Shown: one piece after another, positions 1 to 64,000 of the stretch
Layout: each line of letters begins with the position of its first letter
Numbering within the stretch: the first letter of the stretch is position 1
Source: a bacterium
GTDB lineage: Bacteria > JADJOY01
Assembly: GCA_046331705.1 (NCBI GenBank)
Contig: JAXLQJ010000029.1
Coordinates: forward strand, 1 to 64,000
Length of the DNA: 64,000 nt
Direction: 5' to 3'
The notes under the pieces: model-generated
What the model was told of the DNA's origin: nothing
The model's database searches: none
Seen by the model: only the letters and a program-made list of their open reading frames with translations
Made by a program: the position numbers and the translations under genes

Positions 1-250
1 GCGCGGTGCGCCCGACGTTCTCCAGATCGTTGTGCTTGCCGCCGGCGCGAACGCATTTCTGGCTGGTAGCCGCACGCGTCGTTCCGCGCCCCTCCTCGCC
101 GAGGAACACGCGCTTGAACTGCACCATGCCCGCGTTGGTGAAGAGCAGCGTCGGGTCGCCCGCGGGCACCAGCGACGAGCTCGGCACGACCTCGTGGCCG
201 CGTTCGGCGAAGTACTGAAGGAACGTTGCGCGAATCTGCTTTCCGTTCAC
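1..250 (-). CDS. alaS: Alanine--tRNA ligase, N-terminal part (runs off the window)
   Basis: Minus strand from GTG at 250 reads [51 protein letters not shown]...[21 protein letters not shown], the classic AlaRS N-terminus; absent from the ORF track. Confidence 0.96.
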
Positions 251-380
251 GATGCGCTCTCGTCATCCGCGACTCGGCGGCGCGACGCGCCGTGCCCAGC
301 CGCACTACTCGTTCACGAGCCGGCGGCTCGCGTGCTCTCGACGCCCTCGTCCCGCCCGGTCCGGCGAAGCGACCGCGCTC

Positions 381-1580
381 TCAGCTCCGCTCGAAGCGCT
401 CGATGGGCGGCGCGTCGGCCACGGTCGCCTCGCGGTCGCGCTCACGCTCGCTTCGTCGGTCGAAGTCGGTCCACGCCGCGTCGCTGGTCGAGGAGATCCC
501 CCGCACCTTCAACGCGAAATCGTCCGGGTTCGTGCACTGGCGCAAGGCTTCCTCGTACGTGATGAGGCCCTTGGTGTAGAGGTACATGATCGACTGGTCG
601 AAGGTCTGCATCCCGTAGGTGGTGTAGCCCTGCGAGATCGCCTCCGTGATCTTCTTGGTCTTGTCCGCGTCCTCGATGCACTCGCGGATCCGGCTGGTGC
701 TCACCAGCACCTCGACCGCCGGCACGCGCCCCATGCCGTCGGCGCGCGGGATGAGCCGCTGCGAGATCACCGCCTTGATCAGCGCGGCGAGCTGCATGCG
801 CACGTGGCGCTGCTGGTACGACGGGAAGATCGAGATGATGCGGTTGATCGTCTCGGTGGCATCCAGCGTGTGGAGCGTGGAAAAGACGAGGTGGCCGGTC
901 TCGGCGGCGAGGATCGCGGTCTCGATGGTGTCGAAGTCGCGCATCTCGCCGACCAGGATCACGTCCGGATCCTCGCGCAACGCGCTGCGCAGCGCCCGCG
1001 CGAACTCGAAGCAGTCGACGCCGATCTGCCGCTGATTGATGATCGACTTCTTGTCCCGATGCAGGAACTCGATCGGGTCCTCGATGGTGATGATGTGCTC
1101 GGTGCGGTTCTGGTTGATGTACTCGATGAGCGCCGCGAGCGTCGTCGACTTGCCGGTGCCGGTGGTTCCCGTCACCAGCACCAGGCCGCGGTTCTCGGAC
1201 GCGATGCGCTCCATGACCGGCGGCAGATTCAGCTCGTCGAAGCTCTTCACCGCCGGCGGGATGAGCCGGAACACCATGCCCAGCGTCCCGCGTTGTTGGA
1301 AGATGTTGACGCGAAACCGGCCGAGACCGCCGACGCCGTACGCGAGGTCGATGTCGTTGTGCTCGCGGAAGCGCTCGCGATACCGCTCGTCGCCCATGAT
1401 GTCGTGGGCGAGATGGGTCACGTCCTCGGTGGTGTAGCGAGGCGCGTCCTTGAGCGGAATCAGCCTGCCGTCGATCCGGAAGATCGGCGGCAGGCCGACT
1501 TTGACGTGGACGTCGGAGGCTCCGCGCTCGATGCCGACTCGCAGAACCTTGTTGAAGTCATCGAGCAGGGAAACGCTCAC
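381..1580 (-). CDS. pilT: PilT/PilU-family type IV pilus retraction ATPase
   Basis: Walker A GTTGTGKST, ITIEDPIE, LREDPDVILVGEMRD, AETGHLVFSTLHT and GMQTFDQ motifs. Confidence 0.9.
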   Translation of the reverse strand: MSVSLLDDFNKVLRVGIERGASDVHVKVGLPPIFRIDGRLIPLKDAPRYTTEDVTHLAHDIMGDERYRERFREHNDIDLAYGVGGLGRFRVNIFQQRGTLGMVFRLIPPAVKSFDELNLPPVMERIASENRGLVLVTGTTGTGKSTTLAALIEYINQNRTEHIITIEDPIEFLHRDKKSIINQRQIGVDCFEFARALRSALREDPDVILVGEMRDFDTIETAILAAETGHLVFSTLHTLDATETINRIISIFPSYQQRHVRMQLAALIKAVISQRLIPRADGMGRVPAVEVLVSTSRIRECIEDADKTKKITEAISQGYTTYGMQTFDQSIMYLYTKGLITYEEALRQCTNPDDFALKVRGISSTSDAAWTDFDRRSERERDREATVADAPPIERFERS

Positions 1581-1652
1581 GAGACCATCCCCGACCGCGC
1601 GCGTGATGACGCGGTCTCACTCGGCCTCGCCCCGGCGCGATGGCGCCGCGGC

Positions 1653-2681
<1,029 letters not shown>

Positions 2682-2740
2682 GTGCTCGTTTCTCCCTTCG
2701 GGCGCGCGTGTGCGCATCGTCGTGCGGCTTGGGGCGCGCC

Positions 2741-2778
2741 AGTATACGCGTGACTCGGGCATTAGTGAACACTCGTTC
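2741..2778 (-). promoter_or_regulatory. recA sigma70-like promoter (TTCACT-N17-TATACT) overlapped by a putative LexA box GAAC-ACTC-GTTC
   Basis: -10 TATACT at 2746-2741, -35 TTCACT at 2769-2764, palindrome GAACACTCGTTC at 2767-2778. Confidence 0.7.
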
Positions 2779-2912
2779 CCATACCGGAGCGACGGATCCC
2801 GATCCGGGGGGTCGCACAGGCGTCCGGCGCGCCCTCGAGGGCGCACCGTGGATCGCGCCAGTGCGCCCTGCGGGACGCGGTTTGCCGGCTCCGACCGGAT
2901 CGCGAGACTCGG

Positions 2913-3506
2913 CTACGCAAGCGAGGCGCCAAGGCGCTCGGGAAACGGCACGCTGCCGAGGAGCGAATAGCGCGCGCCGGCGGGCGCCAGCTCGCTCTCG
3001 AACAAGCTCACGGCGCTCGCGAGGAACTCGCCGGCCGACTCCTCGGTCGCCGCAGCGAGGGCGTTCGCGAGCGCCGGGTGTCGGGCCCCGGCGCGCAACC
3101 GCCCGAGGGTCACGTGGGGGTGGAACGGTCGCTCCTCGCGGGCGAAGCCGAGCCCTTCGAGCTCCGCCTCGACGCGCGCGGCGAGCGAGACGAGAGGCTG
3201 CCCGTCCCTCACCCCGACCCACACCACCCGCGCCACGGCCGGCTTGGGAAACGCGCCGAGCCCGACGAGCTCGACTCGCGCCGGCGCCAGGCCGAGCACG
3301 CCGCGAGCGAGGGCCGCCAAGACGTCCGGCACGCGCGCGCGCTCCACGTCTCCGAGGAACTTGATCGTGAGGTGGATCGCCGACTCCGCGACCGGTCGCA
3401 GCGCCGAATCGAGCGCTGCGAGCGAGCGCGCCCGGCTCGCGAGCACCCGCTGGATCGCCACGGGAACCTCGAGCGCGACGAAGAGACGGGCGCGCGCCGA
3501 GCTCAT
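2913..3506 (-). CDS. thpR: RNA 2',3'-cyclic phosphodiesterase (2H phosphoesterase)
   Basis: RLFVAL N-terminus, two HxT motifs (HLTIKFLG, PHVTLGR); lies between cinA and recA. Confidence 0.92.
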   Translation of the reverse strand: MSSARARLFVALEVPVAIQRVLASRARSLAALDSALRPVAESAIHLTIKFLGDVERARVPDVLAALARGVLGLAPARVELVGLGAFPKPAVARVVWVGVRDGQPLVSLAARVEAELEGLGFAREERPFHPHVTLGRLRAGARHPALANALAAATEESAGEFLASAVSLFESELAPAGARYSLLGSVPFPERLGASLA

Positions 3507-4822
3507 CCCCGGCGAGGCTCCTCGCCGTCCCACGGCAGACCGAGCAGCGCGCGGCGCAATCCGTCGAGCGCTCGCGTCACCGCCAGCTCGCGGATGCGCA
3601 CGCGGTCTCCGTCGAAACGGTCGAGCTCGACGCGACCGGCGCGTCCCGGCCCCGCCCAGGCGATCGCGACGGTGCCGACCGGCTTCGTCGGCGAGCCACC
3701 TCCGGGACCGGCGATCCCGGTGATTCCGATTCCCCAACTCGCACCAGCGTTGCGGCGCGCACCCGCCGCCATGGCCCGCGCCACGGGGATGCTCACCGCG
3801 CCGTGGGTCGCGAGGACACGCCGCGTCACGCCGAGCTGGCGGACCTTCGCCGCGTTCGAGTAGGTGATCCAGCCACCCCAGAAGACGTCGCTCGCACCGC
3901 TCACCGACGTGACCGTCGCGCCGAGCAGGCCGCCGGTGCAGCTCTCCGCGACCGCCAGCGACGCGCCCGTGGCGCGCAACGCGTCGACGACCACTTCCGC
4001 GAGCGAACGCTCGCCCACCTCGTAGACGTGGGCGCCCAGGCTCGCCGCCAGGCGCCGCGCCCAGCGGCGCGACTCGCGCGCCCGGCCCACCGGTTGGTGA
4101 ACGCGCACGTCCACGCCGCGCGTCGTCACTCGGTAGGCGTCGAGGCGCCCGGGGATGGGGCGGAGTCGCTCGACCCGATCGGCGATCTCGGCTTCCGGCA
4201 AGCCCACCGTCCGGATCTGCACGGCCGCGGCTGGCGCGAGCGCGGTGAATCGCTGCACGAGCAGCGGCGCGAGCTCCTCGCCGAAGAGGCCCTTCATCTC
4301 CCCTGGAACGCCTGGCAGCGCGCAGACCAGCACGCCGCGCCACTCGATCCAGATCCCCGGTGCCGTGCCGAAGCGATTCGGGAGCACCCGCGCGACGACG
4401 GGAATCCGCGCCTGACGTCGGTCGCTGGCGGGCATCGACGTCCCGAAGCGTTCGTGGCGGCGAGTGAGCGCTTCGATCACCTCGGCTCGTGGCGCCAGTG
4501 GCGATCCGACGAGCCGGCCGAGCGCTTCGAACGTTCGATCGTCGCGCGTCGGGCCGAGGCCGCCGGTCACGATCACCAGCCGAGCGCCGCGAGCAGCGAC
4601 GGCCAGCGCCTCGCGCAGGGCTCGAGGCTCGTCGCCGGCCACCAGCGCGCGCCGCACCCGAAACCCGAGCTCCGTGAGCCGGGCGGCGAGCCAGGGCGAG
4701 TTCGTGTCGAGGGTGCGCCCGGCGAGCAGCTCGTCACCGACCGCAACGATCGCTGCCGAGGGTGGCGCGACTGCCGCCGCGCCCGACCGTGAGGCGCGGC
4801 GCCGCTTCAGCTTGCGAGCCAC
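3503..4822 (-). CDS. cinA: CinA-family protein (molybdopterin-binding domain plus PncC/NMN deamidase domain)
   Basis: VGDELLAGRTLDTN, TGGLGPTRDD, AVAESCTGG, HGAVS, GITGIAGPGGG; start (GTG 4822) approximate. Confidence 0.92.
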   Translation of the reverse strand: MARKLKRRRASRSGAAAVAPPSAAIVAVGDELLAGRTLDTNSPWLAARLTELGFRVRRALVAGDEPRALREALAVAARGARLVIVTGGLGPTRDDRTFEALGRLVGSPLAPRAEVIEALTRRHERFGTSMPASDRRQARIPVVARVLPNRFGTAPGIWIEWRGVLVCALPGVPGEMKGLFGEELAPLLVQRFTALAPAAAVQIRTVGLPEAEIADRVERLRPIPGRLDAYRVTTRGVDVRVHQPVGRARESRRWARRLAASLGAHVYEVGERSLAEVVVDALRATGASLAVAESCTGGLLGATVTSVSGASDVFWGGWITYSNAAKVRQLGVTRRVLATHGAVSIPVARAMAAGARRNAGASWGIGITGIAGPGGGSPTKPVGTVAIAWAGPGRAGRVELDRFDGDRVRIRELAVTRALDGLRRALLGLPWDGEEPRRG

Positions 4823-5298
4823 GCTCCCGCGACCCACACCAGCCGGTGCGCCACGTTCGCCCACACCCCTGCGGCGATGTCGTCCATGACGACACCGAAA
4901 CCGCCCGGGAGCGTTCGCTCCCATTGCCGCGCCGGCGGTGGCTTGAGGACGTCGAAGAGGCGGAACAGGAAGAACGCCAGCGCGAGGTGACCTGCGGTGG
5001 CGGGCAGAAAGGCCATCGAGACCAGGTACCCCGCGATCTCGTCGATGACGATCTTGCCCGAGTCCTTCTCGCCGAACACTCCCTCGGCGCGACCTGCAAC
5101 CCAGCACGCGCCGAGCGTCACCAGGACGGCCGCCAGGGTCCACGCCCAAGGGCCAGCGGGCGCGAGCGCGATGGCGAGCGGAATTCCCACGAGCGTCCCG
5201 AACGTGCCGGACGCAACGGGCGCGTAGCCCGTACCGAATCCGGAAGCCAGCGCCACGATCAGCCAGCGCGGACCGTTCGAGGACGGCGCTTCGTTCAT
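4807..5298 (-). CDS. pgpA: Phosphatidylglycerophosphatase A
   Basis: APVASGTFGT, KDSGKIVIDEIAG, FRLFDVLKP, GVVMDDIAAG. Confidence 0.94.
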   Translation of the reverse strand: MNEAPSSNGPRWLIVALASGFGTGYAPVASGTFGTLVGIPLAIALAPAGPWAWTLAAVLVTLGACWVAGRAEGVFGEKDSGKIVIDEIAGYLVSMAFLPATAGHLALAFFLFRLFDVLKPPPARQWERTLPGGFGVVMDDIAAGVWANVAHRLVWVAGAWLAS

Positions 5299-5371
5299 CG
5301 ACAGGTCCTCGCAGCCATCGGTTGGCGCCCCCCTTCGGGTGGTCGGAGGCGTCCGGCGGCGCGACGTGGGA

Positions 5372-7891
5372 TCAGCGGCCAGCCATCGCGACCTGCGAGC
5401 TGCCCGCACCGGAGGCCGACCCCATCGCCGCCAAGCGCGCGGCGCGCAGCCCGTCGAACTCACGACGCTCGCGGCCCGTCAACACCCGTCCGCCGGTGAC
5501 GCTGACTCGCAGCGGATCGACGAATTGATCGTTCTTGAGGAAGGCGAAGTGCAGGTGCGGGCCCGTCGAGAGGCCCGTCGAGCCGGTGAAGCCGATCACC
5601 TGCCCACGCTTGACCTTCTTCCCTTCGCGGATGCCGGGGGCGATCGCGGAAAGGTGGCTGAAGGCCGTGGCGTAGGTCGCATCGTGACGGACCTTCAGGT
5701 AGCGACCATCGCCACCGGCTCGCCAGCCGGCGTACTCGACGATGCCATCCCCCACCGAATGGATCGGCGTGCCGGGAGCCGCCGCCAGATCGACGCCGAG
5801 ATGCGGCCGCTCGTAGCCCAGAATCGGGTGATAGCGCCCCATCGAGAACGGAGAGTTGACCTTCGTCACGTCGAGCGGACTCTTGAGGAAGGGGCGGCGC
5901 GCGGTGCGTCCCTGATCGTTGTAGTACTCGGGACGCCCATCGCTCGAGCTCACCAAGAACGCCCGGTGCGGCTCGCGCCCGGTCATGATCTCCGCGGCGA
6001 GGACCCGCCCCCGGCGCGCTCCACCCTTGGGGGCATCCAGCAACACCCGGAAACGGTCACCGCGATCGACGTCGCTCTTGAGATCGATCTCGCCCGCGAA
6101 GATGGACGCGATCTCGCCAATCGTCGCCGCGTCGAGACCGGCGCTCACGGCCGATTGGTAGAAGCTCGTCTGCACCTGCCCGGACACGACCGAGAGCTGC
6201 GGCGCCAGCTGGGGGTCCGCCTTCGCAACGGCACGCGATGCAGCGCCGTCGACGTCCGCGCTCGGCTTCGGAGCGGGCGCCGCGGCTGCGGTTCGCGTCG
6301 GGCCAGCTGCATCCTTCGTCGACTCGAGAGCGACCGCGGTCGCGAGCTTCACCACCACCGGCGAGGTCCCCGGCGTCCGCACGATCCGAACCTCGGACGT
6401 TCGTCCGGTGGTGCGGTCGACGATCATCTGGACGCGGGCGCCGGTCTTCGCCGTGCGTACGTTCCACTTCCGCCCGATCGCCGCGGACACCTTGCCGACG
6501 TCCGCCGCACGCACGCCCAGCTCGTCGAGCAGCTGGCCGACCGTCTCGCCGCGCGCCAGCACCGCTTCGCGAACGAGTGGATCCGGCGCCACGGTCGCCT
6601 TGGCGGTTGCGGTGTCTGCCTTGGCCGATGGCGACTGCCGCACGTCCTCGATCCCGGCACCCGCGATCCGGATCCCGTCTGGAAGCGCGACCTCGATCGC
6701 CCTCGCCCCCTGGGGCGGTCGGACGATCACCTGGGACGCCTCACCGCTCGCCGGGTCCACCGCGACCTGGACGAGGGTGCCGATCTGGGCGCGCCGCAGG
6801 TTCCATTTCCCGTTCAGCGCCGACACCACCCGGGGAACGTCGTCACGGGCAACACCGACCTGGCCGAGCACCCCCGCGATCGAGCCGCCCTTCGCCAAGG
6901 TCGCCGCGCGAACGATGTTCGGCGCCGCGCTCTTGGCGGCGGTGCGGGTGGCGGCCACGGGCGACTCGGACGCCTTCTCGGCGTTCGCGGGTACCGCGTT
7001 TCGCGGCGGGTCCGCGAGCGCGACGTCGATCCGCGGCGAATCCGGGCGCGACTCGACGATCGAGACCGCGCTCGGAGCCGCGCTGTCGGCCTCGAAGGTG
7101 AGCGAAACCTGGGTCCCGACGTCCGCGCGACGCACGTTCCACTGCTTCACGACGCGGCTCGACACACGCGCCCGCTGAGCGGAGGCGAGGCCCAAGCGCG
7201 CCAGCACCTTGTCGAAGCTGTCGCCGCGGCGGAAGGTCTCCGTGCGCACCACGGTGGGACGGCTCGCCGCCGACGCCGCGGGCTCGGCCGGCACCGCGAT
7301 CGTCGCGTTCGTCGCGTTCGTGTCGCTCGCCTCGGTCTCGTTCGGGGTCACGACGGGCTGAGCGACCGACGACGAGTCGACGGGAACGACCCGCGACACG
7401 TAGCCGTCCGCGGCACGGCTCACTTCCACACGGCGATCATCGTCCGTCTCGATCGCGAGGCCCTGGACGGCGCCGGTGGCCGGGTCGAGCGTGACCTCGA
7501 CCTGCGAGCCGACCTGAGCCTTCCGGACGTCCCAGCGTTCGGTGACGCTGTCCATCAGCCGCGCCACGTCCTGGCGCGCCACGTCGAAATCGCTCAGCAC
7601 GCCGGCGACGGTCTCGCCACGCGCGATCGTGTGGGTGCGCGGTACGACGCGGGAGGGATCCCCTGGGCCACCGGAGCCGCGCGAATCGGCGCGAGCGCCG
7701 TAGGCCGTGGCATCGATTCCGGCCGGCGCACCAGCGCGGGCGCGGGTCGGCGGACGGGCAGAGGAGGGCAAGGTGACGAGCGTCGTGACGAGCGCGACCG
7801 CCAGCAAGATGCCGAGGTAGCGGCGCAACGACGACGACGCCGGGCTTCGCTCGCGGGAGATCGAGTCGTCCCGAATCATCATCTCGATCAA
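5372..7891 (-). CDS. M23-family murein DD-endopeptidase (MepM-like) with four repeated N-terminal modules
   Basis: C-terminal HLGVD and STGPHLHF zinc motifs; N-terminal hydrophobic anchor; start TTG 7891 (AAGGAG SD) or ATG 7882. Confidence 0.85.
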   Translation of the reverse strand: MIEMMIRDDSISRERSPASSSLRRYLGILLAVALVTTLVTLPSSARPPTRARAGAPAGIDATAYGARADSRGSGGPGDPSRVVPRTHTIARGETVAGVLSDFDVARQDVARLMDSVTERWDVRKAQVGSQVEVTLDPATGAVQGLAIETDDDRRVEVSRAADGYVSRVVPVDSSSVAQPVVTPNETEASDTNATNATIAVPAEPAASAASRPTVVRTETFRRGDSFDKVLARLGLASAQRARVSSRVVKQWNVRRADVGTQVSLTFEADSAAPSAVSIVESRPDSPRIDVALADPPRNAVPANAEKASESPVAATRTAAKSAAPNIVRAATLAKGGSIAGVLGQVGVARDDVPRVVSALNGKWNLRRAQIGTLVQVAVDPASGEASQVIVRPPQGARAIEVALPDGIRIAGAGIEDVRQSPSAKADTATAKATVAPDPLVREAVLARGETVGQLLDELGVRAADVGKVSAAIGRKWNVRTAKTGARVQMIVDRTTGRTSEVRIVRTPGTSPVVVKLATAVALESTKDAAGPTRTAAAAPAPKPSADVDGAASRAVAKADPQLAPQLSVVSGQVQTSFYQSAVSAGLDAATIGEIASIFAGEIDLKSDVDRGDRFRVLLDAPKGGARRGRVLAAEIMTGREPHRAFLVSSSDGRPEYYNDQGRTARRPFLKSPLDVTKVNSPFSMGRYHPILGYERPHLGVDLAAAPGTPIHSVGDGIVEYAGWRAGGDGRYLKVRHDATYATAFSHLSAIAPGIREGKKVKRGQVIGFTGSTGLSTGPHLHFAFLKNDQFVDPLRVSVTGGRVLTGRERREFDGLRAARLAAMGSASGAGSSQVAMAGR

Positions 7892-7953
7892 GATATTGTG
7901 CTCCTTGGGGGAATCACACACTATATCTTGTGCTGCACTGGATATCGTCGGGA

Positions 7954-7983
7954 ATAATAGGTGAGACTGTCGCCGAATGTCAA
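7954..7983 (-). promoter_or_regulatory. sigma70-like promoter for the M23 gene (TTGACA-N18-TATTAT)
   Basis: Near-consensus hexamers in an AT-rich intergenic stretch. Confidence 0.6.
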
Positions 7984-8096
7984 CGCAAAAGTGGTTGAAA
8001 ACCGAACGACTGTGTCCAGCCGGACACGCCGGATAGCTGGCTTTCGACGATGGTGTCAACCCCGAGCTTGCGGCGTCGACCCATATACTTGCGATC

Positions 8097-8534
8097 ATGA
8101 AGGTGCTCGGAGTCGACGTCGGGAAGAAGCGCGTCGGTCTGGCGATCAGCGACGGCGAGGCCCGAATTGCGTTCCCGCTCACCACGATCCAGGTGCGCGG
8201 CGGGCTGCGTCAGACGATCCAGGAGGTTCGGCGCTGGATCGAGAGCGAGCGCGTCGGGCTCGTGGTCGTCGGGCTTCCGCTCGCGATGGACGGAAGCCAG
8301 GGCGCCGCGGCGCGTCACGCCACCGCCTTCGCCGCCAGCGTGACCGCCGAGCTCGGCATTCCCGTGCGCACCTGGGACGAGCGGTTCTCCACGCGGGAAG
8401 CCGAGCGCACCTTGCTCGAGGCCGACCTGCGCCGCGATCGCCGTCGCGAGGTCATCGATCAGGTGGCCGCGACCCTGATCCTCCAGACGTTCCTCGACGC
8501 GGAGGCGTCACGGTCGAGAAGCGGGCGTGACTGA
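8097..8534 (+). CDS. ruvX: RuvX/YqgF pre-16S rRNA nuclease
   Basis: LGVDVGKKRVGLAISD, VVGLP, WDERFST, IDQVAATLILQ. Confidence 0.94.
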   Translation: MKVLGVDVGKKRVGLAISDGEARIAFPLTTIQVRGGLRQTIQEVRRWIESERVGLVVVGLPLAMDGSQGAAARHATAFAASVTAELGIPVRTWDERFSTREAERTLLEADLRRDRRREVIDQVAATLILQTFLDAEASRSRSGRD

Positions 8535-9603
8535 GCCATCCAACCACGCGGCCGTGCAGACGCGATCCATCCCGCGATCGCGGCGGCGGCGGATCGCGGC
8601 ATGGGCGGTGCTGCTCGCGCTCGGGCTCGTGACCGGCGGCGGTGCGGGTGCATACGGCTGGGTCGAGCGCTGGCTCGATCGCCCCACCCGCGCGGGGGCG
8701 CCCACCCAAGTCTTCGCGGCGCGCAAGGGGCGATCGGTGGGACAGATCGCGCGCGATCTGGCGGCGGCGGGGCTGGTCTCGCACCCCCGACTCTTCGCGC
8801 TGGTGGCCCGCCACCAGAACGTGGACACGCGCATCCATTCCGGGGAGTACGAGCTCTCCGCGAACCTCACTCCCCGCCAGATCCTGCGGCGCCTGGCCGA
8901 GGGCAACGTGCTGCAGGTCTGGGTCACGCTGCCGGAGGGCCTCACCCGCCGAGAGGTGGCCCACGCCATCGCGGCCACCGGGCTGGCGGACGAGCAGGAG
9001 CTGCTGCGCGCCACGGCCGATGCGCGGCTGGTCGCCGGCGTCGACCCGGAGAGTGCCGACCTCGAGGGCTACCTGTTCCCCGATACCTATCGCTTCCCGC
9101 GCGGGATCACCACCGACGCCATCGTTCGCACACTGGTGGAGCGGTTCCGCCAAGTGGCTGGCGAGGTCCTCACACCCCACCTCGCGCGACGCGGGCTGAC
9201 CCTCCGCCAAGCGGTGACGCTGGCGTCGATCGTCGAGAAGGAGACGGGCCAGCGGGCGGAACGACCGCTCATCGCCGCCGTCTTCCTGAACCGCCTGGCG
9301 CGGGGAATGCGCCTCGAGAGCGATCCCACGGTGATCTACGGCATTCCCGATTTCGACGGGAATCTGACCCGGGCGCACCTTCGAGCGGCGACGCCCTACA
9401 ACACGTACGTCATTCCCGGGCTGCCGGCGGGACCGATCGCGAACCCGGGCGCCGAATCCTTGGCTGCGATCGCGACGCCGGCCGAGGTGCCCTACCTCTT
9501 CTTCGTCGCCAAGGGCGACGGCACCCACCAATTCTCGGAGACGCTCGTCGATCACGAGCGGGCGGTACGCAAGTACCAGCTCGGGCAAGCGGGCTCCCGC
9601 TGA
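8527..9603 (+). CDS. mltG: Endolytic transglycosylase MltG (YceG family)
   Basis: LEGYLFPDTY, LASIVEKET, LESDPTVIYG, PYNTY..GLPAGPIANPG, YLFFVA. Confidence 0.95.
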   Translation: MTEPSNHAAVQTRSIPRSRRRRIAAWAVLLALGLVTGGGAGAYGWVERWLDRPTRAGAPTQVFAARKGRSVGQIARDLAAAGLVSHPRLFALVARHQNVDTRIHSGEYELSANLTPRQILRRLAEGNVLQVWVTLPEGLTRREVAHAIAATGLADEQELLRATADARLVAGVDPESADLEGYLFPDTYRFPRGITTDAIVRTLVERFRQVAGEVLTPHLARRGLTLRQAVTLASIVEKETGQRAERPLIAAVFLNRLARGMRLESDPTVIYGIPDFDGNLTRAHLRAATPYNTYVIPGLPAGPIANPGAESLAAIATPAEVPYLFFVAKGDGTHQFSETLVDHERAVRKYQLGQAGSR

Positions 9604-9680
9604 CTTCGCGGGACCGCCGCGCAAGCGCGGGCTCGAAACCGAGTGGGGATCCGGCCGCCGGACGGGCAGCCAAGGCCAGG

Positions 9681-10106
9681 TCAGTCGTCGTCGTCGACGT
9701 CGCCCATGCCACTGTCGCGATAGCTGCGACCCGAGTCGAGGTCGGGGCTCATCATCGTGGTGCGCTCGAGCTCGGCCTTGCAGTCGATGCACAGACGCGC
9801 GAAGGGCATCACCTTCATGCGCTCCGCGCCGATCTTCCCGCCGCACTCGTCGCAGACGCCATACGTCCCGTCGGCGATGCGGCTCAGCGCCTCCTCGATC
9901 TGCGCGAGCTTCTCGCGATCGCGGTGACCGAGCAGCAAGCTCAGCTCGCGCTCGCGCTCGTTCGACGCGAGGTCGTAGATGTCACCGATGTCTTTCTTGA
10001 CGTCGTCGGCACCCGCCTTCATGCCCTCCGAGATCTCGTCGAGCAACGCCTTGCGCATCGTGAGCAGGCGCTTTTCTTGGCCCTTCCAGGTGGCCGCTGT
10101 AGACAT
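9681..10106 (-). CDS. DksA/TraR C4-type zinc finger protein
   Basis: DxxDxA coiled-coil tip (DIYDLA), GTYGVCDECG..ER...P.ARLCIDC; start re-called to MSTAA behind GGAGG. Confidence 0.9.
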   Translation of the reverse strand: MSTAATWKGQEKRLLTMRKALLDEISEGMKAGADDVKKDIGDIYDLASNERERELSLLLGHRDREKLAQIEEALSRIADGTYGVCDECGGKIGAERMKVMPFARLCIDCKAELERTTMMSPDLDSGRSYRDSGMGDVDDDD

Positions 10107-10146
10107 GAGCGAAATTTCCTCCAAACCGGAACCAACGCGGCCGGGC

Positions 10147-10174
10147 AGGATACACCCGTCCGACCGGCTGTCAA
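10147..10174 (-). promoter_or_regulatory. sigma70-like promoter of the DksA-family gene (TTGACA-N16-TATCCT)
   Basis: Consensus -35 and near-consensus -10 about 40 nt upstream of the start. Confidence 0.55.
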
Positions 10175-10274
10175 ATCTCCCTGTTTTCTGGGCAGAAGAG
10201 CGTATCGCTGTGAAAACGCTTGTTGCGGGTGGCGCGCGGGCGCTGATATACCAGCCGCCTGATCGAGACTCGAC

Positions 10275-11558
10275 GTGGATCCCGAGTCGACCCCCTCCCC
10301 TGCCCCCGACGCGAGCGCCGATCGTCCCAACCCGGACACCGGCCCACGCGTGCGGCGTCCCGTTCGCCATCGCCTGCCCCGCCGCTATCGCCGGCAGCCG
10401 CGACGCGCCACAGCGCCGCTGACGACCTGGTTCGGGTGGCTGGCGCTGGCGTGCGCGCCAGCGCTGTTGTTGCTGGCGGTGGATCGCCTGGACCTGCGCC
10501 GTCCCGAATCGCAGGATTACCTGGACGCGCAAGCGATGCACCGCGACCTGGTGCAGCGCTTCCAGCGCGATGCCTACACCCAGCCGGAAGCCCAGGCCGT
10601 CGTCGCGCGCCTCGAGCGCGTGCCGTCCTCGTCGCGCAACTATTCCGAAGCGCAGGACCTGCTCCAGCGCTACCGCTGGGAGATGGATCGCAACACCGAA
10701 GCCGAGCCAGCGGAGCCCACGGCCGTCGTCGAGGAACCGACCGGCCGGACGTGGCACCCCGCGGCCCCCTCGTCGCCCTCGAGCGCCGACGCCGCGGATG
10801 GCAGCGCGACGGCGCGCGACTCGGGCACCCCGCCCACGCCGATCGACTCGGATGCCGTGACTCCCACGTTGCCCGAAGGCGAGGCGGAACCAGCGGGGTG
10901 GACCTCCATCACGCCCAGCAAGGCCAAAGACGCGCCGCTGCCCGGCAAGTCGCCCGAGACCCGCGAGCGGATCGATCGCGATCTCGCCGCCCGCATCGGC
11001 TTCCGTTGTTACACCGCGAGCTTCGGTGTCCCGACCCCGCGCGAGGCGGCGCGCTTCGAGGTCCGTCTCGGCGCCGAGTCGACGGTGCGCATCGGCAGCC
11101 TGCGGGTGCGGAATCTGCGTGACCTGCGCGAGGGGTTACACCGCTTGGTCGCTTCCGATGCGGCCCTCGATCCGCTCGACGATTTCCTCGCGGGGTTCTC
11201 CGAGGACGCGTTGGCTCGCGCAGCGCTCGAGCCGGCGGCGGGCAGCCACTGGGTGTGGGTGGACACCGAGCGCGCTCCGGTCTTCGTCGATCTGCTGTCG
11301 GAGGCGGCGCGCTGTCAGGGTCGCGCGTCGCAGGCGGCTCCCGAGAATCCATCGACCTTCGGCGGCGGCGCGACCGCAGGCGACGCACCCGCGCTCGTCT
11401 CGTTGCCGGTCGACCGGGCGCCGAATCAGGCGCTCGACGTACGATGGCCCCGGGATGCGACCGGTGCGGCGCTCGAGCTGGTGCTGCGCGTCGACGGTCG
11501 TCCCCATCCAGTGGCGCGCTTCCAACTGCCTCCCACGAGTCCCGCCGCGGCCCGCTGA
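10275..11558 (+). CDS. Hypothetical membrane-anchored protein
   Basis: 427-aa ORF with one N-terminal hydrophobic segment and a Pro/Ala/Ser linker; 12 bp upstream of the kinase. Confidence 0.6.
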   Translation: MDPESTPSPAPDASADRPNPDTGPRVRRPVRHRLPRRYRRQPRRATAPLTTWFGWLALACAPALLLLAVDRLDLRRPESQDYLDAQAMHRDLVQRFQRDAYTQPEAQAVVARLERVPSSSRNYSEAQDLLQRYRWEMDRNTEAEPAEPTAVVEEPTGRTWHPAAPSSPSSADAADGSATARDSGTPPTPIDSDAVTPTLPEGEAEPAGWTSITPSKAKDAPLPGKSPETRERIDRDLAARIGFRCYTASFGVPTPREAARFEVRLGAESTVRIGSLRVRNLRDLREGLHRLVASDAALDPLDDFLAGFSEDALARAALEPAAGSHWVWVDTERAPVFVDLLSEAARCQGRASQAAPENPSTFGGGATAGDAPALVSLPVDRAPNQALDVRWPRDATGAALELVLRVDGRPHPVARFQLPPTSPAAAR

Positions 11559-11570
11559 CCCGGAGCACGC

Positions 11571-13433
11571 TTGTTCTGTCCGAAGTGCGGCGCTGAGACA
11601 CCGGGCGGCGACCGATTCTGCCGTGCTTGCGGCGGCGCGCTGGCGACCCCGGCCGCGCCGGCGCCCGCGGCGCTGCCGCCCAGCGATCCGGCGCAGATCG
11701 GCAGCCTCTTCGCCGATCGCTACGAGGTCCGTCGGGAGCTCGGCCGGGGCGGCATGGGCATCGTCTACGAGGCGATCGACACGCGTCTCAAGGACCGCAT
11801 CGCGCTCAAGGTGCTGATGCCGCATCACGCCGCCAACCCGACGGTCTACGAGCGCTTCCTCCAAGAGGTCCGCACCGCCCGCCAGCTCTCGCACCCCAAC
11901 ATCGTGAAGGTCTACGACCTCGGTGAGGCCTCTCGGACCATCTACTTCACGATGGAGTACCTCGAGGGCCGAGACCTGGACGAGATCCTCGAGGACGAGG
12001 GCCCGTTCGACCTCGAGACGACGGTGGACGTGCTCGGCAAGGTCTGCGCGGCGCTCGACGTGGCCCACAAAGCCAACCTCGTTCACCGCGACGTGAAGCC
12101 CGAGAACGTCTTCATGACGCTCGGCGGCGAGATCAAGGTCCTGGATTTCGGCGTGGCCAAGGTTCTCGACGGGTCCACCACCGGCATGACCGGCAGCATG
12201 ATCGGCACCCCCTCGTACATGGCGCCGGAGCAAGTCAGCCAGGGCGGCAAGGTCGATTACTGGACCGACATCTACGCGCTCGGCGTGGTGACGTTCCGCA
12301 TGCTGACGGGGGAGCTGCCGTTCAAGGCATCCGATCCGATCGAGGCGGCGCTGCAGCACATCCACGCGTTGCCGCCCACACCGCGCTCGGTCAATCCCGC
12401 CATCCCGGCCGGCGTCGAGGACGCGATCTTGCGCGCGCTCGCCAAGGACCCCGCGCGCCGCCAGCCGTCGGCGCTGGCGTTCGCCGAGGAGCTGCGCCGT
12501 GGCGCCGGGCTCGCCCGCGAGGCGGCGAGCGCCACCATCGATCTCAAGAAGGTCGATCTCAACCGGTTCCGCGCGCCCGACCCGACGCCGCCCGCGTCGC
12601 CCGCGATCGGTGCCCGGCCGCGCATGACCGGGCGCTCGCTCACCCCAGGCGCACCGCTCTTCCCGGCGCCGGCCACCGCCCGCTGGTCGGTGATCTCCCA
12701 GGGCCGCATCCTCGGGGACCTCGATCGCCCGACGATCGAGCAGTGGATCGCCGATCACAAGCTCACCGCCACCGATCACGCCAAGGCCGACGGCGGCAAG
12801 TGGTTCCCGCTCGAGGTGTTTCCCGATTTCGTCGACGCGCTGGGCGCGGTCGTGCCGCTCGAGGAGATCCCGGACATCGTGCCCGCGCCGGTTCGGGCGC
12901 GAGCCCGCCAAGAGGTGATCGCCCGCGCGATCGTGTGGGTGGTGCTGATCACCGCCTTCGTCACCGGCTACGGCTTCATCCGGGTCTGGACCAAGAGCAT
13001 GGCGTTGGAAGCGCCGCTGCGCCTCGCCCTCGACACGCTCTACTACGACGAGGGCACGATCCTCGATCTCAACGGCAAGCCGACGCTCTCCCAGCACTAC
13101 GCCACCAGCACGGAACGAAGTGCCGCGCTGCTCAAGCTCGCGCAGGAGCGTCAGGTGCAGGTGCGCCCCGAGGACGCCGTGCTCGTGGTGGACTCGAAGC
13201 GCGCACTGTTGCGCTGGATCGTGCCGCTGCGGATCCCGGTGATGTTCGTGCCGATCCGGCGGGAGATCACCGTGGAGAAGGGTTTCCCGTTGCGCGAGAA
13301 GCAGCTCATCAAGTTCTACAGCGACCCTCCCGATCCCGGCGTGCGGCCGGAAGGCTTCACCTGGGAGGACGTGCGGAACTGGATCGCCGAGCGCCACGCC
13401 CAGGCCACTGGGGCTGGCGTCGCGCCGCGCTGA
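11571..13433 (+). CDS. Hanks-type Ser/Thr protein kinase with N-terminal zinc ribbon, GYF_2-like domain and TM helix
   Basis: CPKCG..CRACG; LGRGGMG, IALK, HRDVKPEN, DFG, GTPSYMAPE; W..GRILGDL...IEQWI..W.PL segment; TM near the C-terminus. Confidence 0.9.
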   Translation: MFCPKCGAETPGGDRFCRACGGALATPAAPAPAALPPSDPAQIGSLFADRYEVRRELGRGGMGIVYEAIDTRLKDRIALKVLMPHHAANPTVYERFLQEVRTARQLSHPNIVKVYDLGEASRTIYFTMEYLEGRDLDEILEDEGPFDLETTVDVLGKVCAALDVAHKANLVHRDVKPENVFMTLGGEIKVLDFGVAKVLDGSTTGMTGSMIGTPSYMAPEQVSQGGKVDYWTDIYALGVVTFRMLTGELPFKASDPIEAALQHIHALPPTPRSVNPAIPAGVEDAILRALAKDPARRQPSALAFAEELRRGAGLAREAASATIDLKKVDLNRFRAPDPTPPASPAIGARPRMTGRSLTPGAPLFPAPATARWSVISQGRILGDLDRPTIEQWIADHKLTATDHAKADGGKWFPLEVFPDFVDALGAVVPLEEIPDIVPAPVRARARQEVIARAIVWVVLITAFVTGYGFIRVWTKSMALEAPLRLALDTLYYDEGTILDLNGKPTLSQHYATSTERSAALLKLAQERQVQVRPEDAVLVVDSKRALLRWIVPLRIPVMFVPIRREITVEKGFPLREKQLIKFYSDPPDPGVRPEGFTWEDVRNWIAERHAQATGAGVAPR

Positions 13434-13445
13434 CGACGAGCCCGC

Positions 13446-15152
13446 GTGGTTCGCGAGACCCGCACCGCGCGTGCCCGAGCCAGCACGGCGACGACGAGCC
13501 GCGCGCCGCGCGTCGCCGCGTGGCTGATCGCCATCCTGATCGGATTCGCTCCCGCCGCTCACCTGGAAGGGCCGCTGCTGCGCGATCCGTGGACGGTCCA
13601 CGACGACGCACGTCAGGTGGTGTACCAAGCGCGCCTCGCGACGCGCGACGCGGCGGCGGCCGCCGACCCCAACGCCCATCAATCGGCGCTCTACGTCCCG
13701 ACCGCCCTCGCGTTCGTCTATCGCGTGCTCGGGCGCTGGGTCGACCCCCTCACGCTCACGAAGATCCTGCCGCTGCTCGCGTCGCCCGCGTTCACGCTGC
13801 TGGTCTTCAGCGCCGGCGCGCGGCGCTGGGGCACCGCGGCGGGTCTGGCGGCGGCGGCCCTCGCCGGACTGCACTCGTGGAGTCGGTGGCCGCCGCAATG
13901 GGGCGCTGGCGACGCCGGCGATCTGCTCGCGTTGCTCCAGGTCGGGGCGCTCGCTTGTCTGGATTCGGGGCGACCGCTCGGCGCAGCGGCGCTCGTGGTG
14001 GCGGCAGCGCACCTGTATCCACCGGCGTTCCTGATTCTCGGCGCCACCGCCGGGATGGTCGCGCTCGCGGGCTGCATCCAGCGCGCGCGTCCGCACGGAG
14101 AGCCGGAGCGCGCGCGCGAGCCGCATGCCTTCCCGTTTCGCGTGACGGGTGCCGGCTGGGCGCTCGCGGGCGGTATCGCCCTGGGCGCCGCGCTGCTCCT
14201 CGCGAAGAGCCTCGCGTATCGCGGCGGCGAGATGGGACGGCTCTTCACGCTGGCGGAGGCGCGCTCGATGATCGAGTTCAGCCCGCTCGGCCGCAGCCCG
14301 CTCTTCTTCGACGATTCGTGGCGCAGCGTGAGCAACGATCGCAGCGGCCTCGCTCTCGACCTGCCCACCCTCTTCCTCTTGGGCTTCGCGATCGCGGTCG
14401 CGCTCCTGGCGGGGCCTCGACGCGCCGGTCCTTCGTTCGCGCTCGGCGCCATGACGGCGAGCGGTCTCGTGCTGTGGATCGCGGCGCGCGAGCTGATCTT
14501 TCTCTACCAGCCGGTCCGATTCGTGGTGGTGACGTTGCCGCTCGCCGCAGCGTTGCTCGGTGGGGCCAACGGGGTGCGCGCGCTGGAGCGAATATCGAGG
14601 CCAGCCCTGCGCGGCAGCGCGGCCGCGCTGGCAGCGGTCGGGGTGCTGCTGGTGTTCGTGCCTCGCCTCTACGCGTCCCACGTGACGGCCTCACCGCCGG
14701 CGCTCTATCGGGCCCTCGCCGCGACACCGCCCGGGACGCTCTTCGCCGGGCCGCCGCGGCTGCTCGACTTCGTGCCTGCGTTCGCCGAGCGACGCGTGCT
14801 GGTGAGCGACGAGATGATGCCGCCGATGTTCGTGCGCCGCTACGCGACCGTGCGCACGCTCATGACCGCGATGCTGACGGCGTACACGGCGCGTTCGCCT
14901 GCGGAGGTGGACCGCTTCTGCACCGAGCACGGCGTCACGCATTGGATCGTCGACCTCGACGATTTCGATGCGCGCTCCACGTGGAGCTATTTCCCGCCCT
15001 TCGACGCGATCGTGACGGAAGCGCGCCGGCGCGGGCCACCCTATGCGCTCGCCGAGGCCGCGCGCGCCCACGTGCTCGAGGGCGCCGAGCCGTACGCGAT
15101 CGTTCCCTGCCCGCTCGCGCCGCTGGCGCTCAGCCGCTCAACCGATCCGTGA
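13446..15152 (+). CDS. Polytopic membrane protein, possibly GT-C-like glycosyltransferase
   Basis: Many hydrophobic helices, acidic HDD motif in the first loop, soluble C-terminal domain. Confidence 0.55.
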   Translation: MVRETRTARARASTATTSRAPRVAAWLIAILIGFAPAAHLEGPLLRDPWTVHDDARQVVYQARLATRDAAAAADPNAHQSALYVPTALAFVYRVLGRWVDPLTLTKILPLLASPAFTLLVFSAGARRWGTAAGLAAAALAGLHSWSRWPPQWGAGDAGDLLALLQVGALACLDSGRPLGAAALVVAAAHLYPPAFLILGATAGMVALAGCIQRARPHGEPERAREPHAFPFRVTGAGWALAGGIALGAALLLAKSLAYRGGEMGRLFTLAEARSMIEFSPLGRSPLFFDDSWRSVSNDRSGLALDLPTLFLLGFAIAVALLAGPRRAGPSFALGAMTASGLVLWIAARELIFLYQPVRFVVVTLPLAAALLGGANGVRALERISRPALRGSAAALAAVGVLLVFVPRLYASHVTASPPALYRALAATPPGTLFAGPPRLLDFVPAFAERRVLVSDEMMPPMFVRRYATVRTLMTAMLTAYTARSPAEVDRFCTEHGVTHWIVDLDDFDARSTWSYFPPFDAIVTEARRRGPPYALAEAARAHVLEGAEPYAIVPCPLAPLALSRSTDP

Positions 15153-16647
15153 GCCGGTCCGCGGCGCGAAGCGCGAACGCCATGATCGTCTCTTGCGGAT
15201 TCACCCCGAGCGAGGTCGGGAAGACGCTGCCGTCGACGATCCACAGATCGCGCACGTCGTGGGCGCGCAGCTCCGAGTCGACCACCGACCGGCGCGGGTC
15301 CGCGCCCATCCGGCAGGTGCCGAGGGGGTGGAACGCCATCAGCTCGACGTCGCTGGCGCGGATCGACGAACGCTCGAGGGTCTCGACGTCCGAGGGGCGC
15401 TCGAGCTCCGTGAAGCGGTACACCGACGGCATCACGCGGGTGGCGCCCGCGGCGAAGTAGATCCGCGCCAGGACTCCAATGCCCTTGCGCATGCGCTCGG
15501 TGTCGAAGCGGTTGAGCTGATAGGTCATCACCGGCCGGCCGGCGACGTTCCACACCCGGCCGCGACTGGTATCGGAGACCATCACGCCGAAGATCGCCAC
15601 CCGCGAGAGATCGGACACCAGCTGCTTGAACGCGGTGCCGACGAAGGGCAGTCCCGGGCCGATGAGATCGGGCGGCCCTTGCGCGCCCTCCAGCATGATG
15701 CCTTCGTCCTTGTACTCGTCGACCATGTAGCCCTGCGGAACGCCGCGCCAACCGTCGATCGCCTCGTCGAAGAGCGCCGCCACCCGCGAGGCGGGGTGGA
15801 TCGTGAGGTTCTTCCCCACCTCGCCGCTCTCGTTGGCGAGGCGGTTCGCGAGCAGGAGCGCCGGTGTGTAGACCGCGCCGCACGCGATCACCACGGCGCG
15901 CGCCCGCACGCGGACGGCGAGCGACTGGGCCGCGCGGCGGGTGATCCCCGCGGCGGCATGGCCGATCACCCCGACCGCGCGCCCGGACTCGATCTCGACG
16001 CCCGTCACCTTCACACGCGTGTAGATCCGCGCGCCGGCGGCATCCGCGCGTGGGATGTAGCTCAGGTGCATCGGCTGCTTGCCGTCCTCCGGGCAGCCGA
16101 AACAACAGAGCCCGGAACCCTTGCAGGCATCCGAGACGTTGCGCCGAAGCGGACCATGCGAGAGTCCCAACGCCTCCGCGCCGCGGCGGATCACATCCGA
16201 GTTCTTGCCCCACAGATGCGGCTTCACGGGCTGGACGTGGGTGTCGATCTCGACGCGGTCGTAGTAGGGCGCGAGGTCGTCCGGGCGGACGTGCGCGAGC
16301 CCGAGCTCCCGGCCCCACTTCGCGAGGACGCGATCCGGCGTGCGGAACATCGTCCCCGAGTTCACGGTGGTGGTGCCACCCAGCGTGCAACCCAGCGGCA
16401 GCGGCACGCCGGGGAAGCCGAGGGTGCTCGTCAGCCCCTGGTCCCGATACATGAGACGGAACATGTCGCCGAGACGGCGATTGAAGTCCTGCTTCGAGAC
16501 GCGCCGGCCCTCCTCCAGCAACACCACGGAGAAGCCGCGCTCGGCGAGCGTGGCCGCAAGCGGTGCGCCGCCCGCGCCCGATCCCACGATCACCACGTCC
16601 GCCTGCTCGTCGACGCGGCGAGCCTCCGCCGTGACGTCGACGATCAC
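15130..16647 (-). CDS. GMC-family FAD oxidoreductase
   Basis: VVIVGSGAGG, LGGTTTVNSG, CKGSGLCCFGC, HPLGTCRMG, DGSVFPTSLGVNPQETIMA; GTG 16647 overlaps the upstream TGA. Confidence 0.92.
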   Translation of the reverse strand: MIVDVTAEARRVDEQADVVIVGSGAGGAPLAATLAERGFSVVLLEEGRRVSKQDFNRRLGDMFRLMYRDQGLTSTLGFPGVPLPLGCTLGGTTTVNSGTMFRTPDRVLAKWGRELGLAHVRPDDLAPYYDRVEIDTHVQPVKPHLWGKNSDVIRRGAEALGLSHGPLRRNVSDACKGSGLCCFGCPEDGKQPMHLSYIPRADAAGARIYTRVKVTGVEIESGRAVGVIGHAAAGITRRAAQSLAVRVRARAVVIACGAVYTPALLLANRLANESGEVGKNLTIHPASRVAALFDEAIDGWRGVPQGYMVDEYKDEGIMLEGAQGPPDLIGPGLPFVGTAFKQLVSDLSRVAIFGVMVSDTSRGRVWNVAGRPVMTYQLNRFDTERMRKGIGVLARIYFAAGATRVMPSVYRFTELERPSDVETLERSSIRASDVELMAFHPLGTCRMGADPRRSVVDSELRAHDVRDLWIVDGSVFPTSLGVNPQETIMAFALRAADRLTDRLSG

Positions 16648-17069
16648 GACCCCACCTCCCGCAGCGCGCCGTCGACGATGTTGCCGGGGCGATAGCCGAT
16701 GGCGCGCTGTACCTCGGGGATCGAGCCATACACCATGGTGACCACCGTCTTGAGCAGCAGCAACGTGGCGCGGCGCAGGTAGAGGCGGCTCTCGTCCCAC
16801 GCACGCAGGTAGCGGATTCGGTCCTCGGCATCGAGCGAGACGAAGCGCGCGAAACGACCCCACACGAGCACCACCGACCAATCGAAGGCCACGAGCAGCA
16901 GCCCGAGTCCGATCACCGCGTGCGCGCCGATCCGGCCAGCGAACTCCTCGACGCGCGCACTGACCTCGGCGGCGCTCGGCGCCGCCGTCAGCCCGACGCC
17001 CGACGGCAACAACGCCTCGACGAACGCCGTGAGGATCCGCCGCTGACCCCGCGAGAACTCGGTCGCCAT
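16644..17069 (-). CDS. Small GMC-associated protein (gluconate dehydrogenase subunit 3-like)
   Basis: RFVSLDAEDR..YL..W and ..Y...EVQRAIGY pattern; translationally coupled to the GMC gene. Confidence 0.65.
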   Translation of the reverse strand: MATEFSRGQRRILTAFVEALLPSGVGLTAAPSAAEVSARVEEFAGRIGAHAVIGLGLLLVAFDWSVVLVWGRFARFVSLDAEDRIRYLRAWDESRLYLRRATLLLLKTVVTMVYGSIPEVQRAIGYRPGNIVDGALREVGS

Positions 17070-17120
17070 CTCACCCCTCCCCCGCCAGCGCCTCCCGCAG
17101 ATCTATCAGGCCGTCCACTC

Positions 17121-17131
17121 CGGTGCCACCC
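17121..17131. repeat. Left inverted copy (CGGTGCCACCC) of the motif flanking the HUH nuclease gene
   Basis: Exact reverse complement of GGGTGGCACCG at 18434-18444. Confidence 0.6.
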
Positions 17132-17306
17132 TCCCCGATCCGGCGCGCGGCGGAGTCGAACGTCGCGTCTCCAACTGCGCCCACGCGGGCGCACCGATGC
17201 GAACGGTGAGGCGCACTGGTCGTGGCAGGCATGCGCGACCTGGGGGGCAACCAGGGGAAAATCGCAGCTCGCGATCGGCACCGATCCTGCGTTGCGGATT
17301 TGGGTC

Positions 17307-18230
17307 ATGCCCCGCCCAATCCGTTGGCTTCAGCCGCACACCCGCTGGTTCGTGACCACCCGCACGCTCGAGGCGCGCCTGCTGTTGGTGCCGAGCCCCG
17401 AGCTCAACGAACGCATCGGCTTCTGGTTTGGCCGCGCATTGAAGCGATTCCCGGGTATCGAGGCGCACGCGCTGTACGTGGCTTCGAATCACCTACACGT
17501 CGTGGTAACCGACCGCGACGGCTCACTGAGCGCGTTCTTCGGGTACTTCCTGGGATTCGTCGCCCGCGACGTCAACGCACTACGGAATCGCCGCGGGCCC
17601 GTCTTTCACCGCCGCTTCTCGGCCGAACCAATCCTCGACGCGGACGCCCTCGCGGAGCGGATCGCATACCTCGTGTGCAATCCACTCGAGGATCGCTTGG
17701 TCGCAGACTGGCGTGAATGGCCGGGCGTGCTGATGTGGCCACAGTCCGATCAGCCGCAGCGCTACACGTTCCAGCGCCTCGACCAGACATCCTTCGCGCG
17801 TGCCAGATCGCGAGCCAAGCGTGGCGGCACGCACATCGACCGCAAATCCTTCGTCGCGAAGGAGTCCGTCACGATCTTCCCCCTCCCTGACGAGGGCAGC
17901 GGAATTCCCGACGCGAACTGGATTCGCACAGCCGTCGCACGGCGCGCGCAAGCGCTGCGTGAGCGGGATTCCGGGAAGCGATGTCTCGGGGCGGCGCGGA
18001 TCGTCCGCCAGCACGCCAACGCCCTCCCCGAGCGATCCGATCACTCGCGACGCCCCCTCTGCCACACGACCCGGCGAACGCTGTGGCTCGAGTTTCGCGC
18101 CCTGTGGCGGACTCTGGTCTCCGCGTATCGTGAGATCTCGGCGCGGTTTCGCGGGGGCGAGCTGCGCGCCCGATTTCCCGCGTTCACATTTCCGCCCTGG
18201 CGACCACTGATCGTTCCGATGCAACACTGA
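17307..18230 (+). mobile_element. RAYT/Y1-like HUH tyrosine transposase with C-terminal extension
   Basis: MPRPIR..WFVTTR, HUH motif NHLH, RRGPVFHRRF, catalytic YxxxNP (YLVCNP), W.EWPG; visibly less GC-biased than neighbours. Confidence 0.8.
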
Positions 18231-18433
18231 CATCGCGCGGTTGCCATCGCGTCCGCTCGCGGGAGCGATGGTGCGCCCGGGGATGCTCCCGGCATCCATG
18301 GAGCGCGCTCGGCGAGCGCCTTCGCTGCGCGCATGATGCGCCGCGCGCACGCGTGGCGACTCGCACGGCCCGTCGGCGCGCTCGGCAGAGCAATGCCGAC
18401 TGCCTCGCACCGCTTGCCCATTCGTCAAACAGT

Positions 18434-18535
18434 GGGTGGCACCGTTTGGGGGGGCACCGTTCGGGGGTGGCACCGTTCGGGGGTGGCACCGTTCGGGGGG
18501 CACCGTTCGGGGGGCACCGTTCGGGGCCGTTCGGG
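18434..18535 (+). repeat. G-rich tandem array of GGCACCGTT(C)G4-7 units (6 full plus 1 partial, 14-16 bp period)
   Basis: GGCACCGTT at 18438, 18453, 18469, 18485, 18499 and 18513, partial CCGTTCGGG at 18527. Confidence 0.92.
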
Positions 18536-18675
18536 CCTTGGCCGCGACCATGCCGTCGCGAGCACGCGGTGGTAGAGTCGAAAACCGTCGGCCAGCGTCC
18601 GCGCCCGACGGTGAGAGAGCGCGCTCGCACCAACGTCGACGACATCCGTTCATCGACCTTCAGCCTTCGAGCGAG

Positions 18676-19521
<846 letters not shown>

Positions 19522-19745
19522 GCCCCGGCGATCTCGCGGTCGACGGCTCGGCACGCACGACGAGGAGCATTCTTTCCGTGGGTAGCACGCTGCCGAACGA
19601 GCCTCGCGCCACACGCGCGCCGACGAGCAACGTGATTCGGCTCGCGGGTGGGCGCCTGGAAGCGCCCCCCGAGAAGACATCGACGGGCACGAGAAGCTCG
19701 TCGCGGCGAGTTTTCTGGCAGCCCGTTCGCGATCACTCGCCCATC

Positions 19746-22022
19746 GTGCATCCCGACCGCAGCTCCCCGGCGCCCGCCTTGCCGCGCCGCCCACTCGCGC
19801 GTGCGCTGACCGCGGCGTCCTTGCTCGTCGCGCTGACCCTCGCGGGCTGCGCCGGCCTGTTGCGCCCCCCCCGCGAGCGCGCGCCCGACTTCGTGGTCCA
19901 GCGCCGCTTCGAGCGCGCCGAGTCGCTCTACGAGCAAGGCCAGCTCACCGAGGCCTATCGTCTCTACGAGCAGCTCTGGGAAGACTACGAGCCGCACCGC
20001 TATTCCGTTCCCGCACGCATGCGAATGGCCGAGCTGGACCTCGCGCAGAAGCACCCGGAGCAGGCCGAGGACGCGCTGAAGGACGTGCTCGCCGCGAGTC
20101 CCACCGCCGACGTCGCCCAGCGGGCGCAGCTGCTCTACGGCGACGTGCTCTACGCCCGCGGCGAATGGGCCGGCGCGCGCGAGCACTATCAGGCGTATCT
20201 CGCGAGTAATCCCAAAGCGCCGGAAGCGGTCGCGATCTTGTCGCGGATCGGCGAGATCCACGAGCGGCGCGGCGAGTACGGGCTGGCGCTGCGCGCGTAC
20301 GACCGCGCGCTCGAGCTCGCCACCAAGGCCGAGGACGTGTCCAACGTCCAGCGCGCCGTGAACGCGGTGCTCGTGGGCGAGATCTCGACGGAGCAGCTCG
20401 AGGAGGTCGCCGGGCTCTACGCGGGGCGCGCGATCGGCGTGGCCGCCGCCCGCGTCGCGGAGGATCGCCGCCGCAATCCGCCGCGCATCGCGATCGCGCC
20501 CGTGGCCGTGGTGCCGCCACCGGCCGCACCCACATCCGCGCCGACCCCGACGCTCTCCTCACCGCAGCCGACGGCCCGCGAGAGCCTGGCCACGGCGGCC
20601 CTGCCACCGCTCGAGCCACCACCCACGAGCAGTCCGCTCGACGCCACCGCGACCACCGACGCGCTGGCAAGCTCGCCCCCCGCTGCTCCCGAGGACGCGC
20701 CGCCCGCGACGCAAACGGCGCAAGCCGCCCAATCCGCCACGGCGACGAGCGCTGCGCCCATGGCCGCCGAGGCGACGCCCGTCGCACCCGAGCTCACGGT
20801 CTCGCCCGATCTCGCCACGACCATCGCGCTGGAAGCGGACGTGGTCGCGCTCCAGCGCGCGCGGCAACGCAGCCAGTCCGCGGCGACGATCGTGTGCCTG
20901 CTGCCGCTCAGCGGGAAGTACGCGCCTTTCGGCCTGCGCGCCCTCGACGGCATCACCGAAGCCGCGGACGTGTTCCGCCCCGGCGCGAACGGCGATCCCG
21001 TCGTGCCCGTTCGCTTCTTGATCGGCGACACCCAGGGCGATCCGGACCACGCGCTCGCGCTCTTCGACGAGCTGGTCGAGCCGAATCACGCCATCGCGGT
21101 GGTCGGGCCGATGGTGGGCAAGGTCGCGGAGGTGATCTCCCAACGCACCGCCGCCCTCGGCATTCCCCTGATCACGCTGGCCCGCACGGCGCAGCTCGCC
21201 GGCGCGGGGCAATGGTCGTTTCGCGCCAGCCTCACCGACGCCGACCTGACCCACAACCTGGCGAAGGTCGCCGTCGAGGACATGGGCATCCGCCGCTTCG
21301 CCGTGCTCTTCCCCAACGAGCCCTACGGGATGGAGATCCGCGATCGGTTCGTGCAGGACGTGCGCGCGGCGGGCGGCGAGATCCGTGCCGTCGCGGGGTT
21401 CAGCCCCAACGCGTCGGACTTCTCGGCACCGATCAAAACGCTGCTCGCACGGCGCAAGCCCGGGGCACCCGACGGCTCGACTCCCGACGATCTCGGCTTC
21501 GACGCGCTCTTCGTCCCCGGCTCCGAATCGAACGTGAAGCTGCTCGCGCCACAGCTCGTCTTCCAGGACGTGACCGGCATCCAGCTCCTCGGCACCAACT
21601 CCTGGAACTCGACCAAGCTGATCGCCGACGTCGGATCGTCCATCCAGGGCGCGTTCTTCCTCGATGGTTTCTTTCCCGCCAGCCCGAACCCCGAGGTGCG
21701 CACCTTCGTCCAGCGCTTCAACCTCGACTTCGACCGCGAGGCGACGCTCATCGAGGCGCTCGCCTACGAGGCCGCCTACCTGATCCGCGAGCGCGTCGAG
21801 AGCGGCGCCGTCCGCACGCGCGACGAGCTGGCACGCGACCTCGCCACGATGACCGACTACCGCGGCGTCGCCGGACTCGCACGCTTCGACGCCAACGGCG
21901 ACGCCGTCCGCAAGCTCAAGGCGCTCACCGTCGCCGACGACGAGATCGTGCAGGTGCGCTGGCCCGTGGACCGCCCCGGCACCACCATTCGCGACATCCC
22001 CAGCGCCACCGCGCCGCGTTGA
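19746..22022 (+). CDS. LpoA/LppC-like lipoprotein (TPRs plus type I periplasmic binding fold)
   Basis: Lipobox LAGC, TPR repeats, low-complexity linker, LLPLSGKYA..G, VVGPM, FDALFVP, LLGTNSW; start uncertain. Confidence 0.78.
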   Translation: MHPDRSSPAPALPRRPLARALTAASLLVALTLAGCAGLLRPPRERAPDFVVQRRFERAESLYEQGQLTEAYRLYEQLWEDYEPHRYSVPARMRMAELDLAQKHPEQAEDALKDVLAASPTADVAQRAQLLYGDVLYARGEWAGAREHYQAYLASNPKAPEAVAILSRIGEIHERRGEYGLALRAYDRALELATKAEDVSNVQRAVNAVLVGEISTEQLEEVAGLYAGRAIGVAAARVAEDRRRNPPRIAIAPVAVVPPPAAPTSAPTPTLSSPQPTARESLATAALPPLEPPPTSSPLDATATTDALASSPPAAPEDAPPATQTAQAAQSATATSAAPMAAEATPVAPELTVSPDLATTIALEADVVALQRARQRSQSAATIVCLLPLSGKYAPFGLRALDGITEAADVFRPGANGDPVVPVRFLIGDTQGDPDHALALFDELVEPNHAIAVVGPMVGKVAEVISQRTAALGIPLITLARTAQLAGAGQWSFRASLTDADLTHNLAKVAVEDMGIRRFAVLFPNEPYGMEIRDRFVQDVRAAGGEIRAVAGFSPNASDFSAPIKTLLARRKPGAPDGSTPDDLGFDALFVPGSESNVKLLAPQLVFQDVTGIQLLGTNSWNSTKLIADVGSSIQGAFFLDGFFPASPNPEVRTFVQRFNLDFDREATLIEALAYEAAYLIRERVESGAVRTRDELARDLATMTDYRGVAGLARFDANGDAVRKLKALTVADDEIVQVRWPVDRPGTTIRDIPSATAPR

Positions 22023-22054
22023 GCGCGCGCGAGCCCACGCGCCGACGAGCCCCG

Positions 22055-23086
22055 ATGAAATTCGAAGATCTCGGCGAAGTGCAGTTCATCGAGCGCGTGC
22101 GCCAGCGCCTCGCCGCCGCGGAAGGCATCGCGATCGGCCTCGGCGACGACTGCGCCGAGGTCCACGGGTTCGACCGCGGCCGGCTGCTCGTGACCACCGA
22201 CCTGCTCCTCGAGGACGTCCACTTCCGCCTCACCACCACGACTCCCGAGCAGCTCGGCCACAAGATGCTCGCCGTGAACCTGAGCGACGTGGCGGCGATG
22301 GGCGGCGTCCCGCGCGTGTTCGTGTGCGGCCTGGGCGTGCCCGCGGAGCTCGACGTCGAGATCATCGAGCGGCTCTACGAAGGAGCGCTCGCGCTCGCAG
22401 ATCGCCACGAGGTCGCGCTGGTCGGCGGCGACACCAATCGCTCGGAGAGCGGCCTGGTGCTCGCGATCACGTTGCTCGCGTCGCCGCCGCGACGTGGCTC
22501 GCTCACGCGCGCGGCGGCACGCCCGGGCGACGTGCTCATGGTCACGGGCACGCTCGGCGACTCGGCGCTCGGCCTCAAGATCCTCGAGGAGGACTTGGTC
22601 AAGAATCCGCATCTGCCCGCGTTCGAGCAGCTCACGCGCCGCCACCTGGAGCCGATTCCGCGCATCGAGGCCGGCCGCGCGCTCGCCACCGAGCGCCTGG
22701 CGCACGCGGCGATCGACGTGAGCGACGGACTCGCCATCGACGCGACGCACCTGGCGGTGGAGAGCCAGGTGGGCATCGAGATCGACCTCGCCGCGATCCC
22801 GCTCAGCCCCGAGCTGGTCGCGGTCGCCCACGATCTCGGCCTCGATCCTCTCGAGATCGCCGCCGCCGGCGGCGAGGACTACGAGCTTCTCTTCTCGGTC
22901 TCGCCGCGGCGGGTGACCGAGGTCGAGGACTCGTTGACGCGCCTCGGCCTGCCGGTGACCGCCATCGGCCGCGTCACCGCGGAAGCCGGCAGCGTGCGCA
23001 TCGGCGATCGCGCCGCGAGCGAGTTCCGAAGCTTCCAGCACTTCGCGCACGCGGGCCGATCCGGGGGCGACGAGGGCGTGGGATGA
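22055..23086 (+). CDS. thiL: Thiamine-monophosphate kinase
   Basis: GLGDDCA, TTDLLLEDVHF, AVNLSDVAAMG, LVGGDT, AIDVSDGL, GGEDYELLF. Confidence 0.96.
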   Translation: MKFEDLGEVQFIERVRQRLAAAEGIAIGLGDDCAEVHGFDRGRLLVTTDLLLEDVHFRLTTTTPEQLGHKMLAVNLSDVAAMGGVPRVFVCGLGVPAELDVEIIERLYEGALALADRHEVALVGGDTNRSESGLVLAITLLASPPRRGSLTRAAARPGDVLMVTGTLGDSALGLKILEEDLVKNPHLPAFEQLTRRHLEPIPRIEAGRALATERLAHAAIDVSDGLAIDATHLAVESQVGIEIDLAAIPLSPELVAVAHDLGLDPLEIAAAGGEDYELLFSVSPRRVTEVEDSLTRLGLPVTAIGRVTAEAGSVRIGDRAASEFRSFQHFAHAGRSGGDEGVG

Positions 23087-24039
23087 GCAACGCCCGGCAC
23101 CTGCGCGCCGCGCGCCGCATCGTTCGCGCCGGCGCGCTGCTCGGCCTGGCGGCCGCCGCAGCAGCCTGCGGCGGTGGACAGCGCGGCGACGCGCTGCCCG
23201 TGGAAGCCTGGTCGCTCTCCGCCGATACCCTGACCACGCCGGGCCTTCACAGCCAGGGGCTCGCCTCGCTCCCCGAGCGCGGCGCCGACGTGATTGCGTT
23301 CACCAGCCGCTACACGCTGGACCGCGCCAACGGCGCCACCATCGAGAAGCTCGCGTCCGCGTTTCCAACGGCACTCGCGTCGCAGCGCTTCGATCATCTC
23401 GGCGACATCGACGGCTTCGCCGGCCAGATCTACGGCGGCCTGGAAGACAACGGCGAGCCCTACGGCGAGCGCTATCACCGCGCTCTGGTCGCCTACGACG
23501 CCGAGACGCTGGAGCCCGAAGCGTACGCGGTCGATCCCGGCGCTCCCGACGCGCCGGGCGATGGCGACGCGCCGTGGGTCACGGTCTCGCCGGATGGCGC
23601 GTGGGTGGTGAGCGGCGAGTGGGATCCGCAGGACTCGCTCCTCGTGTTCCGCCGCGACGCGATCCTGGCCGGCGGCGAGATCGAGACCGTGGTGAGAATC
23701 CCGCTGGACGTCCCCCTGGCGCGGATCCAGGGCTGCGACTTCGATGGCCCGCGGGTGCTGGTCTGCGCGTCCGACGACGCCGCCACCGGCAAGCTGGTGT
23801 CGGCGATCGTCCTCTCCGCGCCACTCGGCGCCACGGTCGACCTCGCTTCCGTGACCGCGCACGTCGAACCGCTCTTCCCCGTGCTCATCCCACCCGACGT
23901 GTGCGGTGCGGAGGCCGAGGTGGAGGGCGTCGACGTCGACGGCGACGAGCTACGAGTGATGGTGATCGGCTCGTGCCTGCTCGACACCCACGTCGACCGC
24001 TACGTTCGCGACGCCGCAGGTCGCGCGCGCTCCGGCTGA
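23083..24039 (+). CDS. Hypothetical lipoprotein (possible beta-propeller)
   Basis: Lipobox AAAC; HSQG, DHLGDID, RIQGCDF, EVEG motifs; ATGA overlap with thiL. Confidence 0.6.
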   Translation: MSNARHLRAARRIVRAGALLGLAAAAAACGGGQRGDALPVEAWSLSADTLTTPGLHSQGLASLPERGADVIAFTSRYTLDRANGATIEKLASAFPTALASQRFDHLGDIDGFAGQIYGGLEDNGEPYGERYHRALVAYDAETLEPEAYAVDPGAPDAPGDGDAPWVTVSPDGAWVVSGEWDPQDSLLVFRRDAILAGGEIETVVRIPLDVPLARIQGCDFDGPRVLVCASDDAATGKLVSAIVLSAPLGATVDLASVTAHVEPLFPVLIPPDVCGAEAEVEGVDVDGDELRVMVIGSCLLDTHVDRYVRDAAGRARSG

Positions 24040-24171
24040 AGCGAAGTCCACCGCCGCGCGCACTCGCGCGAGCGCCGTGACGGCGCGCCGGCGAGGCGCG
24101 GCTCGCCGATACGCGTGATAGAGTGCGGCGCCCGCAGGCGCCGGCCCGACGCCGTTTCGCGAGCGAGATCG

Positions 24172-24921
24172 ATGAATCCGGACCGGTTGCGCGAGCTGTT
24201 GCAGGAAGTGCGCGGTGGCCACGTCGACGTGGACGCCGCACTCGAGCGTCTGGCGCAGCTCCCCTACCAGGACCTCGGCTTCGCGCGCGTCGATCACCAT
24301 CGCGCGTTGCGCAAGGGGTTCCCGGAAGTCGTCTACGGTGGCGGCAAGACCGCGACGCAGATCGTGGCGATCGTGCGCGCCCTCGTGAAAGCAGGCTCGA
24401 ACGCGCTGGTGACGCGCGTCGATCCGGACAAGGCGCGCGCCGTGCGGCGGCGCCTACCCAAGGCGCGCTACCACGAGGACGCGCGCGCGCTGACGCTGAT
24501 CACCGCGCCGCTCAAGCCCGCGGGTCGCGGCACCGTCGTCGTGGTCAGCGCCGGCACCTCCGATCAGCCGGTCGCCGAGGAAGCGGCGGTGACGCTCGAG
24601 TTGATGGGCCAGCGCATCGACAAGGTCTACGACGTGGGCGTGGCGGGCCTGCACCGCTTGCTCGGCGATGCGGCGCGGTTGCGCGAGGCGAGCGTCTTGA
24701 TCGTGGTCGCGGGCATGGAAGGCGCGCTCCCCAGCGTGGTCGCCGGCCTGGTCTCCAAGCCGGTGATCGCGGTGCCGACGAGCGTCGGATACGGCGCGAG
24801 CTTCGGCGGTGTCGCCGCGCTGCTCGGCATGCTCACCAGCTGCGCCTCCGGTGTCGCCGTCGTCAACATCGACAACGGCTTCGGCGCCGCGTGCATCGCG
24901 GCGCTCATCAACCGGGTGTGA
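24172..24921 (+). CDS. larB: Nickel-pincer cofactor biosynthesis protein LarB
   Basis: DHHRALRKGFPEVV, AGTSDQPVAEEA, DVGVAGLHRL, VAGMEGALPSVV, PTSVGYG, VVNIDNGFGA. Confidence 0.95.
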   Translation: MNPDRLRELLQEVRGGHVDVDAALERLAQLPYQDLGFARVDHHRALRKGFPEVVYGGGKTATQIVAIVRALVKAGSNALVTRVDPDKARAVRRRLPKARYHEDARALTLITAPLKPAGRGTVVVVSAGTSDQPVAEEAAVTLELMGQRIDKVYDVGVAGLHRLLGDAARLREASVLIVVAGMEGALPSVVAGLVSKPVIAVPTSVGYGASFGGVAALLGMLTSCASGVAVVNIDNGFGAACIAALINRV

Positions 24922-24933
24922 GGCCGACCGCGC

Positions 24934-26361
24934 GTGACGATCGCCTACCTCGACTGCTTCGCGGGCCTGAGCGGCGATCTCTTCCTCGGCGCGCTCGTCG
25001 ACCTCGGCTATCCGGGCGAGGAGCTGCGGCGGGTCGCGCGCGCCGTCGTGGGTGACCAGGCGCACCTGCACATCCGCCGCGAAGCGCGCCACGGGATCGT
25101 GGGCACGCGCGTGATCGTCGAGCTCGACGTTCCCGCCAGCGCGAGCGCCGCCGGGCCGAGCGTGGACCACGCGGAGATGGGCGAGACCGCCACCGCCACA
25201 CATCCGCACTCGCACTCGCACTCTCACGCGGAGTCGCACGGCCACGCGCATTCCCACGATCACGATCACGACCACGAGCACGGGCACGAGCATCCGCATC
25301 CGCTCCCGCCCTTCCACGGCGCCGCGCACGCGAGTCACGGCCCGCGGCGAGCGCACTCCCGCGCGCACACGGGTTGGCGCGAGATCCGAGCTCTCATCCA
25401 GGCCGCCGACCTCAGCCCCTCCGTGCGGGAGCGATCGCTCGCGGTCTTCGAGCGGCTGGCGCACGTCGAGGCGCGGATTCACGGCATCGCCGTGGAGGAC
25501 GTCGCATTCCACGAGGTGGGCGCCGTGGACGCGCTGGTCGACATCGTGGGCACGGCGGCGGGCGTCGAGGCGCTGGCGCTCGATTCCATCGTCTCGGCAC
25601 CACCGGTGCTCGGCAGCGGCTTCGTCGACACCGCGCACGGCCGCATGCCGGTCCCCGCGCCGGCGACCCTGGCACTGCTCGCGGGAGTACCGCTGCCGGG
25701 CACCTCACCGGCGCCTGGCGAGCGCACCACGCCCACGGGAGCAGCGCTCGCGGTGACCCTCGCCTCTCGCTTCGGCGCGAGGCCAGACATGGTGGTCGAG
25801 CGCATCGGCTACGGCGTCGCCACCCAGGACCCGCGCGAGGTGCCCAACCTGCTGCGCGTGTGGGTGGGTCAGCCGATCGCGATCGGCGCAGCAGACGAGC
25901 GCATCCGCGCCGCGACCGACTACGTGGACATCGTCGAGGCCGAGATCGACGACATGAACCCCGAGCTCTTCGGCCACCTCGCCGAGCGGATGCGCGCCGC
26001 GGGCGCGCTCGACGTGCTGCTCACGCCGGTGCAGATGAAGAAGGGGCGCCCCGGAACCTCGATCCGCGTGCTGACGCGAGCGGGCGAAGGCGAGCGCCTG
26101 GCCGCGCGACTGCTGGTGGAATCGACGTCCACCGGCGCGCGCATCACCCACGCCACGCGCGTCAAGCTCGCCCGCGAGGTGCGGAGCGTGGGCACGCCGC
26201 TCGGCGCGGTGCGGGTGAAGGTCATCGAGGTCGGCGATGGCACGCGCCGGCTCCATCCCGAATACGAGGACGTCTGTCGGCTCGCCGACCAGCACGGCTT
26301 GCCGCTGGTCGAGTGCGAGCGGCGGATCGTCGTCGCGCTCGCGCGCGAGGAGAACGCATGA
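24934..26361 (+). CDS. larC: Nickel-pincer cofactor Ni insertase LarC
   Basis: YLDCFAGLSGD, His-rich tract, FHEVGAVDA, AHGRMPVPAPAT, TPTGAA, IDDMNPE, MKKGRPG, PEYED. Confidence 0.95.
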   Translation: MTIAYLDCFAGLSGDLFLGALVDLGYPGEELRRVARAVVGDQAHLHIRREARHGIVGTRVIVELDVPASASAAGPSVDHAEMGETATATHPHSHSHSHAESHGHAHSHDHDHDHEHGHEHPHPLPPFHGAAHASHGPRRAHSRAHTGWREIRALIQAADLSPSVRERSLAVFERLAHVEARIHGIAVEDVAFHEVGAVDALVDIVGTAAGVEALALDSIVSAPPVLGSGFVDTAHGRMPVPAPATLALLAGVPLPGTSPAPGERTTPTGAALAVTLASRFGARPDMVVERIGYGVATQDPREVPNLLRVWVGQPIAIGAADERIRAATDYVDIVEAEIDDMNPELFGHLAERMRAAGALDVLLTPVQMKKGRPGTSIRVLTRAGEGERLAARLLVESTSTGARITHATRVKLAREVRSVGTPLGAVRVKVIEVGDGTRRLHPEYEDVCRLADQHGLPLVECERRIVVALAREENA

Positions 26362-28034
26362 AGTGGGACTACCTGGATCACGCTGCCGCGCGAGGGGCGG
26401 ACGGCCTGCGCGTCGTGTTGCTCGCGTTCGCGCTCGCGGCCAGCGCGTGCGGCGGGTCCGGGGGCGGCGGCGGCGACGCCGGCACGCCGCGCTCGGAACC
26501 GCTGCTGCCACCGCCGTCTCCGAAGGACGCTTCCGCGTTCACCAACGCACCCGAGCTCCACCTCGCCTCGGGTGTCGCGCCCGAGCACATCGTGCGCATC
26601 TCGCAGAACGCGTTGCGGCAGTACGAGCACCTCACGATCGCGAGCCTGCAGGGACTGGTGGCGCGCGGCAGCACCGAGCTGATCTGGATCGAGCCCAACG
26701 AAGACCAACCGTGGATCGATCACGTCGTCGCGACCCGCGGGATCACGTGGGACCGCGAGTTCGACGCCCTCGACATGCTGGCGCGCTTTCGCGACCACAT
26801 CCCGGGTTACGTCCGCATCGACTCGCAAGGATTGCCGGACTCGATCAACGCCGGGATCTCGTTCGCGGGGCTGGTGGGCGCGATCGCCGTCGATCGGCGC
26901 CAGGAGCTCCACGTCGCGCCTCTCGAGATCCCCATGCTCAACGATCTGACCGGCTACGACGAGGCGCATCTGCTCGCCGAGCATCCGGGCGCGTTCGATC
27001 GTTCCATCGTGTTCGAGCAGCGCGAGGACATCCTGCCGCTGCTCAAGGATCTGCCCGTGCTGACCGGTGGTTTCGTGTACCACGATGGCGAGGGCCGCAG
27101 CCCCTTCGGCCTCAGCGTGCTGGCGAGCCAGCCGCCCGGCGGCTTCTTGATGGGCTGGCGCGGGCAGCAGAGCGAGCAGCCGATGGTCGAGGACGCGTCG
27201 CTCAACTCGCTCGCGCTCATCGCGTGCGATACCTGCCAGAACCTCTCGACACTCGCTCAGTTCTCGTACCAGCCCCCGGTGCGCGCACCCCGCCCGCCCG
27301 TCCCCGCGCTCGAGCCCGGCGTCCACTACGTCTCGCTGCTGGTCACCGATGGCGACAACATCGGCTTCCTGATGAACGACGTGTGGAAGCAGAAGTACTT
27401 CGGCAACGGCCTGCGCGGCACGTACCCGCTGACCTGGGAGCTCTCGCCGGCGCTGGTGCGGATCGCGCCGCCGATCCTCGAGTGGTACCTCGGACACGGC
27501 ACGCCGAACGATTCGTTCGTGGCCGGCCCGTCGGGGAAGGGCTACATCCTGCCGCACCTCGAGCCCAACCTGAACCGGTTCCTGGACGAGACCGAGCCGA
27601 TGCTCTGGGAATCGGGGCTGCACATCGCGACGGTGATCGACGAGCTTCCGATCGCGAGCGGCGCCTACAACCCGTATCTCAATCGCGCTTCGATCGACGC
27701 CGTCATCGCCAAGATCGGTCGCTACTACAGCGCTGGCCAAGGCGCAGTGCGCTGGGTGGGCGACAAGCCGATCATCTCGGTCCGGACGGCGATCTGGGAG
27801 GGATTCCAGACACCCGAGCAAGCGGCCGCCGCCATCAGCGCGCTGCCCCGCGCGCCAGGCGCGAACACCGATGCCGTGAGCGTCGTCGTCATCCACCCGT
27901 TCTCCCGATTCGGCGCCAGCGAGCGCGACTACGCGCTGGTGGAGATCGGCCGTCGCTTCCGCGACAGCCTCGCGTCCCACGTTCGCCTGGTTCCGATCGA
28001 GGAGCTGATCCAGCACGCCAAGGAGCTGCGCTGA
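26358..28034 (+). CDS. GxGYxYP-family putative glycoside hydrolase lipoprotein
   Basis: Lipobox ASAC, ASLQGLV, TDGDN, GPSGKGYILP motif; ATGA overlap with larC. Confidence 0.75.
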   Translation: MKWDYLDHAAARGADGLRVVLLAFALAASACGGSGGGGGDAGTPRSEPLLPPPSPKDASAFTNAPELHLASGVAPEHIVRISQNALRQYEHLTIASLQGLVARGSTELIWIEPNEDQPWIDHVVATRGITWDREFDALDMLARFRDHIPGYVRIDSQGLPDSINAGISFAGLVGAIAVDRRQELHVAPLEIPMLNDLTGYDEAHLLAEHPGAFDRSIVFEQREDILPLLKDLPVLTGGFVYHDGEGRSPFGLSVLASQPPGGFLMGWRGQQSEQPMVEDASLNSLALIACDTCQNLSTLAQFSYQPPVRAPRPPVPALEPGVHYVSLLVTDGDNIGFLMNDVWKQKYFGNGLRGTYPLTWELSPALVRIAPPILEWYLGHGTPNDSFVAGPSGKGYILPHLEPNLNRFLDETEPMLWESGLHIATVIDELPIASGAYNPYLNRASIDAVIAKIGRYYSAGQGAVRWVGDKPIISVRTAIWEGFQTPEQAAAAISALPRAPGANTDAVSVVVIHPFSRFGASERDYALVEIGRRFRDSLASHVRLVPIEELIQHAKELR

Positions 28035-28069
28035 CGCGTCCGTTCGCGACCAGCAACGCCAGCCGCGCC

Positions 28070-29413
28070 GTGAGCGCTTGGGCCACGGCGGTGATCGCGA
28101 TCACGATCATCGGCTCGGCGAAGCCGATGATCCGCGGGGCGGATGCGATCGCGCGCTTCGAGATGCAGCGCTGGCTGTTCGCACGCGGATCCGAGGCCCC
28201 GGGCTTCGAGCGGAAGTACAACGCGAGCCTGCCGGTGCTCGCGGCACCCCTCTTCTGGCTCGGCCGTGTCACGGCGACAGGCGATGCGCCCGAACACCAG
28301 GAGCGGCACGTCCGCGCCACCGTCGCGCAATTCAACCACGTGGTGCTGGCGGCGCTACTCGCGTGGCTCTTCCACCGCCTGGTGCGCGGCGCAGGACTGG
28401 CACCCGCGCAGGCGCTTGCCGGCGTGTGGATCACGCTCGTCACCTCGCTGGCGCTGCCGCACAGCCGCGACTTCTACTCGGAGCTCGCCTGGAGCGCGGC
28501 GCTGCTGGTGGCGATCGACGCACTGGCGTCGGCGCGCACCGCCGGGACGCTCGGCTCCGAGATCACGACCGGCGTCGCCAGCGCCGCGGCGGTTTGGCTC
28601 AATCCGATGCTGGCACCCATCTGGGCGCTCGCTGCAGGAGCAATCTGGCTCGCGGCGGGCGCGAAGCAGCGCGGGGCGCGGCGCGCGCTGGGCGCGACCG
28701 CCGCGGGCATCACCCTCGGCCTCGCCCTTCAGGCCCTCGAGAACTGGCTCGAACGCGGCCACCCACTGCGCAGCGGGTATGGCGGAGAATCGTTCACGTT
28801 TCGTCCCGCGGGCGTGTGGGGATTGCTGATATCCCCCGGCAAGGGCGCACTCTTCTATCTGCCACAGATCGGGCTCTTGGCCGTCGTCGTGCGGTGGCGT
28901 GCCGGCTCCGACCGCCTGCGCTGCTGGGCCCGCCCGCGGCTGGCCGGCGCCGCGGCGGCGACGTTGCTGTTGCTCGTGACCTACGGGAGCTGGTGGTCCT
29001 GGAGCGGCGCGCGCTACTTCGGTCCGCGCTTCCTGCTCTTTCCATCCGTCCTCGGCAGCGTCGTGCTCGGCGTCGTGGCGGCGCACTGGTCGCGGTTGAC
29101 GACGGCCGCGAGAGCCGTGGTTGTGGCGTTGTGCTGCTACTGCACGTTCACGACCTTGCTTGGCCTCACGGTCAATCAGCGCTACTTCGACGAATGCACC
29201 CAAGGCTGGGAAGCGTGCCACTGGAGCTGGGCCGAGTCCCCGTGGTGGGTGTTCACGAAGCCGCCGGCCGAATTCGGACGGGTCCTCGTCAGCCGCGCCG
29301 CTGTCAGCTTGGCCGTCGGAACGGCCTTGATCGCGTTCTGCGTGCGCAAACTACGGATCATCGCGGCGACGGCGCGGCGCCGTGGGTGGAACGCAGCCGA
29401 GAACGCCGCCTGA
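28070..29413 (+). CDS. Polytopic membrane protein, possibly glycosylation-related
   Basis: Multiple TM helices; DFYSE, GLLISPGKG, W.WSGARYFGPRFL motifs; start approximate. Confidence 0.6.
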   Translation: MSAWATAVIAITIIGSAKPMIRGADAIARFEMQRWLFARGSEAPGFERKYNASLPVLAAPLFWLGRVTATGDAPEHQERHVRATVAQFNHVVLAALLAWLFHRLVRGAGLAPAQALAGVWITLVTSLALPHSRDFYSELAWSAALLVAIDALASARTAGTLGSEITTGVASAAAVWLNPMLAPIWALAAGAIWLAAGAKQRGARRALGATAAGITLGLALQALENWLERGHPLRSGYGGESFTFRPAGVWGLLISPGKGALFYLPQIGLLAVVVRWRAGSDRLRCWARPRLAGAAAATLLLLVTYGSWWSWSGARYFGPRFLLFPSVLGSVVLGVVAAHWSRLTTAARAVVVALCCYCTFTTLLGLTVNQRYFDECTQGWEACHWSWAESPWWVFTKPPAEFGRVLVSRAAVSLAVGTALIAFCVRKLRIIAATARRRGWNAAENAA

Positions 29414-29416
29414 CGT

Positions 29417-29830
29417 TCAGTGGAAGGTGCGGCCTTCGGTGCCGTTGAGCTGGACGACGATCTTGCTCTCCAGCTCCTCGAGGCGAAACGGCTTGGCGAG
29501 GACCTCGTCGGCGCCGAGATTCCGTTCGTCGGTCTGGCGATCACGCCGGTTGCGGAGCACGCGCCCCGTGACGATGACCTTGGTGCGTCGACCGAAGGGC
29601 GTGTCCTTGATCTTCTCGCAGAGCGCCACGCCATCGAGCGTGGGCGCCAGCGCGTCGAGGATCACGAGGTCCGGTTGTTCCTTGAGGAAGAGCGCGTAGC
29701 CTTCCAGGCCGTCCCGGCCCCAGAAGGTCTCGTAGTCCCGCTCGTTCAGGTAATCGCAGAGCGCCTCGCCGAGCGCTTCCGAGTGCTCGACGATCAGAAT
29801 CTTCTTCTTGATGGGCGCTTCGAAATCCAC
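29417..29830 (-). CDS. Stand-alone response regulator receiver protein
   Basis: KILIVEH, PDLVILD, DGVALC, VIVT, AKPF. Confidence 0.85.
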   Translation of the reverse strand: MDFEAPIKKKILIVEHSEALGEALCDYLNERDYETFWGRDGLEGYALFLKEQPDLVILDALAPTLDGVALCEKIKDTPFGRRTKVIVTGRVLRNRRDRQTDERNLGADEVLAKPFRLEELESKIVVQLNGTEGRTFH

Positions 29831-29836
29831 AGGCCC

Positions 29837-29865
29837 ACGATAGACACCTGGCGGGGGATTGTCAA
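29837..29865 (-). promoter_or_regulatory. sigma70 promoter TTGACA-N17-TATCGT, probably giving a leaderless mRNA
   Basis: Only 6 nt lie between the -10 and the GTG start at 29830; no SD. Confidence 0.65.
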
Positions 29866-29917
29866 CGAAGCACGCCGACGGCGCGACCGCGCACGAATGC
29901 CTTGTTTTCGGGCATTT

Positions 29918-30859
29918 TCAGGCAGGATCGGCGACGCTGGCGCGACGCAGCGCCTGCGCCGCGGGCTCGTCGCGTCGCCACTCGGGCAGCCCCCCGAACG
30001 CCTCGGCGAGCGCGTCGTCCACCTCGGCCTCCGAGCTGAAACGATCGAGCGCGGCGAGCGGCGCGAGCGACGCGTCCGTCCACGGCAGATGGGCGAGCAG
30101 GCTCGCGAGCTTGGCGGCGAGCTCGAGCCGTCCCTCCTCCGCGCTCGCGAGCGTCTCGCGCCAGCCTTCGATCTCGGCTCGCATGGCCAGCCGATAGAGC
30201 ATCGGCACGAGCCAGCCCTCGCCGCGCCGAGCCAGCGGCGCGAAGAGCGCCGGCACCGCGGCGGAAAGCGCGCCGAAATGGATGGTGACCGGGAACGCGC
30301 GCAGCGCGTCCTGGACGGCGAGCGGCAAGAGCCGCACAGCGACGAGCCGATCCCGCTCCAAGCGCAGCGCCCCCAGCATGCGATCGAAGAGCACCGGCGA
30401 GTAGCCGAGCACCAGCTCGCCCAGCCGCTCGATGTAGCGCCCCGGGCGCGCGATCACCTCGCCGCCCAGCTCGCGCGCCTCGCGCAGCGCGAACCCGTAG
30501 TCGAAGAACGCGAGCAGCGTCTCGATGCGCTCGTCGAGGGCACGCACCTTGTGGGCGACCGGCGTCCCGTCGCGCGTCTCGCGGGGCTCGCACGCCCGCC
30601 GCAGCGCGCGCCACTGGGCGCGGGCGAAGTGGGCGGCGAGCTTCGCGCACGCGGGGCACGAGGCGATCACCGGCACCTCGAGATCGGGCTCGGTGGACGG
30701 GTCATCGAGGCGCGCCGCTCCCGGCGTCCACTCGATGCGATCGCCGAGCGCGAGAGCGCGATGCCCCGCGGGCCCGTAGCGAAACCGCACCTCCATGCGC
30801 GCGCGCTGGCCGCAGCGCGGGCAATCGAGCTCGGCCGAGACCCGGTTCGCGTCATCCAT
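29918..30859 (-). CDS. Hypothetical protein with N-terminal CxxC...CxxC zinc-binding region
   Basis: CPRCG and CPAC motifs followed by a helical region; directly downstream of tRNA-Pro. Confidence 0.6.
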   Translation of the reverse strand: MDDANRVSAELDCPRCGQRARMEVRFRYGPAGHRALALGDRIEWTPGAARLDDPSTEPDLEVPVIASCPACAKLAAHFARAQWRALRRACEPRETRDGTPVAHKVRALDERIETLLAFFDYGFALREARELGGEVIARPGRYIERLGELVLGYSPVLFDRMLGALRLERDRLVAVRLLPLAVQDALRAFPVTIHFGALSAAVPALFAPLARRGEGWLVPMLYRLAMRAEIEGWRETLASAEEGRLELAAKLASLLAHLPWTDASLAPLAALDRFSSEAEVDDALAEAFGGLPEWRRDEPAAQALRRASVADPA

Positions 30860-30969
30860 GCGATCGTGGTCCCGCGCGTCGTACCCGCGTCCGCGCGGCG
30901 GCGCGGTGGCCGAGCGCGCCGCGCGGGCGCGCCGGCACACGTTGCACGCACGAGTCTTTCCGTTCGTCG

Positions 30970-31046
30970 TGGTCGGGGCGACTGGATTCGAACCAGCGAC
31001 CCCCTGCGCCCAAGGCAGGTGCGCTACCAGGCTGCGCTACGCCCCG
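30970..31046 (-). tRNA. tRNA-Pro(UGG)
   Basis: CGGGGCGTAGCGCAGCCTGGTAGCGCACCTGCCTTGGGCGCAGG...GGTTCGAATCC...CCCCGACCA, 77 nt with encoded CCA. Confidence 0.97.
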
Positions 31047-31074
31047 TGAACTGCTCCGTCCGACCTTGACGTCC

Positions 31075-31707
31075 TCACCTTCCATGCGGCTCGTGCCGTG
31101 TCGCGATCGCCAGGCAGCGGTCCACGTGGACCCGCGCCTTGCGAAGCGCTCGTCCCCGATGGCTGATGCCGTCCTTCTCGTGCGCATCCAGCTCGGCCAT
31201 CGTGCGGCCGAGCTCGGGAACCCAGAAATAGGGATCGTATCCGAAACCGCGACTGCCGCGGGGCGCGGTGACGATCACACCCTCGACGCTCGCTTCCTCG
31301 ACCTCCACGTCCCCGCCTGGCGTCGCGACGGCGATGGCGCAACGATAACGCGCCGTTCGCAGGTGCGAAGCGAGCGGCGTCACCTCGGCGACCAGTCGCG
31401 CGTTGTTCGCGTCGTCGCTCGCGCCCTCGCCTGCGTAGCGCGCCGAGCGCACCCCCGGCCGACCGCCGAGCCCGTCGACCTCGAGCCCCGAGTCGTCGGC
31501 GAGCGCCACCAGTCCGGTGCGCGCGGCGACGGTCGTGGCCTTCAGGATCGCGTTGTCGCGGAACGTCTCCCCCGTCTCCTCGATCTCCTCGACCTCGGGA
31601 TGCGTGCTCAGATCGTCGATCACGACGCCCAGTCCGGCGAGCATCCGCTCGAGCTCGACGACCTTGCCGCGGTTGCGCGTGGCGAAGACGAGCCGCGACA
31701 TTCGCAT
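31075..31707 (-). CDS. rdgB: dITP/XTP pyrophosphatase (Ham1 family)
   Basis: FATRNRGK, EETGETF, ADDSGL, PGVRSARY, GFGYDP, ISHRGRA. Confidence 0.94.
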   Translation of the reverse strand: MRMSRLVFATRNRGKVVELERMLAGLGVVIDDLSTHPEVEEIEETGETFRDNAILKATTVAARTGLVALADDSGLEVDGLGGRPGVRSARYAGEGASDDANNARLVAEVTPLASHLRTARYRCAIAVATPGGDVEVEEASVEGVIVTAPRGSRGFGYDPYFWVPELGRTMAELDAHEKDGISHRGRALRKARVHVDRCLAIATRHEPHGR

Positions 31708-31797
31708 GCCTATCGATCGCGGCCGGCGACGTGCCGCCACCCGGCCCGGCTTCCGCTTCGCGAGGCGCGGCAAGATAGGGACCGCACGCGGCACCCG

Positions 31798-32970
31798 TCA
31801 AACCTCGCGCGGCGCGTACGCTTCGCTCGACGCGGTCGAGCGAGCCACCGCGACCTCGCGCAGCGCGCGAGCGAGCAGCTCGACACCGTGGGCGAGCGCG
31901 AAGCGCTGCGCGTGACGGGCGCGCGCGGCCTGCGCGAGGCGCTCGCGCCGAGCTGGATCGTCGAGGAGCGCATCGATCGCGGCGGCGCAACGCCGCGGGA
32001 TCGTCGGGCGGCACTAACACACCCCGCGCCCTTCGTCGAGCTGCTCGGGGATCCCACCGACGCTCGCGCCGATCACCGCCACGCCCGCGCTCATGGCGGC
32101 GAGCACCGCGAGCGGGCACGCATCGCGCCGCGACGGGCAGACCAGCAGGTCCACGGCGGCGCTCAACCGATCGGCGTCACGACGCCAGCCCACGAGTCGC
32201 ACCCGCGCCGTGCGCCGGGCACGCGCGAAGACCGCGTCCCGGTAGCGCCGGTGCTCGCCGAACGGATCGTCCCCGACCACCACGCACACGACGTCCGCGG
32301 GAAGCGGCGCGCGAGCGAGCGCGTCGAGCAGCACGTCGACTCCCTTGCGCGGCTCGACCTGCCCCACGAACCCCACGACGCGAGCACGGGGCTCCACGCC
32401 GATCCACCGCCGGAGCACGGCGCGGGCGTCGCGCTCGAGCGGCTCGACGGCGGGCGCCGCCGGCGGTACCACGCGAACACGGGAGGCCGGGATCCCGTGG
32501 GCGATCCAGCTCGTCCGCGCCGCCTCCGCAGGCACCAGGTAGAGCGCGACGCGCTCGCGAAAGAACCGGAAGAACCGCATCGCGCGCGACGCCACCCCCG
32601 GCTCGAGCACGTCGTGGACGAACGCCACCACCGGCGGGCCGCTCGCACCGAGCGCCAGGCACGCCTTGAGCGATCGGACTCCGTTGACCAGCACCACGTC
32701 GGGCGGATCGACCTCGAGCCGACGCCGCAGCGAGGCGAGCACCCGGCGCGATTCGAACGGCCGCGTGGCGCTCACGCGCCCGAGCGCGCACGGCTCGAAC
32801 GCGAGCGCCTGGCGACGTGCCGCCGCCTCGAACGCTCCCCCCGCCGGGCCCGCCAGCCTGAACGCGAACTCCCGCGCCACGAGCGCCCGCGCCGCCGTCA
32901 GCAGCGCGACCTGCGCACCGCCCAGCTCGCGTGCGCCGTCGAGCGCCAGCACCCGCAACACCTCGCTCAC
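31798..32970 (-). CDS. Family 4 glycosyltransferase, interrupted near 31985-32025 by a compensating frameshift pair (error or pseudogene)
   Basis: GGAQ, VGQVEPRKG, PSRRDACPL, GGIPE; in-frame TAG at 32014, after which the original frame resumes AAAIDALLDDPARRERL...* at 31798. Confidence 0.8.
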
Positions 32971-33968
32971 GACCGACGCTCCGAGGAGCCAGGAACGACC
33001 CCACCGCGACTCGTGAAGATCGCGTCGAGCGTGGCCGTCGGCGGCGGCGATCCGCGCCTCCCGGCGAGCCCGAGGCGCCACGCCCAGCACGCACCCAGGA
33101 GGTGGCTCGCGTCACCCGCGAGGAGGCCCCGCGCGGCGCGCGCCAGCAACGCGGCGACGTGCCAGCGTCGCCGCGCGGAATCCGCGAGATGGCGCGCGAT
33201 CACCAGCTCGCGGTTGCGCCGGTAGATGGTCTTGCGCAGCCAGCGTGCCTCGCGCGCCACCGTCGCGTGGCGGGCGTGGCGGGCCGCCGCGGCCGGCACG
33301 TGCAGCGCGTGGAAGCGAACGTCCCCGGCGGCGACCCGAGCCCGGGCGCGCAGCCCCAGATCGACGTCCTCCCAATAGTAGGGCGCGAGGCGCTCGTCGT
33401 AGCCGCCGAGCTCCTCCCAGCAAGCGCGGTCGTAGACCGCCAGGGCTCCCGATGGATAGTGCGGCTCGAGCGTGCGCCCGAGCGGGATCGGGATCGTGCG
33501 CAACGTGGCGCGATCCCAGGTGAGCCGGTAGAGGCTCTCGTCGATGAGCCACGCGCCGTGCGCCGACGACGACGCTCCTTCGCGCGCCGCGATCGCGGGA
33601 CAGGCCACCCACGCCTTCCCGTCCTCGAGTGCGGCGCAGAGGAGCGCGAGGCAATCGCGCTCGAGCTCGACGTCGTCGTTGACGATCGCCACCCAGCGCG
33701 AGGTCGACGCGCGCACACCCAGGTTCACCGCGGGACCGAAGCCACGCCGCGTCGACGAGCGCAGCACCCGCACCGGGATTCCCTGGAACGACGCGGGCGG
33801 CGAGACCGGGGGCGAAGCTGCATCGTCGACGACGACGATCTCGGTACCCTGGCCCAGCTCGAGCAGCGCCGTCGCGAGCGACCCGAGCGCCCCCGCGAGC
33901 GTGTCCGAGCCACGCGTCGGCACGACCGCCGTCAACCCGCGCGCCGCGCTCGCGCCGCCGTCACGCAT
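32967..33968 (-). CDS. Family 2 glycosyltransferase
   Basis: VVVDDAAS, GFGPAVNLG, VNDD, GGYDERLAPYYWEDVDLG. Confidence 0.88.
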   Translation of the reverse strand: MRDGGASAARGLTAVVPTRGSDTLAGALGSLATALLELGQGTEIVVVDDAASPPVSPPASFQGIPVRVLRSSTRRGFGPAVNLGVRASTSRWVAIVNDDVELERDCLALLCAALEDGKAWVACPAIAAREGASSSAHGAWLIDESLYRLTWDRATLRTIPIPLGRTLEPHYPSGALAVYDRACWEELGGYDERLAPYYWEDVDLGLRARARVAAGDVRFHALHVPAAAARHARHATVAREARWLRKTIYRRNRELVIARHLADSARRRWHVAALLARAARGLLAGDASHLLGACWAWRLGLAGRRGSPPPTATLDAIFTSRGGVVPGSSERRS

Positions 33969-35484
33969 GCGGGCTCGCGACCCGCGCGCCCCGCCGGACG
34001 GCGCGACGGAAGAGCCAGCGCGCGAGCGGCCGGCGCCACTTGCGCAGCAACGCCTCGTGGCTCGCCACCCACGCCGAGCGACCGCCATCGGGCAACCGCC
34101 GGGTGCTCCCGCCTTCGCGGTGTGTGGCGACGACGATCGGCGCCATCGCCACGGTTCGTCCCGCGCGGCGCAGCCGCTCGTAGAGATCGAGCTCCTCGGC
34201 GTAGAGGAAGAAGCGCTCGTCGAACCCGTTCACCGCCGTGAACGCGTGGCGATCGACGAGCACGCACGCGCCGACGGGGCCGCCGCCGGCCGCGCCCGCG
34301 CGCGGCGTCAGGCGGCGCGCGATGCGCGTCCAGCCGGCGCGGGTGGCCATCCAGGCCAGGACCACGCGCAGCGTCGGGAAGTGGACCCAGGAGAGCGCCG
34401 GCGAGCCATCGGGACGTTCGAGGCGACCGCCCGCGACGGCCAAGGTGGGGTCGGATGCGAACATCGCTTCCAAGGCCACCAGCGCGCCGGGCCGGATCAC
34501 CACGTCGGGATTGACCAGCAGCAAGCGCGGCGCGCGCGCGTGCCGAGCCGCGCCGTTCACCGCCGCGCCGAAGCCCGCGTTGACGCTGCTGCAAAGCACC
34601 TCGATCGCCGGAAAGCGCCGCTCGGCGCGCGCGACCGCGTCGTCACTCGACGCATTGTCGACCACCCAGGTCTCGGTCACGCGAACCGGCCCACGAATCG
34701 CCGCGAGCCCCGCGAGACATGCGTCGAGGTCCTCGCCCGCGTCGTGAGCCACGACGATCGCGCTCACCTCGCACGCGTGGCGCACGGGCGCCGGCGCCGG
34801 TCCTCGGCGTGCGACCACCTGGACGCCCTGCGCGAAGAGCTCGCGACGCAGCGAGCGCGGCAGCACGCGCGTGGCTCGCGCGGCGATCCACCCCGCGCCG
34901 AGCACGCCCTCGACGGCGAAGCCGGTCGCGCGGAGCCAGCGCGCGAGCTCGCCCGCGGTGAAGAGCGAGACGTGACCGTGATGTGGCGCGGGCAACCCCG
35001 CGAGCAGCCCGCTCTCGTCGACGGTGCGCGGCGGACGCCCGCGAAGCCACGACCACGCGTAGCCCAGGTAGCGGCCGTTGACGGTGCTGAGCAGCAAGCG
35101 ACCGTCGGGCCGAAGCACCCGTGCCAGCTCGGCGAGCAGCGCGGCGGGATCCACCAGGTGCTCGACGACCTCGAGCGCCACGACGGCGTCCACGCTTCGC
35201 GATCGCAACGGCAAGCAGGCGTCGAGATCCGCCGCCACGGCGTGCGCGACCGGCGTCGCATCCGCGCGCGCGGCGAGCGCGAACGCCGGCGCCACGTCGA
35301 TCGCGAGCACGTGCTCGAAGCGCGCCGCCAGCGCGGCGCGAAGCGCGCCGTGGCCGGCGCCGAGATCGAGCGCCCACCGCCCGCGCCCGAGCGCGTCGAG
35401 CGGAAGCGAGTGCGCCGGCTCGGCGGGCGGCGGGAGGTCGAGGGCGCCGATCCGGTGCCACGCGGACTCGTAGAGCCGCCTCAC
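33961..35484 (-). CDS. Fusion of class I SAM methyltransferase and GT2 glycosyltransferase
   Basis: LDLGAGHG, EVVEHL, LRPDGRL in the N-terminal half; VVDNASSD, NAGFGAAVN, VNPD, GFDERFFLYAEE in the C-terminal half. Confidence 0.85.
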   Translation of the reverse strand: MRRLYESAWHRIGALDLPPPAEPAHSLPLDALGRGRWALDLGAGHGALRAALAARFEHVLAIDVAPAFALAARADATPVAHAVAADLDACLPLRSRSVDAVVALEVVEHLVDPAALLAELARVLRPDGRLLLSTVNGRYLGYAWSWLRGRPPRTVDESGLLAGLPAPHHGHVSLFTAGELARWLRATGFAVEGVLGAGWIAARATRVLPRSLRRELFAQGVQVVARRGPAPAPVRHACEVSAIVVAHDAGEDLDACLAGLAAIRGPVRVTETWVVDNASSDDAVARAERRFPAIEVLCSSVNAGFGAAVNGAARHARAPRLLLVNPDVVIRPGALVALEAMFASDPTLAVAGGRLERPDGSPALSWVHFPTLRVVLAWMATRAGWTRIARRLTPRAGAAGGGPVGACVLVDRHAFTAVNGFDERFFLYAEELDLYERLRRAGRTVAMAPIVVATHREGGSTRRLPDGGRSAWVASHEALLRKWRRPLARWLFRRAVRRGARVASPHA

Positions 35485-35557
35485 GCACGCCCTCGTCCCG
35501 CCGCGAGCTTGCGGTGCCGCGCGAATCCGCGGGGCGGACCCGCGCGGCGGGCGCGCA

Positions 35558-36823
35558 TCACCAGCGGAAGCGGCGCCCCAGATACCCGAACTGCTTCTCG
35601 AACGTGGCCGCGTCCGTGTTGGCCACCCGGGCGAGCTCGGCGAGCCGAGCAGGGTCCTCGAAGTCGGGCCGGTTGAGGCGGATCATGTACTTGGCGGCGG
35701 CCTCGTAGCTCTCCGTCTCGGTGTTCACGTACCGCACGCGGGTCTTGCCGGTCGCCGGATCGAGAAGCTCGGCGAAGTACATCGGCACCAATCGTCCCGC
35801 CTGGATCGTCACCATCGCGCCCGTGCCGCCGCTCATGAGCAGCTTCACGGCGCCATAGCCGAGGTCGCGGGTGTACTCGAGATCGTAGGTCACGGGAGCG
35901 GCGCAACGCAGCTCGTAGCCCACGTCCTTGCTGACGATGGTGCGCTTGAGCCCGCGCGCCTTGAGGCGCCGCTTGAGCTCGCCCTGCAGCAGCCGTCCGA
36001 GGTCCACCTCGGCGAGACGAATGTGGCCGTGCTCGTCGCGCTCGACGTCCTTCAGGTCCTCGAGCTCGGCCGGATCCATGCGCTCGGCCAGTCCTTCGGC
36101 GACCACGGCAACGCCGTACGGCCGGCCCATGGTCTCGCGCTTGAGGATGCTGCCTTCGAGAATGTCGCCGATCTCGCGCAGCGGGATCTTGCCCGAGCGA
36201 AAGTCCTCGCCGATGAGCGTGACGGTGGCACCCGCGGCCTTCCCGATGCCGAGCGCCAGGTGCCCGGCCTTGCGCCCCATCGCCACCACGATGTACCAGC
36301 GCGCGGTGGTGCGCGCGTCTTCCATGAGCGTGGCGACGATGCCCACGCCCACCTGAACCGCGGTGGTGAAGCCGAAGGTGGGCGTGAGCCCAGGGAGCGG
36401 CAGATCATTGTCGATGGTCTTGGGGACGTGCACCACCTTGACGCGTCCCGCCGCCTCGGCCTCGATGCGCTGCGACGAGTACGCGGTGTCGTCACCGCCG
36501 ATGGTGACGAGGTAGTTGATGCCGAGCTGCCCCAACGAGTCGATGACGTTCTTGAGCTTGCCGGGGTCGGTGGTGGGGTTCTCGCGCGACGTTCGCAGGA
36601 TCGATCCGCCGCGCAGGTGAACGCGCGACACGTCGTTGATGTCGAGCACGCGGATGTGGCTGATGTCCTTCTTCACCAACCACTCGAAGCCGTGCATCAG
36701 CCCGATGACCTTGAGGCCCCGATTGCGCGCTTCGATGGTCGCAGCGGAGATCACGCCGTTGATGCCGGGCGCGGGACCTCCGCCGACCAGAATGCCGAGG
36801 GTGGGAGTCGTGGGCTCGCTCAT
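35558..36823 (-). CDS. pfp: Phosphofructokinase, probably PPi-dependent
   Basis: GGGPAPGIN, GGDDT and PKTIDND (Asp/Lys residues associated with PPi use), MGR, GYELRC. Confidence 0.85.
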   Translation of the reverse strand: MSEPTTPTLGILVGGGPAPGINGVISAATIEARNRGLKVIGLMHGFEWLVKKDISHIRVLDINDVSRVHLRGGSILRTSRENPTTDPGKLKNVIDSLGQLGINYLVTIGGDDTAYSSQRIEAEAAGRVKVVHVPKTIDNDLPLPGLTPTFGFTTAVQVGVGIVATLMEDARTTARWYIVVAMGRKAGHLALGIGKAAGATVTLIGEDFRSGKIPLREIGDILEGSILKRETMGRPYGVAVVAEGLAERMDPAELEDLKDVERDEHGHIRLAEVDLGRLLQGELKRRLKARGLKRTIVSKDVGYELRCAAPVTYDLEYTRDLGYGAVKLLMSGGTGAMVTIQAGRLVPMYFAELLDPATGKTRVRYVNTETESYEAAAKYMIRLNRPDFEDPARLAELARVANTDAATFEKQFGYLGRRFRW

Positions 36824-37005
36824 GACGTTCTCCTTTGACGACACGTGCGCTCGAGATCGTTCCGTCAGCACGTCCATTTAATGCAGACCGTGTGCCCGGG
36901 CGAGAGGGTACCCGGAGCGCCCGTCGCTGCCCCGACGGGAGACGGTGCGGTCCCGCGATCGGGATCGCGCTGTCCGGTGCCCACGCTCCGGGCGATCCGC
37001 GGCTC

Positions 37006-38109
37006 TCAGGTCTCGTCGAAGTCGACGGCCACGCGGGCGCTGGTCGGGCGCGCCTGACAGGTCAGCACCCAGCGCTGCTCGAGCTCGGTCTTGGTGAGCG
37101 CGTCGTGCAGCCGCATCCACACGTCGCCCTCGGAGAGCTTGGCGCGGCACACGCTGCAGTACCCGTCCTCGCAATTGGAAGGCGTCTTGATTCCTGCGGC
37201 GCGCGCCGCCTCCAGGATGGTCTTGCCGGCCGGGCAATCGAGCTCACGCGACTCACCGCGCAGATGAATCGCCACCCGTGCGTCCACGGGTGCGGCGTGC
37301 TTCGCGGCGGCGCCCGTGGGCTCCGGCTCGACGCGATCGGGATCGTGGGGCGAGACGAAGCGCTCGACGTGGATGTGGTCGGCGTGGATGCCCAGCTCGA
37401 CCAGCGTCGCCTCGATCACGTCCATGAACGGGGCCGGACCGCAGATGTAGATGTCGCTCGCTTCCCAGCCGCGGAGGTACTCGAGGACCGCAGGGCGGTC
37501 CAGGAAGCCCGATTCCACGTCGAGCCGATGGACGACGGTGAGCTGCTCGGGGTAGCGCGCGGCGAGCGCATCGATCTCGTCGCGGAAGATGATCGAGTCG
37601 CGATCGCGGTTGGCGTAGACGAGCTGGATCCTGCGGGCGGTGGTCGCGAGCGCGGTCTTCAGGATCGAGAGCACCGGCGTCACGCCGCTGCCGCCGCCGA
37701 ACAAGGTCACCGGGTTGCCGCGCGGCTTGAGCACGAACAAGCCGGCCGGCGGCAGCACGCGCATCCGGTCGCCGGCCTTCAGGTTGTCGATCATCCAGTT
37801 CGAGACCCGCCCGCCGGCGACGCGCTTCACCGTCACCTTGTGCTCGCCGTCGGTATCCGGCGAGCTCGAGAGCGAGTAGCAGCGCTTGAGGCGAACGTGC
37901 CCGAGGTCCGCCTCGACGGTCAGGAACTGACCCGCCTGGTAGCGGAACACCTCGGTCAGCTCGGCGGGCACGCGGAACACGAACGAGCGCGCGTCCGCGG
38001 TCTCCTCCACGACCCGCGCGATCTCGAGCTCGTGGAATTCGTGGTCCGCCGCGGTGAAGGCCTCGCGGCTCGCGGGATCGTGAACGGTGTCCGTCGGTGG
38101 CGTGCTCAT
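37006..38109 (-). CDS. FAD/NAD(P)H reductase with C-terminal 2Fe-2S domain (KshB/PaaE-like)
   Basis: GQFLT, RCYSLSS, GGSGVTP, YICGPAPFM, CEDGYCSVC..LTC. Confidence 0.9.
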   Translation of the reverse strand: MSTPPTDTVHDPASREAFTAADHEFHELEIARVVEETADARSFVFRVPAELTEVFRYQAGQFLTVEADLGHVRLKRCYSLSSSPDTDGEHKVTVKRVAGGRVSNWMIDNLKAGDRMRVLPPAGLFVLKPRGNPVTLFGGGSGVTPVLSILKTALATTARRIQLVYANRDRDSIIFRDEIDALAARYPEQLTVVHRLDVESGFLDRPAVLEYLRGWEASDIYICGPAPFMDVIEATLVELGIHADHIHVERFVSPHDPDRVEPEPTGAAAKHAAPVDARVAIHLRGESRELDCPAGKTILEAARAAGIKTPSNCEDGYCSVCRAKLSEGDVWMRLHDALTKTELEQRWVLTCQARPTSARVAVDFDET

Positions 38110-38122
38110 GGCTCTCGACCGA

Positions 38123-38140
38123 AGTGAAACACGTTTCACT
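38123..38140. promoter_or_regulatory. Palindromic operator AGTGAAAC-AC-GTTTCACT (fits the KstR consensus)
   Basis: Perfect 8-bp arms, 13 nt upstream of the ATG, next to a TATCTT -10 (38149-38144, minus strand). Confidence 0.75.
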
Positions 38141-39329
38141 CGCAAGATAGCACGCGCTCCGATCGCGTCCCCCACACCGAGATCTCGTCCACGCGGAGGA
38201 TCCGGTCGTGGCTCGCCCACGCTGCGCGCGCGGCGCGCGAGGTGAGCAGCGCGTGCATCCCCGCCAGCCGTCCCTCGCCCAGGAAGCGAATTTGCGCGGA
38301 GGGAATCTCCGCCAACCAGGTGGCGACCAGCTCGCGCTCGACGACGCTCGGCTCGACGGCCTCGCCGCCCACGAGCACCAGCGCGCCGGGCGCCAAACCG
38401 GCGAGGGCACCGCGTGCCACGACGCTCGCGCGCTCCGCGTCCCAGCGCTGCGGCGCCTCGACGCGCGCCGCGCTCCAACGCCCGCCGCGATCGACGATCA
38501 GCCACATCGCTCCGAGGCCGTCCCCGCGGGCGTCGATGGCGGTATCGAGGTAAGCGCCCGCGCCGCGCGCGAAGGCCGCGAGCGCGCCGAGCGCCGCCGC
38601 GCTCGCTCCCTGGTGGCCGGCACCGAGGCTCAACACCGGCGCGTCGGGGTGGGCCGGAAATCCCAGCGCTGCGGCGCTTAGCCAGCGCGCGCCGAGCTCG
38701 GCCAGCGCCGCGCCGCCCGCCGCGCTCTCGAAGCGATCCCCCGCTTGCTCCGCGAGGATCAGCGCGAGGTGGAGCTGCGCGACCTGGAATCCATGAGACG
38801 CGAGCGCGGCGCGCGCCGTGGAGGTGAGCGCCTCCCAGCCCTGCGCGGGGGTCAGGGGCTCGCGCACCTCGTACAGCACGCGTCCGTTCCGGAGCTGCAG
38901 CACCTGGACCGCGACCTCTCGATGGGTGCTCAGCACCAGCATGGCGAGCGGCGGCCCGTCGCCGAGCGGCACCGGAAGCGGGATTCCGGAAGGTGGCTCG
39001 ACGCGCGCCTCCCTCGCCCTGCCCTTCCGCGGCCCCGCGCCGAGGTCGGCGGGGACGGTCACCACCAGGTCGCCCTCCACGATCGTCGCGCACGCCAGCC
39101 GGTCGCCGCGCGCGAGCTGCTGAGCGGAGAGCCGGGCGCGCGACGGCTCCTCGCTCACGGCGCCGGCGACCTCGACACGGCATCCGGCGCAGATCCCGAG
39201 CCCACCGCACGCGGAGACGAGATCGAGTCCCGCCCGCGCTGCCGCCTGGGCGATCGTCTCGCCCGCGCGTGCCTCGACACGGCGCCCCGCAGGCTCGAAA
39301 CGCACCTCGTGGGACACGCCCTCGACCAT
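38136..39329 (-). CDS. 2Fe-2S protein resembling a degenerate RACo/ASKHA (DUF4445) activator
   Basis: CGGLGICAGC..RLAC ferredoxin; later segments AAALGFPAHPDAPV and IRFLGEG.LAGMHALL echo RACo. Confidence 0.6.
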   Translation of the reverse strand: MVEGVSHEVRFEPAGRRVEARAGETIAQAAARAGLDLVSACGGLGICAGCRVEVAGAVSEEPSRARLSAQQLARGDRLACATIVEGDLVVTVPADLGAGPRKGRAREARVEPPSGIPLPVPLGDGPPLAMLVLSTHREVAVQVLQLRNGRVLYEVREPLTPAQGWEALTSTARAALASHGFQVAQLHLALILAEQAGDRFESAAGGAALAELGARWLSAAALGFPAHPDAPVLSLGAGHQGASAAALGALAAFARGAGAYLDTAIDARGDGLGAMWLIVDRGGRWSAARVEAPQRWDAERASVVARGALAGLAPGALVLVGGEAVEPSVVERELVATWLAEIPSAQIRFLGEGRLAGMHALLTSRAARAAWASHDRILRVDEISVWGTRSERVLSCE

Positions 39330-39448
39330 GCCGGCGACTTTACCCCGACCGCGGCGGTGCGCCACCGGACCCGTCCGGCGGCATTCGGAGGCGCGGTCTC
39401 GGGAGAGCCCCGATCGCGCGGCGCGACCGCCACGCTGCGATCCCGTCG

Positions 39449-39726
39449 CCACGCTCGTCGTCCATCTCGTCGCGAGCCGGAAGGCGAGCCGACGAGCGAA
39501 GCGAGGAGACTCGGGGTGGGTCCCAGCGCGGCGTCGCCGCGATGGGCGGCGGGCTTGAAAAGCCCACGAACCCGCGCCGCGACGACCGACTGGCGCCGCG
39601 GTCTCCACGCTCGTCGTCCATCTCACCGCGAGCCGGAAGGCGAGCCGGCGAGCGAAGCGAGGCGACTCCGGGGTGGGTCCCATCGCGGCTTCGCCGCGCT
39701 GGGCGGGGGGCTTGAAAAGCCCCCCG
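39449..39726. repeat. Two ~120-bp REP/MITE-like direct repeats (156-bp period) with internal hairpins
   Basis: Copies at 39449-39568 and 39605-39726 share CCACGCTCGTCGTCCATCTC..GCGAGCCGGAAGGCGAGCC..GAGCGAAGCGAGG..GGGGTGGGTCCC..GGGCTTGAAAAGCCC. Confidence 0.9.
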
Positions 39727-39733
39727 TGGAAGC

Positions 39734-40114
39734 TCAGATGCCCATGCCCTGATCCACGAACGCGGCGGCCTCGTCGTCGGCGGGCGGCTCGGGCAACGCA
39801 CGCGTCGGGAACTCGATGTGGTGCTCCGCGCCAGCGGCGTCCGTCAGGATCCACTCGAGGCTCTTGCCCCGATAGCTCTTGACCACCAGCGACGTCTCGG
39901 CGCCCGTGACCCAGAACGGCATCTTCACCTCGAGGGCGAAGCGCGGGCACACCTTCACGCACGCATAGCAGCCCCAGCATTCCTTCACGTCGCGGATGCG
40001 CACCTCGTTGGTGCGGAAATCCTTCTCGATGACGTCACCCGGGCACACGCGTACGCACGGCGGCTCGGGCATGAGCCCACACGAGTTGCAGGCCTTGAGG
40101 TCGATCTCGATCAT
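39734..40114 (-). CDS. aprB: 4Fe-4S dicluster protein, APS reductase beta-subunit-like
   Basis: CNSC...CVRVCPGD and ECWGCYACVKVCP; directly downstream of the aprA-like gene. Confidence 0.7.
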   Translation of the reverse strand: MIEIDLKACNSCGLMPEPPCVRVCPGDVIEKDFRTNEVRIRDVKECWGCYACVKVCPRFALEVKMPFWVTGAETSLVVKSYRGKSLEWILTDAAGAEHHIEFPTRALPEPPADDEAAAFVDQGMGI

Positions 40115-40145
40115 GGGCGTGCCTCGGAATGAGTGCGCCGAGCGC

Positions 40146-41870
40146 TCAGCCGCCCGCGTGGGCGAAGCGCAGCTCGCTCGGCCCCTGGTGCGGCCGGCGC
40201 TCGACCCGCACCTCGCCAGTGTCGGCGTCGCGGCGGCTGACCAGGAAATAGAGCGGAGCGTCGGCGTCGGGCTCGGCGACGTCCACGCGGTGCTGGTAAC
40301 CGGGCCAGCGGCGCTCGTCGCGCGCCAGCAGATGCTCGACCAGCGCCCGCGCCACGTCGATGCGGTCGACCACCTCGTGGACCAGCATGAGCTGGTGCGC
40401 GTTGGACGCCTGCAGGTGATCGAGGTGGGAGCCGAGCGAGCGCAGCTCCTCGCGCGCCACCTCGAGGCGCTTCGGGTGGAGATCGAAGAACGTCGACGGC
40501 CCGCCGGCGTACTCGTCCATGATCCGCTGCAAGCGCCGGAGCACGTCCTCGTGGCTCAGGCCGACGCGACCGAGCAACCCGCGCCGGAGCGGCGCCAGCA
40601 CGCGCCGCATCTCTTCCTTCCAAGCCGAGCTTTCCGGCTCCTCGACCCGCGCACACTCGGCGAGCGCCGTGCGCGCCGCGATGCGCGCTTCCACCCACGC
40701 CCCGCTCACGTACTTCTTGGGTGCGCCGCCGGCGACGTCGCCGGCCGCATAGAGCCCAGGTAACGACGTGCGTCGATCGACGTCCACCCAGTAGCCCGCG
40801 GCCGTGTGGCCGCCCAGGAGATACGGTCCGGACGTCCCCATCTCGATCCGCAGCGGCCCCTCCTTGCCGGCGAGCGTGCCGAGATAGAGCAAGAGCGACG
40901 GCGCCATGTCGAGGTACGCCCGCGCCGCCTCGTCGACCTTCTCGGTGCGCAGGTGCGAGAGATCGAGGTAGATCGGGCCGCGCCCCGCGCGCAGCTCGTC
41001 CATCATCGCCGCGAGCTGTTGCGGCAACGTGGGCTTGCGCCCGCCGTCGTACCCCGCCCGCGCCTTCGCGAACTCCTCGCCCAGCGCGTTCACCTGCTTG
41101 GCGCCGAACGCCTGCACCAGCGTCCCCGTGGGCGCCTGCACGTGGCGCACGCGGGTGGGGATGAAGCGCATCTCGAGGGTGGTCAGCTCGGCGCCGGCGC
41201 GCAGCCCGACCGCGTAGCCGCTGCCGACGTTGTAGGGCGAGTACCAGAGCCGGCTCATCATCGAGCCGTCGGAGCGCGGCGGGTAGAGCCCGGCCGCGCC
41301 ACCGGTGGCGCAGATCACCGCGCCGGCCGACACCACCACCAGCTTGCCGGTCCGCACGTCCACGCCGAAGGCACCCGCGACACGGCCGTCGCGCACGATC
41401 AGGTTGGTGACCGCCACGCGATTGCGGACTCGCGCGCCCGAGGCGTAGACGCGCTCGGCAAGCACCAGCTTCAGCGACTCGCCGCGAATCTGGATGCTGC
41501 GCGGGCCCTTCGAGATCGGGTTGCCGTCGGCGTCGCGGTGGATCTGCATTCCCCACGACTCGACCAGATGAGTCGCCTCGTGGAGGCCCTGCGCGAAGCT
41601 CAGCACGAGGTCTTCGCGGACGAGCCCGTGGGAATCGCGACGCGTGCTCTCGAGGTAGCTCTCGGGGCTCTGGTCGGCGCGCAAGTAGGCATTGACGGCG
41701 TTGAGCCCCGCGGCCACGCAGCCGGAGCGCACGATGTCGGCCTTCTCGAGGATCAGCACGTCGCGGCTCGAATCGACGGCGCGCGCTTCCACCGCCGCCA
41801 TGCAACCGGCGGCTCCACCGCCGATCACCAGCAAGTCGGTGCGCAAGAACTCGGGTTTGGTATCGATCAT
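40146..41870 (-). CDS. aprA: Adenylylsulfate reductase alpha-subunit-like flavoprotein
   Basis: IGGGAAGC, EKADIVRSGCVAAG, ATGGAAG, WYSPYNVGSGY, EMRFIPTR..APTG, GGHTAAGYWV, RDERRWPG. Confidence 0.8.
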   Translation of the reverse strand: MIDTKPEFLRTDLLVIGGGAAGCMAAVEARAVDSSRDVLILEKADIVRSGCVAAGLNAVNAYLRADQSPESYLESTRRDSHGLVREDLVLSFAQGLHEATHLVESWGMQIHRDADGNPISKGPRSIQIRGESLKLVLAERVYASGARVRNRVAVTNLIVRDGRVAGAFGVDVRTGKLVVVSAGAVICATGGAAGLYPPRSDGSMMSRLWYSPYNVGSGYAVGLRAGAELTTLEMRFIPTRVRHVQAPTGTLVQAFGAKQVNALGEEFAKARAGYDGGRKPTLPQQLAAMMDELRAGRGPIYLDLSHLRTEKVDEAARAYLDMAPSLLLYLGTLAGKEGPLRIEMGTSGPYLLGGHTAAGYWVDVDRRTSLPGLYAAGDVAGGAPKKYVSGAWVEARIAARTALAECARVEEPESSAWKEEMRRVLAPLRRGLLGRVGLSHEDVLRRLQRIMDEYAGGPSTFFDLHPKRLEVAREELRSLGSHLDHLQASNAHQLMLVHEVVDRIDVARALVEHLLARDERRWPGYQHRVDVAEPDADAPLYFLVSRRDADTGEVRVERRPHQGPSELRFAHAGG

Positions 41871-41894
41871 GGCGTGAGCGGTGCGAGTACGAAG

Positions 41895-42344
41895 TCAGAT
41901 GTAGTACATGGGCGGGGTCGAGAGTCGCCGCTCGTCCTCGCAGAGCTGCGAGAGGCGCACCGAGCGGAGCAGCTCGCCGACCGTGGTGTCGACGCGTCCC
42001 CACAGCGCCGCGAGCGCGCGGCGCGGCGGCACCCGGCGGGTGGGCGCGGCGGTGCCGCCCGGGACGCACGAGAGCGAGTGGCTGCCGCCCTCGAGCGACT
42101 CGATCACGTCGTGGACGCTCAGCTCGCGCGGATCGTGCGCCACGATGTAACCGCCTGAGGGGCCGCGGGCGCTCCGAATCAGCCCGGCTTTGCGCAGCGT
42201 CACGAGCACCTGATCGAGGAAGGGCTTGGGAATGCGCGTGCGTTCCGCCAGCTCTCGGCTCGAAACAGGCGTATTCACGCCGGCTTGCGCGAGCTCCAGC
42301 ATTACGGCGAGACCGTATTCGATTCGCGCGGACACCCGCATCAT
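41895..42344 (-). CDS. Rrf2-family transcriptional regulator (CymR-like)
   Basis: YGLAVMLELA, IPKPFLDQVL, SARGPSGGY, VIESLEG; only one Cys, so not the IscR three-Cys type. Confidence 0.9.
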   Translation of the reverse strand: MMRVSARIEYGLAVMLELAQAGVNTPVSSRELAERTRIPKPFLDQVLVTLRKAGLIRSARGPSGGYIVAHDPRELSVHDVIESLEGGSHSLSCVPGGTAAPTRRVPPRRALAALWGRVDTTVGELLRSVRLSQLCEDERRLSTPPMYYI

Positions 42345-42349
42345 GCGAT

Positions 42350-42367
42350 CCTGATTAACTTGATCGG
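42350..42367. promoter_or_regulatory. Putative Rrf2 autoregulatory site CCTGATTAACTTGATCGG
   Basis: AT-rich imperfect palindrome 5 nt upstream of the Rrf2 start, resembling IscR type-1/CymR boxes. Confidence 0.55.
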
Positions 42368-42527
42368 CGCGGTCAGGTTTAACCGCCGCTCGCGCCGAAC
42401 GTCAAGCCTCGCCGGCACTTGGCGCGACACCCGGACCCGAGATCGAACGCACAATCGACGGTGCAGCGCTTGTCCGCGCGTCACGGGACATTCAGACTTA
42501 CGGCGCCCTCAGAAAGGAGAGCCAGCC

Positions 42528-43871
42528 ATGCCGACCTTCAAGCACATCACGCTGCCCGACGGGGATCTCGTCGAGATCAAGAACGGTCGCCCCGCCACTC
42601 CCGACCGTCCGATCATCGGCGTCCTGCGGGGCGACGGCACGGGCATCGACATCACTCCCGTGATGCAGAAGGTCGTCGATGCGGCGGTGGCCAAGGCGTT
42701 CGGCGGCAAGCGCCAGATCGCCTGGTGCCCCATCTATGCCGGGCTCGAAGCATGGCAGCGCTACGGCGAGGTGCTGCCGCAAGAGGCGTGCGACGCGATC
42801 CGCCACCTCAAGATCGCCATCAAGGGACCGTTCACCACCCCCATCGGCGACGAGAAGTTCGTGTGCTTGCACTGCGCGCACCAGCAGAACACCCAGGCCA
42901 CCTGCGACGAGTGCGGCAAGACCGATGGCGTGACGCCGCGCTTTCGCTCCATCAACGTCGGCTTCCGGCAGGCGCTCGATCTCTACGCCTGCATCCGCCC
43001 CGTTCGCTACTTCAAGGGCGTCCCCGCGCCCAACAAATACGCCGACAAGGTGGATTTCGTGATCTTCCGCGAGAACACCGAGGACGTGTACGCGGGCCAC
43101 GACTTCGAGATGGGCGGCGAGGTCGCGAAGGCGGTCATCGAGCTGGTCCGCGAGCGCACCGGCAAGAAGATCCGCCTCGACAGCGGCATCGGCATCAAGC
43201 CGATCTCCGAGCACGGCTCCAAGCGGCTCGTTCGCTCCGCCATCCAATGGGCGATCGCGCAGAAGCTCCCGTCCGTGACCTTGGTGCACAAGGGCAACAT
43301 CATGAAGTTCACCGAGGGTGCCTTCTGCAAATGGGGCTACGAGGTGGGTGCCGAGGAATTCGGCGACCAGACCATCCCGGAGAAGAAGGTGTACGACGAT
43401 CACGGTGGCAAGGTCCCCGCGGGCAAGATCCTCATCAAGGACCGCATCGCCGACTCGATCTTTCAGCAGATCCAGACCCGCCCCGACGAGTACAGCGTGC
43501 TCGCGCTGACGAACCTGAACGGCGACTACCTCTCGGACGCAGCCGTCGCGCTCGTGGGCGGATTGGGGCTCGGCCCCGGCGCCAACATCGGCGACGACGC
43601 GGCGCTTTTCGAAGCCACCCACGGCACCGCGCCGAAATACGCCGGCAAGGACAAGGTGAACCCGGGCTCGATCATCCTCTCGGCCGTGATGATGCTCGAC
43701 CACATGGGCTGGCAGGACGCGAGCCGCCTGATCGTGAACGGCATCGAGCGCTCGATCCACGACGGCGTGGTCACGTACGACCTCGCGCGTCTGATGACTC
43801 GCGAAGGCCGCACCGACGTGAAAGAGCTCTCGTGCTCCGGCTTCGGCAACGCGATCATCGAGCGGATGTGA
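42528..43871 (+). CDS. icd: Isocitrate dehydrogenase (E. coli-type dimeric family) with a Cys4 insertion
   Basis: GDGTGIDI, IKGPFTTP, RSINV, FRENTEDVY, VHKGNIMKFTEG, NLNGDYLSD, EATHGTAPKY; AGGAG SD. Confidence 0.95.
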   Translation: MPTFKHITLPDGDLVEIKNGRPATPDRPIIGVLRGDGTGIDITPVMQKVVDAAVAKAFGGKRQIAWCPIYAGLEAWQRYGEVLPQEACDAIRHLKIAIKGPFTTPIGDEKFVCLHCAHQQNTQATCDECGKTDGVTPRFRSINVGFRQALDLYACIRPVRYFKGVPAPNKYADKVDFVIFRENTEDVYAGHDFEMGGEVAKAVIELVRERTGKKIRLDSGIGIKPISEHGSKRLVRSAIQWAIAQKLPSVTLVHKGNIMKFTEGAFCKWGYEVGAEEFGDQTIPEKKVYDDHGGKVPAGKILIKDRIADSIFQQIQTRPDEYSVLALTNLNGDYLSDAAVALVGGLGLGPGANIGDDAALFEATHGTAPKYAGKDKVNPGSIILSAVMMLDHMGWQDASRLIVNGIERSIHDGVVTYDLARLMTREGRTDVKELSCSGFGNAIIERM

Positions 43872-43963
43872 ACGGCTCGCGGCCGCGCACGCGAAGCGCC
43901 GCCGCACCCTAGCCCCGCTCTCCCCGCAGCGCGCAGCCCCCGCGCGACGCGCTGCGGATTCGC

Positions 43964-45118
43964 TTAGTCTTGCTGGTGCTCGAGAATCCGCAGGACCTCG
44001 GCGTGGCCCCGGCTCCGGGCGAACGCGATCGGGGTTTGGCCACCCGCCTCGGCACCCGGATCGGCCCCCCGCGCAACGAGCGCCCGGACGATCGCCACTT
44101 CGCCCATCTCGGCGGCCCGGTGCAGCGCGGTGAAGCCGCGCAGGTCCTTCGCACTCGGATCGGCTCCGTGCGCAAGCAGGCGTTCGACGTGCGCCGTCCG
44201 ACCTGCCTGCACGGCGTTCATGAGTGGGGTCGCGCCTTCGGCGGAGGGCGCATCGACCTGAGCCCCGTGCTCGAGAAGCCACTCGAGCGCGACCCCGTCC
44301 GTGCACACGCTCGCCCAGTGGAGCGGCGTCAGGCCATCGGCCGCGAGGAGATCGATCGGAACTCCGCTTGCGACGTGACGTGCGGCGGCTTCGATGTCAC
44401 CGCGCGCAATGGCGAGATGGAGCAACGAGTAGCTCCGAAGAGGGCGCCGCGGTGGGCGGTGCGGGACCTCGTGGGGCGTGGCACAGGTCGCGAAGCGACC
44501 GAAGAGGCTGAAGCATTCGTGAGCAAGCTGAGTGAGATCGCGACCTTCGGCGGTATCGATGGGCGCCGGAAAGGGGTCGCCCAGGACGTGGGTCCGAACC
44601 AGGAAATCGACGACCCGCTCAGGCCTCAGCTTGGCTCCGCCCGCCACCGAGCCGGTCAGTCGGGAGAGGATCGCTTCGCCGTTCGCGACGCTCACGTCCG
44701 CGATAGCCACGACCTCCCTGCGCCAGCTCCTCACGAAGATGAGCTTTCCATCGCGCAGGAAGAGCGCCCACTTCTGCTCCATGTGCGAGGGAAGGAAGAG
44801 CGGTCCGTCCGCGAGCACGTTATCGGTCGGATAGCGCAGATCGAGGGCGACGCTCGTCGGTTCGTGCGGAAGAACGCCCACGAACGTGCTGCCATCGTCT
44901 CCCCCAAAGGAGACGGCGTTGCTCGCACACACCGGATCCGAGCTCCACGCCGTGAGGTCCCGGGTCACCGGCGTGAGGTCCAAAATCGCAACACCGAACG
45001 GATTCTGATCGGCCGCAACCCAGCGCGGCTGCGAGCGCGGCTCCGCACCAGGCTCGACGGCACGCCCTTCGCTGATCGGCTTTGCGCCGAAACGCTTCTT
45101 GAGCCCATCCCACGCCAT
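43964..45118 (-). CDS. Ankyrin-repeat protein with an unknown N-terminal domain
   Basis: GLTPLHWA, GATPLMNA, GFTALHRA, GQTPIAFA repeats; N-terminal MEQKW...VRSW segment. Confidence 0.85.
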   Translation of the reverse strand: MAWDGLKKRFGAKPISEGRAVEPGAEPRSQPRWVAADQNPFGVAILDLTPVTRDLTAWSSDPVCASNAVSFGGDDGSTFVGVLPHEPTSVALDLRYPTDNVLADGPLFLPSHMEQKWALFLRDGKLIFVRSWRREVVAIADVSVANGEAILSRLTGSVAGGAKLRPERVVDFLVRTHVLGDPFPAPIDTAEGRDLTQLAHECFSLFGRFATCATPHEVPHRPPRRPLRSYSLLHLAIARGDIEAAARHVASGVPIDLLAADGLTPLHWASVCTDGVALEWLLEHGAQVDAPSAEGATPLMNAVQAGRTAHVERLLAHGADPSAKDLRGFTALHRAAEMGEVAIVRALVARGADPGAEAGGQTPIAFARSRGHAEVLRILEHQQD

Positions 45119-45255
45119 GACGGCGAGTTTCTCACGGTTGGCCGCCGGACGACGCCTGCGCAGTCGACGAGCGCTCGCGGCCGCGGCGACGAGCCGCGCC
45201 ACTCGGCGCTCGTCGAGAGTTGTGCTCCGCGGATCCGCGGCGCAGGATGCCATGC

Positions 45256-46005
45256 ATGTTCGGTCGGCGCTTGCGAGTTTTCGCATTCACCGCGGCATTC
45301 TTCACGCTGCCCGCGTGTGGCGACGACGGCGGTCTTCCGAGCTCCGCGGCATTTCCGCCGCAACCGACCGTTTCTGCTTGCCTGAGCCCCGTGCCCTCTC
45401 CCGAGGATCTCGACGCGGACGGGGCCGCACGAATCGAGGGCACCGTCGTCGAGCAGGGCGTCGGCTATGCGCCCGATCATTGCTTCGGGCACGCCGTCGG
45501 TCACGACCTCGTGCCGGAGGGCGCTGCAGGATCGCAGTGGTTTCGGCTGCGAGACGCAAGCGGCAACGAGCGGATCGCCGGGATTCACGTCTCGGGATCC
45601 GAACCGCTCGCGATCACGGAAGGAGAGACGATTCGCGCCGTTTACCATCGTCTCCCCTTCTTCGGTGCCGCCGAATCGTTGTTGCTGACGCGCGTGAACG
45701 GTGACGTGCTCACCTGGGTGCTCAACACGGCGACGGCACCCATCCCCGGCCCCGCGGGCGTGTCGATCGAGCTGGGCAGGCGCGTGGGGCGCGACGACTA
45801 CGCGTGCGGTCACGACGATCTTCACGAAGTCCGCGTACAGGTGAACGAGGAGCGCGGCTCGATTCCCTTTCATGGTGCCGCCCAGGTGGGTGGGATGCGT
45901 TTCGTGAACGCCGGCGCAGGCGACACCTTCTATCCGGATGCATGCCATCCGGCGGATGCGCCGTCGGGACCGTGGTTCTTCATCGCTGCCACGCCTCAGC
46001 CGTGA
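45256..46005 (+). CDS. Hypothetical lipoprotein
   Basis: Signal peptide with lipobox LPAC; several Cys. Confidence 0.6.
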   Translation: MFGRRLRVFAFTAAFFTLPACGDDGGLPSSAAFPPQPTVSACLSPVPSPEDLDADGAARIEGTVVEQGVGYAPDHCFGHAVGHDLVPEGAAGSQWFRLRDASGNERIAGIHVSGSEPLAITEGETIRAVYHRLPFFGAAESLLLTRVNGDVLTWVLNTATAPIPGPAGVSIELGRRVGRDDYACGHDDLHEVRVQVNEERGSIPFHGAAQVGGMRFVNAGAGDTFYPDACHPADAPSGPWFFIAATPQP

Positions 46006-46069
46006 GCGCGCTCTCGGACGTGCTGCGCGCGGGGTGAGCGCACTTCCGGGCTGCGCGAGATCGCGCCCG

Positions 46070-46360
46070 ATGGTGGACCCTCGCGAAGCAGGCGACGTCC
46101 CGTACGGCGAGGACTGGGACGACGCCGCGGAAGTCACCGCCTGGACCGCGGCTGCCGACGGCAAGCGCCCGGGGCGGGCACGAGTTCGCCACGCCATCGC
46201 GGAGCGCGTCGCGGAGCTGGCTGCGGGCGCGCACGTCGTCGAGCTCGCCTCGGGGCCTGGCCTGCTTGCGCACGCCGTGCTCGATCGCTGCGCGGATCTC
46301 GGAAGCTACACCCTGCTCGATCTCGCCGAGCCGATGCTGGAGCTGAGCCGTTCGCGTGGA
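46070..46360 (+). pseudogene. Truncated class I SAM-dependent methyltransferase
   Basis: VVELASGPG and LLDLAEPML motifs, then similarity is lost after about 95 aa. Confidence 0.6.
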
Positions 46361-46499
46361 TCTCGCGCTGAACGGCCTGGTGCTCTACGCTGCCCGGAAG
46401 CGAGCCGCGTGACGCGTTGCCCTCCGTGGAGATTCGCGAATGGCGATCGCGTGCCACACACTCCCACCCACCCGAGCCATCGCTCGCGACGGAGGCATC

Positions 46500-47006
46500 A
46501 TGAGCATCGTGAACCGGCCAGCCGCAAGACCGGCGTCTCCCGATCTGCGCTCACACCGTGCTCCCTCGGCTTCGAGATTCGCACGTCGCCGATCGACGTG
46601 GCCTGCCGCGATCGGTCCAACCAGGATCGGCCTGCTCGTGCTGGGCATGCTGCAGGTGGCGGCCGCGGCGAGCGCCGGACAGGACTGGGAGCTCGTCACC
46701 GTCACGCGCGGTGCGACGTGGGAGATCAACCAGGCGAAGGGCACCTTGAAGCGCGACGGAAGCGTGCTCGAAGGGACACTGAACGACACCAAGGACGGTC
46801 AAGCCGACTATCGGATTCGCATCGAGCTCACCGGCGACCACGCGAAGGCCAAGTTCTGGTTCGTCTCCGAGAACGACGAAGGCACGACCCTCACCGGCAG
46901 CTACAGCAAGGCGCCGCACCCAACCCAGACCCATTGCCCGGAACAGATTCAGCTCGTGAACTCCTTTCAGTACATCGGTCTTGCCCGGGATGCGTGCAAG
47001 CCCTGA
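46500..47006 (+). CDS. Secreted hypothetical protein (paralog of 49148-49561)
   Basis: GGAGG SD, signal peptide, mature region WELVTVTRGA.WEIN...FWFVSENDEGTTLTG. Confidence 0.75.
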   Translation: MSIVNRPAARPASPDLRSHRAPSASRFARRRSTWPAAIGPTRIGLLVLGMLQVAAAASAGQDWELVTVTRGATWEINQAKGTLKRDGSVLEGTLNDTKDGQADYRIRIELTGDHAKAKFWFVSENDEGTTLTGSYSKAPHPTQTHCPEQIQLVNSFQYIGLARDACKP

Positions 47007-47057
47007 CGGAAGACGCAACCGGTCTCGGCGAGCCGCTCGCGAGCGACGGTGCCCGTG

Positions 47058-47918
47058 ATGCCGGTTGACACGCGCGAGGCGCCGGACGACACGGCCGTCC
47101 GGACCGCACTGTGGCGCGCGCTGCACGTGCTGGCGGACCCGCCGCCGCACGTGTTCGTGGACGACTTGGGGCTCGCCCTCGTCGCGCCCGACGAGGGCTG
47201 GCGAGATCGCCCGGACATGAGCCCATTCACGCGGCCGTTCCGCGCGTCCATCGTTGCCCGCGCGCGCTTCGTCGAGGATCTGGTCGCGGACCGCGCCGCT
47301 CGCGACGTCCTGCAATACGTCATCTTGGGTGCGGGTCTCGATACCTTCGCTCAGCGCCGGCCGGACCTTGCGTCGCGGCTTCAGGTGTTCGAGATCGATC
47401 AGCCGGGCCCGCAGGCGTGGAAACGAAAGCGGCTCGGCGAGCTCGGCTTCGGCATCCCGACCTTCCTGCACCTCGTGCCCGTCGACTTCGAAGCGGGCGA
47501 TGCCTGGTGGGACCAGCTCCTCGCGAGCGGCTTCGATCGCGCGCGTCCGGCGGTGGTCGCCGCGCTGGGCGTGAGCATGTATCTGACCGAGGACGCGATC
47601 GCCGCGATGCTGCGCCGCATCGCTACCCTCGCGCCGGGCTCGACGTTCACACTGTCCTTCCTGCTTCCCATCGAGCTGGCCGATCCGGAGGTACGCCCCG
47701 GGATCGAGCGCGCCGCCGAGGGCGCGCGAGCAAACGGTACGCCGTTCATCAGCTTCTTCACGCCAGACGCGATGCTGGCGCTGGCCAGGAAATGGGGCTT
47801 CCGAGCGGTCGAGCACGTCTCGGCGAATGCGCTCGCCGAACGCTATTTCGCGAATCGAACGGACGGCCTTCGTCCGCCGGCCAATGCGGAAGAGCTGCTC
47901 GTGGCCACCATCCTCTGA
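47058..47918 (+). CDS. SAM-dependent methyltransferase (leucine carboxyl methyltransferase-like family)
   Basis: TAVRTALWRA, RARFVED, QYVILGAGLDT, FEIDQP, VPVDFE, GVSMYL. Confidence 0.9.
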   Translation: MPVDTREAPDDTAVRTALWRALHVLADPPPHVFVDDLGLALVAPDEGWRDRPDMSPFTRPFRASIVARARFVEDLVADRAARDVLQYVILGAGLDTFAQRRPDLASRLQVFEIDQPGPQAWKRKRLGELGFGIPTFLHLVPVDFEAGDAWWDQLLASGFDRARPAVVAALGVSMYLTEDAIAAMLRRIATLAPGSTFTLSFLLPIELADPEVRPGIERAAEGARANGTPFISFFTPDAMLALARKWGFRAVEHVSANALAERYFANRTDGLRPPANAEELLVATIL

Positions 47919-48040
47919 GCTCGTCCGAGCCGCTCACCGATGCCGGGACCCGCTCGAGCGTCCCGTCGCCCGCGGGTCGCGGGTGCTTGGAGCGGATCGC
48001 CGATCCGTGCGATGAAGCGGCTCGGGAGAGCGTTCCGGCG

Positions 48041-49102
48041 ATGGCGTGCGTCCGCGTGGTCCGCAAGCGAGTGGTTGCGCTGGTGAGCGCATGGGCGGCG
48101 TTCGTGCTCGGCGGGTGCGGGTCTACGGGCCACGGCGCGGCGGGCTCGTTCGTGCCCACCGACCCGAGCATCAGCGGGCGGTTCGCCGTCGAGCACGGCG
48201 CAGCCGAGCTCACGGTGCCGGGCTTCGGCAGGTACTCGGCGCTGACGTTCCGGCCGATCGCCAGCGCCACGGCGGGCGCAGCTAGCCTCGAGCCGCCGTC
48301 GCAGGTGCCGGGAATCGTGCTGTCGAATGGGCTCGCTGCGCCGGGCTCGATCATGACGTGGATCTCGGATCACCTCGCGAGCCACGGCTACGCGGTGCTG
48401 ACGTTCACTCCCGCGAACACGTTGTCCCTCGACATGACCGCCTGGGCAGCCGGGTTCGAGCGGGGGATCGATGCGTTCCTGGGTGCGGATGGAGCGTCGG
48501 CGGGCGCGCTCGACGGCCTCGTCGATCCCGAGCACATCGGTCTGGTGGCGCTCTCCGCTGGTGGCGCGGGTGCGATCGAGGCTGCCGGCAACGACCCGCG
48601 CATCGGCGCGGTGGTGGCGTTCGCACCGGGGATCAGCGACCTGGGACGCTTTCTCTTCCAGGACACGATCGACGCCGCGGCGCGCATCGCGGCCCCGACG
48701 CAGATCCAGGTGGGCACCGAGGATTGTCTCGTGAACCCGCGCCCACCGAGCCTGCTCGCATTCACCAACCTCGAGCGCGGCGGCGTGGAGACCTACTACG
48801 ACGCGATTCCGGCGCGCCGACAGCTCCTCGAGATCATGGGCGCAAACCACATCGGCTACTTCGACGAGGCGGCGCTCGGGCTCTGGACCGCTGCCATCGT
48901 GGACACGATCCCGATCGACTGCGCCGCCACGATCTCCGCCGCCGACCAGCACACCGTCGCCAAGCGCTACGCCACGATGTGGCTCGACACGTATCTCCAC
49001 GAAACCACGGCCTGGCGGGATGAGCTCTTCGGCGGCGGAGTCGAAGCGGACCTCGCGAACGACGTGCTGAACCGCGTGCGTTCCGACGCACCGCGCGAAT
49101 GA
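48041..49102 (+). CDS. Alpha/beta hydrolase lipoprotein (cutinase/PETase/chlorophyllase-like)
   Basis: Lipobox LGGC, HLASHGYAV, nucleophile elbow ALSAGG, GTED, GANH; start approximate. Confidence 0.75.
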   Translation: MACVRVVRKRVVALVSAWAAFVLGGCGSTGHGAAGSFVPTDPSISGRFAVEHGAAELTVPGFGRYSALTFRPIASATAGAASLEPPSQVPGIVLSNGLAAPGSIMTWISDHLASHGYAVLTFTPANTLSLDMTAWAAGFERGIDAFLGADGASAGALDGLVDPEHIGLVALSAGGAGAIEAAGNDPRIGAVVAFAPGISDLGRFLFQDTIDAAARIAAPTQIQVGTEDCLVNPRPPSLLAFTNLERGGVETYYDAIPARRQLLEIMGANHIGYFDEAALGLWTAAIVDTIPIDCAATISAADQHTVAKRYATMWLDTYLHETTAWRDELFGGGVEADLANDVLNRVRSDAPRE

Positions 49103-49147
49103 CCGATCATCCACACACGGATCCTGCGGTCCATCGGAGGTGTCGTC

Positions 49148-49561
49148 GTGCGAAGACTCGTGCGTGTCGTCCTGAGCGCGGTCGTCGCTGTCCTGGTCGC
49201 CCGAGCTGCGCATGCCCGCGAGGAGTGGGAGCTCGTCACGGTCACCCGAGGCGCAAGCTGGGAGATCAACGAGGCGAGCGGCGCACTGAAACGATCCGGC
49301 AGCGTGCTCGAAGGCGTGCTGAAAGACGCCAAGGACGGCCAACCGGACAACAAGATCCGAATCGAGCTCGCAGGCGAGCATGCGGAGGCGATGTTCTGGT
49401 TCGTCAGCGAGAACGACGAGGGCACGACGCTCACCGGCACCTACACCAAGGCGCCGGGCGCGACTGCGACCCATGGCCCCGAGCAAATTCAGCTCGTGAA
49501 CGATCACCAGTACATCGGCCTTGCCCGTGGCGCCTGCGAAGGCCTCGCCGTTCCGAGATGA
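49148..49561 (+). CDS. Secreted hypothetical protein (paralog of 46500-47006)
   Basis: GGAGG SD, signal peptide ending AHA, same mature domain. Confidence 0.75.
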   Translation: MRRLVRVVLSAVVAVLVARAAHAREEWELVTVTRGASWEINEASGALKRSGSVLEGVLKDAKDGQPDNKIRIELAGEHAEAMFWFVSENDEGTTLTGTYTKAPGATATHGPEQIQLVNDHQYIGLARGACEGLAVPR

Positions 49562-49711
49562 GCAGGGGCGCGGCCGCGACGAAACCTGGGCCGCCGCAGG
49601 TGCACGTGCTCCGATCGAGGAAGGCAACGCTCCGTCGGCGCCCACGACGCGTCACGGAATCAAGAACGTTCGAGCCGTGACGATGGCGATCGTCGAACCG
49701 CGAGTCGACTG

Positions 49712-50263
49712 ATGGTGATCCTGAGACCCACCCGGAAGCTGCGATCCTCGCTGCCGACGGTCGCCGCGGCAGAACCGAGCGACACGGCGCTAGGCGACTG
49801 GTACGTGAATCGGATCGTCGTTGGGCGTCAGCCACTGCTGCTCTTGCTCAGCTCAACCTCGCTGCTTCCGATCGTGTTGCCCGCGCGCGACGTCCGTTCG
49901 CTTCCAAAACGTTTGGGGTCCGTGGTGTCCGAGCGACTCCGCCGTCTCGGGGCCGAAGACGAGCTCATCGCCGCGGAGATACGGGCCATGCATCCGGTCG
50001 TCACAGCAGCCACCATCGATCGATCTGTGCTTGGCATCCTGGTCGAGTTCGCGATGCTCATCCCCCACTACTTCGAGGCGGGCATCGACGCTGAACACGA
50101 TCTCGCCGGATTGGAGGACTGGCTCCAGCACACGCCGTGTCATGCGGCGTCGACCGCCGAGGTCGTGTTTCCCGACCGTGAGGCTGCGGCGTTGCTCGGC
50201 GCGAGATGGGGGCGGAACATGCCTCGTCAGCCGATGGGCAATCCCTCGGAACCGCAGGCGTGA
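49712..50263 (+). CDS. Hypothetical protein (DUF6933-like)
   Basis: ILRPTRKL, TALGDWYVN, LLPIVLPAR, DRSVLG, TPC pattern recalled for this family. Confidence 0.6.
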   Translation: MVILRPTRKLRSSLPTVAAAEPSDTALGDWYVNRIVVGRQPLLLLLSSTSLLPIVLPARDVRSLPKRLGSVVSERLRRLGAEDELIAAEIRAMHPVVTAATIDRSVLGILVEFAMLIPHYFEAGIDAEHDLAGLEDWLQHTPCHAASTAEVVFPDREAAALLGARWGRNMPRQPMGNPSEPQA

Positions 50264-50269
50264 CCCCCC

Positions 50270-50648
50270 ATGCCACACGGCACCACGCCGCGTCCGTGCC
50301 GATCCCGCTGAGCTTCATTCGCGACGAGGCCGAGACCACTTCCCGGCGCTCAGGCGGGCGCTCGGGCTCGGCGAGCTCGTGCTGTTCGGCCACAGCGTCG
50401 GTGGGGTGATGTCGCTCGCTGTCGCCGCAGCGGGACACGAGCCGTGGGTCGCGGTAGTGAGCGAGTCGGCGCTGGCATTCGTCGAGGAGCGCACCCGCAC
50501 GGTGATCCGGCGCGCCCGCGACGGCTTCGCCGACCCGACGCAGTTCGCGAAGCTCACGCGCTGGCACGGCGAGCGCGCCGGCGAGGTGATCGAGAGTGTG
50601 GCGGTGTTCCTGGTGGAGAACGTGCCGGATGCGAAGGTGGACCGATAA
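50270..50648 (+). pseudogene. Fragmented alpha/beta hydrolase remnant
   Basis: LFGHSVGG nucleophile elbow, AFVEERT, KLTRWHG; upstream part (LSFIRDEA) in another frame; no intact start. Confidence 0.6.
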
Positions 50649-50669
50649 TTAGTCAACGTTGACCAATTA
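50646..50669. promoter_or_regulatory. Probable TetR operator TAATTAGTCAAC-GTTGACCAATTA
   Basis: 24-bp palindrome with one mismatch, very AT-rich, 24 nt upstream of the TetR start. Confidence 0.8.
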
Positions 50670-50693
50670 GGCGCGGTGACGTAGGACGAGGCC

Positions 50694-51320
50694 ATGGCCA
50701 CGTCGTCCGCCACGAGCGCCAAGCCCCGCCGCCCCCAGGCTCGCGGCGAGGCGACGCGCCTGCGCATCCTCGAGGCGACGCTCGCCTGCATCACCGAGGA
50801 GGGCTACGCACGAACCAGCACGGTCCACGTGTGCCGGCGCTCGGGTGCCTCGCGCGGTTCTCTTCTGCACCAGTTCCCGACCCGCGCCGAGCTGATGGCG
50901 GCAGCGGTCGCCCATCTGTTCGAGAAGCTGACGACCGACTACGTCGAGGCGCTCGCCGCGCTGCGCGCGAAGGCCCTTCGCAGCGTCGCCCGGCGCGTCG
51001 ACGTCGCGAGCGAGCTGTTACTCGCCGGCTACGCGGACCCGCACCTCGCCGCGGTGCTCGACATCTACTCGGCGGCTCGAACCGACGCGGAGCTGATGGC
51101 GGCGCTCAGGCCGGTGGCCGCGCGGCACCGCGAAGCCGTGCGGCAACTCGCGCATCATCTCTTCCCCGCGGCGGCGACGTCGAAGCGCGCGGACCGCGGG
51201 CTCGCGGTGGTGCTCGACGCCCTGCAGGGCCTCGCCTTCCGCAGCGTCGTGAACCCGGACGGCGCCCGCGACACGATCGACGGCGCCAAGGAACTCCTCG
51301 TCGAGGTCTTCCCCCCATGA
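50694..51320 (+). CDS. TetR/AcrR-family transcriptional regulator
   Basis: TRLRILEATLACITEEGYARTS..VCRRSGASRGSLLHQFPTRAEL helix-turn-helix. Confidence 0.92.
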   Translation: MATSSATSAKPRRPQARGEATRLRILEATLACITEEGYARTSTVHVCRRSGASRGSLLHQFPTRAELMAAAVAHLFEKLTTDYVEALAALRAKALRSVARRVDVASELLLAGYADPHLAAVLDIYSAARTDAELMAALRPVAARHREAVRQLAHHLFPAAATSKRADRGLAVVLDALQGLAFRSVVNPDGARDTIDGAKELLVEVFPP

Positions 51321-52264
51321 AGAAGCGCACGCTGAACGAACGCGACATCCCCGGCGCGCTGCTGGCGGGGGCCCGTTGGCTCGTCAACCCGGTTTCGGAG
51401 GGCGGCGTCAAGCAGGTGCCGCGCATCAAGCTCTTGGCGGGCGGTCCGGAGATCCTCGCCGACCTCGAGCGGATGCGGGCCCACCCGACGGGCAGACGGA
51501 TCCTCGACGAGCGGCCCGATCTCGGCGCCGCCCTCTCGGACTCCACCGCGCTGAGGGCTATGCCCGCGGGAAGCCTCGGCCGGACGTTCCATGAGGCCAT
51601 GGACATCCCCGGCGGCGTTCCCGGCTCTCTCCTGGCGGCGACGATCTACCTGGACGGGTTCTTCGATTCCTTCGAGATGAGCGAGGAAGCGCAGTACTAC
51701 ATCGCACGCTCCCGGTGGTTTCACGACCTGTTCCACATCGTGACCGGGTACGGCACGGACCTGCCGGGGGAAGGACTCCTGATTTACTTCGCGCTCGGAT
51801 ACGAGCACCGCGTGCCCTACCGGGCGGCGTCCCTCTCGCCCCTCGGGATCGGCCCGGGACTCTTCATCCGACCGAGCTGCGGCCAGCGCGCCTGGCGAGC
51901 GCTCCTCCGCGACGCGCACGCGCGGGGGCTCGCGGCCAACCGGGTCAGTCCACCCGAATGCGTGCCGTGGGAGGAGCTGCTTCCCCGCCCGCTCGGCGAG
52001 GTGCGTGCGGCGCTCGGCGTCGTCCCCTTCCTCGAGGACACGTCGCGCTGGCTCGACCACAGCTGGTTCGGGCGGCAGGCGGCGATCGGCTTTGGTGCCT
52101 ACCCGAGATCGCCGAAGCGGGCGCAGCTCGCCCTCACCGTCGTGAAGGCCGGCGTCGACTACCGGGAGCTCTTCCGCATGAGCCGCGCGAAGGCGCGCGA
52201 ACTCTTCGACCTCACCGCTGCCGGCGCCTCCGCCGAGGAGATCCGCGCCGCCGCGGCGGCGTGA
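51317..52264 (+). CDS. Coq4-family metal-binding protein
   Basis: LRAMPAGSLG and HDLFHIVTGYGTDLPGE (HDxxH...E); ATGA overlap with tetR. Confidence 0.78.
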   Translation: MKKRTLNERDIPGALLAGARWLVNPVSEGGVKQVPRIKLLAGGPEILADLERMRAHPTGRRILDERPDLGAALSDSTALRAMPAGSLGRTFHEAMDIPGGVPGSLLAATIYLDGFFDSFEMSEEAQYYIARSRWFHDLFHIVTGYGTDLPGEGLLIYFALGYEHRVPYRAASLSPLGIGPGLFIRPSCGQRAWRALLRDAHARGLAANRVSPPECVPWEELLPRPLGEVRAALGVVPFLEDTSRWLDHSWFGRQAAIGFGAYPRSPKRAQLALTVVKAGVDYRELFRMSRAKARELFDLTAAGASAEEIRAAAAA

Positions 52265-52360
52265 GCCGGCCCGGGTCGATCGGGCCGCCGGCGCGCGCGG
52301 CGCGGCTGTTCGGCTAGGATGCGGCACGCTGCGGGCGTTTCGCTGAACGCGAGGGCGACG

Positions 52361-52750
52361 ATGCTGGAAGGGTCCTGTCACTGTGGCACGGTGCGGTGGA
52401 CGTTCGCGACGGAGCCGGATGGCGCGACCGCGTGCAACTGCACCGTGTGCCGGCGCTACGGCGGGCTGTGGATCTACGACTTCGAGAACGAGGCGATCCA
52501 CGTCTCGGGGCCGACCACGAAGTACGTGCGCGGCAAGCACATCGAATTCCACTTCTGCCCCACCTGCGGGTGCGTGGCGTACTGGCGCGCGCAGCACCCG
52601 GGTGAGGACGGGCGGCGGCGCATGGCGGTGAACGTGCGGCTGGGCGAGCCGGACGCGGTCGCGAAGCTGCCGATCGACCACTTCGACGGGCTCGACACCT
52701 TCGAGGACCTGCCGCGCGACGGGCGCTGTGTCGCCGACTACTGGTTCTGA
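52361..52750 (+). CDS. GFA (CENP-V) family zinc protein
   Basis: GSCHCG, CNCTVC, FCPTCG, AVNVR. Confidence 0.9.
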   Translation: MLEGSCHCGTVRWTFATEPDGATACNCTVCRRYGGLWIYDFENEAIHVSGPTTKYVRGKHIEFHFCPTCGCVAYWRAQHPGEDGRRRMAVNVRLGEPDAVAKLPIDHFDGLDTFEDLPRDGRCVADYWF

Positions 52751-52777
52751 GCAGCGCGCCGGTCCGCCAAACCCGCA

Positions 52778-53215
52778 ATGGCTCGCATTCACCTCAGCGT
52801 CCACGACGGTCTCCCGCCTGCCGAGAGCGCGCACGTCGACGCGGGTCTCGGGGCGTTCAACGACGAGGCCGCGCCGCTCCACGAGGTACAAGCGTTCTCG
52901 TGCTTCGCCCACGGTCAGGATGGGGCGGTGGTGGGTGGCGCCATCGGACGCCGGTGGGGAGAGTGCGCCGAGCTGCAGCAGCTCTGGGTCGAAGGCACAC
53001 TGCGCAAGCGGGGCCTCGGCGCGCGGCTGGTCGGGACGTTCGAGGAGCACGCGCGCGCCAAGGGCTGCACCTATCTCTACGTCGAGACCTTCAGCTTCCA
53101 GGCCCCCGCCTTCTACGAGGCGCTCGGCTACGTCACCGAATACGTGCGCCGCGGCTATCCCCACGGCATCGCGAAGTACCACCTGGGAAAGCACCTCGGC
53201 GCCCAGCGCCCCTGA
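52778..53215 (+). CDS. GNAT-family acetyltransferase
   Basis: LWVEGTLRKRGLGARL, TFSFQAPAFYEALGY. Confidence 0.9.
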   Translation: MARIHLSVHDGLPPAESAHVDAGLGAFNDEAAPLHEVQAFSCFAHGQDGAVVGGAIGRRWGECAELQQLWVEGTLRKRGLGARLVGTFEEHARAKGCTYLYVETFSFQAPAFYEALGYVTEYVRRGYPHGIAKYHLGKHLGAQRP

Positions 53216-53311
53216 CGCCGCCGACGCTGGCGGGCACGTCGTCAGAAACGGCACCGGCGCCGAGCCCGCGAGGTCGACGCCGCGATCGGATCCCTTGTGA
53301 CCCGCCGAGAC

Positions 53312-53344
53312 GCGAAAGGGCGGCCGTTCGGGCCGCCCTCTCGC
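53312..53344 (-). terminator. Hairpin terminator downstream of tRNA-Leu (possibly bidirectional)
   Basis: AGGGCGGCC-CGAAC-GGCCGCCCT followed by TT on the minus strand. Confidence 0.6.
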
Positions 53345-53358
53345 AATCGTCCAACCAC

Positions 53359-53445
53359 TGGTGCCGAGGAGGGGACTCGAACCCCTACAGGCTTTCACCC
53401 ACTAGGTCCTGAACCTAGCGCGTCTACCAATTCCGCCACCTCGGC
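53359..53445 (-). tRNA. tRNA-Leu(CAG)
   Basis: GCCGAGGTGGCGGAATTGGTAGACGCGCTAGGTTCAGGACCTAG, long variable arm, GGTTCGAGTCC, ends ACCA; 87 nt. Confidence 0.97.
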
Positions 53446-53726
53446 CAACGGCGACCGCGAACTATGACGTCTGACGCGATGCTCCGTCAAGGAACGGCCG
53501 GCGTGCGCCAACGATCCGCTCGCACGCGTTCCAGCCGCCACGCGCGCCTGCGATCCCTCCGCGTGCCGGCGGTGCGAGGGTGGGGCCCCGCTCGGCTTCA
53601 CCCCGAACGGCGCGCGGCGCTGGAACGGCCACCCGAGAAGGCGTGGGCAGGTCGCTGCAAGGCTCGTGCGCTCGAGATTTTGGCGACCTGCTAGGCTCGG
53701 GCGATCCCCCCGCTTCCGGAGCGTCC

Positions 53727-55769
53727 ATGCGCACGCACGTTCGGTCTCGCACGCACGCGCTCGCCGCGCTGCTCGCCTTGGCCTTCGCCCTGGGTATCGC
53801 GGCGAGCTTCACGGGATGCTCGGGCGGCGGCTCCTCGAAGGGCCCCAGCCCGGAGCCCGGACCGAGCCCGAGCCCCGAGCCTGGCGCCCGCGTCACGCTC
53901 ACGCTCGCACCGTTCGAGAACGCCAAATCGGACGACATCCGGAAGGTGCGCATCCGCGCGCTCGACACCGAGGGCACGGCCGCGCTCGCCCAGGTCGAGC
54001 TCGACAGCGTGAGCACCTTCCCGCTCAAAGCCAGCATTCAGGTGCCTGCGGGCACGCAGCTGCCGATCACGGGCGAGGGCCTGGACGCCGACGGCAACTC
54101 GATCTTCCGCGCGGCGACACGCATCGACCTCACCGCCGCCACCACCGTCGAGGTCACGGTCGAGCTCGGCGAGACGCCGCCGCCACCGCCCAGCCGAGGC
54201 GAGCCTCCCACCATCGCGTTCGAGAGCCCCGCCGACGGCGACGTCTTCGTGCAAGGAGCGCTCATCGTCTTCAGCGCCAAGCTCGGCGATGCGGACGATC
54301 CGGTGACGTCTCTCCGCGTGCTCTGGAGCAGCGACATCCAGGGGCCGATCAACATCGACCCGCCGAACGCGGACGGCATGGTGGGATTCCAGACCGTGGG
54401 GCTGGCCCTCGGCGTGCACCGAATCAGCTTGCTGGCGCTCGATCCGGGCGGGAACGGCACCACCGCATCCATCACCATCGAGGTGCGCACGGCGGCGCCG
54501 GGACCCGGGCCGGGCCCGGGCCCTGGCCCTGGCCCTGGCGAGCAGAGCCAGCCACGGGTCGACTCCATCTCTCCCGACGAGGGCCCGTCCATCGGTGGCA
54601 CCCAGATCACGATCCTGGGCCGCGACTTCCAGGAAGGCGGCGCGGTCTTCTTCGGCGAGCAGCCCGTGGCGGCCGTGTTCCGGGGCTCGAACAAGCTCGA
54701 GGTGTTCTCGCCGCCCACCGACGGCAATCGCCGACTCGACATCACCGTCGCCAACCCCGATGGTGGGCGCACCACCGTGGGCAACGGCTACCTCTACGAC
54801 TCGACGCTCTACGTGAGCGCCGACGCAGCCGACGCCGCGACTCAGGATGGCTCGACGCTCCATCCGCTTTCGTCCGTGGCGCTCGCGGCGGTGCGCGCGC
54901 GCCCCGGATACACGGTCGCGATCGCGGGCGGCCGCTACCGGGAGACCGTCATCGTCCCGAGCACGCGCTCGATCACGTTCCAGGGCGCGGGCGCCGGCAG
55001 CACGGTCATCGACGGCAGCCTCGGCAAGAGCACCGATCCGGCGTTCGGCGTGGTCGAGTCAGACGACATCCACATCGCCGATCTCTCGATCGGCGGCGGC
55101 CCGGCGGCGGGGCTCATCGCCGTGGGCGGCGGCGCGGTTCGAGTCGACGGCGTCGTCGTGACCCGCAACCAAGATGGCGTGCTCGTGGGCACCGGCAGCA
55201 CGCTGACGATCGCCAGCTCGGTCATCACGCAAAACCGCGGCAACGGCCTGCTGGTCGCGGGGGGAGCCGCGTTCGCCAGCGATCTCGAGATCACCGACAA
55301 CGGCGACATCGGCGTCGGGGTCGTGATGGACGGCGATGGAGTGGGACAGAGCACCGAGATCCGCGGCTCGACGATCAGCGGCAACGGCGATTTCGGGGTG
55401 CTCGGAGTCGTCGACGAGGCGATCGACCATCTCACGATCGAGGGGAATCGCATCCAGGGAAATGGCGAGGACGCGCCGCTGCCGGGAGTGATCCTGATCG
55501 CCAATGCCGGCGAGCAGCGCCGCGAGGTCTACCGGGTGGTCGGCAACGACGTGAGCGGCAACCCAGGCTCGGGGATTCAGGTGGCGGACGGCGCCAACGC
55601 AACCGTGGGCGGTGCAGGAGCCGATCGCAACTCGATCCGCAACAACGGCGGCTACGCGGTGGCGTGCGAGCCCGGCGCGCTCGTGAGCTGTCCCGCGGGC
55701 GGCAACGGCATCGGCGGCAACGACTTGGGCGACATCGATCCCAACTGCCCGTCCACGTGCAAGCCATGA
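53727..55769 (+). CDS. Surface lipoprotein with Ig-like, IPT/TIG and right-handed beta-helix domains
   Basis: Lipobox FTGC, PS/GP linkers, SISPDEGPSIGGTQITILG (IPT), repeated I.GN...G beta-helix turns. Confidence 0.8.
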   Translation: MRTHVRSRTHALAALLALAFALGIAASFTGCSGGGSSKGPSPEPGPSPSPEPGARVTLTLAPFENAKSDDIRKVRIRALDTEGTAALAQVELDSVSTFPLKASIQVPAGTQLPITGEGLDADGNSIFRAATRIDLTAATTVEVTVELGETPPPPPSRGEPPTIAFESPADGDVFVQGALIVFSAKLGDADDPVTSLRVLWSSDIQGPINIDPPNADGMVGFQTVGLALGVHRISLLALDPGGNGTTASITIEVRTAAPGPGPGPGPGPGPGEQSQPRVDSISPDEGPSIGGTQITILGRDFQEGGAVFFGEQPVAAVFRGSNKLEVFSPPTDGNRRLDITVANPDGGRTTVGNGYLYDSTLYVSADAADAATQDGSTLHPLSSVALAAVRARPGYTVAIAGGRYRETVIVPSTRSITFQGAGAGSTVIDGSLGKSTDPAFGVVESDDIHIADLSIGGGPAAGLIAVGGGAVRVDGVVVTRNQDGVLVGTGSTLTIASSVITQNRGNGLLVAGGAAFASDLEITDNGDIGVGVVMDGDGVGQSTEIRGSTISGNGDFGVLGVVDEAIDHLTIEGNRIQGNGEDAPLPGVILIANAGEQRREVYRVVGNDVSGNPGSGIQVADGANATVGGAGADRNSIRNNGGYAVACEPGALVSCPAGGNGIGGNDLGDIDPNCPSTCKP

Positions 55770-56170
55770 GGGCAGCACGTCTCGCGCGCTGGACCGCGCT
55801 CGCGTTGGTGTCGATCGCGGCCTGTACCCCCGCGTCGCAGCGACTCACGGCTCGCGGCATCGAGCTCGCCGACCAGGGTGACCTGGCCGCGGCGGAGCGA
55901 AGCTTTCGCGATGCGATCGCCGAAGATCCCGCCAGCGCGATGGCCGCGTATCAGCTCGGCGTGCTGGCCGAGGACCGCGCCGACGATCGGCTGGCGAGGA
56001 CCTGGTACCGTCGCGCGGCGACGCGCGCCAAGGACGAGCGCGTGGAGGAGAACGGCAGACCCGTGGCGCTCTCGGTCTGGGCGTTGCGCGGGCTCGATCG
56101 CGTCACCCGCCGCATCGCCGCCGAGGACGCCGCACCCGCGCCACCGAGTCCCGCACCCGAATCCGAGTGA
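55766..56170 (+). CDS. Small TPR lipoprotein
   Basis: Lipobox IAAC; TPR-like GDLAAAERSFRDAIAEDP..AAYQLGVL; ATGA overlap with the upstream gene. Confidence 0.7.
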   Translation: MRAARLARWTALALVSIAACTPASQRLTARGIELADQGDLAAAERSFRDAIAEDPASAMAAYQLGVLAEDRADDRLARTWYRRAATRAKDERVEENGRPVALSVWALRGLDRVTRRIAAEDAAPAPPSPAPESE

Positions 56171-56268
56171 TGGCTGGGCGCGGCTGACGCCGCGCCTCCT
56201 CCATCCCAGCTCGATTCCAGCCGGGAGAGGCGCACCGATCCGTCGGTTTGCCCCGTCCCTGACGCGTG

Positions 56269-56292
56269 CGCCCGGCGCGCACGCGCCGGGCG
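56269..56292. terminator. GC hairpin between convergent genes
   Basis: CGCCCGGCGCG-CA-CGCGCCGGGCG directly after the sucD stop; no U-tract. Confidence 0.4.
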
Positions 56293-56293
56293 A

Positions 56294-57172
56294 TCAGCGC
56301 TTCGCTTCGAGCGCCGCCTTGAGCGTGGTGCCGAGCGCCGCCGGCGAATCCGCCATGTGCACGCCCGCCGCCTGCATCGCCGCGACCTTCTCCTTCGCGG
56401 TGCCCTTGCCGCCCGAGATGATCGCGCCGGCGTGTCCCATGCGCTTGCCCGGGGGCGCCGTGCGGCCCGCGATGAAGCCCGCCACCGGCTTGGTCACGTG
56501 GGCCTTGATGTACGCCGCCGCGTCTTCCTCGGCGCTGCCACCGATCTCGCCGATCATGATGATCGCGTCGGTGTCGGGGTCGTTCTGGAACATCTCGAGG
56601 ACCTGCGTGAAGTTGAGGCCGTTCACGGGGTCGCCGCCGATGCCGACACACGTGGACTGGCCGAGTCCCACGTTCGAGAGCTGCCACACCGCCTCGTACG
56701 TGAGGGTGCCGGACCGCGACACCACGCCCACGCGTCCCGGCTTGTGGATGTGCCCGGGCATGATGCCGATCTTGCACGCGCCCGGCGTGATGACTCCCGG
56801 ACAGTTGGGCCCGATGAGCTTGACACCCCGCGCGTCGAGGTACGGCCGCACCTTCACCATGTCGAGAACCGGGATGCCCTCGGTGATGGCGACGATGAGC
56901 TGAATCCCCGCGTCCGCGGCCTCGTACATCGCGTCGGCGGCGAAGGGCGGCGGCACGAACAGCATCGAGACCGTCGCACCGGTCTTCTTCACCGCGTCCG
57001 CGACGGTATCGAAGATGGGCACGCCCTTGAAGTCCTGGCCGCCCTTCCCCGGCGTCACGCCGCCCACGATCTTCGTGCCGTACTCCAGGCACTTCTCGGT
57101 GTGGAACGAGCCGGCCGAGCCGGTGATGCCCTGGGTGATGATCTTCGTCGAAGCGTCGACCAGGATGCTCAC
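56294..57172 (-). CDS. sucD: Succinyl-CoA synthetase alpha subunit
   Basis: [38 protein letters not shown]. Confidence 0.97.
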
Positions 57173-58344
57173 GACGCACCTCCCGCCTTGGCAGCGGCGA
57201 TCACCTGCTGCGCCGCGTCTTGGATGTCCTTCGCGGAGATCACGCGAAGATTCGATTCCGCGAGGATGCGCTTGCCGTCCTCGACGTTGGTTCCTTCCAT
57301 CCGCACCACCAGCGGCACCGAGAGGTGAACCTCGTTGCCCGCCTCGACGATGCCCTTGGCGAGCACGTCGCACTTCAGGATGCCGCCGAAGATGTTGACC
57401 AGCACCGCCTTCACCGAGCTGTCCGCGAGGATCAGCTTGAACGCCTCGCGGATCTTCGCGGTGTCGGCGCCGCCGCCCACGTCGAGGAAGTTGGCGGGCG
57501 TGCCGCCGTAGAGCTGGATGGCGTCCATGGTGGCCATCGCGAGCCCGGCGCCGTTCACCATGCAGCCGATGTTGCCGTCGAGCGCGATGTACGAGAGGTC
57601 GAACTTCTTGGCCTCGCGCTCGCGTGGGTCTTCCTCGTCCGGATCGCGCAGCTTCTCGATGTCCGGATGACGGAAGAGCGCGTTGTCGTCGAAGTTGAAC
57701 TTGGCGTCGAGCGCGAGCAGATCACCCTGCGCGGTCACCACCAAGGGATTGATCTCGACGAGCGAGCAATCCTTGTCGACGAAGAGCTTGTAGAGACCGT
57801 CGAGGAACTTCGCCATCTTGTTGACGCTGCCGCCCGAGAGCCCGAGCCCGAAGGCGAGCTTGCGCGCCTGGAACGGCTGCAGCCCGACCGCCGGATCGAT
57901 CACTTCCTTGAGGATCTTCTCGGGCGTCTCGGCGGCGACCTTCTCGATCTCGACTCCGCCTTCGGTCGAGGCCATCACCACCGGGCGCCGGAGCATGCGG
58001 TCCACGACCACGCCCAGGTAGCACTCACGGGCGATGTCGCAGCCCTCCTCGATGAGCACCTTCTGCACCAGCTTCCCTTCCGGGCCGGTCTGGTGCGTCA
58101 CGAGCTGCATGCCGAGGATCTCGCTCGCCAGTCGCTTGACCTCCGCGGGGCCGTTGCCGAGCTTCACGCCGCCGCCCTTGCCGCGGCCGCCGGCGTGAAT
58201 CTGCGCCTTGACCACGAAACGCGTGCCACCCAAGTCCTTGGCGATGGCCTCGGCGCCCTCCGGCGACGACGCCACCTTGCCGGCCGGCACGGCGACGCCG
58301 TAGCGGCTCAAGAGCTCTTTCGCCTGGTATTCGTGAACGTTCAT
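57169..58344 (-). CDS. sucC: Succinyl-CoA synthetase beta subunit
   Basis: [47 protein letters not shown]. Confidence 0.97.
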
Positions 58345-58378
58345 CGGTCTCCCCTCTCGATGTCGGCGCCGCGACGAG

Positions 58379-59335
<957 letters not shown>

Positions 59336-59612
59336 CTAGCCCAAGCGGCTCGGGCCAGAGGCTCTCGGCCGTTCGTGCGGGTTCCGCCAGTGCCCAGGCG
59401 TGGGCGCGGACCCGCCGCGAATCAGCCCGTTGCTCGATCCGACTTCCGACTGAATTTCCCAGGATTTGCGCCGAAGAAACGACGCGGGGCGCGAAAGGGT
59501 ATGAGCCGCTCGGAGGCGTGTCAAGGCGCCGCGAAGGGCGGTTCCGAGACGGCTCGCGAGCGCGAGCGAGGGATGCGCGACCGGGTACGCCGAGCGGCGC
59601 CCCGGAGCCATG

Positions 59613-60695
59613 TCAACGACCGGAGGGACGCGGTGGCAGGACCAGCTTGGTGCCGGCGCGCACGTCCCCGGACGCCTCGATCTTCGCGCGGTTCGCGTCT
59701 CGGATCAGCGTCCAGTACGTGGTGCTGCCATACATCTTCTTCGCGATCGAGTAGAGGGTCTCGCCCTTGCGCACGGTGTAGGTCGTGCCGCTCGCGCGCG
59801 ACGCGGGCACCGACTCGGCGGCGCTGGGGATGGGCGTGGACGCGGGTGGCAGCACCAAGCGCATCCCGGCGCGCACGTCGCTGGGGTGCGAGAGCCGATC
59901 CCGATTCGCGGCGTAGATGAGCGTCCACGCTTGCTCGTTGCGGTATTGGGCGCGCGCGATGCTCGCCAGCGTGTCGCCCTTCTGGACCGTGTAGTTGCGG
60001 GACGCCGAGGCGCGTGCGCCCGCGTCCACCGCGGGCTCCACGGGCTCGCGCGCCGGGGCGGCGGCGGGCGCGGGCTCCTCGCTCTCGGGTGCCTGCTCGG
60101 TGGCGCGCGTGAGGCGCTCGCGCTCCTCGCGAATCGCGCGCGCCGTGTCCTCGGGCGACGGCGCCGGTCGCGGCGCAGCCTCCGGCTCCGGTGCCGGGAG
60201 CGCCGCGGGAGGTGCCGGGTCGAGATGCTCCGGAAGCGGCGCGGGCGTGCGGCTCGCCGGCGGGGCTTGCGGAACCTCGGCAGCAGGGGGGGCCACGGCT
60301 GCAGGCGGCTCCACGGGCGCGGTCTTGGCACCGCCGCGCGAATCGAGCAGCGGCGAGAGCTCGACGCCCTCGCGCGACGGCGGCGCGTCCGTGAAGCCCG
60401 TGTCCGCGGGCGCCGCGGCCGCAGGCGAAGCAGCCGCCGCCGTGGCGTCGGCGAGCCGCCGCGCGCGCTTGAGCGCCTCGCGCGCCTGTTCGTAGTCGCC
60501 CTGGTCGATCCAGTCTTGTCCTTCGACCAACGCGGAGCCCGCTTCCTGGAAACGCTGCGTGTCGCGTTCGGCGGCTCCAGCCGCGGAAGCGTTCTGATAC
60601 GACCGCCAGGCCGCGTCGAGCTCGCCGAGCGGCGGACGAGCACACGCGCCCACGAGCAGCGCGCCGGCGGCGAGGCCACGGTAGTGCCGCTTCAT
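59613..60695 (-). CDS. Lipoprotein with two C-terminal LysM domains
   Basis: Lipobox VGAC, helical N-terminal domain, Pro/Ala linker, YTVQKGDTL and YTVRKGETL. Confidence 0.85.
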   Translation of the reverse strand: MKRHYRGLAAGALLVGACARPPLGELDAAWRSYQNASAAGAAERDTQRFQEAGSALVEGQDWIDQGDYEQAREALKRARRLADATAAAASPAAAAPADTGFTDAPPSREGVELSPLLDSRGGAKTAPVEPPAAVAPPAAEVPQAPPASRTPAPLPEHLDPAPPAALPAPEPEAAPRPAPSPEDTARAIREERERLTRATEQAPESEEPAPAAAPAREPVEPAVDAGARASASRNYTVQKGDTLASIARAQYRNEQAWTLIYAANRDRLSHPSDVRAGMRLVLPPASTPIPSAAESVPASRASGTTYTVRKGETLYSIAKKMYGSTTYWTLIRDANRAKIEASGDVRAGTKLVLPPRPSGR

Positions 60696-62545
60696 GAGTT
60701 GCTTCCCCCGTCGCCGGCCGCGCTGCGCGCCAGGCGAATGTGGAGCTCGCGGAGCTGCGCGTCGGAGACTCCGCCCGGCGCGCCGCTCAACGGGCACGTC
60801 CCCTTCTGGGTCTTGGGGAACGCGATGGTGTCCCGGATGGATGCGGCCCCGGTCAAGATGGCCACCAGCCGATCGAAGCCGATCGCGAGCCCCGCGTGGG
60901 GCGGCGCACCGAACGCGAGGGCGTCGAGAAGGAATCCGAACTTCTCGCGCGCCTCTTCCGCGCCGATCCCGAGCAGCTTGAACACGCGTTCCTGCACCGG
61001 CTCCGAATGGATACGAACGCTGCCGCCGCCGACCTCGCTGCCGTTCAGCACCAGATCGTACGCGTTGGATCGGACCGAACCGGGGTCGGACTCGAGGCGG
61101 TCCATGTCCTCGCCCAAGGGCGACGTGAAGGGATGGTGCATCGCCACCCAGCGCCGCGCCTCGGCGTCGTAGTCGAGGAGCGGGAACTCGGTGACCCAGA
61201 GCAGCGCCAGCGCGTCGCCGCGAATCAGCCCGAGCTGCTCGCCGAGATGGAGCCGCAGCCGGCCCAGGATGTCCTGCGACGCCTTGCGTTCGCCGGCGAC
61301 GAAGAGCGCCAGGTCGCCGTCCTCGAGGCCGAGCGCCTGCGTCAGCTCGCCACGCACGGCCTCGGGGAAGAACTTGGCGATCTGGCCAGACCAGGCGCCC
61401 TGGGCGCACTTGATCCAGGCCAACCCCTTCGCGCCGAACGACTGCGCCACCCCGGTGAGCGCATCCATCTCGGTGCGACTGAACGTGGCGGCGCCCGGCA
61501 CGCGCAATCCGAGGATGCAGCCGCCCGAACGCACGATGTCGAGGAACACCTTCATCTCCGAGCGGCCGGCCGCGTCGGTCACGTCGCGCAGCTCGAGGCC
61601 GAAGCGCAGGTCGGGCTTGTCCGAGCCGAAGCGGCTCATCGCCTCGGCGTAGGTCATGCGGTGAAACGGTCGCGCGACCTCGACTCCGCGGCCGATCCGG
61701 ATCGCGCTCGCCACCACGTCCTCGACCACTCCCATCACGGCGTCGGCGCCGGCGAACGACATCTCGAGGTCGACCTGCGTGAACTCGGGCTGGCGATCGG
61801 CACGCAGGTCCTCGTCGCGGAAGCAGCGCACGATCTGGTAGTAGCGGTCGAGCCCCGCGACCATCAACACCTGCTTGAAGAGCTGCGGCGACTGCGGCAG
61901 CGCGAAGAACTTGCCGGGCGCGAGACGGCTCGGCACCAGGAAATCGCGAGCGCCCTCCGGGGTGGAGCGCGTGAGCATCGGGGTCTCGATCTCGATGAAG
62001 CCCCACGCGTCCAAACGCCGCCGCATCTCCTGAGCGACGCGGTGGCGCAGCAGCAGGTTGTCGCGGATCGCGGGGCGGCGCAGGTCGAGGTAGCGGTACT
62101 GGAGCCTGAGCGCCTCGCCGACTTGCGACGCGTCCTCGATCGCGAACGGCAAGGGCCGCGACCGGTTGAGCACCTCGAGCTTGTGGCCAACCACCTCGAT
62201 GGCGCCGGTCGCGAGCTTGGGATTCACCATCTCGGCGGGGCGCTTGCGGACGGTGCCCTCGACTCGCACCACGTACTCGTCGCGCAGCGTCTCCGCGGCG
62301 CGATGCGCCTCGGAATCCGTGTCCGGCTGGAACACCACCTGGGTGATGCCCTGGCGGTCGCGGAGGTCGGCGAACACCACGCCGCCGTGGTCGCGCACGC
62401 GATGCACCCAGCCCGCGAGCACCACCTCGCGCCCCTCGTCCACGTCGCGAAGCTCGCCGAGATGGTGCGTGCGATAAGGCGTGGCCTCGATGGGCAGCGG
62501 CACGGAGACGCCGGCGGCTGCTGGATTCGTGGGAGTGTCGGTCAT
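60692..62545 (-). CDS. aspS: Aspartate--tRNA ligase (probably non-discriminating Asp/Asn type)
   Basis: RVRDHGG, YRYLDLRR, LPQSPQLFKQ, FRDEDLRADRQPEFTQ, GAPPHAG..GFDR. Confidence 0.97.
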   Translation of the reverse strand: MTDTPTNPAAAGVSVPLPIEATPYRTHHLGELRDVDEGREVVLAGWVHRVRDHGGVVFADLRDRQGITQVVFQPDTDSEAHRAAETLRDEYVVRVEGTVRKRPAEMVNPKLATGAIEVVGHKLEVLNRSRPLPFAIEDASQVGEALRLQYRYLDLRRPAIRDNLLLRHRVAQEMRRRLDAWGFIEIETPMLTRSTPEGARDFLVPSRLAPGKFFALPQSPQLFKQVLMVAGLDRYYQIVRCFRDEDLRADRQPEFTQVDLEMSFAGADAVMGVVEDVVASAIRIGRGVEVARPFHRMTYAEAMSRFGSDKPDLRFGLELRDVTDAAGRSEMKVFLDIVRSGGCILGLRVPGAATFSRTEMDALTGVAQSFGAKGLAWIKCAQGAWSGQIAKFFPEAVRGELTQALGLEDGDLALFVAGERKASQDILGRLRLHLGEQLGLIRGDALALLWVTEFPLLDYDAEARRWVAMHHPFTSPLGEDMDRLESDPGSVRSNAYDLVLNGSEVGGGSVRIHSEPVQERVFKLLGIGAEEAREKFGFLLDALAFGAPPHAGLAIGFDRLVAILTGAASIRDTIAFPKTQKGTCPLSGAPGGVSDAQLRELHIRLARSAAGDGGSNS

Positions 62546-62660
62546 TCCGGGATCCTCTTCGGCGCGGCACCCAACGAGGGCCGAGCTCGCGACCGCGTGG
62601 GTGGCGACGGGCGGACGTGGGGCGAGCGGATCGCGAACCGATCCAGGCTCCCGAGGGCGG

Positions 62661-63920
62661 TCATGACGCCTCGCGGCCGCCCCGAAGCCGCGTGAGCAGC
62701 ACGTCGAGATCGCGGCGCACTTCCTCCTCGGCGCCGGTCGTCATGTCCTTGATCCGCACGGTGCCCGCCGCCAGCTCGGACTCGCCGATCATCAACACGC
62801 GCGCCGCGCCGATCTTCTGCGCGCGCCGCATCTGGCTCTTCATGCTGGTCGCCTCGAGACTGGTTTCGATCCGCACCCCGCCGAGGCGCAGCCGGTGCGC
62901 CAGCTCGAAGGCCGCCAGCCGCGCCTCGTCGCCGTGGCTCGCGAGGAAGAGGCGCGGCGACGCCGCGGGCGTGGGCCCAGCGAGCTCGAGGACGCGCTCG
63001 AGACCCATCGCGAACCCCACTCCCGGTGCATCGGGCCCGCCGAAGCCCGCCACCAGACCGTCGTAGCGACCGCCGCCAGCGACGGCGTTCTGAGAGCCCA
63101 GCCGGTCGGTGGTGACCTCGAACGCCGTGCGCACGTAGTAGTCGAGCCCACGCACGATGCGCGGGTTCGCCGCGTACGGAATTGCGAGCGTGCCGAGCAA
63201 GCGCTCGACGCCCGCGTGGTGCGCGCTGCACGCGGCACACAGATGCTCGGGCATGAGCGGTGCGTCGGCGAGCGCGGCGCGACAGCGCTCCACCTTGCAG
63301 TCGAGGATTCGGAGCGGGTTGGTGATCCGGCGCCGGTTGCAGTTCTCGCAGAGATCGGCGGCGTGCTCCGCGGCGAAGGTCTGAAGCAACGCGAGATAGC
63401 CCGGTCGACAATCGCGGCAACCGAGCGACGTGAGCTCGAGCCGGATGCCCTCGAGCTGGATCTCGCCGAGAATGGCCCAGAGCAGCGCGATGATCTCCGC
63501 GTCCGCCTCGGGCGACGCGGCGCCGATCACCTCCGCGCCGATCTGGTGGAACTGGCGCGAGCGCCCCTTCTGCGGCCGCTCGTGCCGGAACATCGGGCCC
63601 AGGTAGTAGAGGCGATTGGCGGGTGCGCGCTGCGCGAGCGAGTGCTGCACGAAGGCGCGCACCACCGGTGCCGTGCCCTCCGGACGAAGCGTCAGGCTTT
63701 CCCCGCTGCCGGTGGTGAAGGTGTACATCTCCTTCTCCACCACGTCGGTGCTCTCGCCGAGCGAGCGCACGAACAGCTCGGTGCGCTCGAGCACCGGGGT
63801 GCGGATCTCGTCGTACCCGAAGGCGCCGAACAGCGCGCGCGCGCGCTCCTCGACCCAGCGCCAGCGACCTGCCTCGTCGGGCAGGACGTCGCTCATCCCG
63901 CGAATGGTGGTGATGGACAC
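62661..63920 (-). CDS. hisS: Histidine--tRNA ligase
   Basis: LRPEGTA, MFRHERPQKGR, RGLDYY, GGGRYDGL, GFAMGLER. Confidence 0.97.
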   Translation of the reverse strand: MSITTIRGMSDVLPDEAGRWRWVEERARALFGAFGYDEIRTPVLERTELFVRSLGESTDVVEKEMYTFTTGSGESLTLRPEGTAPVVRAFVQHSLAQRAPANRLYYLGPMFRHERPQKGRSRQFHQIGAEVIGAASPEADAEIIALLWAILGEIQLEGIRLELTSLGCRDCRPGYLALLQTFAAEHAADLCENCNRRRITNPLRILDCKVERCRAALADAPLMPEHLCAACSAHHAGVERLLGTLAIPYAANPRIVRGLDYYVRTAFEVTTDRLGSQNAVAGGGRYDGLVAGFGGPDAPGVGFAMGLERVLELAGPTPAASPRLFLASHGDEARLAAFELAHRLRLGGVRIETSLEATSMKSQMRRAQKIGAARVLMIGESELAAGTVRIKDMTTGAEEEVRRDLDVLLTRLRGGREAS

Positions 63921-64000
63921 GAGAACCTGGGGCCGCGCCTGGGCGGGCGCGGGCCGAAGGCGAATGGATCCGGATTTTCTCGAACGATTCCCAGCCGTTC

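Follow-up and report, generated by a model that had tools for sequence, protein, structure and literature searches.

What can a four-cysteine module do in the loop of isocitrate dehydrogenase (IDH) that E. coli controls by phosphorylation? Few enzymes of central metabolism have been studied as closely as IDH, whose phosphorylation loop serves as the textbook case of an active site regulated by phosphorylation. The window analysed here, a whole stretch of 64,000 nucleotides of bacterial DNA (contig JAXLQJ010000029.1), encodes an IDH in which a domain predicted to be of the metal-binding type is grafted into exactly this loop. The residue-for-residue conservation of the graft suggests that the enzyme is shaped or controlled in a manner so far unrecognised.

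An isocitrate dehydrogenase with a divided loop

The icd-type gene (Table 1) starts with ATG, with AAGGAG 8-13 nt upstream. Its product is matched by PF00180 at 261 bits and by NF005425 at 530.2 bits, above the equivalog cut-off of 490 for type-I NADP-IDHs. The score against TIGR00183 falls just short of the cut-off (566.6 against 567.3 bits) because the match is broken in two by the insert, which in this way affects annotation. Some database records give the protein no name other than that of a generic family dehydrogenase. A phmmer comparison with solved structures returned E = 3.5e-136 to the E. coli IDH chains, at 51-52% identity. The three-domain IDH fold is supported by an AF2 model of the full-length protein (mean pLDDT 93, pTM 0.91), for which Foldseek gave E = 2.7e-53 and a TMt of 0.92 against 1iso and 1cw1. 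Taking together E. coli Icd and other type-I homodimeric NADP-IDHs (1ai2, 3icd, 1iso, 2iv0, 5m2e and 1hqs), the fold is alike at TMt 0.89-0.93.

The preliminary description regarded the enzyme as intact outside the insert, and the alignment to 1ai2 bears this out, since the catalytic, substrate and NADP residues of the solved type-I IDHs are all present. These include the residues that we take to be responsible for isocitrate and Mg2+ binding and for catalysis (S113, N115, R119, R129, R153, Y160, K230, D283, D307 and D311 in E. coli), which are identical at the aligned positions and nearly invariant in an alignment of 92 rows. At the presumed determinants of NADP+ specificity, K370, Y371, Y417, R421 and R318 are identical to the aligned E. 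coli K344, Y345, Y391, R395 and R292', respectively. With its catalytic set intact, the gene product is predicted to be a functional E. coli-type NADP-isocitrate dehydrogenase that forms homodimers, and the insert-bearing IDH is the sole Iso_dh match of type-I length in all five chromosome-level carrier genomes (5/5).

The predicted homodimer shows the canonical clasp interface of the solved enzymes. Its ipSAE is 0.88, against 0.00 for the best control, a pass that may reflect memory or likeness, as IDH dimers are solved; of proteins solved as one-chain pairs, 20 of 30 reached this mark, as did one of 23 solved as single chains. The partner pLDDT is at least 92, and between runs at least 96% of contacts are the same. 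In this model, the other subunit is contacted by residues 104, 106, 108, 141 and 144, at the base of the insert. The insert itself was considered as a part of the dimer interface and set aside, as residues 109-138 go unnamed among the confident contacts, which include only base residue 108; a residue left unnamed there does not count as evidence of no contact.

Nucleotides 42849-42950, DEKFVCLHCAHQQNTQATCDECGKTDGVTPRFRS, encode residues 108-141, and translation reproduces exactly the peptide and the coordinates that had first been given for this stretch. The phmmer match to 1ai2 splits around the insert, with query residues 10-107 aligned to chain residues 9-108 and query residues 139-447 to chain residues 111-416, and the best three PDB alignments break at residues 107/139. 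Where the solved type-I IDHs have Gly-Gly, the carrier IDH has a Cys4 module of 31 residues. Set against the two residues of E. coli IDH, this is a net gain of 29, in agreement with the earlier estimate of about 29 extra residues. None of the solved chains carries the insert, the 79 distinct PDB sequences matched being ordinary family members. The codon bias of the module is normal, as had been stated, with GC3 in 30 of 31 codons versus 0.916 in the remaining gene (binomial p = 0.51). Its four cysteines form the motif C113-x2-C116-x9-C126-x2-C129 (CxxC-x9-CxxC), and S141, the equivalent of the substrate-binding, regulatory serine, is two residues past the insert. To our knowledge, the serine at the S113 position binds substrate in all IDHs. 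This loop is close to the active site; in S. tokodaii IDH it is disordered in the apo form, and contacts between NADP and isocitrate are made through it (PMC6313988, in part).

Table 1. Coordinates of the gene and of the features discussed in the text (positions in the window)
Feature	Position	Strand	Remarks
icd-type gene, type-I (E. coli-like) NADP-isocitrate dehydrogenase with insert	42528..43871	+	447 aa (translation)
31-residue insert D108-R138, in place of two glycines (phosphorylation-loop tip)	42849..42941	+	Split alignment to 1ai2
First knuckle, C113-L-H-C116	42864..42875	+	Cys invariant
A117-H118 (near-invariant), then Q119-Q120 (invariant)	42876-42887	+	Directly after the first knuckle
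Second knuckle, C126-D-E-C129	42903..42914	+	Followed by G130 (near-invariant), D133 (invariant) and G134 (near-invariant)
R140-S141, equivalents of E. coli R112-S113	42945..42950	+	Alignment to 1ai2; invariant in all region strings
Second clade-specific micro-insert, E426-G427-R428	43803..43811	+	Five residues past R421 (E. coli R395 equivalent)

Conservation, ancestry and genomic context

The insert varies neither in length nor in its cysteines, and the cysteines are no fortuitous cluster. The protein set comprised the query and the 120 listed among 309 homologue matches, and in 121 of these 121 proteins exactly 31 residues with all four cysteines occupy the insert site; the same is true of 81 of 81 DNA loci (80 genome bins and the window). 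The cysteines, whose conservation within a clade the preliminary description had left to be checked, are thus kept throughout. In 98 of 98 unique region strings, the four cysteines are invariant together with E109, V112, L114, Q119, Q120, D133 and R138. The corresponding codons were compared across 80 unique DNAs, the GC contents of whose genomes span 32-75%, and the invariant residues use all of their synonymous codons (six for L114, six for R138 and four for V112) and the invariant cysteines are written with both TGC and TGT (80/80). Judged by this pattern, the insert is under selection.

A quick phylogeny computed with the insert masked separates 75 insert rows from 17 plain rows by one branch (SH-aLRT 100, length 1.55). 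The carriers form one clade, and the sequences indicate a single derived origin for it. Beyond the module, the carrier IDH differs from the solved type-I IDHs in the E426-G427-R428 insert past the R395 equivalent, present in 95-100% of 74 insert-bearing rows and a gap in 15-16 of the 17 plain IDH rows. It also differs in many clade-specific substitutions, such as F102 and Q316, the latter two residues before the R292 equivalent.

According to one pattern scan, 171 of 185,579 species-representative genomes carry the insert, and the insert form is found in at least 309 protein clusters. Among the best 150 of 11,133 representative hits, none has a four-cysteine insert of another form, with x10, x13 or x14 between the knuckles. 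The occurrence is patchy, with carrier bins assigned by name to at least eight phyla, and the gene appears to have moved between them. Among the papers retrieved, judged mostly by titles and the openings of abstracts, none described an IDH with a cysteine or zinc module, and the insert-bearing variant seems to be undescribed. This may be because the carriers among the 80 best loci are all metagenome bins.

From the perspective of regulation, the preliminary description had suggested that the insert might block phosphorylation by AceK and might co-vary with the absence of aceK. Such a block would have no target, as AceK (PF06315) gave 0 matches in the source genome, which is 95.67% complete, and in 0 of 5 chromosome-level carrier genomes. 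The co-variation is moot: AceK was not found in any carrier examined and was present in just one of 14 control genomes, that of E. coli, so that nothing specific to the insert can be read from its absence. For isocitrate lyase (PF00463) there were likewise 0 matches in the source genome, a completeness at which absence is not proven, and no glyoxylate branch point is therefore visible. The serine at the S113 position is kept (S141 is invariant).

The genes next to the IDH had been described as a divergent sulfur locus, and their identity was confirmed, with an Rrf2 regulator (PF02082, 104 bits) followed by an AprA-like gene (NF005331, 612 bits, above the cut-off of 557) and an AprB-like gene (TIGR02060 aprB, 51.6 bits, under the cut-off). 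The link to the IDH does not hold, as this Rrf2/AprAB neighbourhood is present in only four of 81 loci. For this comparison, stop-to-stop frames 130 aa or longer and no more than 4 kb from the IDH were taken from the 81 loci and run all-against-all in blastp; a conserved gene neighbourhood was rejected, as the largest flanking cluster, frames overlapping the IDH aside, reached nine of the 81 loci. Fusion forms were considered at three loci (L030, L074 and L075), whose long frames upstream of the IDH are without any Pfam domain besides Iso_dh and were treated as open reading through G+C-rich DNA. No sigma-70-like promoters were found around the gene, where terminator-like sites are no commoner than in shuffles, and the 183-nt intergenic region holds only two short inverted repeats.

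Predicted fold and possible roles of the insert

The insert is modelled confidently as a small beta knuckle. In the full-length AF2 model its pLDDT block means are 83-92 and it has strands at residues 111-113 and 135-137, which are kept when a 58-aa segment is folded alone (pLDDT 76-84 there; model mean pLDDT 68); a further predicted strand lies at about 119-120. The isolated module has no Foldseek match in the PDB at E <= 0.001. Its nearest structural neighbour is the rubredoxin-like domain of LapB (4zlh and 7wzb; Foldseek probability 0.92-0.99, rmsd 1.2-1.6 A over 31-33 columns), and the other top rows are rubredoxins and ribosomal and MCM zinc ribbons. All of these have two CxxC knuckles, as the module does. 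Nevertheless, the matches are weak (every E 0.13 or worse, 18-30% identity), and the domains concerned are terminal or free-standing, whereas the module is a loop insert in a dehydrogenase. Membership of a Pfam zinc-ribbon family was rejected, every match being under its cut-off; the best were Stc1 (15.0 bits, cut-off 24.8), zf-CHY (14.8, cut-off 31.3) and Zn_ribbon_6 (13.6, cut-off 25), with E = 0.04-0.07.

A metal-binding mini-domain, as had been proposed at the outset, is the natural reading of the beta-knuckle model and of its weak rubredoxin-like and zinc-ribbon neighbours, binding being a prediction of this model. Probably, a single Zn2+ is coordinated by the four invariant cysteines and plays a structural part. 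Predicted C(P)XCG zinc fingers sometimes do not bind zinc (PMC11241148, in part).

As to what the knuckle does, the best explanation, for and against which we find the case about evenly balanced, is that a structural Zn(Cys)4 flap replaces the flexible Gly-Gly loop tip and acts in cis on closure and kinetics. By this mechanism, a rubredoxin-like or zinc-ribbon knuckle in place of the flexible tip of the phosphorylation loop would make a rigid flap out of a floppy loop. The flap, carried on a short stalk of two strands, would sit on the large-domain side of the opening of the active-site cleft. On closure of the cleft it would settle over the cofactor and substrate bound there, much like the Zn-lid of some adenylate kinases, and this docking would tune cleft closure and kinetics; no kinase signal would be transmitted. 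Action in cis is suggested by the polar face of the module (H118, Q119, Q120 and D133), by its stalk (E109 and R138) and by the E426-G427-R428 insert, which adjoins the NADP 2'-phosphate site.

The Zn2+ (Cys4) LID of these adenylate kinases is likewise a four-cysteine knuckle, set in a moving part that shuts over a nucleotide-binding active site, and it is one of three alternative lid types of adenylate kinase, being metal-free in other lineages (PMC11526920, in part). However, adenylate kinase is an unrelated enzyme with an unrelated fold and its lid bears catalytic arginines; the role of the lid was shown by experiment in that case, whereas in the carrier IDH it is one that we infer.

The same four cysteines could instead form a labile Zn(Cys)4 site and serve as a redox or zinc-availability switch, which we hold to be unlikely, though a serious candidate. 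Oxidants or zinc starvation would free the metal and leave the loop by S141 disordered or locked by a disulfide, and the NADPH-producing activity would go up or down, which would amount to control without a kinase, exerted on the same loop that is phosphorylated in E. coli. Tetrathiolate zinc sites are known as redox sensors in Hsp33 and RsrA. In the carrier IDH, four invariant thiolates lie two residues from the substrate-binding serine of an enzyme that is a source of NADPH, an extra clade-specific cysteine (C67) is present in 95% of insert rows, and 16 of 80 loci have a fifth insert cysteine, at position 136. Moreover, with AceK and isocitrate lyase not found, any control would be of another kind. 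Most Cys4 ribbons in enzymes are nevertheless purely structural, and labile and inert sites look the same in sequence; the carriers include bins with lineage names such as Thermoanaerobaculia in their record titles, and no thiol-redox gene is conserved nearby in the 81 loci. The stronger form of this proposal, in which a reversible thiolate-zinc switch in the catalytic loop lets oxidative stress or zinc status gate the output of NADPH and 2-oxoglutarate without a kinase, is rather doubtful. If true, the enzyme would hold within itself a functional equivalent of control by AceK, encoded by a gene that is moving between phyla of uncultured bacteria.

The conserved polar residues that are not ligands (H118, Q119, Q120, D133 and R138), written with all synonymous codons, exceed what a mere stiffener would need, and the long stem branch (1.55) with its many clade-specific substitutions points to co-adaptation of the whole enzyme. 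For both reasons it is quite improbable that the knuckle is a passive stabiliser, which would stiffen the loop and add stability towards heat or proteolysis while leaving regulation and kinetics unchanged, and which would persist because its removal would now misfold the loop. Precedents for such a history exist: medium-chain ADH is an example of a structural zinc lobe gained and lost in a dehydrogenase family, and the patchy distribution of the insert, found in five of 151 sampled genomes within the phylum of one carrier, would agree with it. Structural zinc lobes come and go within dehydrogenase families other than that of IDH (PMC9895041, in part).

The invariant polar patch that is put down above to action in cis would fit the binding site of an unknown partner equally well. 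The knuckle would then be a handle for binding a macromolecule at the mouth of the active site, whether a regulator protein, a neighbouring enzyme of the TCA cycle or of nitrogen assimilation, or a nucleic acid. Contacts with proteins or nucleic acids are a frequent task of zinc ribbons, ribosomal and MCM ribbons are among the structural neighbours of the knuckle, and the patch consists of solvent-type residues on a small surface module that may be free to bind, to the extent that going unnamed in the predicted dimer interface allows it. We nevertheless consider such docking decidedly improbable, as no candidate partner was found, no gene is conserved beside the IDH beyond the best flanking cluster, and the apparent transfer between phyla would be harder if a co-adapted partner were needed. 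Finally, a rubredoxin-like Fe(Cys)4 centre passing electrons from or to the nicotinamide site is extremely unlikely in spite of the rubredoxins among the nearest structural neighbours and of CxxC...CxxCG knuckles that resemble theirs, as the spacing of nine between the knuckles is far shorter than that of rubredoxin, PF00180 is the only Pfam domain in the protein, with no flavin or other hydride-to-electron converter, and no redox partner gene is conserved nearby in the 81 loci.

A Zn(Cys)4 flap acting in cis would not be the only lineage-specific addition near the cleft of a type-I IDH. The helical hairpin of the B. subtilis-type IDHs also lies there, where it alters access and prevents the action of AceK (PMC3521221, in part). 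It differs from the module in sitting in the ARS-like region (E. coli 239-275), outside the phosphorylation loop, and in binding no metal.

Insert in a type-I isocitrate dehydrogenase

Apart from an insert of 31 residues, the isocitrate dehydrogenase (IDH) of the window is an ordinary, intact type-I NADP-dependent enzyme, and the preliminary description's view that the rest of the protein is intact is borne out by family scores, matching active-site residues and the IDH fold of the model. The protein scores 261 bits with PF00180, 530.2 bits with NF005425 (cut-off 490) and 566.6 bits with TIGR00183, just under the cut-off of 567.3 because the insert divides the match; with the exception of this one marginal cut-off, all features tested agree with type-I NADP-IDH family membership. 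Among all PDB chains, phmmer matches it to E. coli IDH (E = 3.5e-136), aligned in two blocks (residues 10-107 with chain residues 9-108, and 139-447 with 111-416). Identical in this alignment are S113, N115, R119, R129, R153, Y160, K230, D283, D307 and D311 (E. coli numbering), together with the equivalents of K344, Y345, Y391, R395 and R292, whose functional roles we take to be those of the E. coli literature. In the same alignment, D108-R138 occupies the place of two glycines and ends two residues ahead of R140-S141, the counterparts of E. coli R112-S113. The insert carries four cysteines (C113-x2-C116-x9-C126-x2-C129); the peptide originally quoted for this region matches the translation exactly, and the codon bias is normal, as had been claimed (GC3 30/31 against 0.916 in the remaining gene; no difference, p = 0.51).

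The full-length AlphaFold2 model, built from a 92-row alignment of insert-bearing and plain-loop IDHs, reaches a mean pLDDT of 93 and a pTM of 0.91, and Foldseek assigns it to solved IDHs from E. coli, A. fulgidus and B. subtilis (TMt 0.89-0.93; E = 2.7e-53). A predicted homodimer (two copies, 2 Zn and 2 NADP) gives an ipSAE of 0.88 against 0.00 for the best control, with at least 96% contact agreement between runs and a partner pLDDT of at least 92; of proteins solved as one-chain pairs, 20 of 30 attain the ipSAE mark, as does 1 of 23 solved as single chains, and this score reflects likeness rather than new binding, because IDH dimers have already been solved.

The insert is real and conserved, and apparently undescribed: full-text literature searches returned no description of an IDH with such an insert, and phmmer placed it in no solved structure among all PDB chains. 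The protein is a familiar enzyme in an apparently unreported form, for which a putative function is proposed below.

Coordinates of the features discussed
Feature	Position	Strand	Remarks
AprB-like ferredoxin, small, 2x[4Fe-4S]	39734-40114	-	51.6 bits, cut-off 135.65
AprA-like flavoprotein	40146-41870	-	NF005331 612 bits, above cut-off 557; TIGR02061 (aprA) 342 against 642
Rrf2 regulator	41895-42344	-	upstream of IDH, divergent
IDH gene with insert	42528-43871	+	ATG start, AAGGAG ahead; 447-aa ORF translation
Codon of C67	42726-42728		clade-specific
IDH residues 108-141	42849-42950	+	translation of the window
Codon position of fifth Cys (136)	42933-42935		
Ankyrin-repeat protein, 440 aa	43964-45286	-	downstream of IDH; C-terminal Ank_2, 82.5 bits
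tRNA gene	30973-31046	-	Rfam RF00005, 65.5 bits
tRNA gene	53362-53445	-	Rfam RF00005, 59.1 bits
Second IDH-like gene of the window's genome (G000:C27), 335 aa	L001:1486-2493	-	plain loop, KGPLTTPIGKGFKSINV
Insert-bearing IDH frame of a Gemmatimonadota chromosome (CP070716.1)	L036:7704-8648		ends 213 residues past the loop motif; 349 at other loci
Pentapeptide-repeat protein (G015:C57), 486 aa	L084:1180-2640	-	C-terminal membrane segment; short ribbon VCPWCGYQQDTKQHCEKCGKP

Conservation, origin and distribution

When 5.8 billion proteins were searched with scoring limited to residues 96-146, 309 clusters passed E <= 0.001. In the query and in all 120 homologues among the matches listed, the flanking motifs enclose a stretch of exactly 31 residues with four invariant cysteines, so that insert and cysteines are indeed kept across a clade. 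In 98 unique region strings E109, V112, C113, L114, C116, Q119, Q120, C126, C129, D133 and R138 are invariant, and A117, H118, G130 and G134 almost so. Scanning 185,579 species, each represented by one genome, for the pattern gave 187 stretches, 171 of them encoding a relative, and all of the best 80 loci carry the insert. Its DNA, in 80 unique versions whose loci range from 32 to 75% G+C, spells the invariant residues with every synonymous codon (both for Cys, six for Leu, six for Arg, four for Val); this is the work of purifying selection and not of recent common descent. The short frame at L036 may reflect a frameshift or misassembly, or may belong to a pseudogene.

Insert-bearing IDHs have, from sequence comparison, one derived origin and a patchy spread. 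Among 50%-identity representatives, the Cys motif occurs in three of the best 150 of 11,133 matches (one full-length at 62% identity, two fragments), and the next matches, at 55% identity, have a plain loop. In a quick tree with the insert masked, for which insert-bearing rows had been chosen through the insert search, 75 such rows are separated from 17 plain rows by a branch of length 1.55 (SH-aLRT 100). According to record titles, the 80 best loci are without exception metagenome bins, assigned to Gemmatimonadota (32), Acidobacteriota (12), Myxococcota / 'Deltaproteobacteria' (9), Planctomycetota (8), Eisenbacteria (4), the Fibrobacter group (2), and Krumholzibacteriia, Hydrogenedentota and Pseudomonadota (1 each), with no group named for 10. 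Phyla are interleaved in a FastTree topology without displayed supports (73 of 81 sequences, at least 430 aa; 8 truncated ones left out). The insert is present in 5 of 151 sampled genomes of one carrier's phylum, in 4 of the 5 other genomes of the window's own small family (one of the four broken by a contig end) and in 1 of 35 more distant sampled genomes. The window's lineage appears isolated, with those five genomes in two genera and the next sampled relatives sharing only the domain. Plain-loop representatives include much longer IDHs, P0123 (589 aa) and P0126 (776 aa); the latter continues for about 350 residues after the IDH domain, perhaps as a lactate/malate-dehydrogenase-type domain, to judge by its letters alone.

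A putative zinc flap and its alternatives

Block means of pLDDT across the insert are 83-92 in the full-length model, where strands 111-113 and 135-137 make a stalk; folded alone from 16 rows, a 58-aa segment retains the strands (pLDDT 76-84). The insert would act in the manner of a zinc ribbon, yet fits no curated ribbon family: Pfam gives zinc-finger matches below threshold only, and Foldseek with the isolated module gives no match at E <= 0.001. Its top rows, all weaker than that limit, are a LapB rubredoxin-like domain (31-33 columns, rmsd 1.2-1.6 A), rubredoxins, and zinc ribbons of ribosomal and MCM proteins. An iron-rubredoxin centre is very improbable. A similar ribbon (C..C..QQ.....C.KCGK) occurs in G015:C57, an unrelated protein of a distant genome, which scores 23.8 bits with the insert profile at positions 17-39 only. 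The insert thus resembles generic, free-living short zinc ribbons, and such a ribbon may hint at its source. According to PMC11241148, zinc binding does not hold for every predicted C(P)XCG finger, a caution that covers every reading of the module.

The best reading, to which we give an even chance, is a putative cis-acting structural zinc flap. The loop that carries it, the phosphorylation loop, is situated close to the active site and mediates NADP+-isocitrate contacts; apo S. tokodaii IDH has this loop disordered (PMC6313988). In dimeric IDHs it counts as one of several variable regions (PMC3521221). Exchange of its Gly-Gly tip for a metal-stapled knuckle would create a rigid flap at the mouth of the cleft, which may dock in cis over the cofactor side. 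This docking is suggested by the loop position, by contacts of the insert base (residues 104, 106, 108, 141 and 144) with the other subunit in the predicted dimer, and by clade-private residues. The latter, which emerge when 74 insert-bearing rows are compared with 17 plain ones (one of the 92 rows in neither group), are a three-residue insert, E426-G427-R428, five residues past the R395 equivalent, and F102, N169, A172, D192, R216, W241, Q316 and C67. Residues 109-138 are absent from the confident contacts of the predicted dimer, where an unnamed residue is not evidence of no contact. In this the putative flap would resemble the Cys4 zinc lid of some adenylate kinases (PMC11526920).

A labile redox or zinc switch is unlikely; a fifth cysteine at position 136 (16 of 80 loci) and C67 (95% of insert-bearing rows; Met, Leu or Lys in plain IDHs) could each be relevant to redox. 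A passive stabiliser and a docking handle for a partner are both improbable, the latter very slightly more so.

Genomic context

The preliminary description placed the gene divergent from an Rrf2/APS-reductase-like locus. This locus is present, but is no conserved neighbourhood of the IDH gene; it is shared by 4 of 81 loci (80 genome bins and the window), and no flanking cluster is common to more than 9 of the 81. The Rrf2, AprA-like and AprB-like genes (39734-42344, minus strand) are operon-like, the APS-reductase-like pair being of uncertain substrate. Promoter, terminator and inverted-repeat scans around the IDH gene showed nothing notable, and the first ~280 residues of the ankyrin-repeat protein have no Pfam match at E <= 0.001. 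The two tRNAs are the sole Rfam gathering-level matches within the window.

The IDH of the window does not belong to the AceK-regulated type. Searches of the window's genome (8.17 Mb, 95.67% complete) revealed no AceK, no monomeric IDH and no isocitrate lyase, and AceK was found in none of five chromosome-level carrier genomes. In these five, the insert-bearing enzyme is the only Iso_dh match of type-I length, and two classified shorter paralogues fall below every NCBIfam cut-off. The window's genome has two further Iso_dh genes, LeuB and G000:C27, an NAD-IDH-like protein under all cut-offs (best model NF006529, isocitrate dehydrogenase, 444.7 bits, cut-off 510). NAD-IDH and homoisocitrate dehydrogenase are both candidate identities for the latter, and the insert-bearing IDH may therefore not be the cell's sole IDH.
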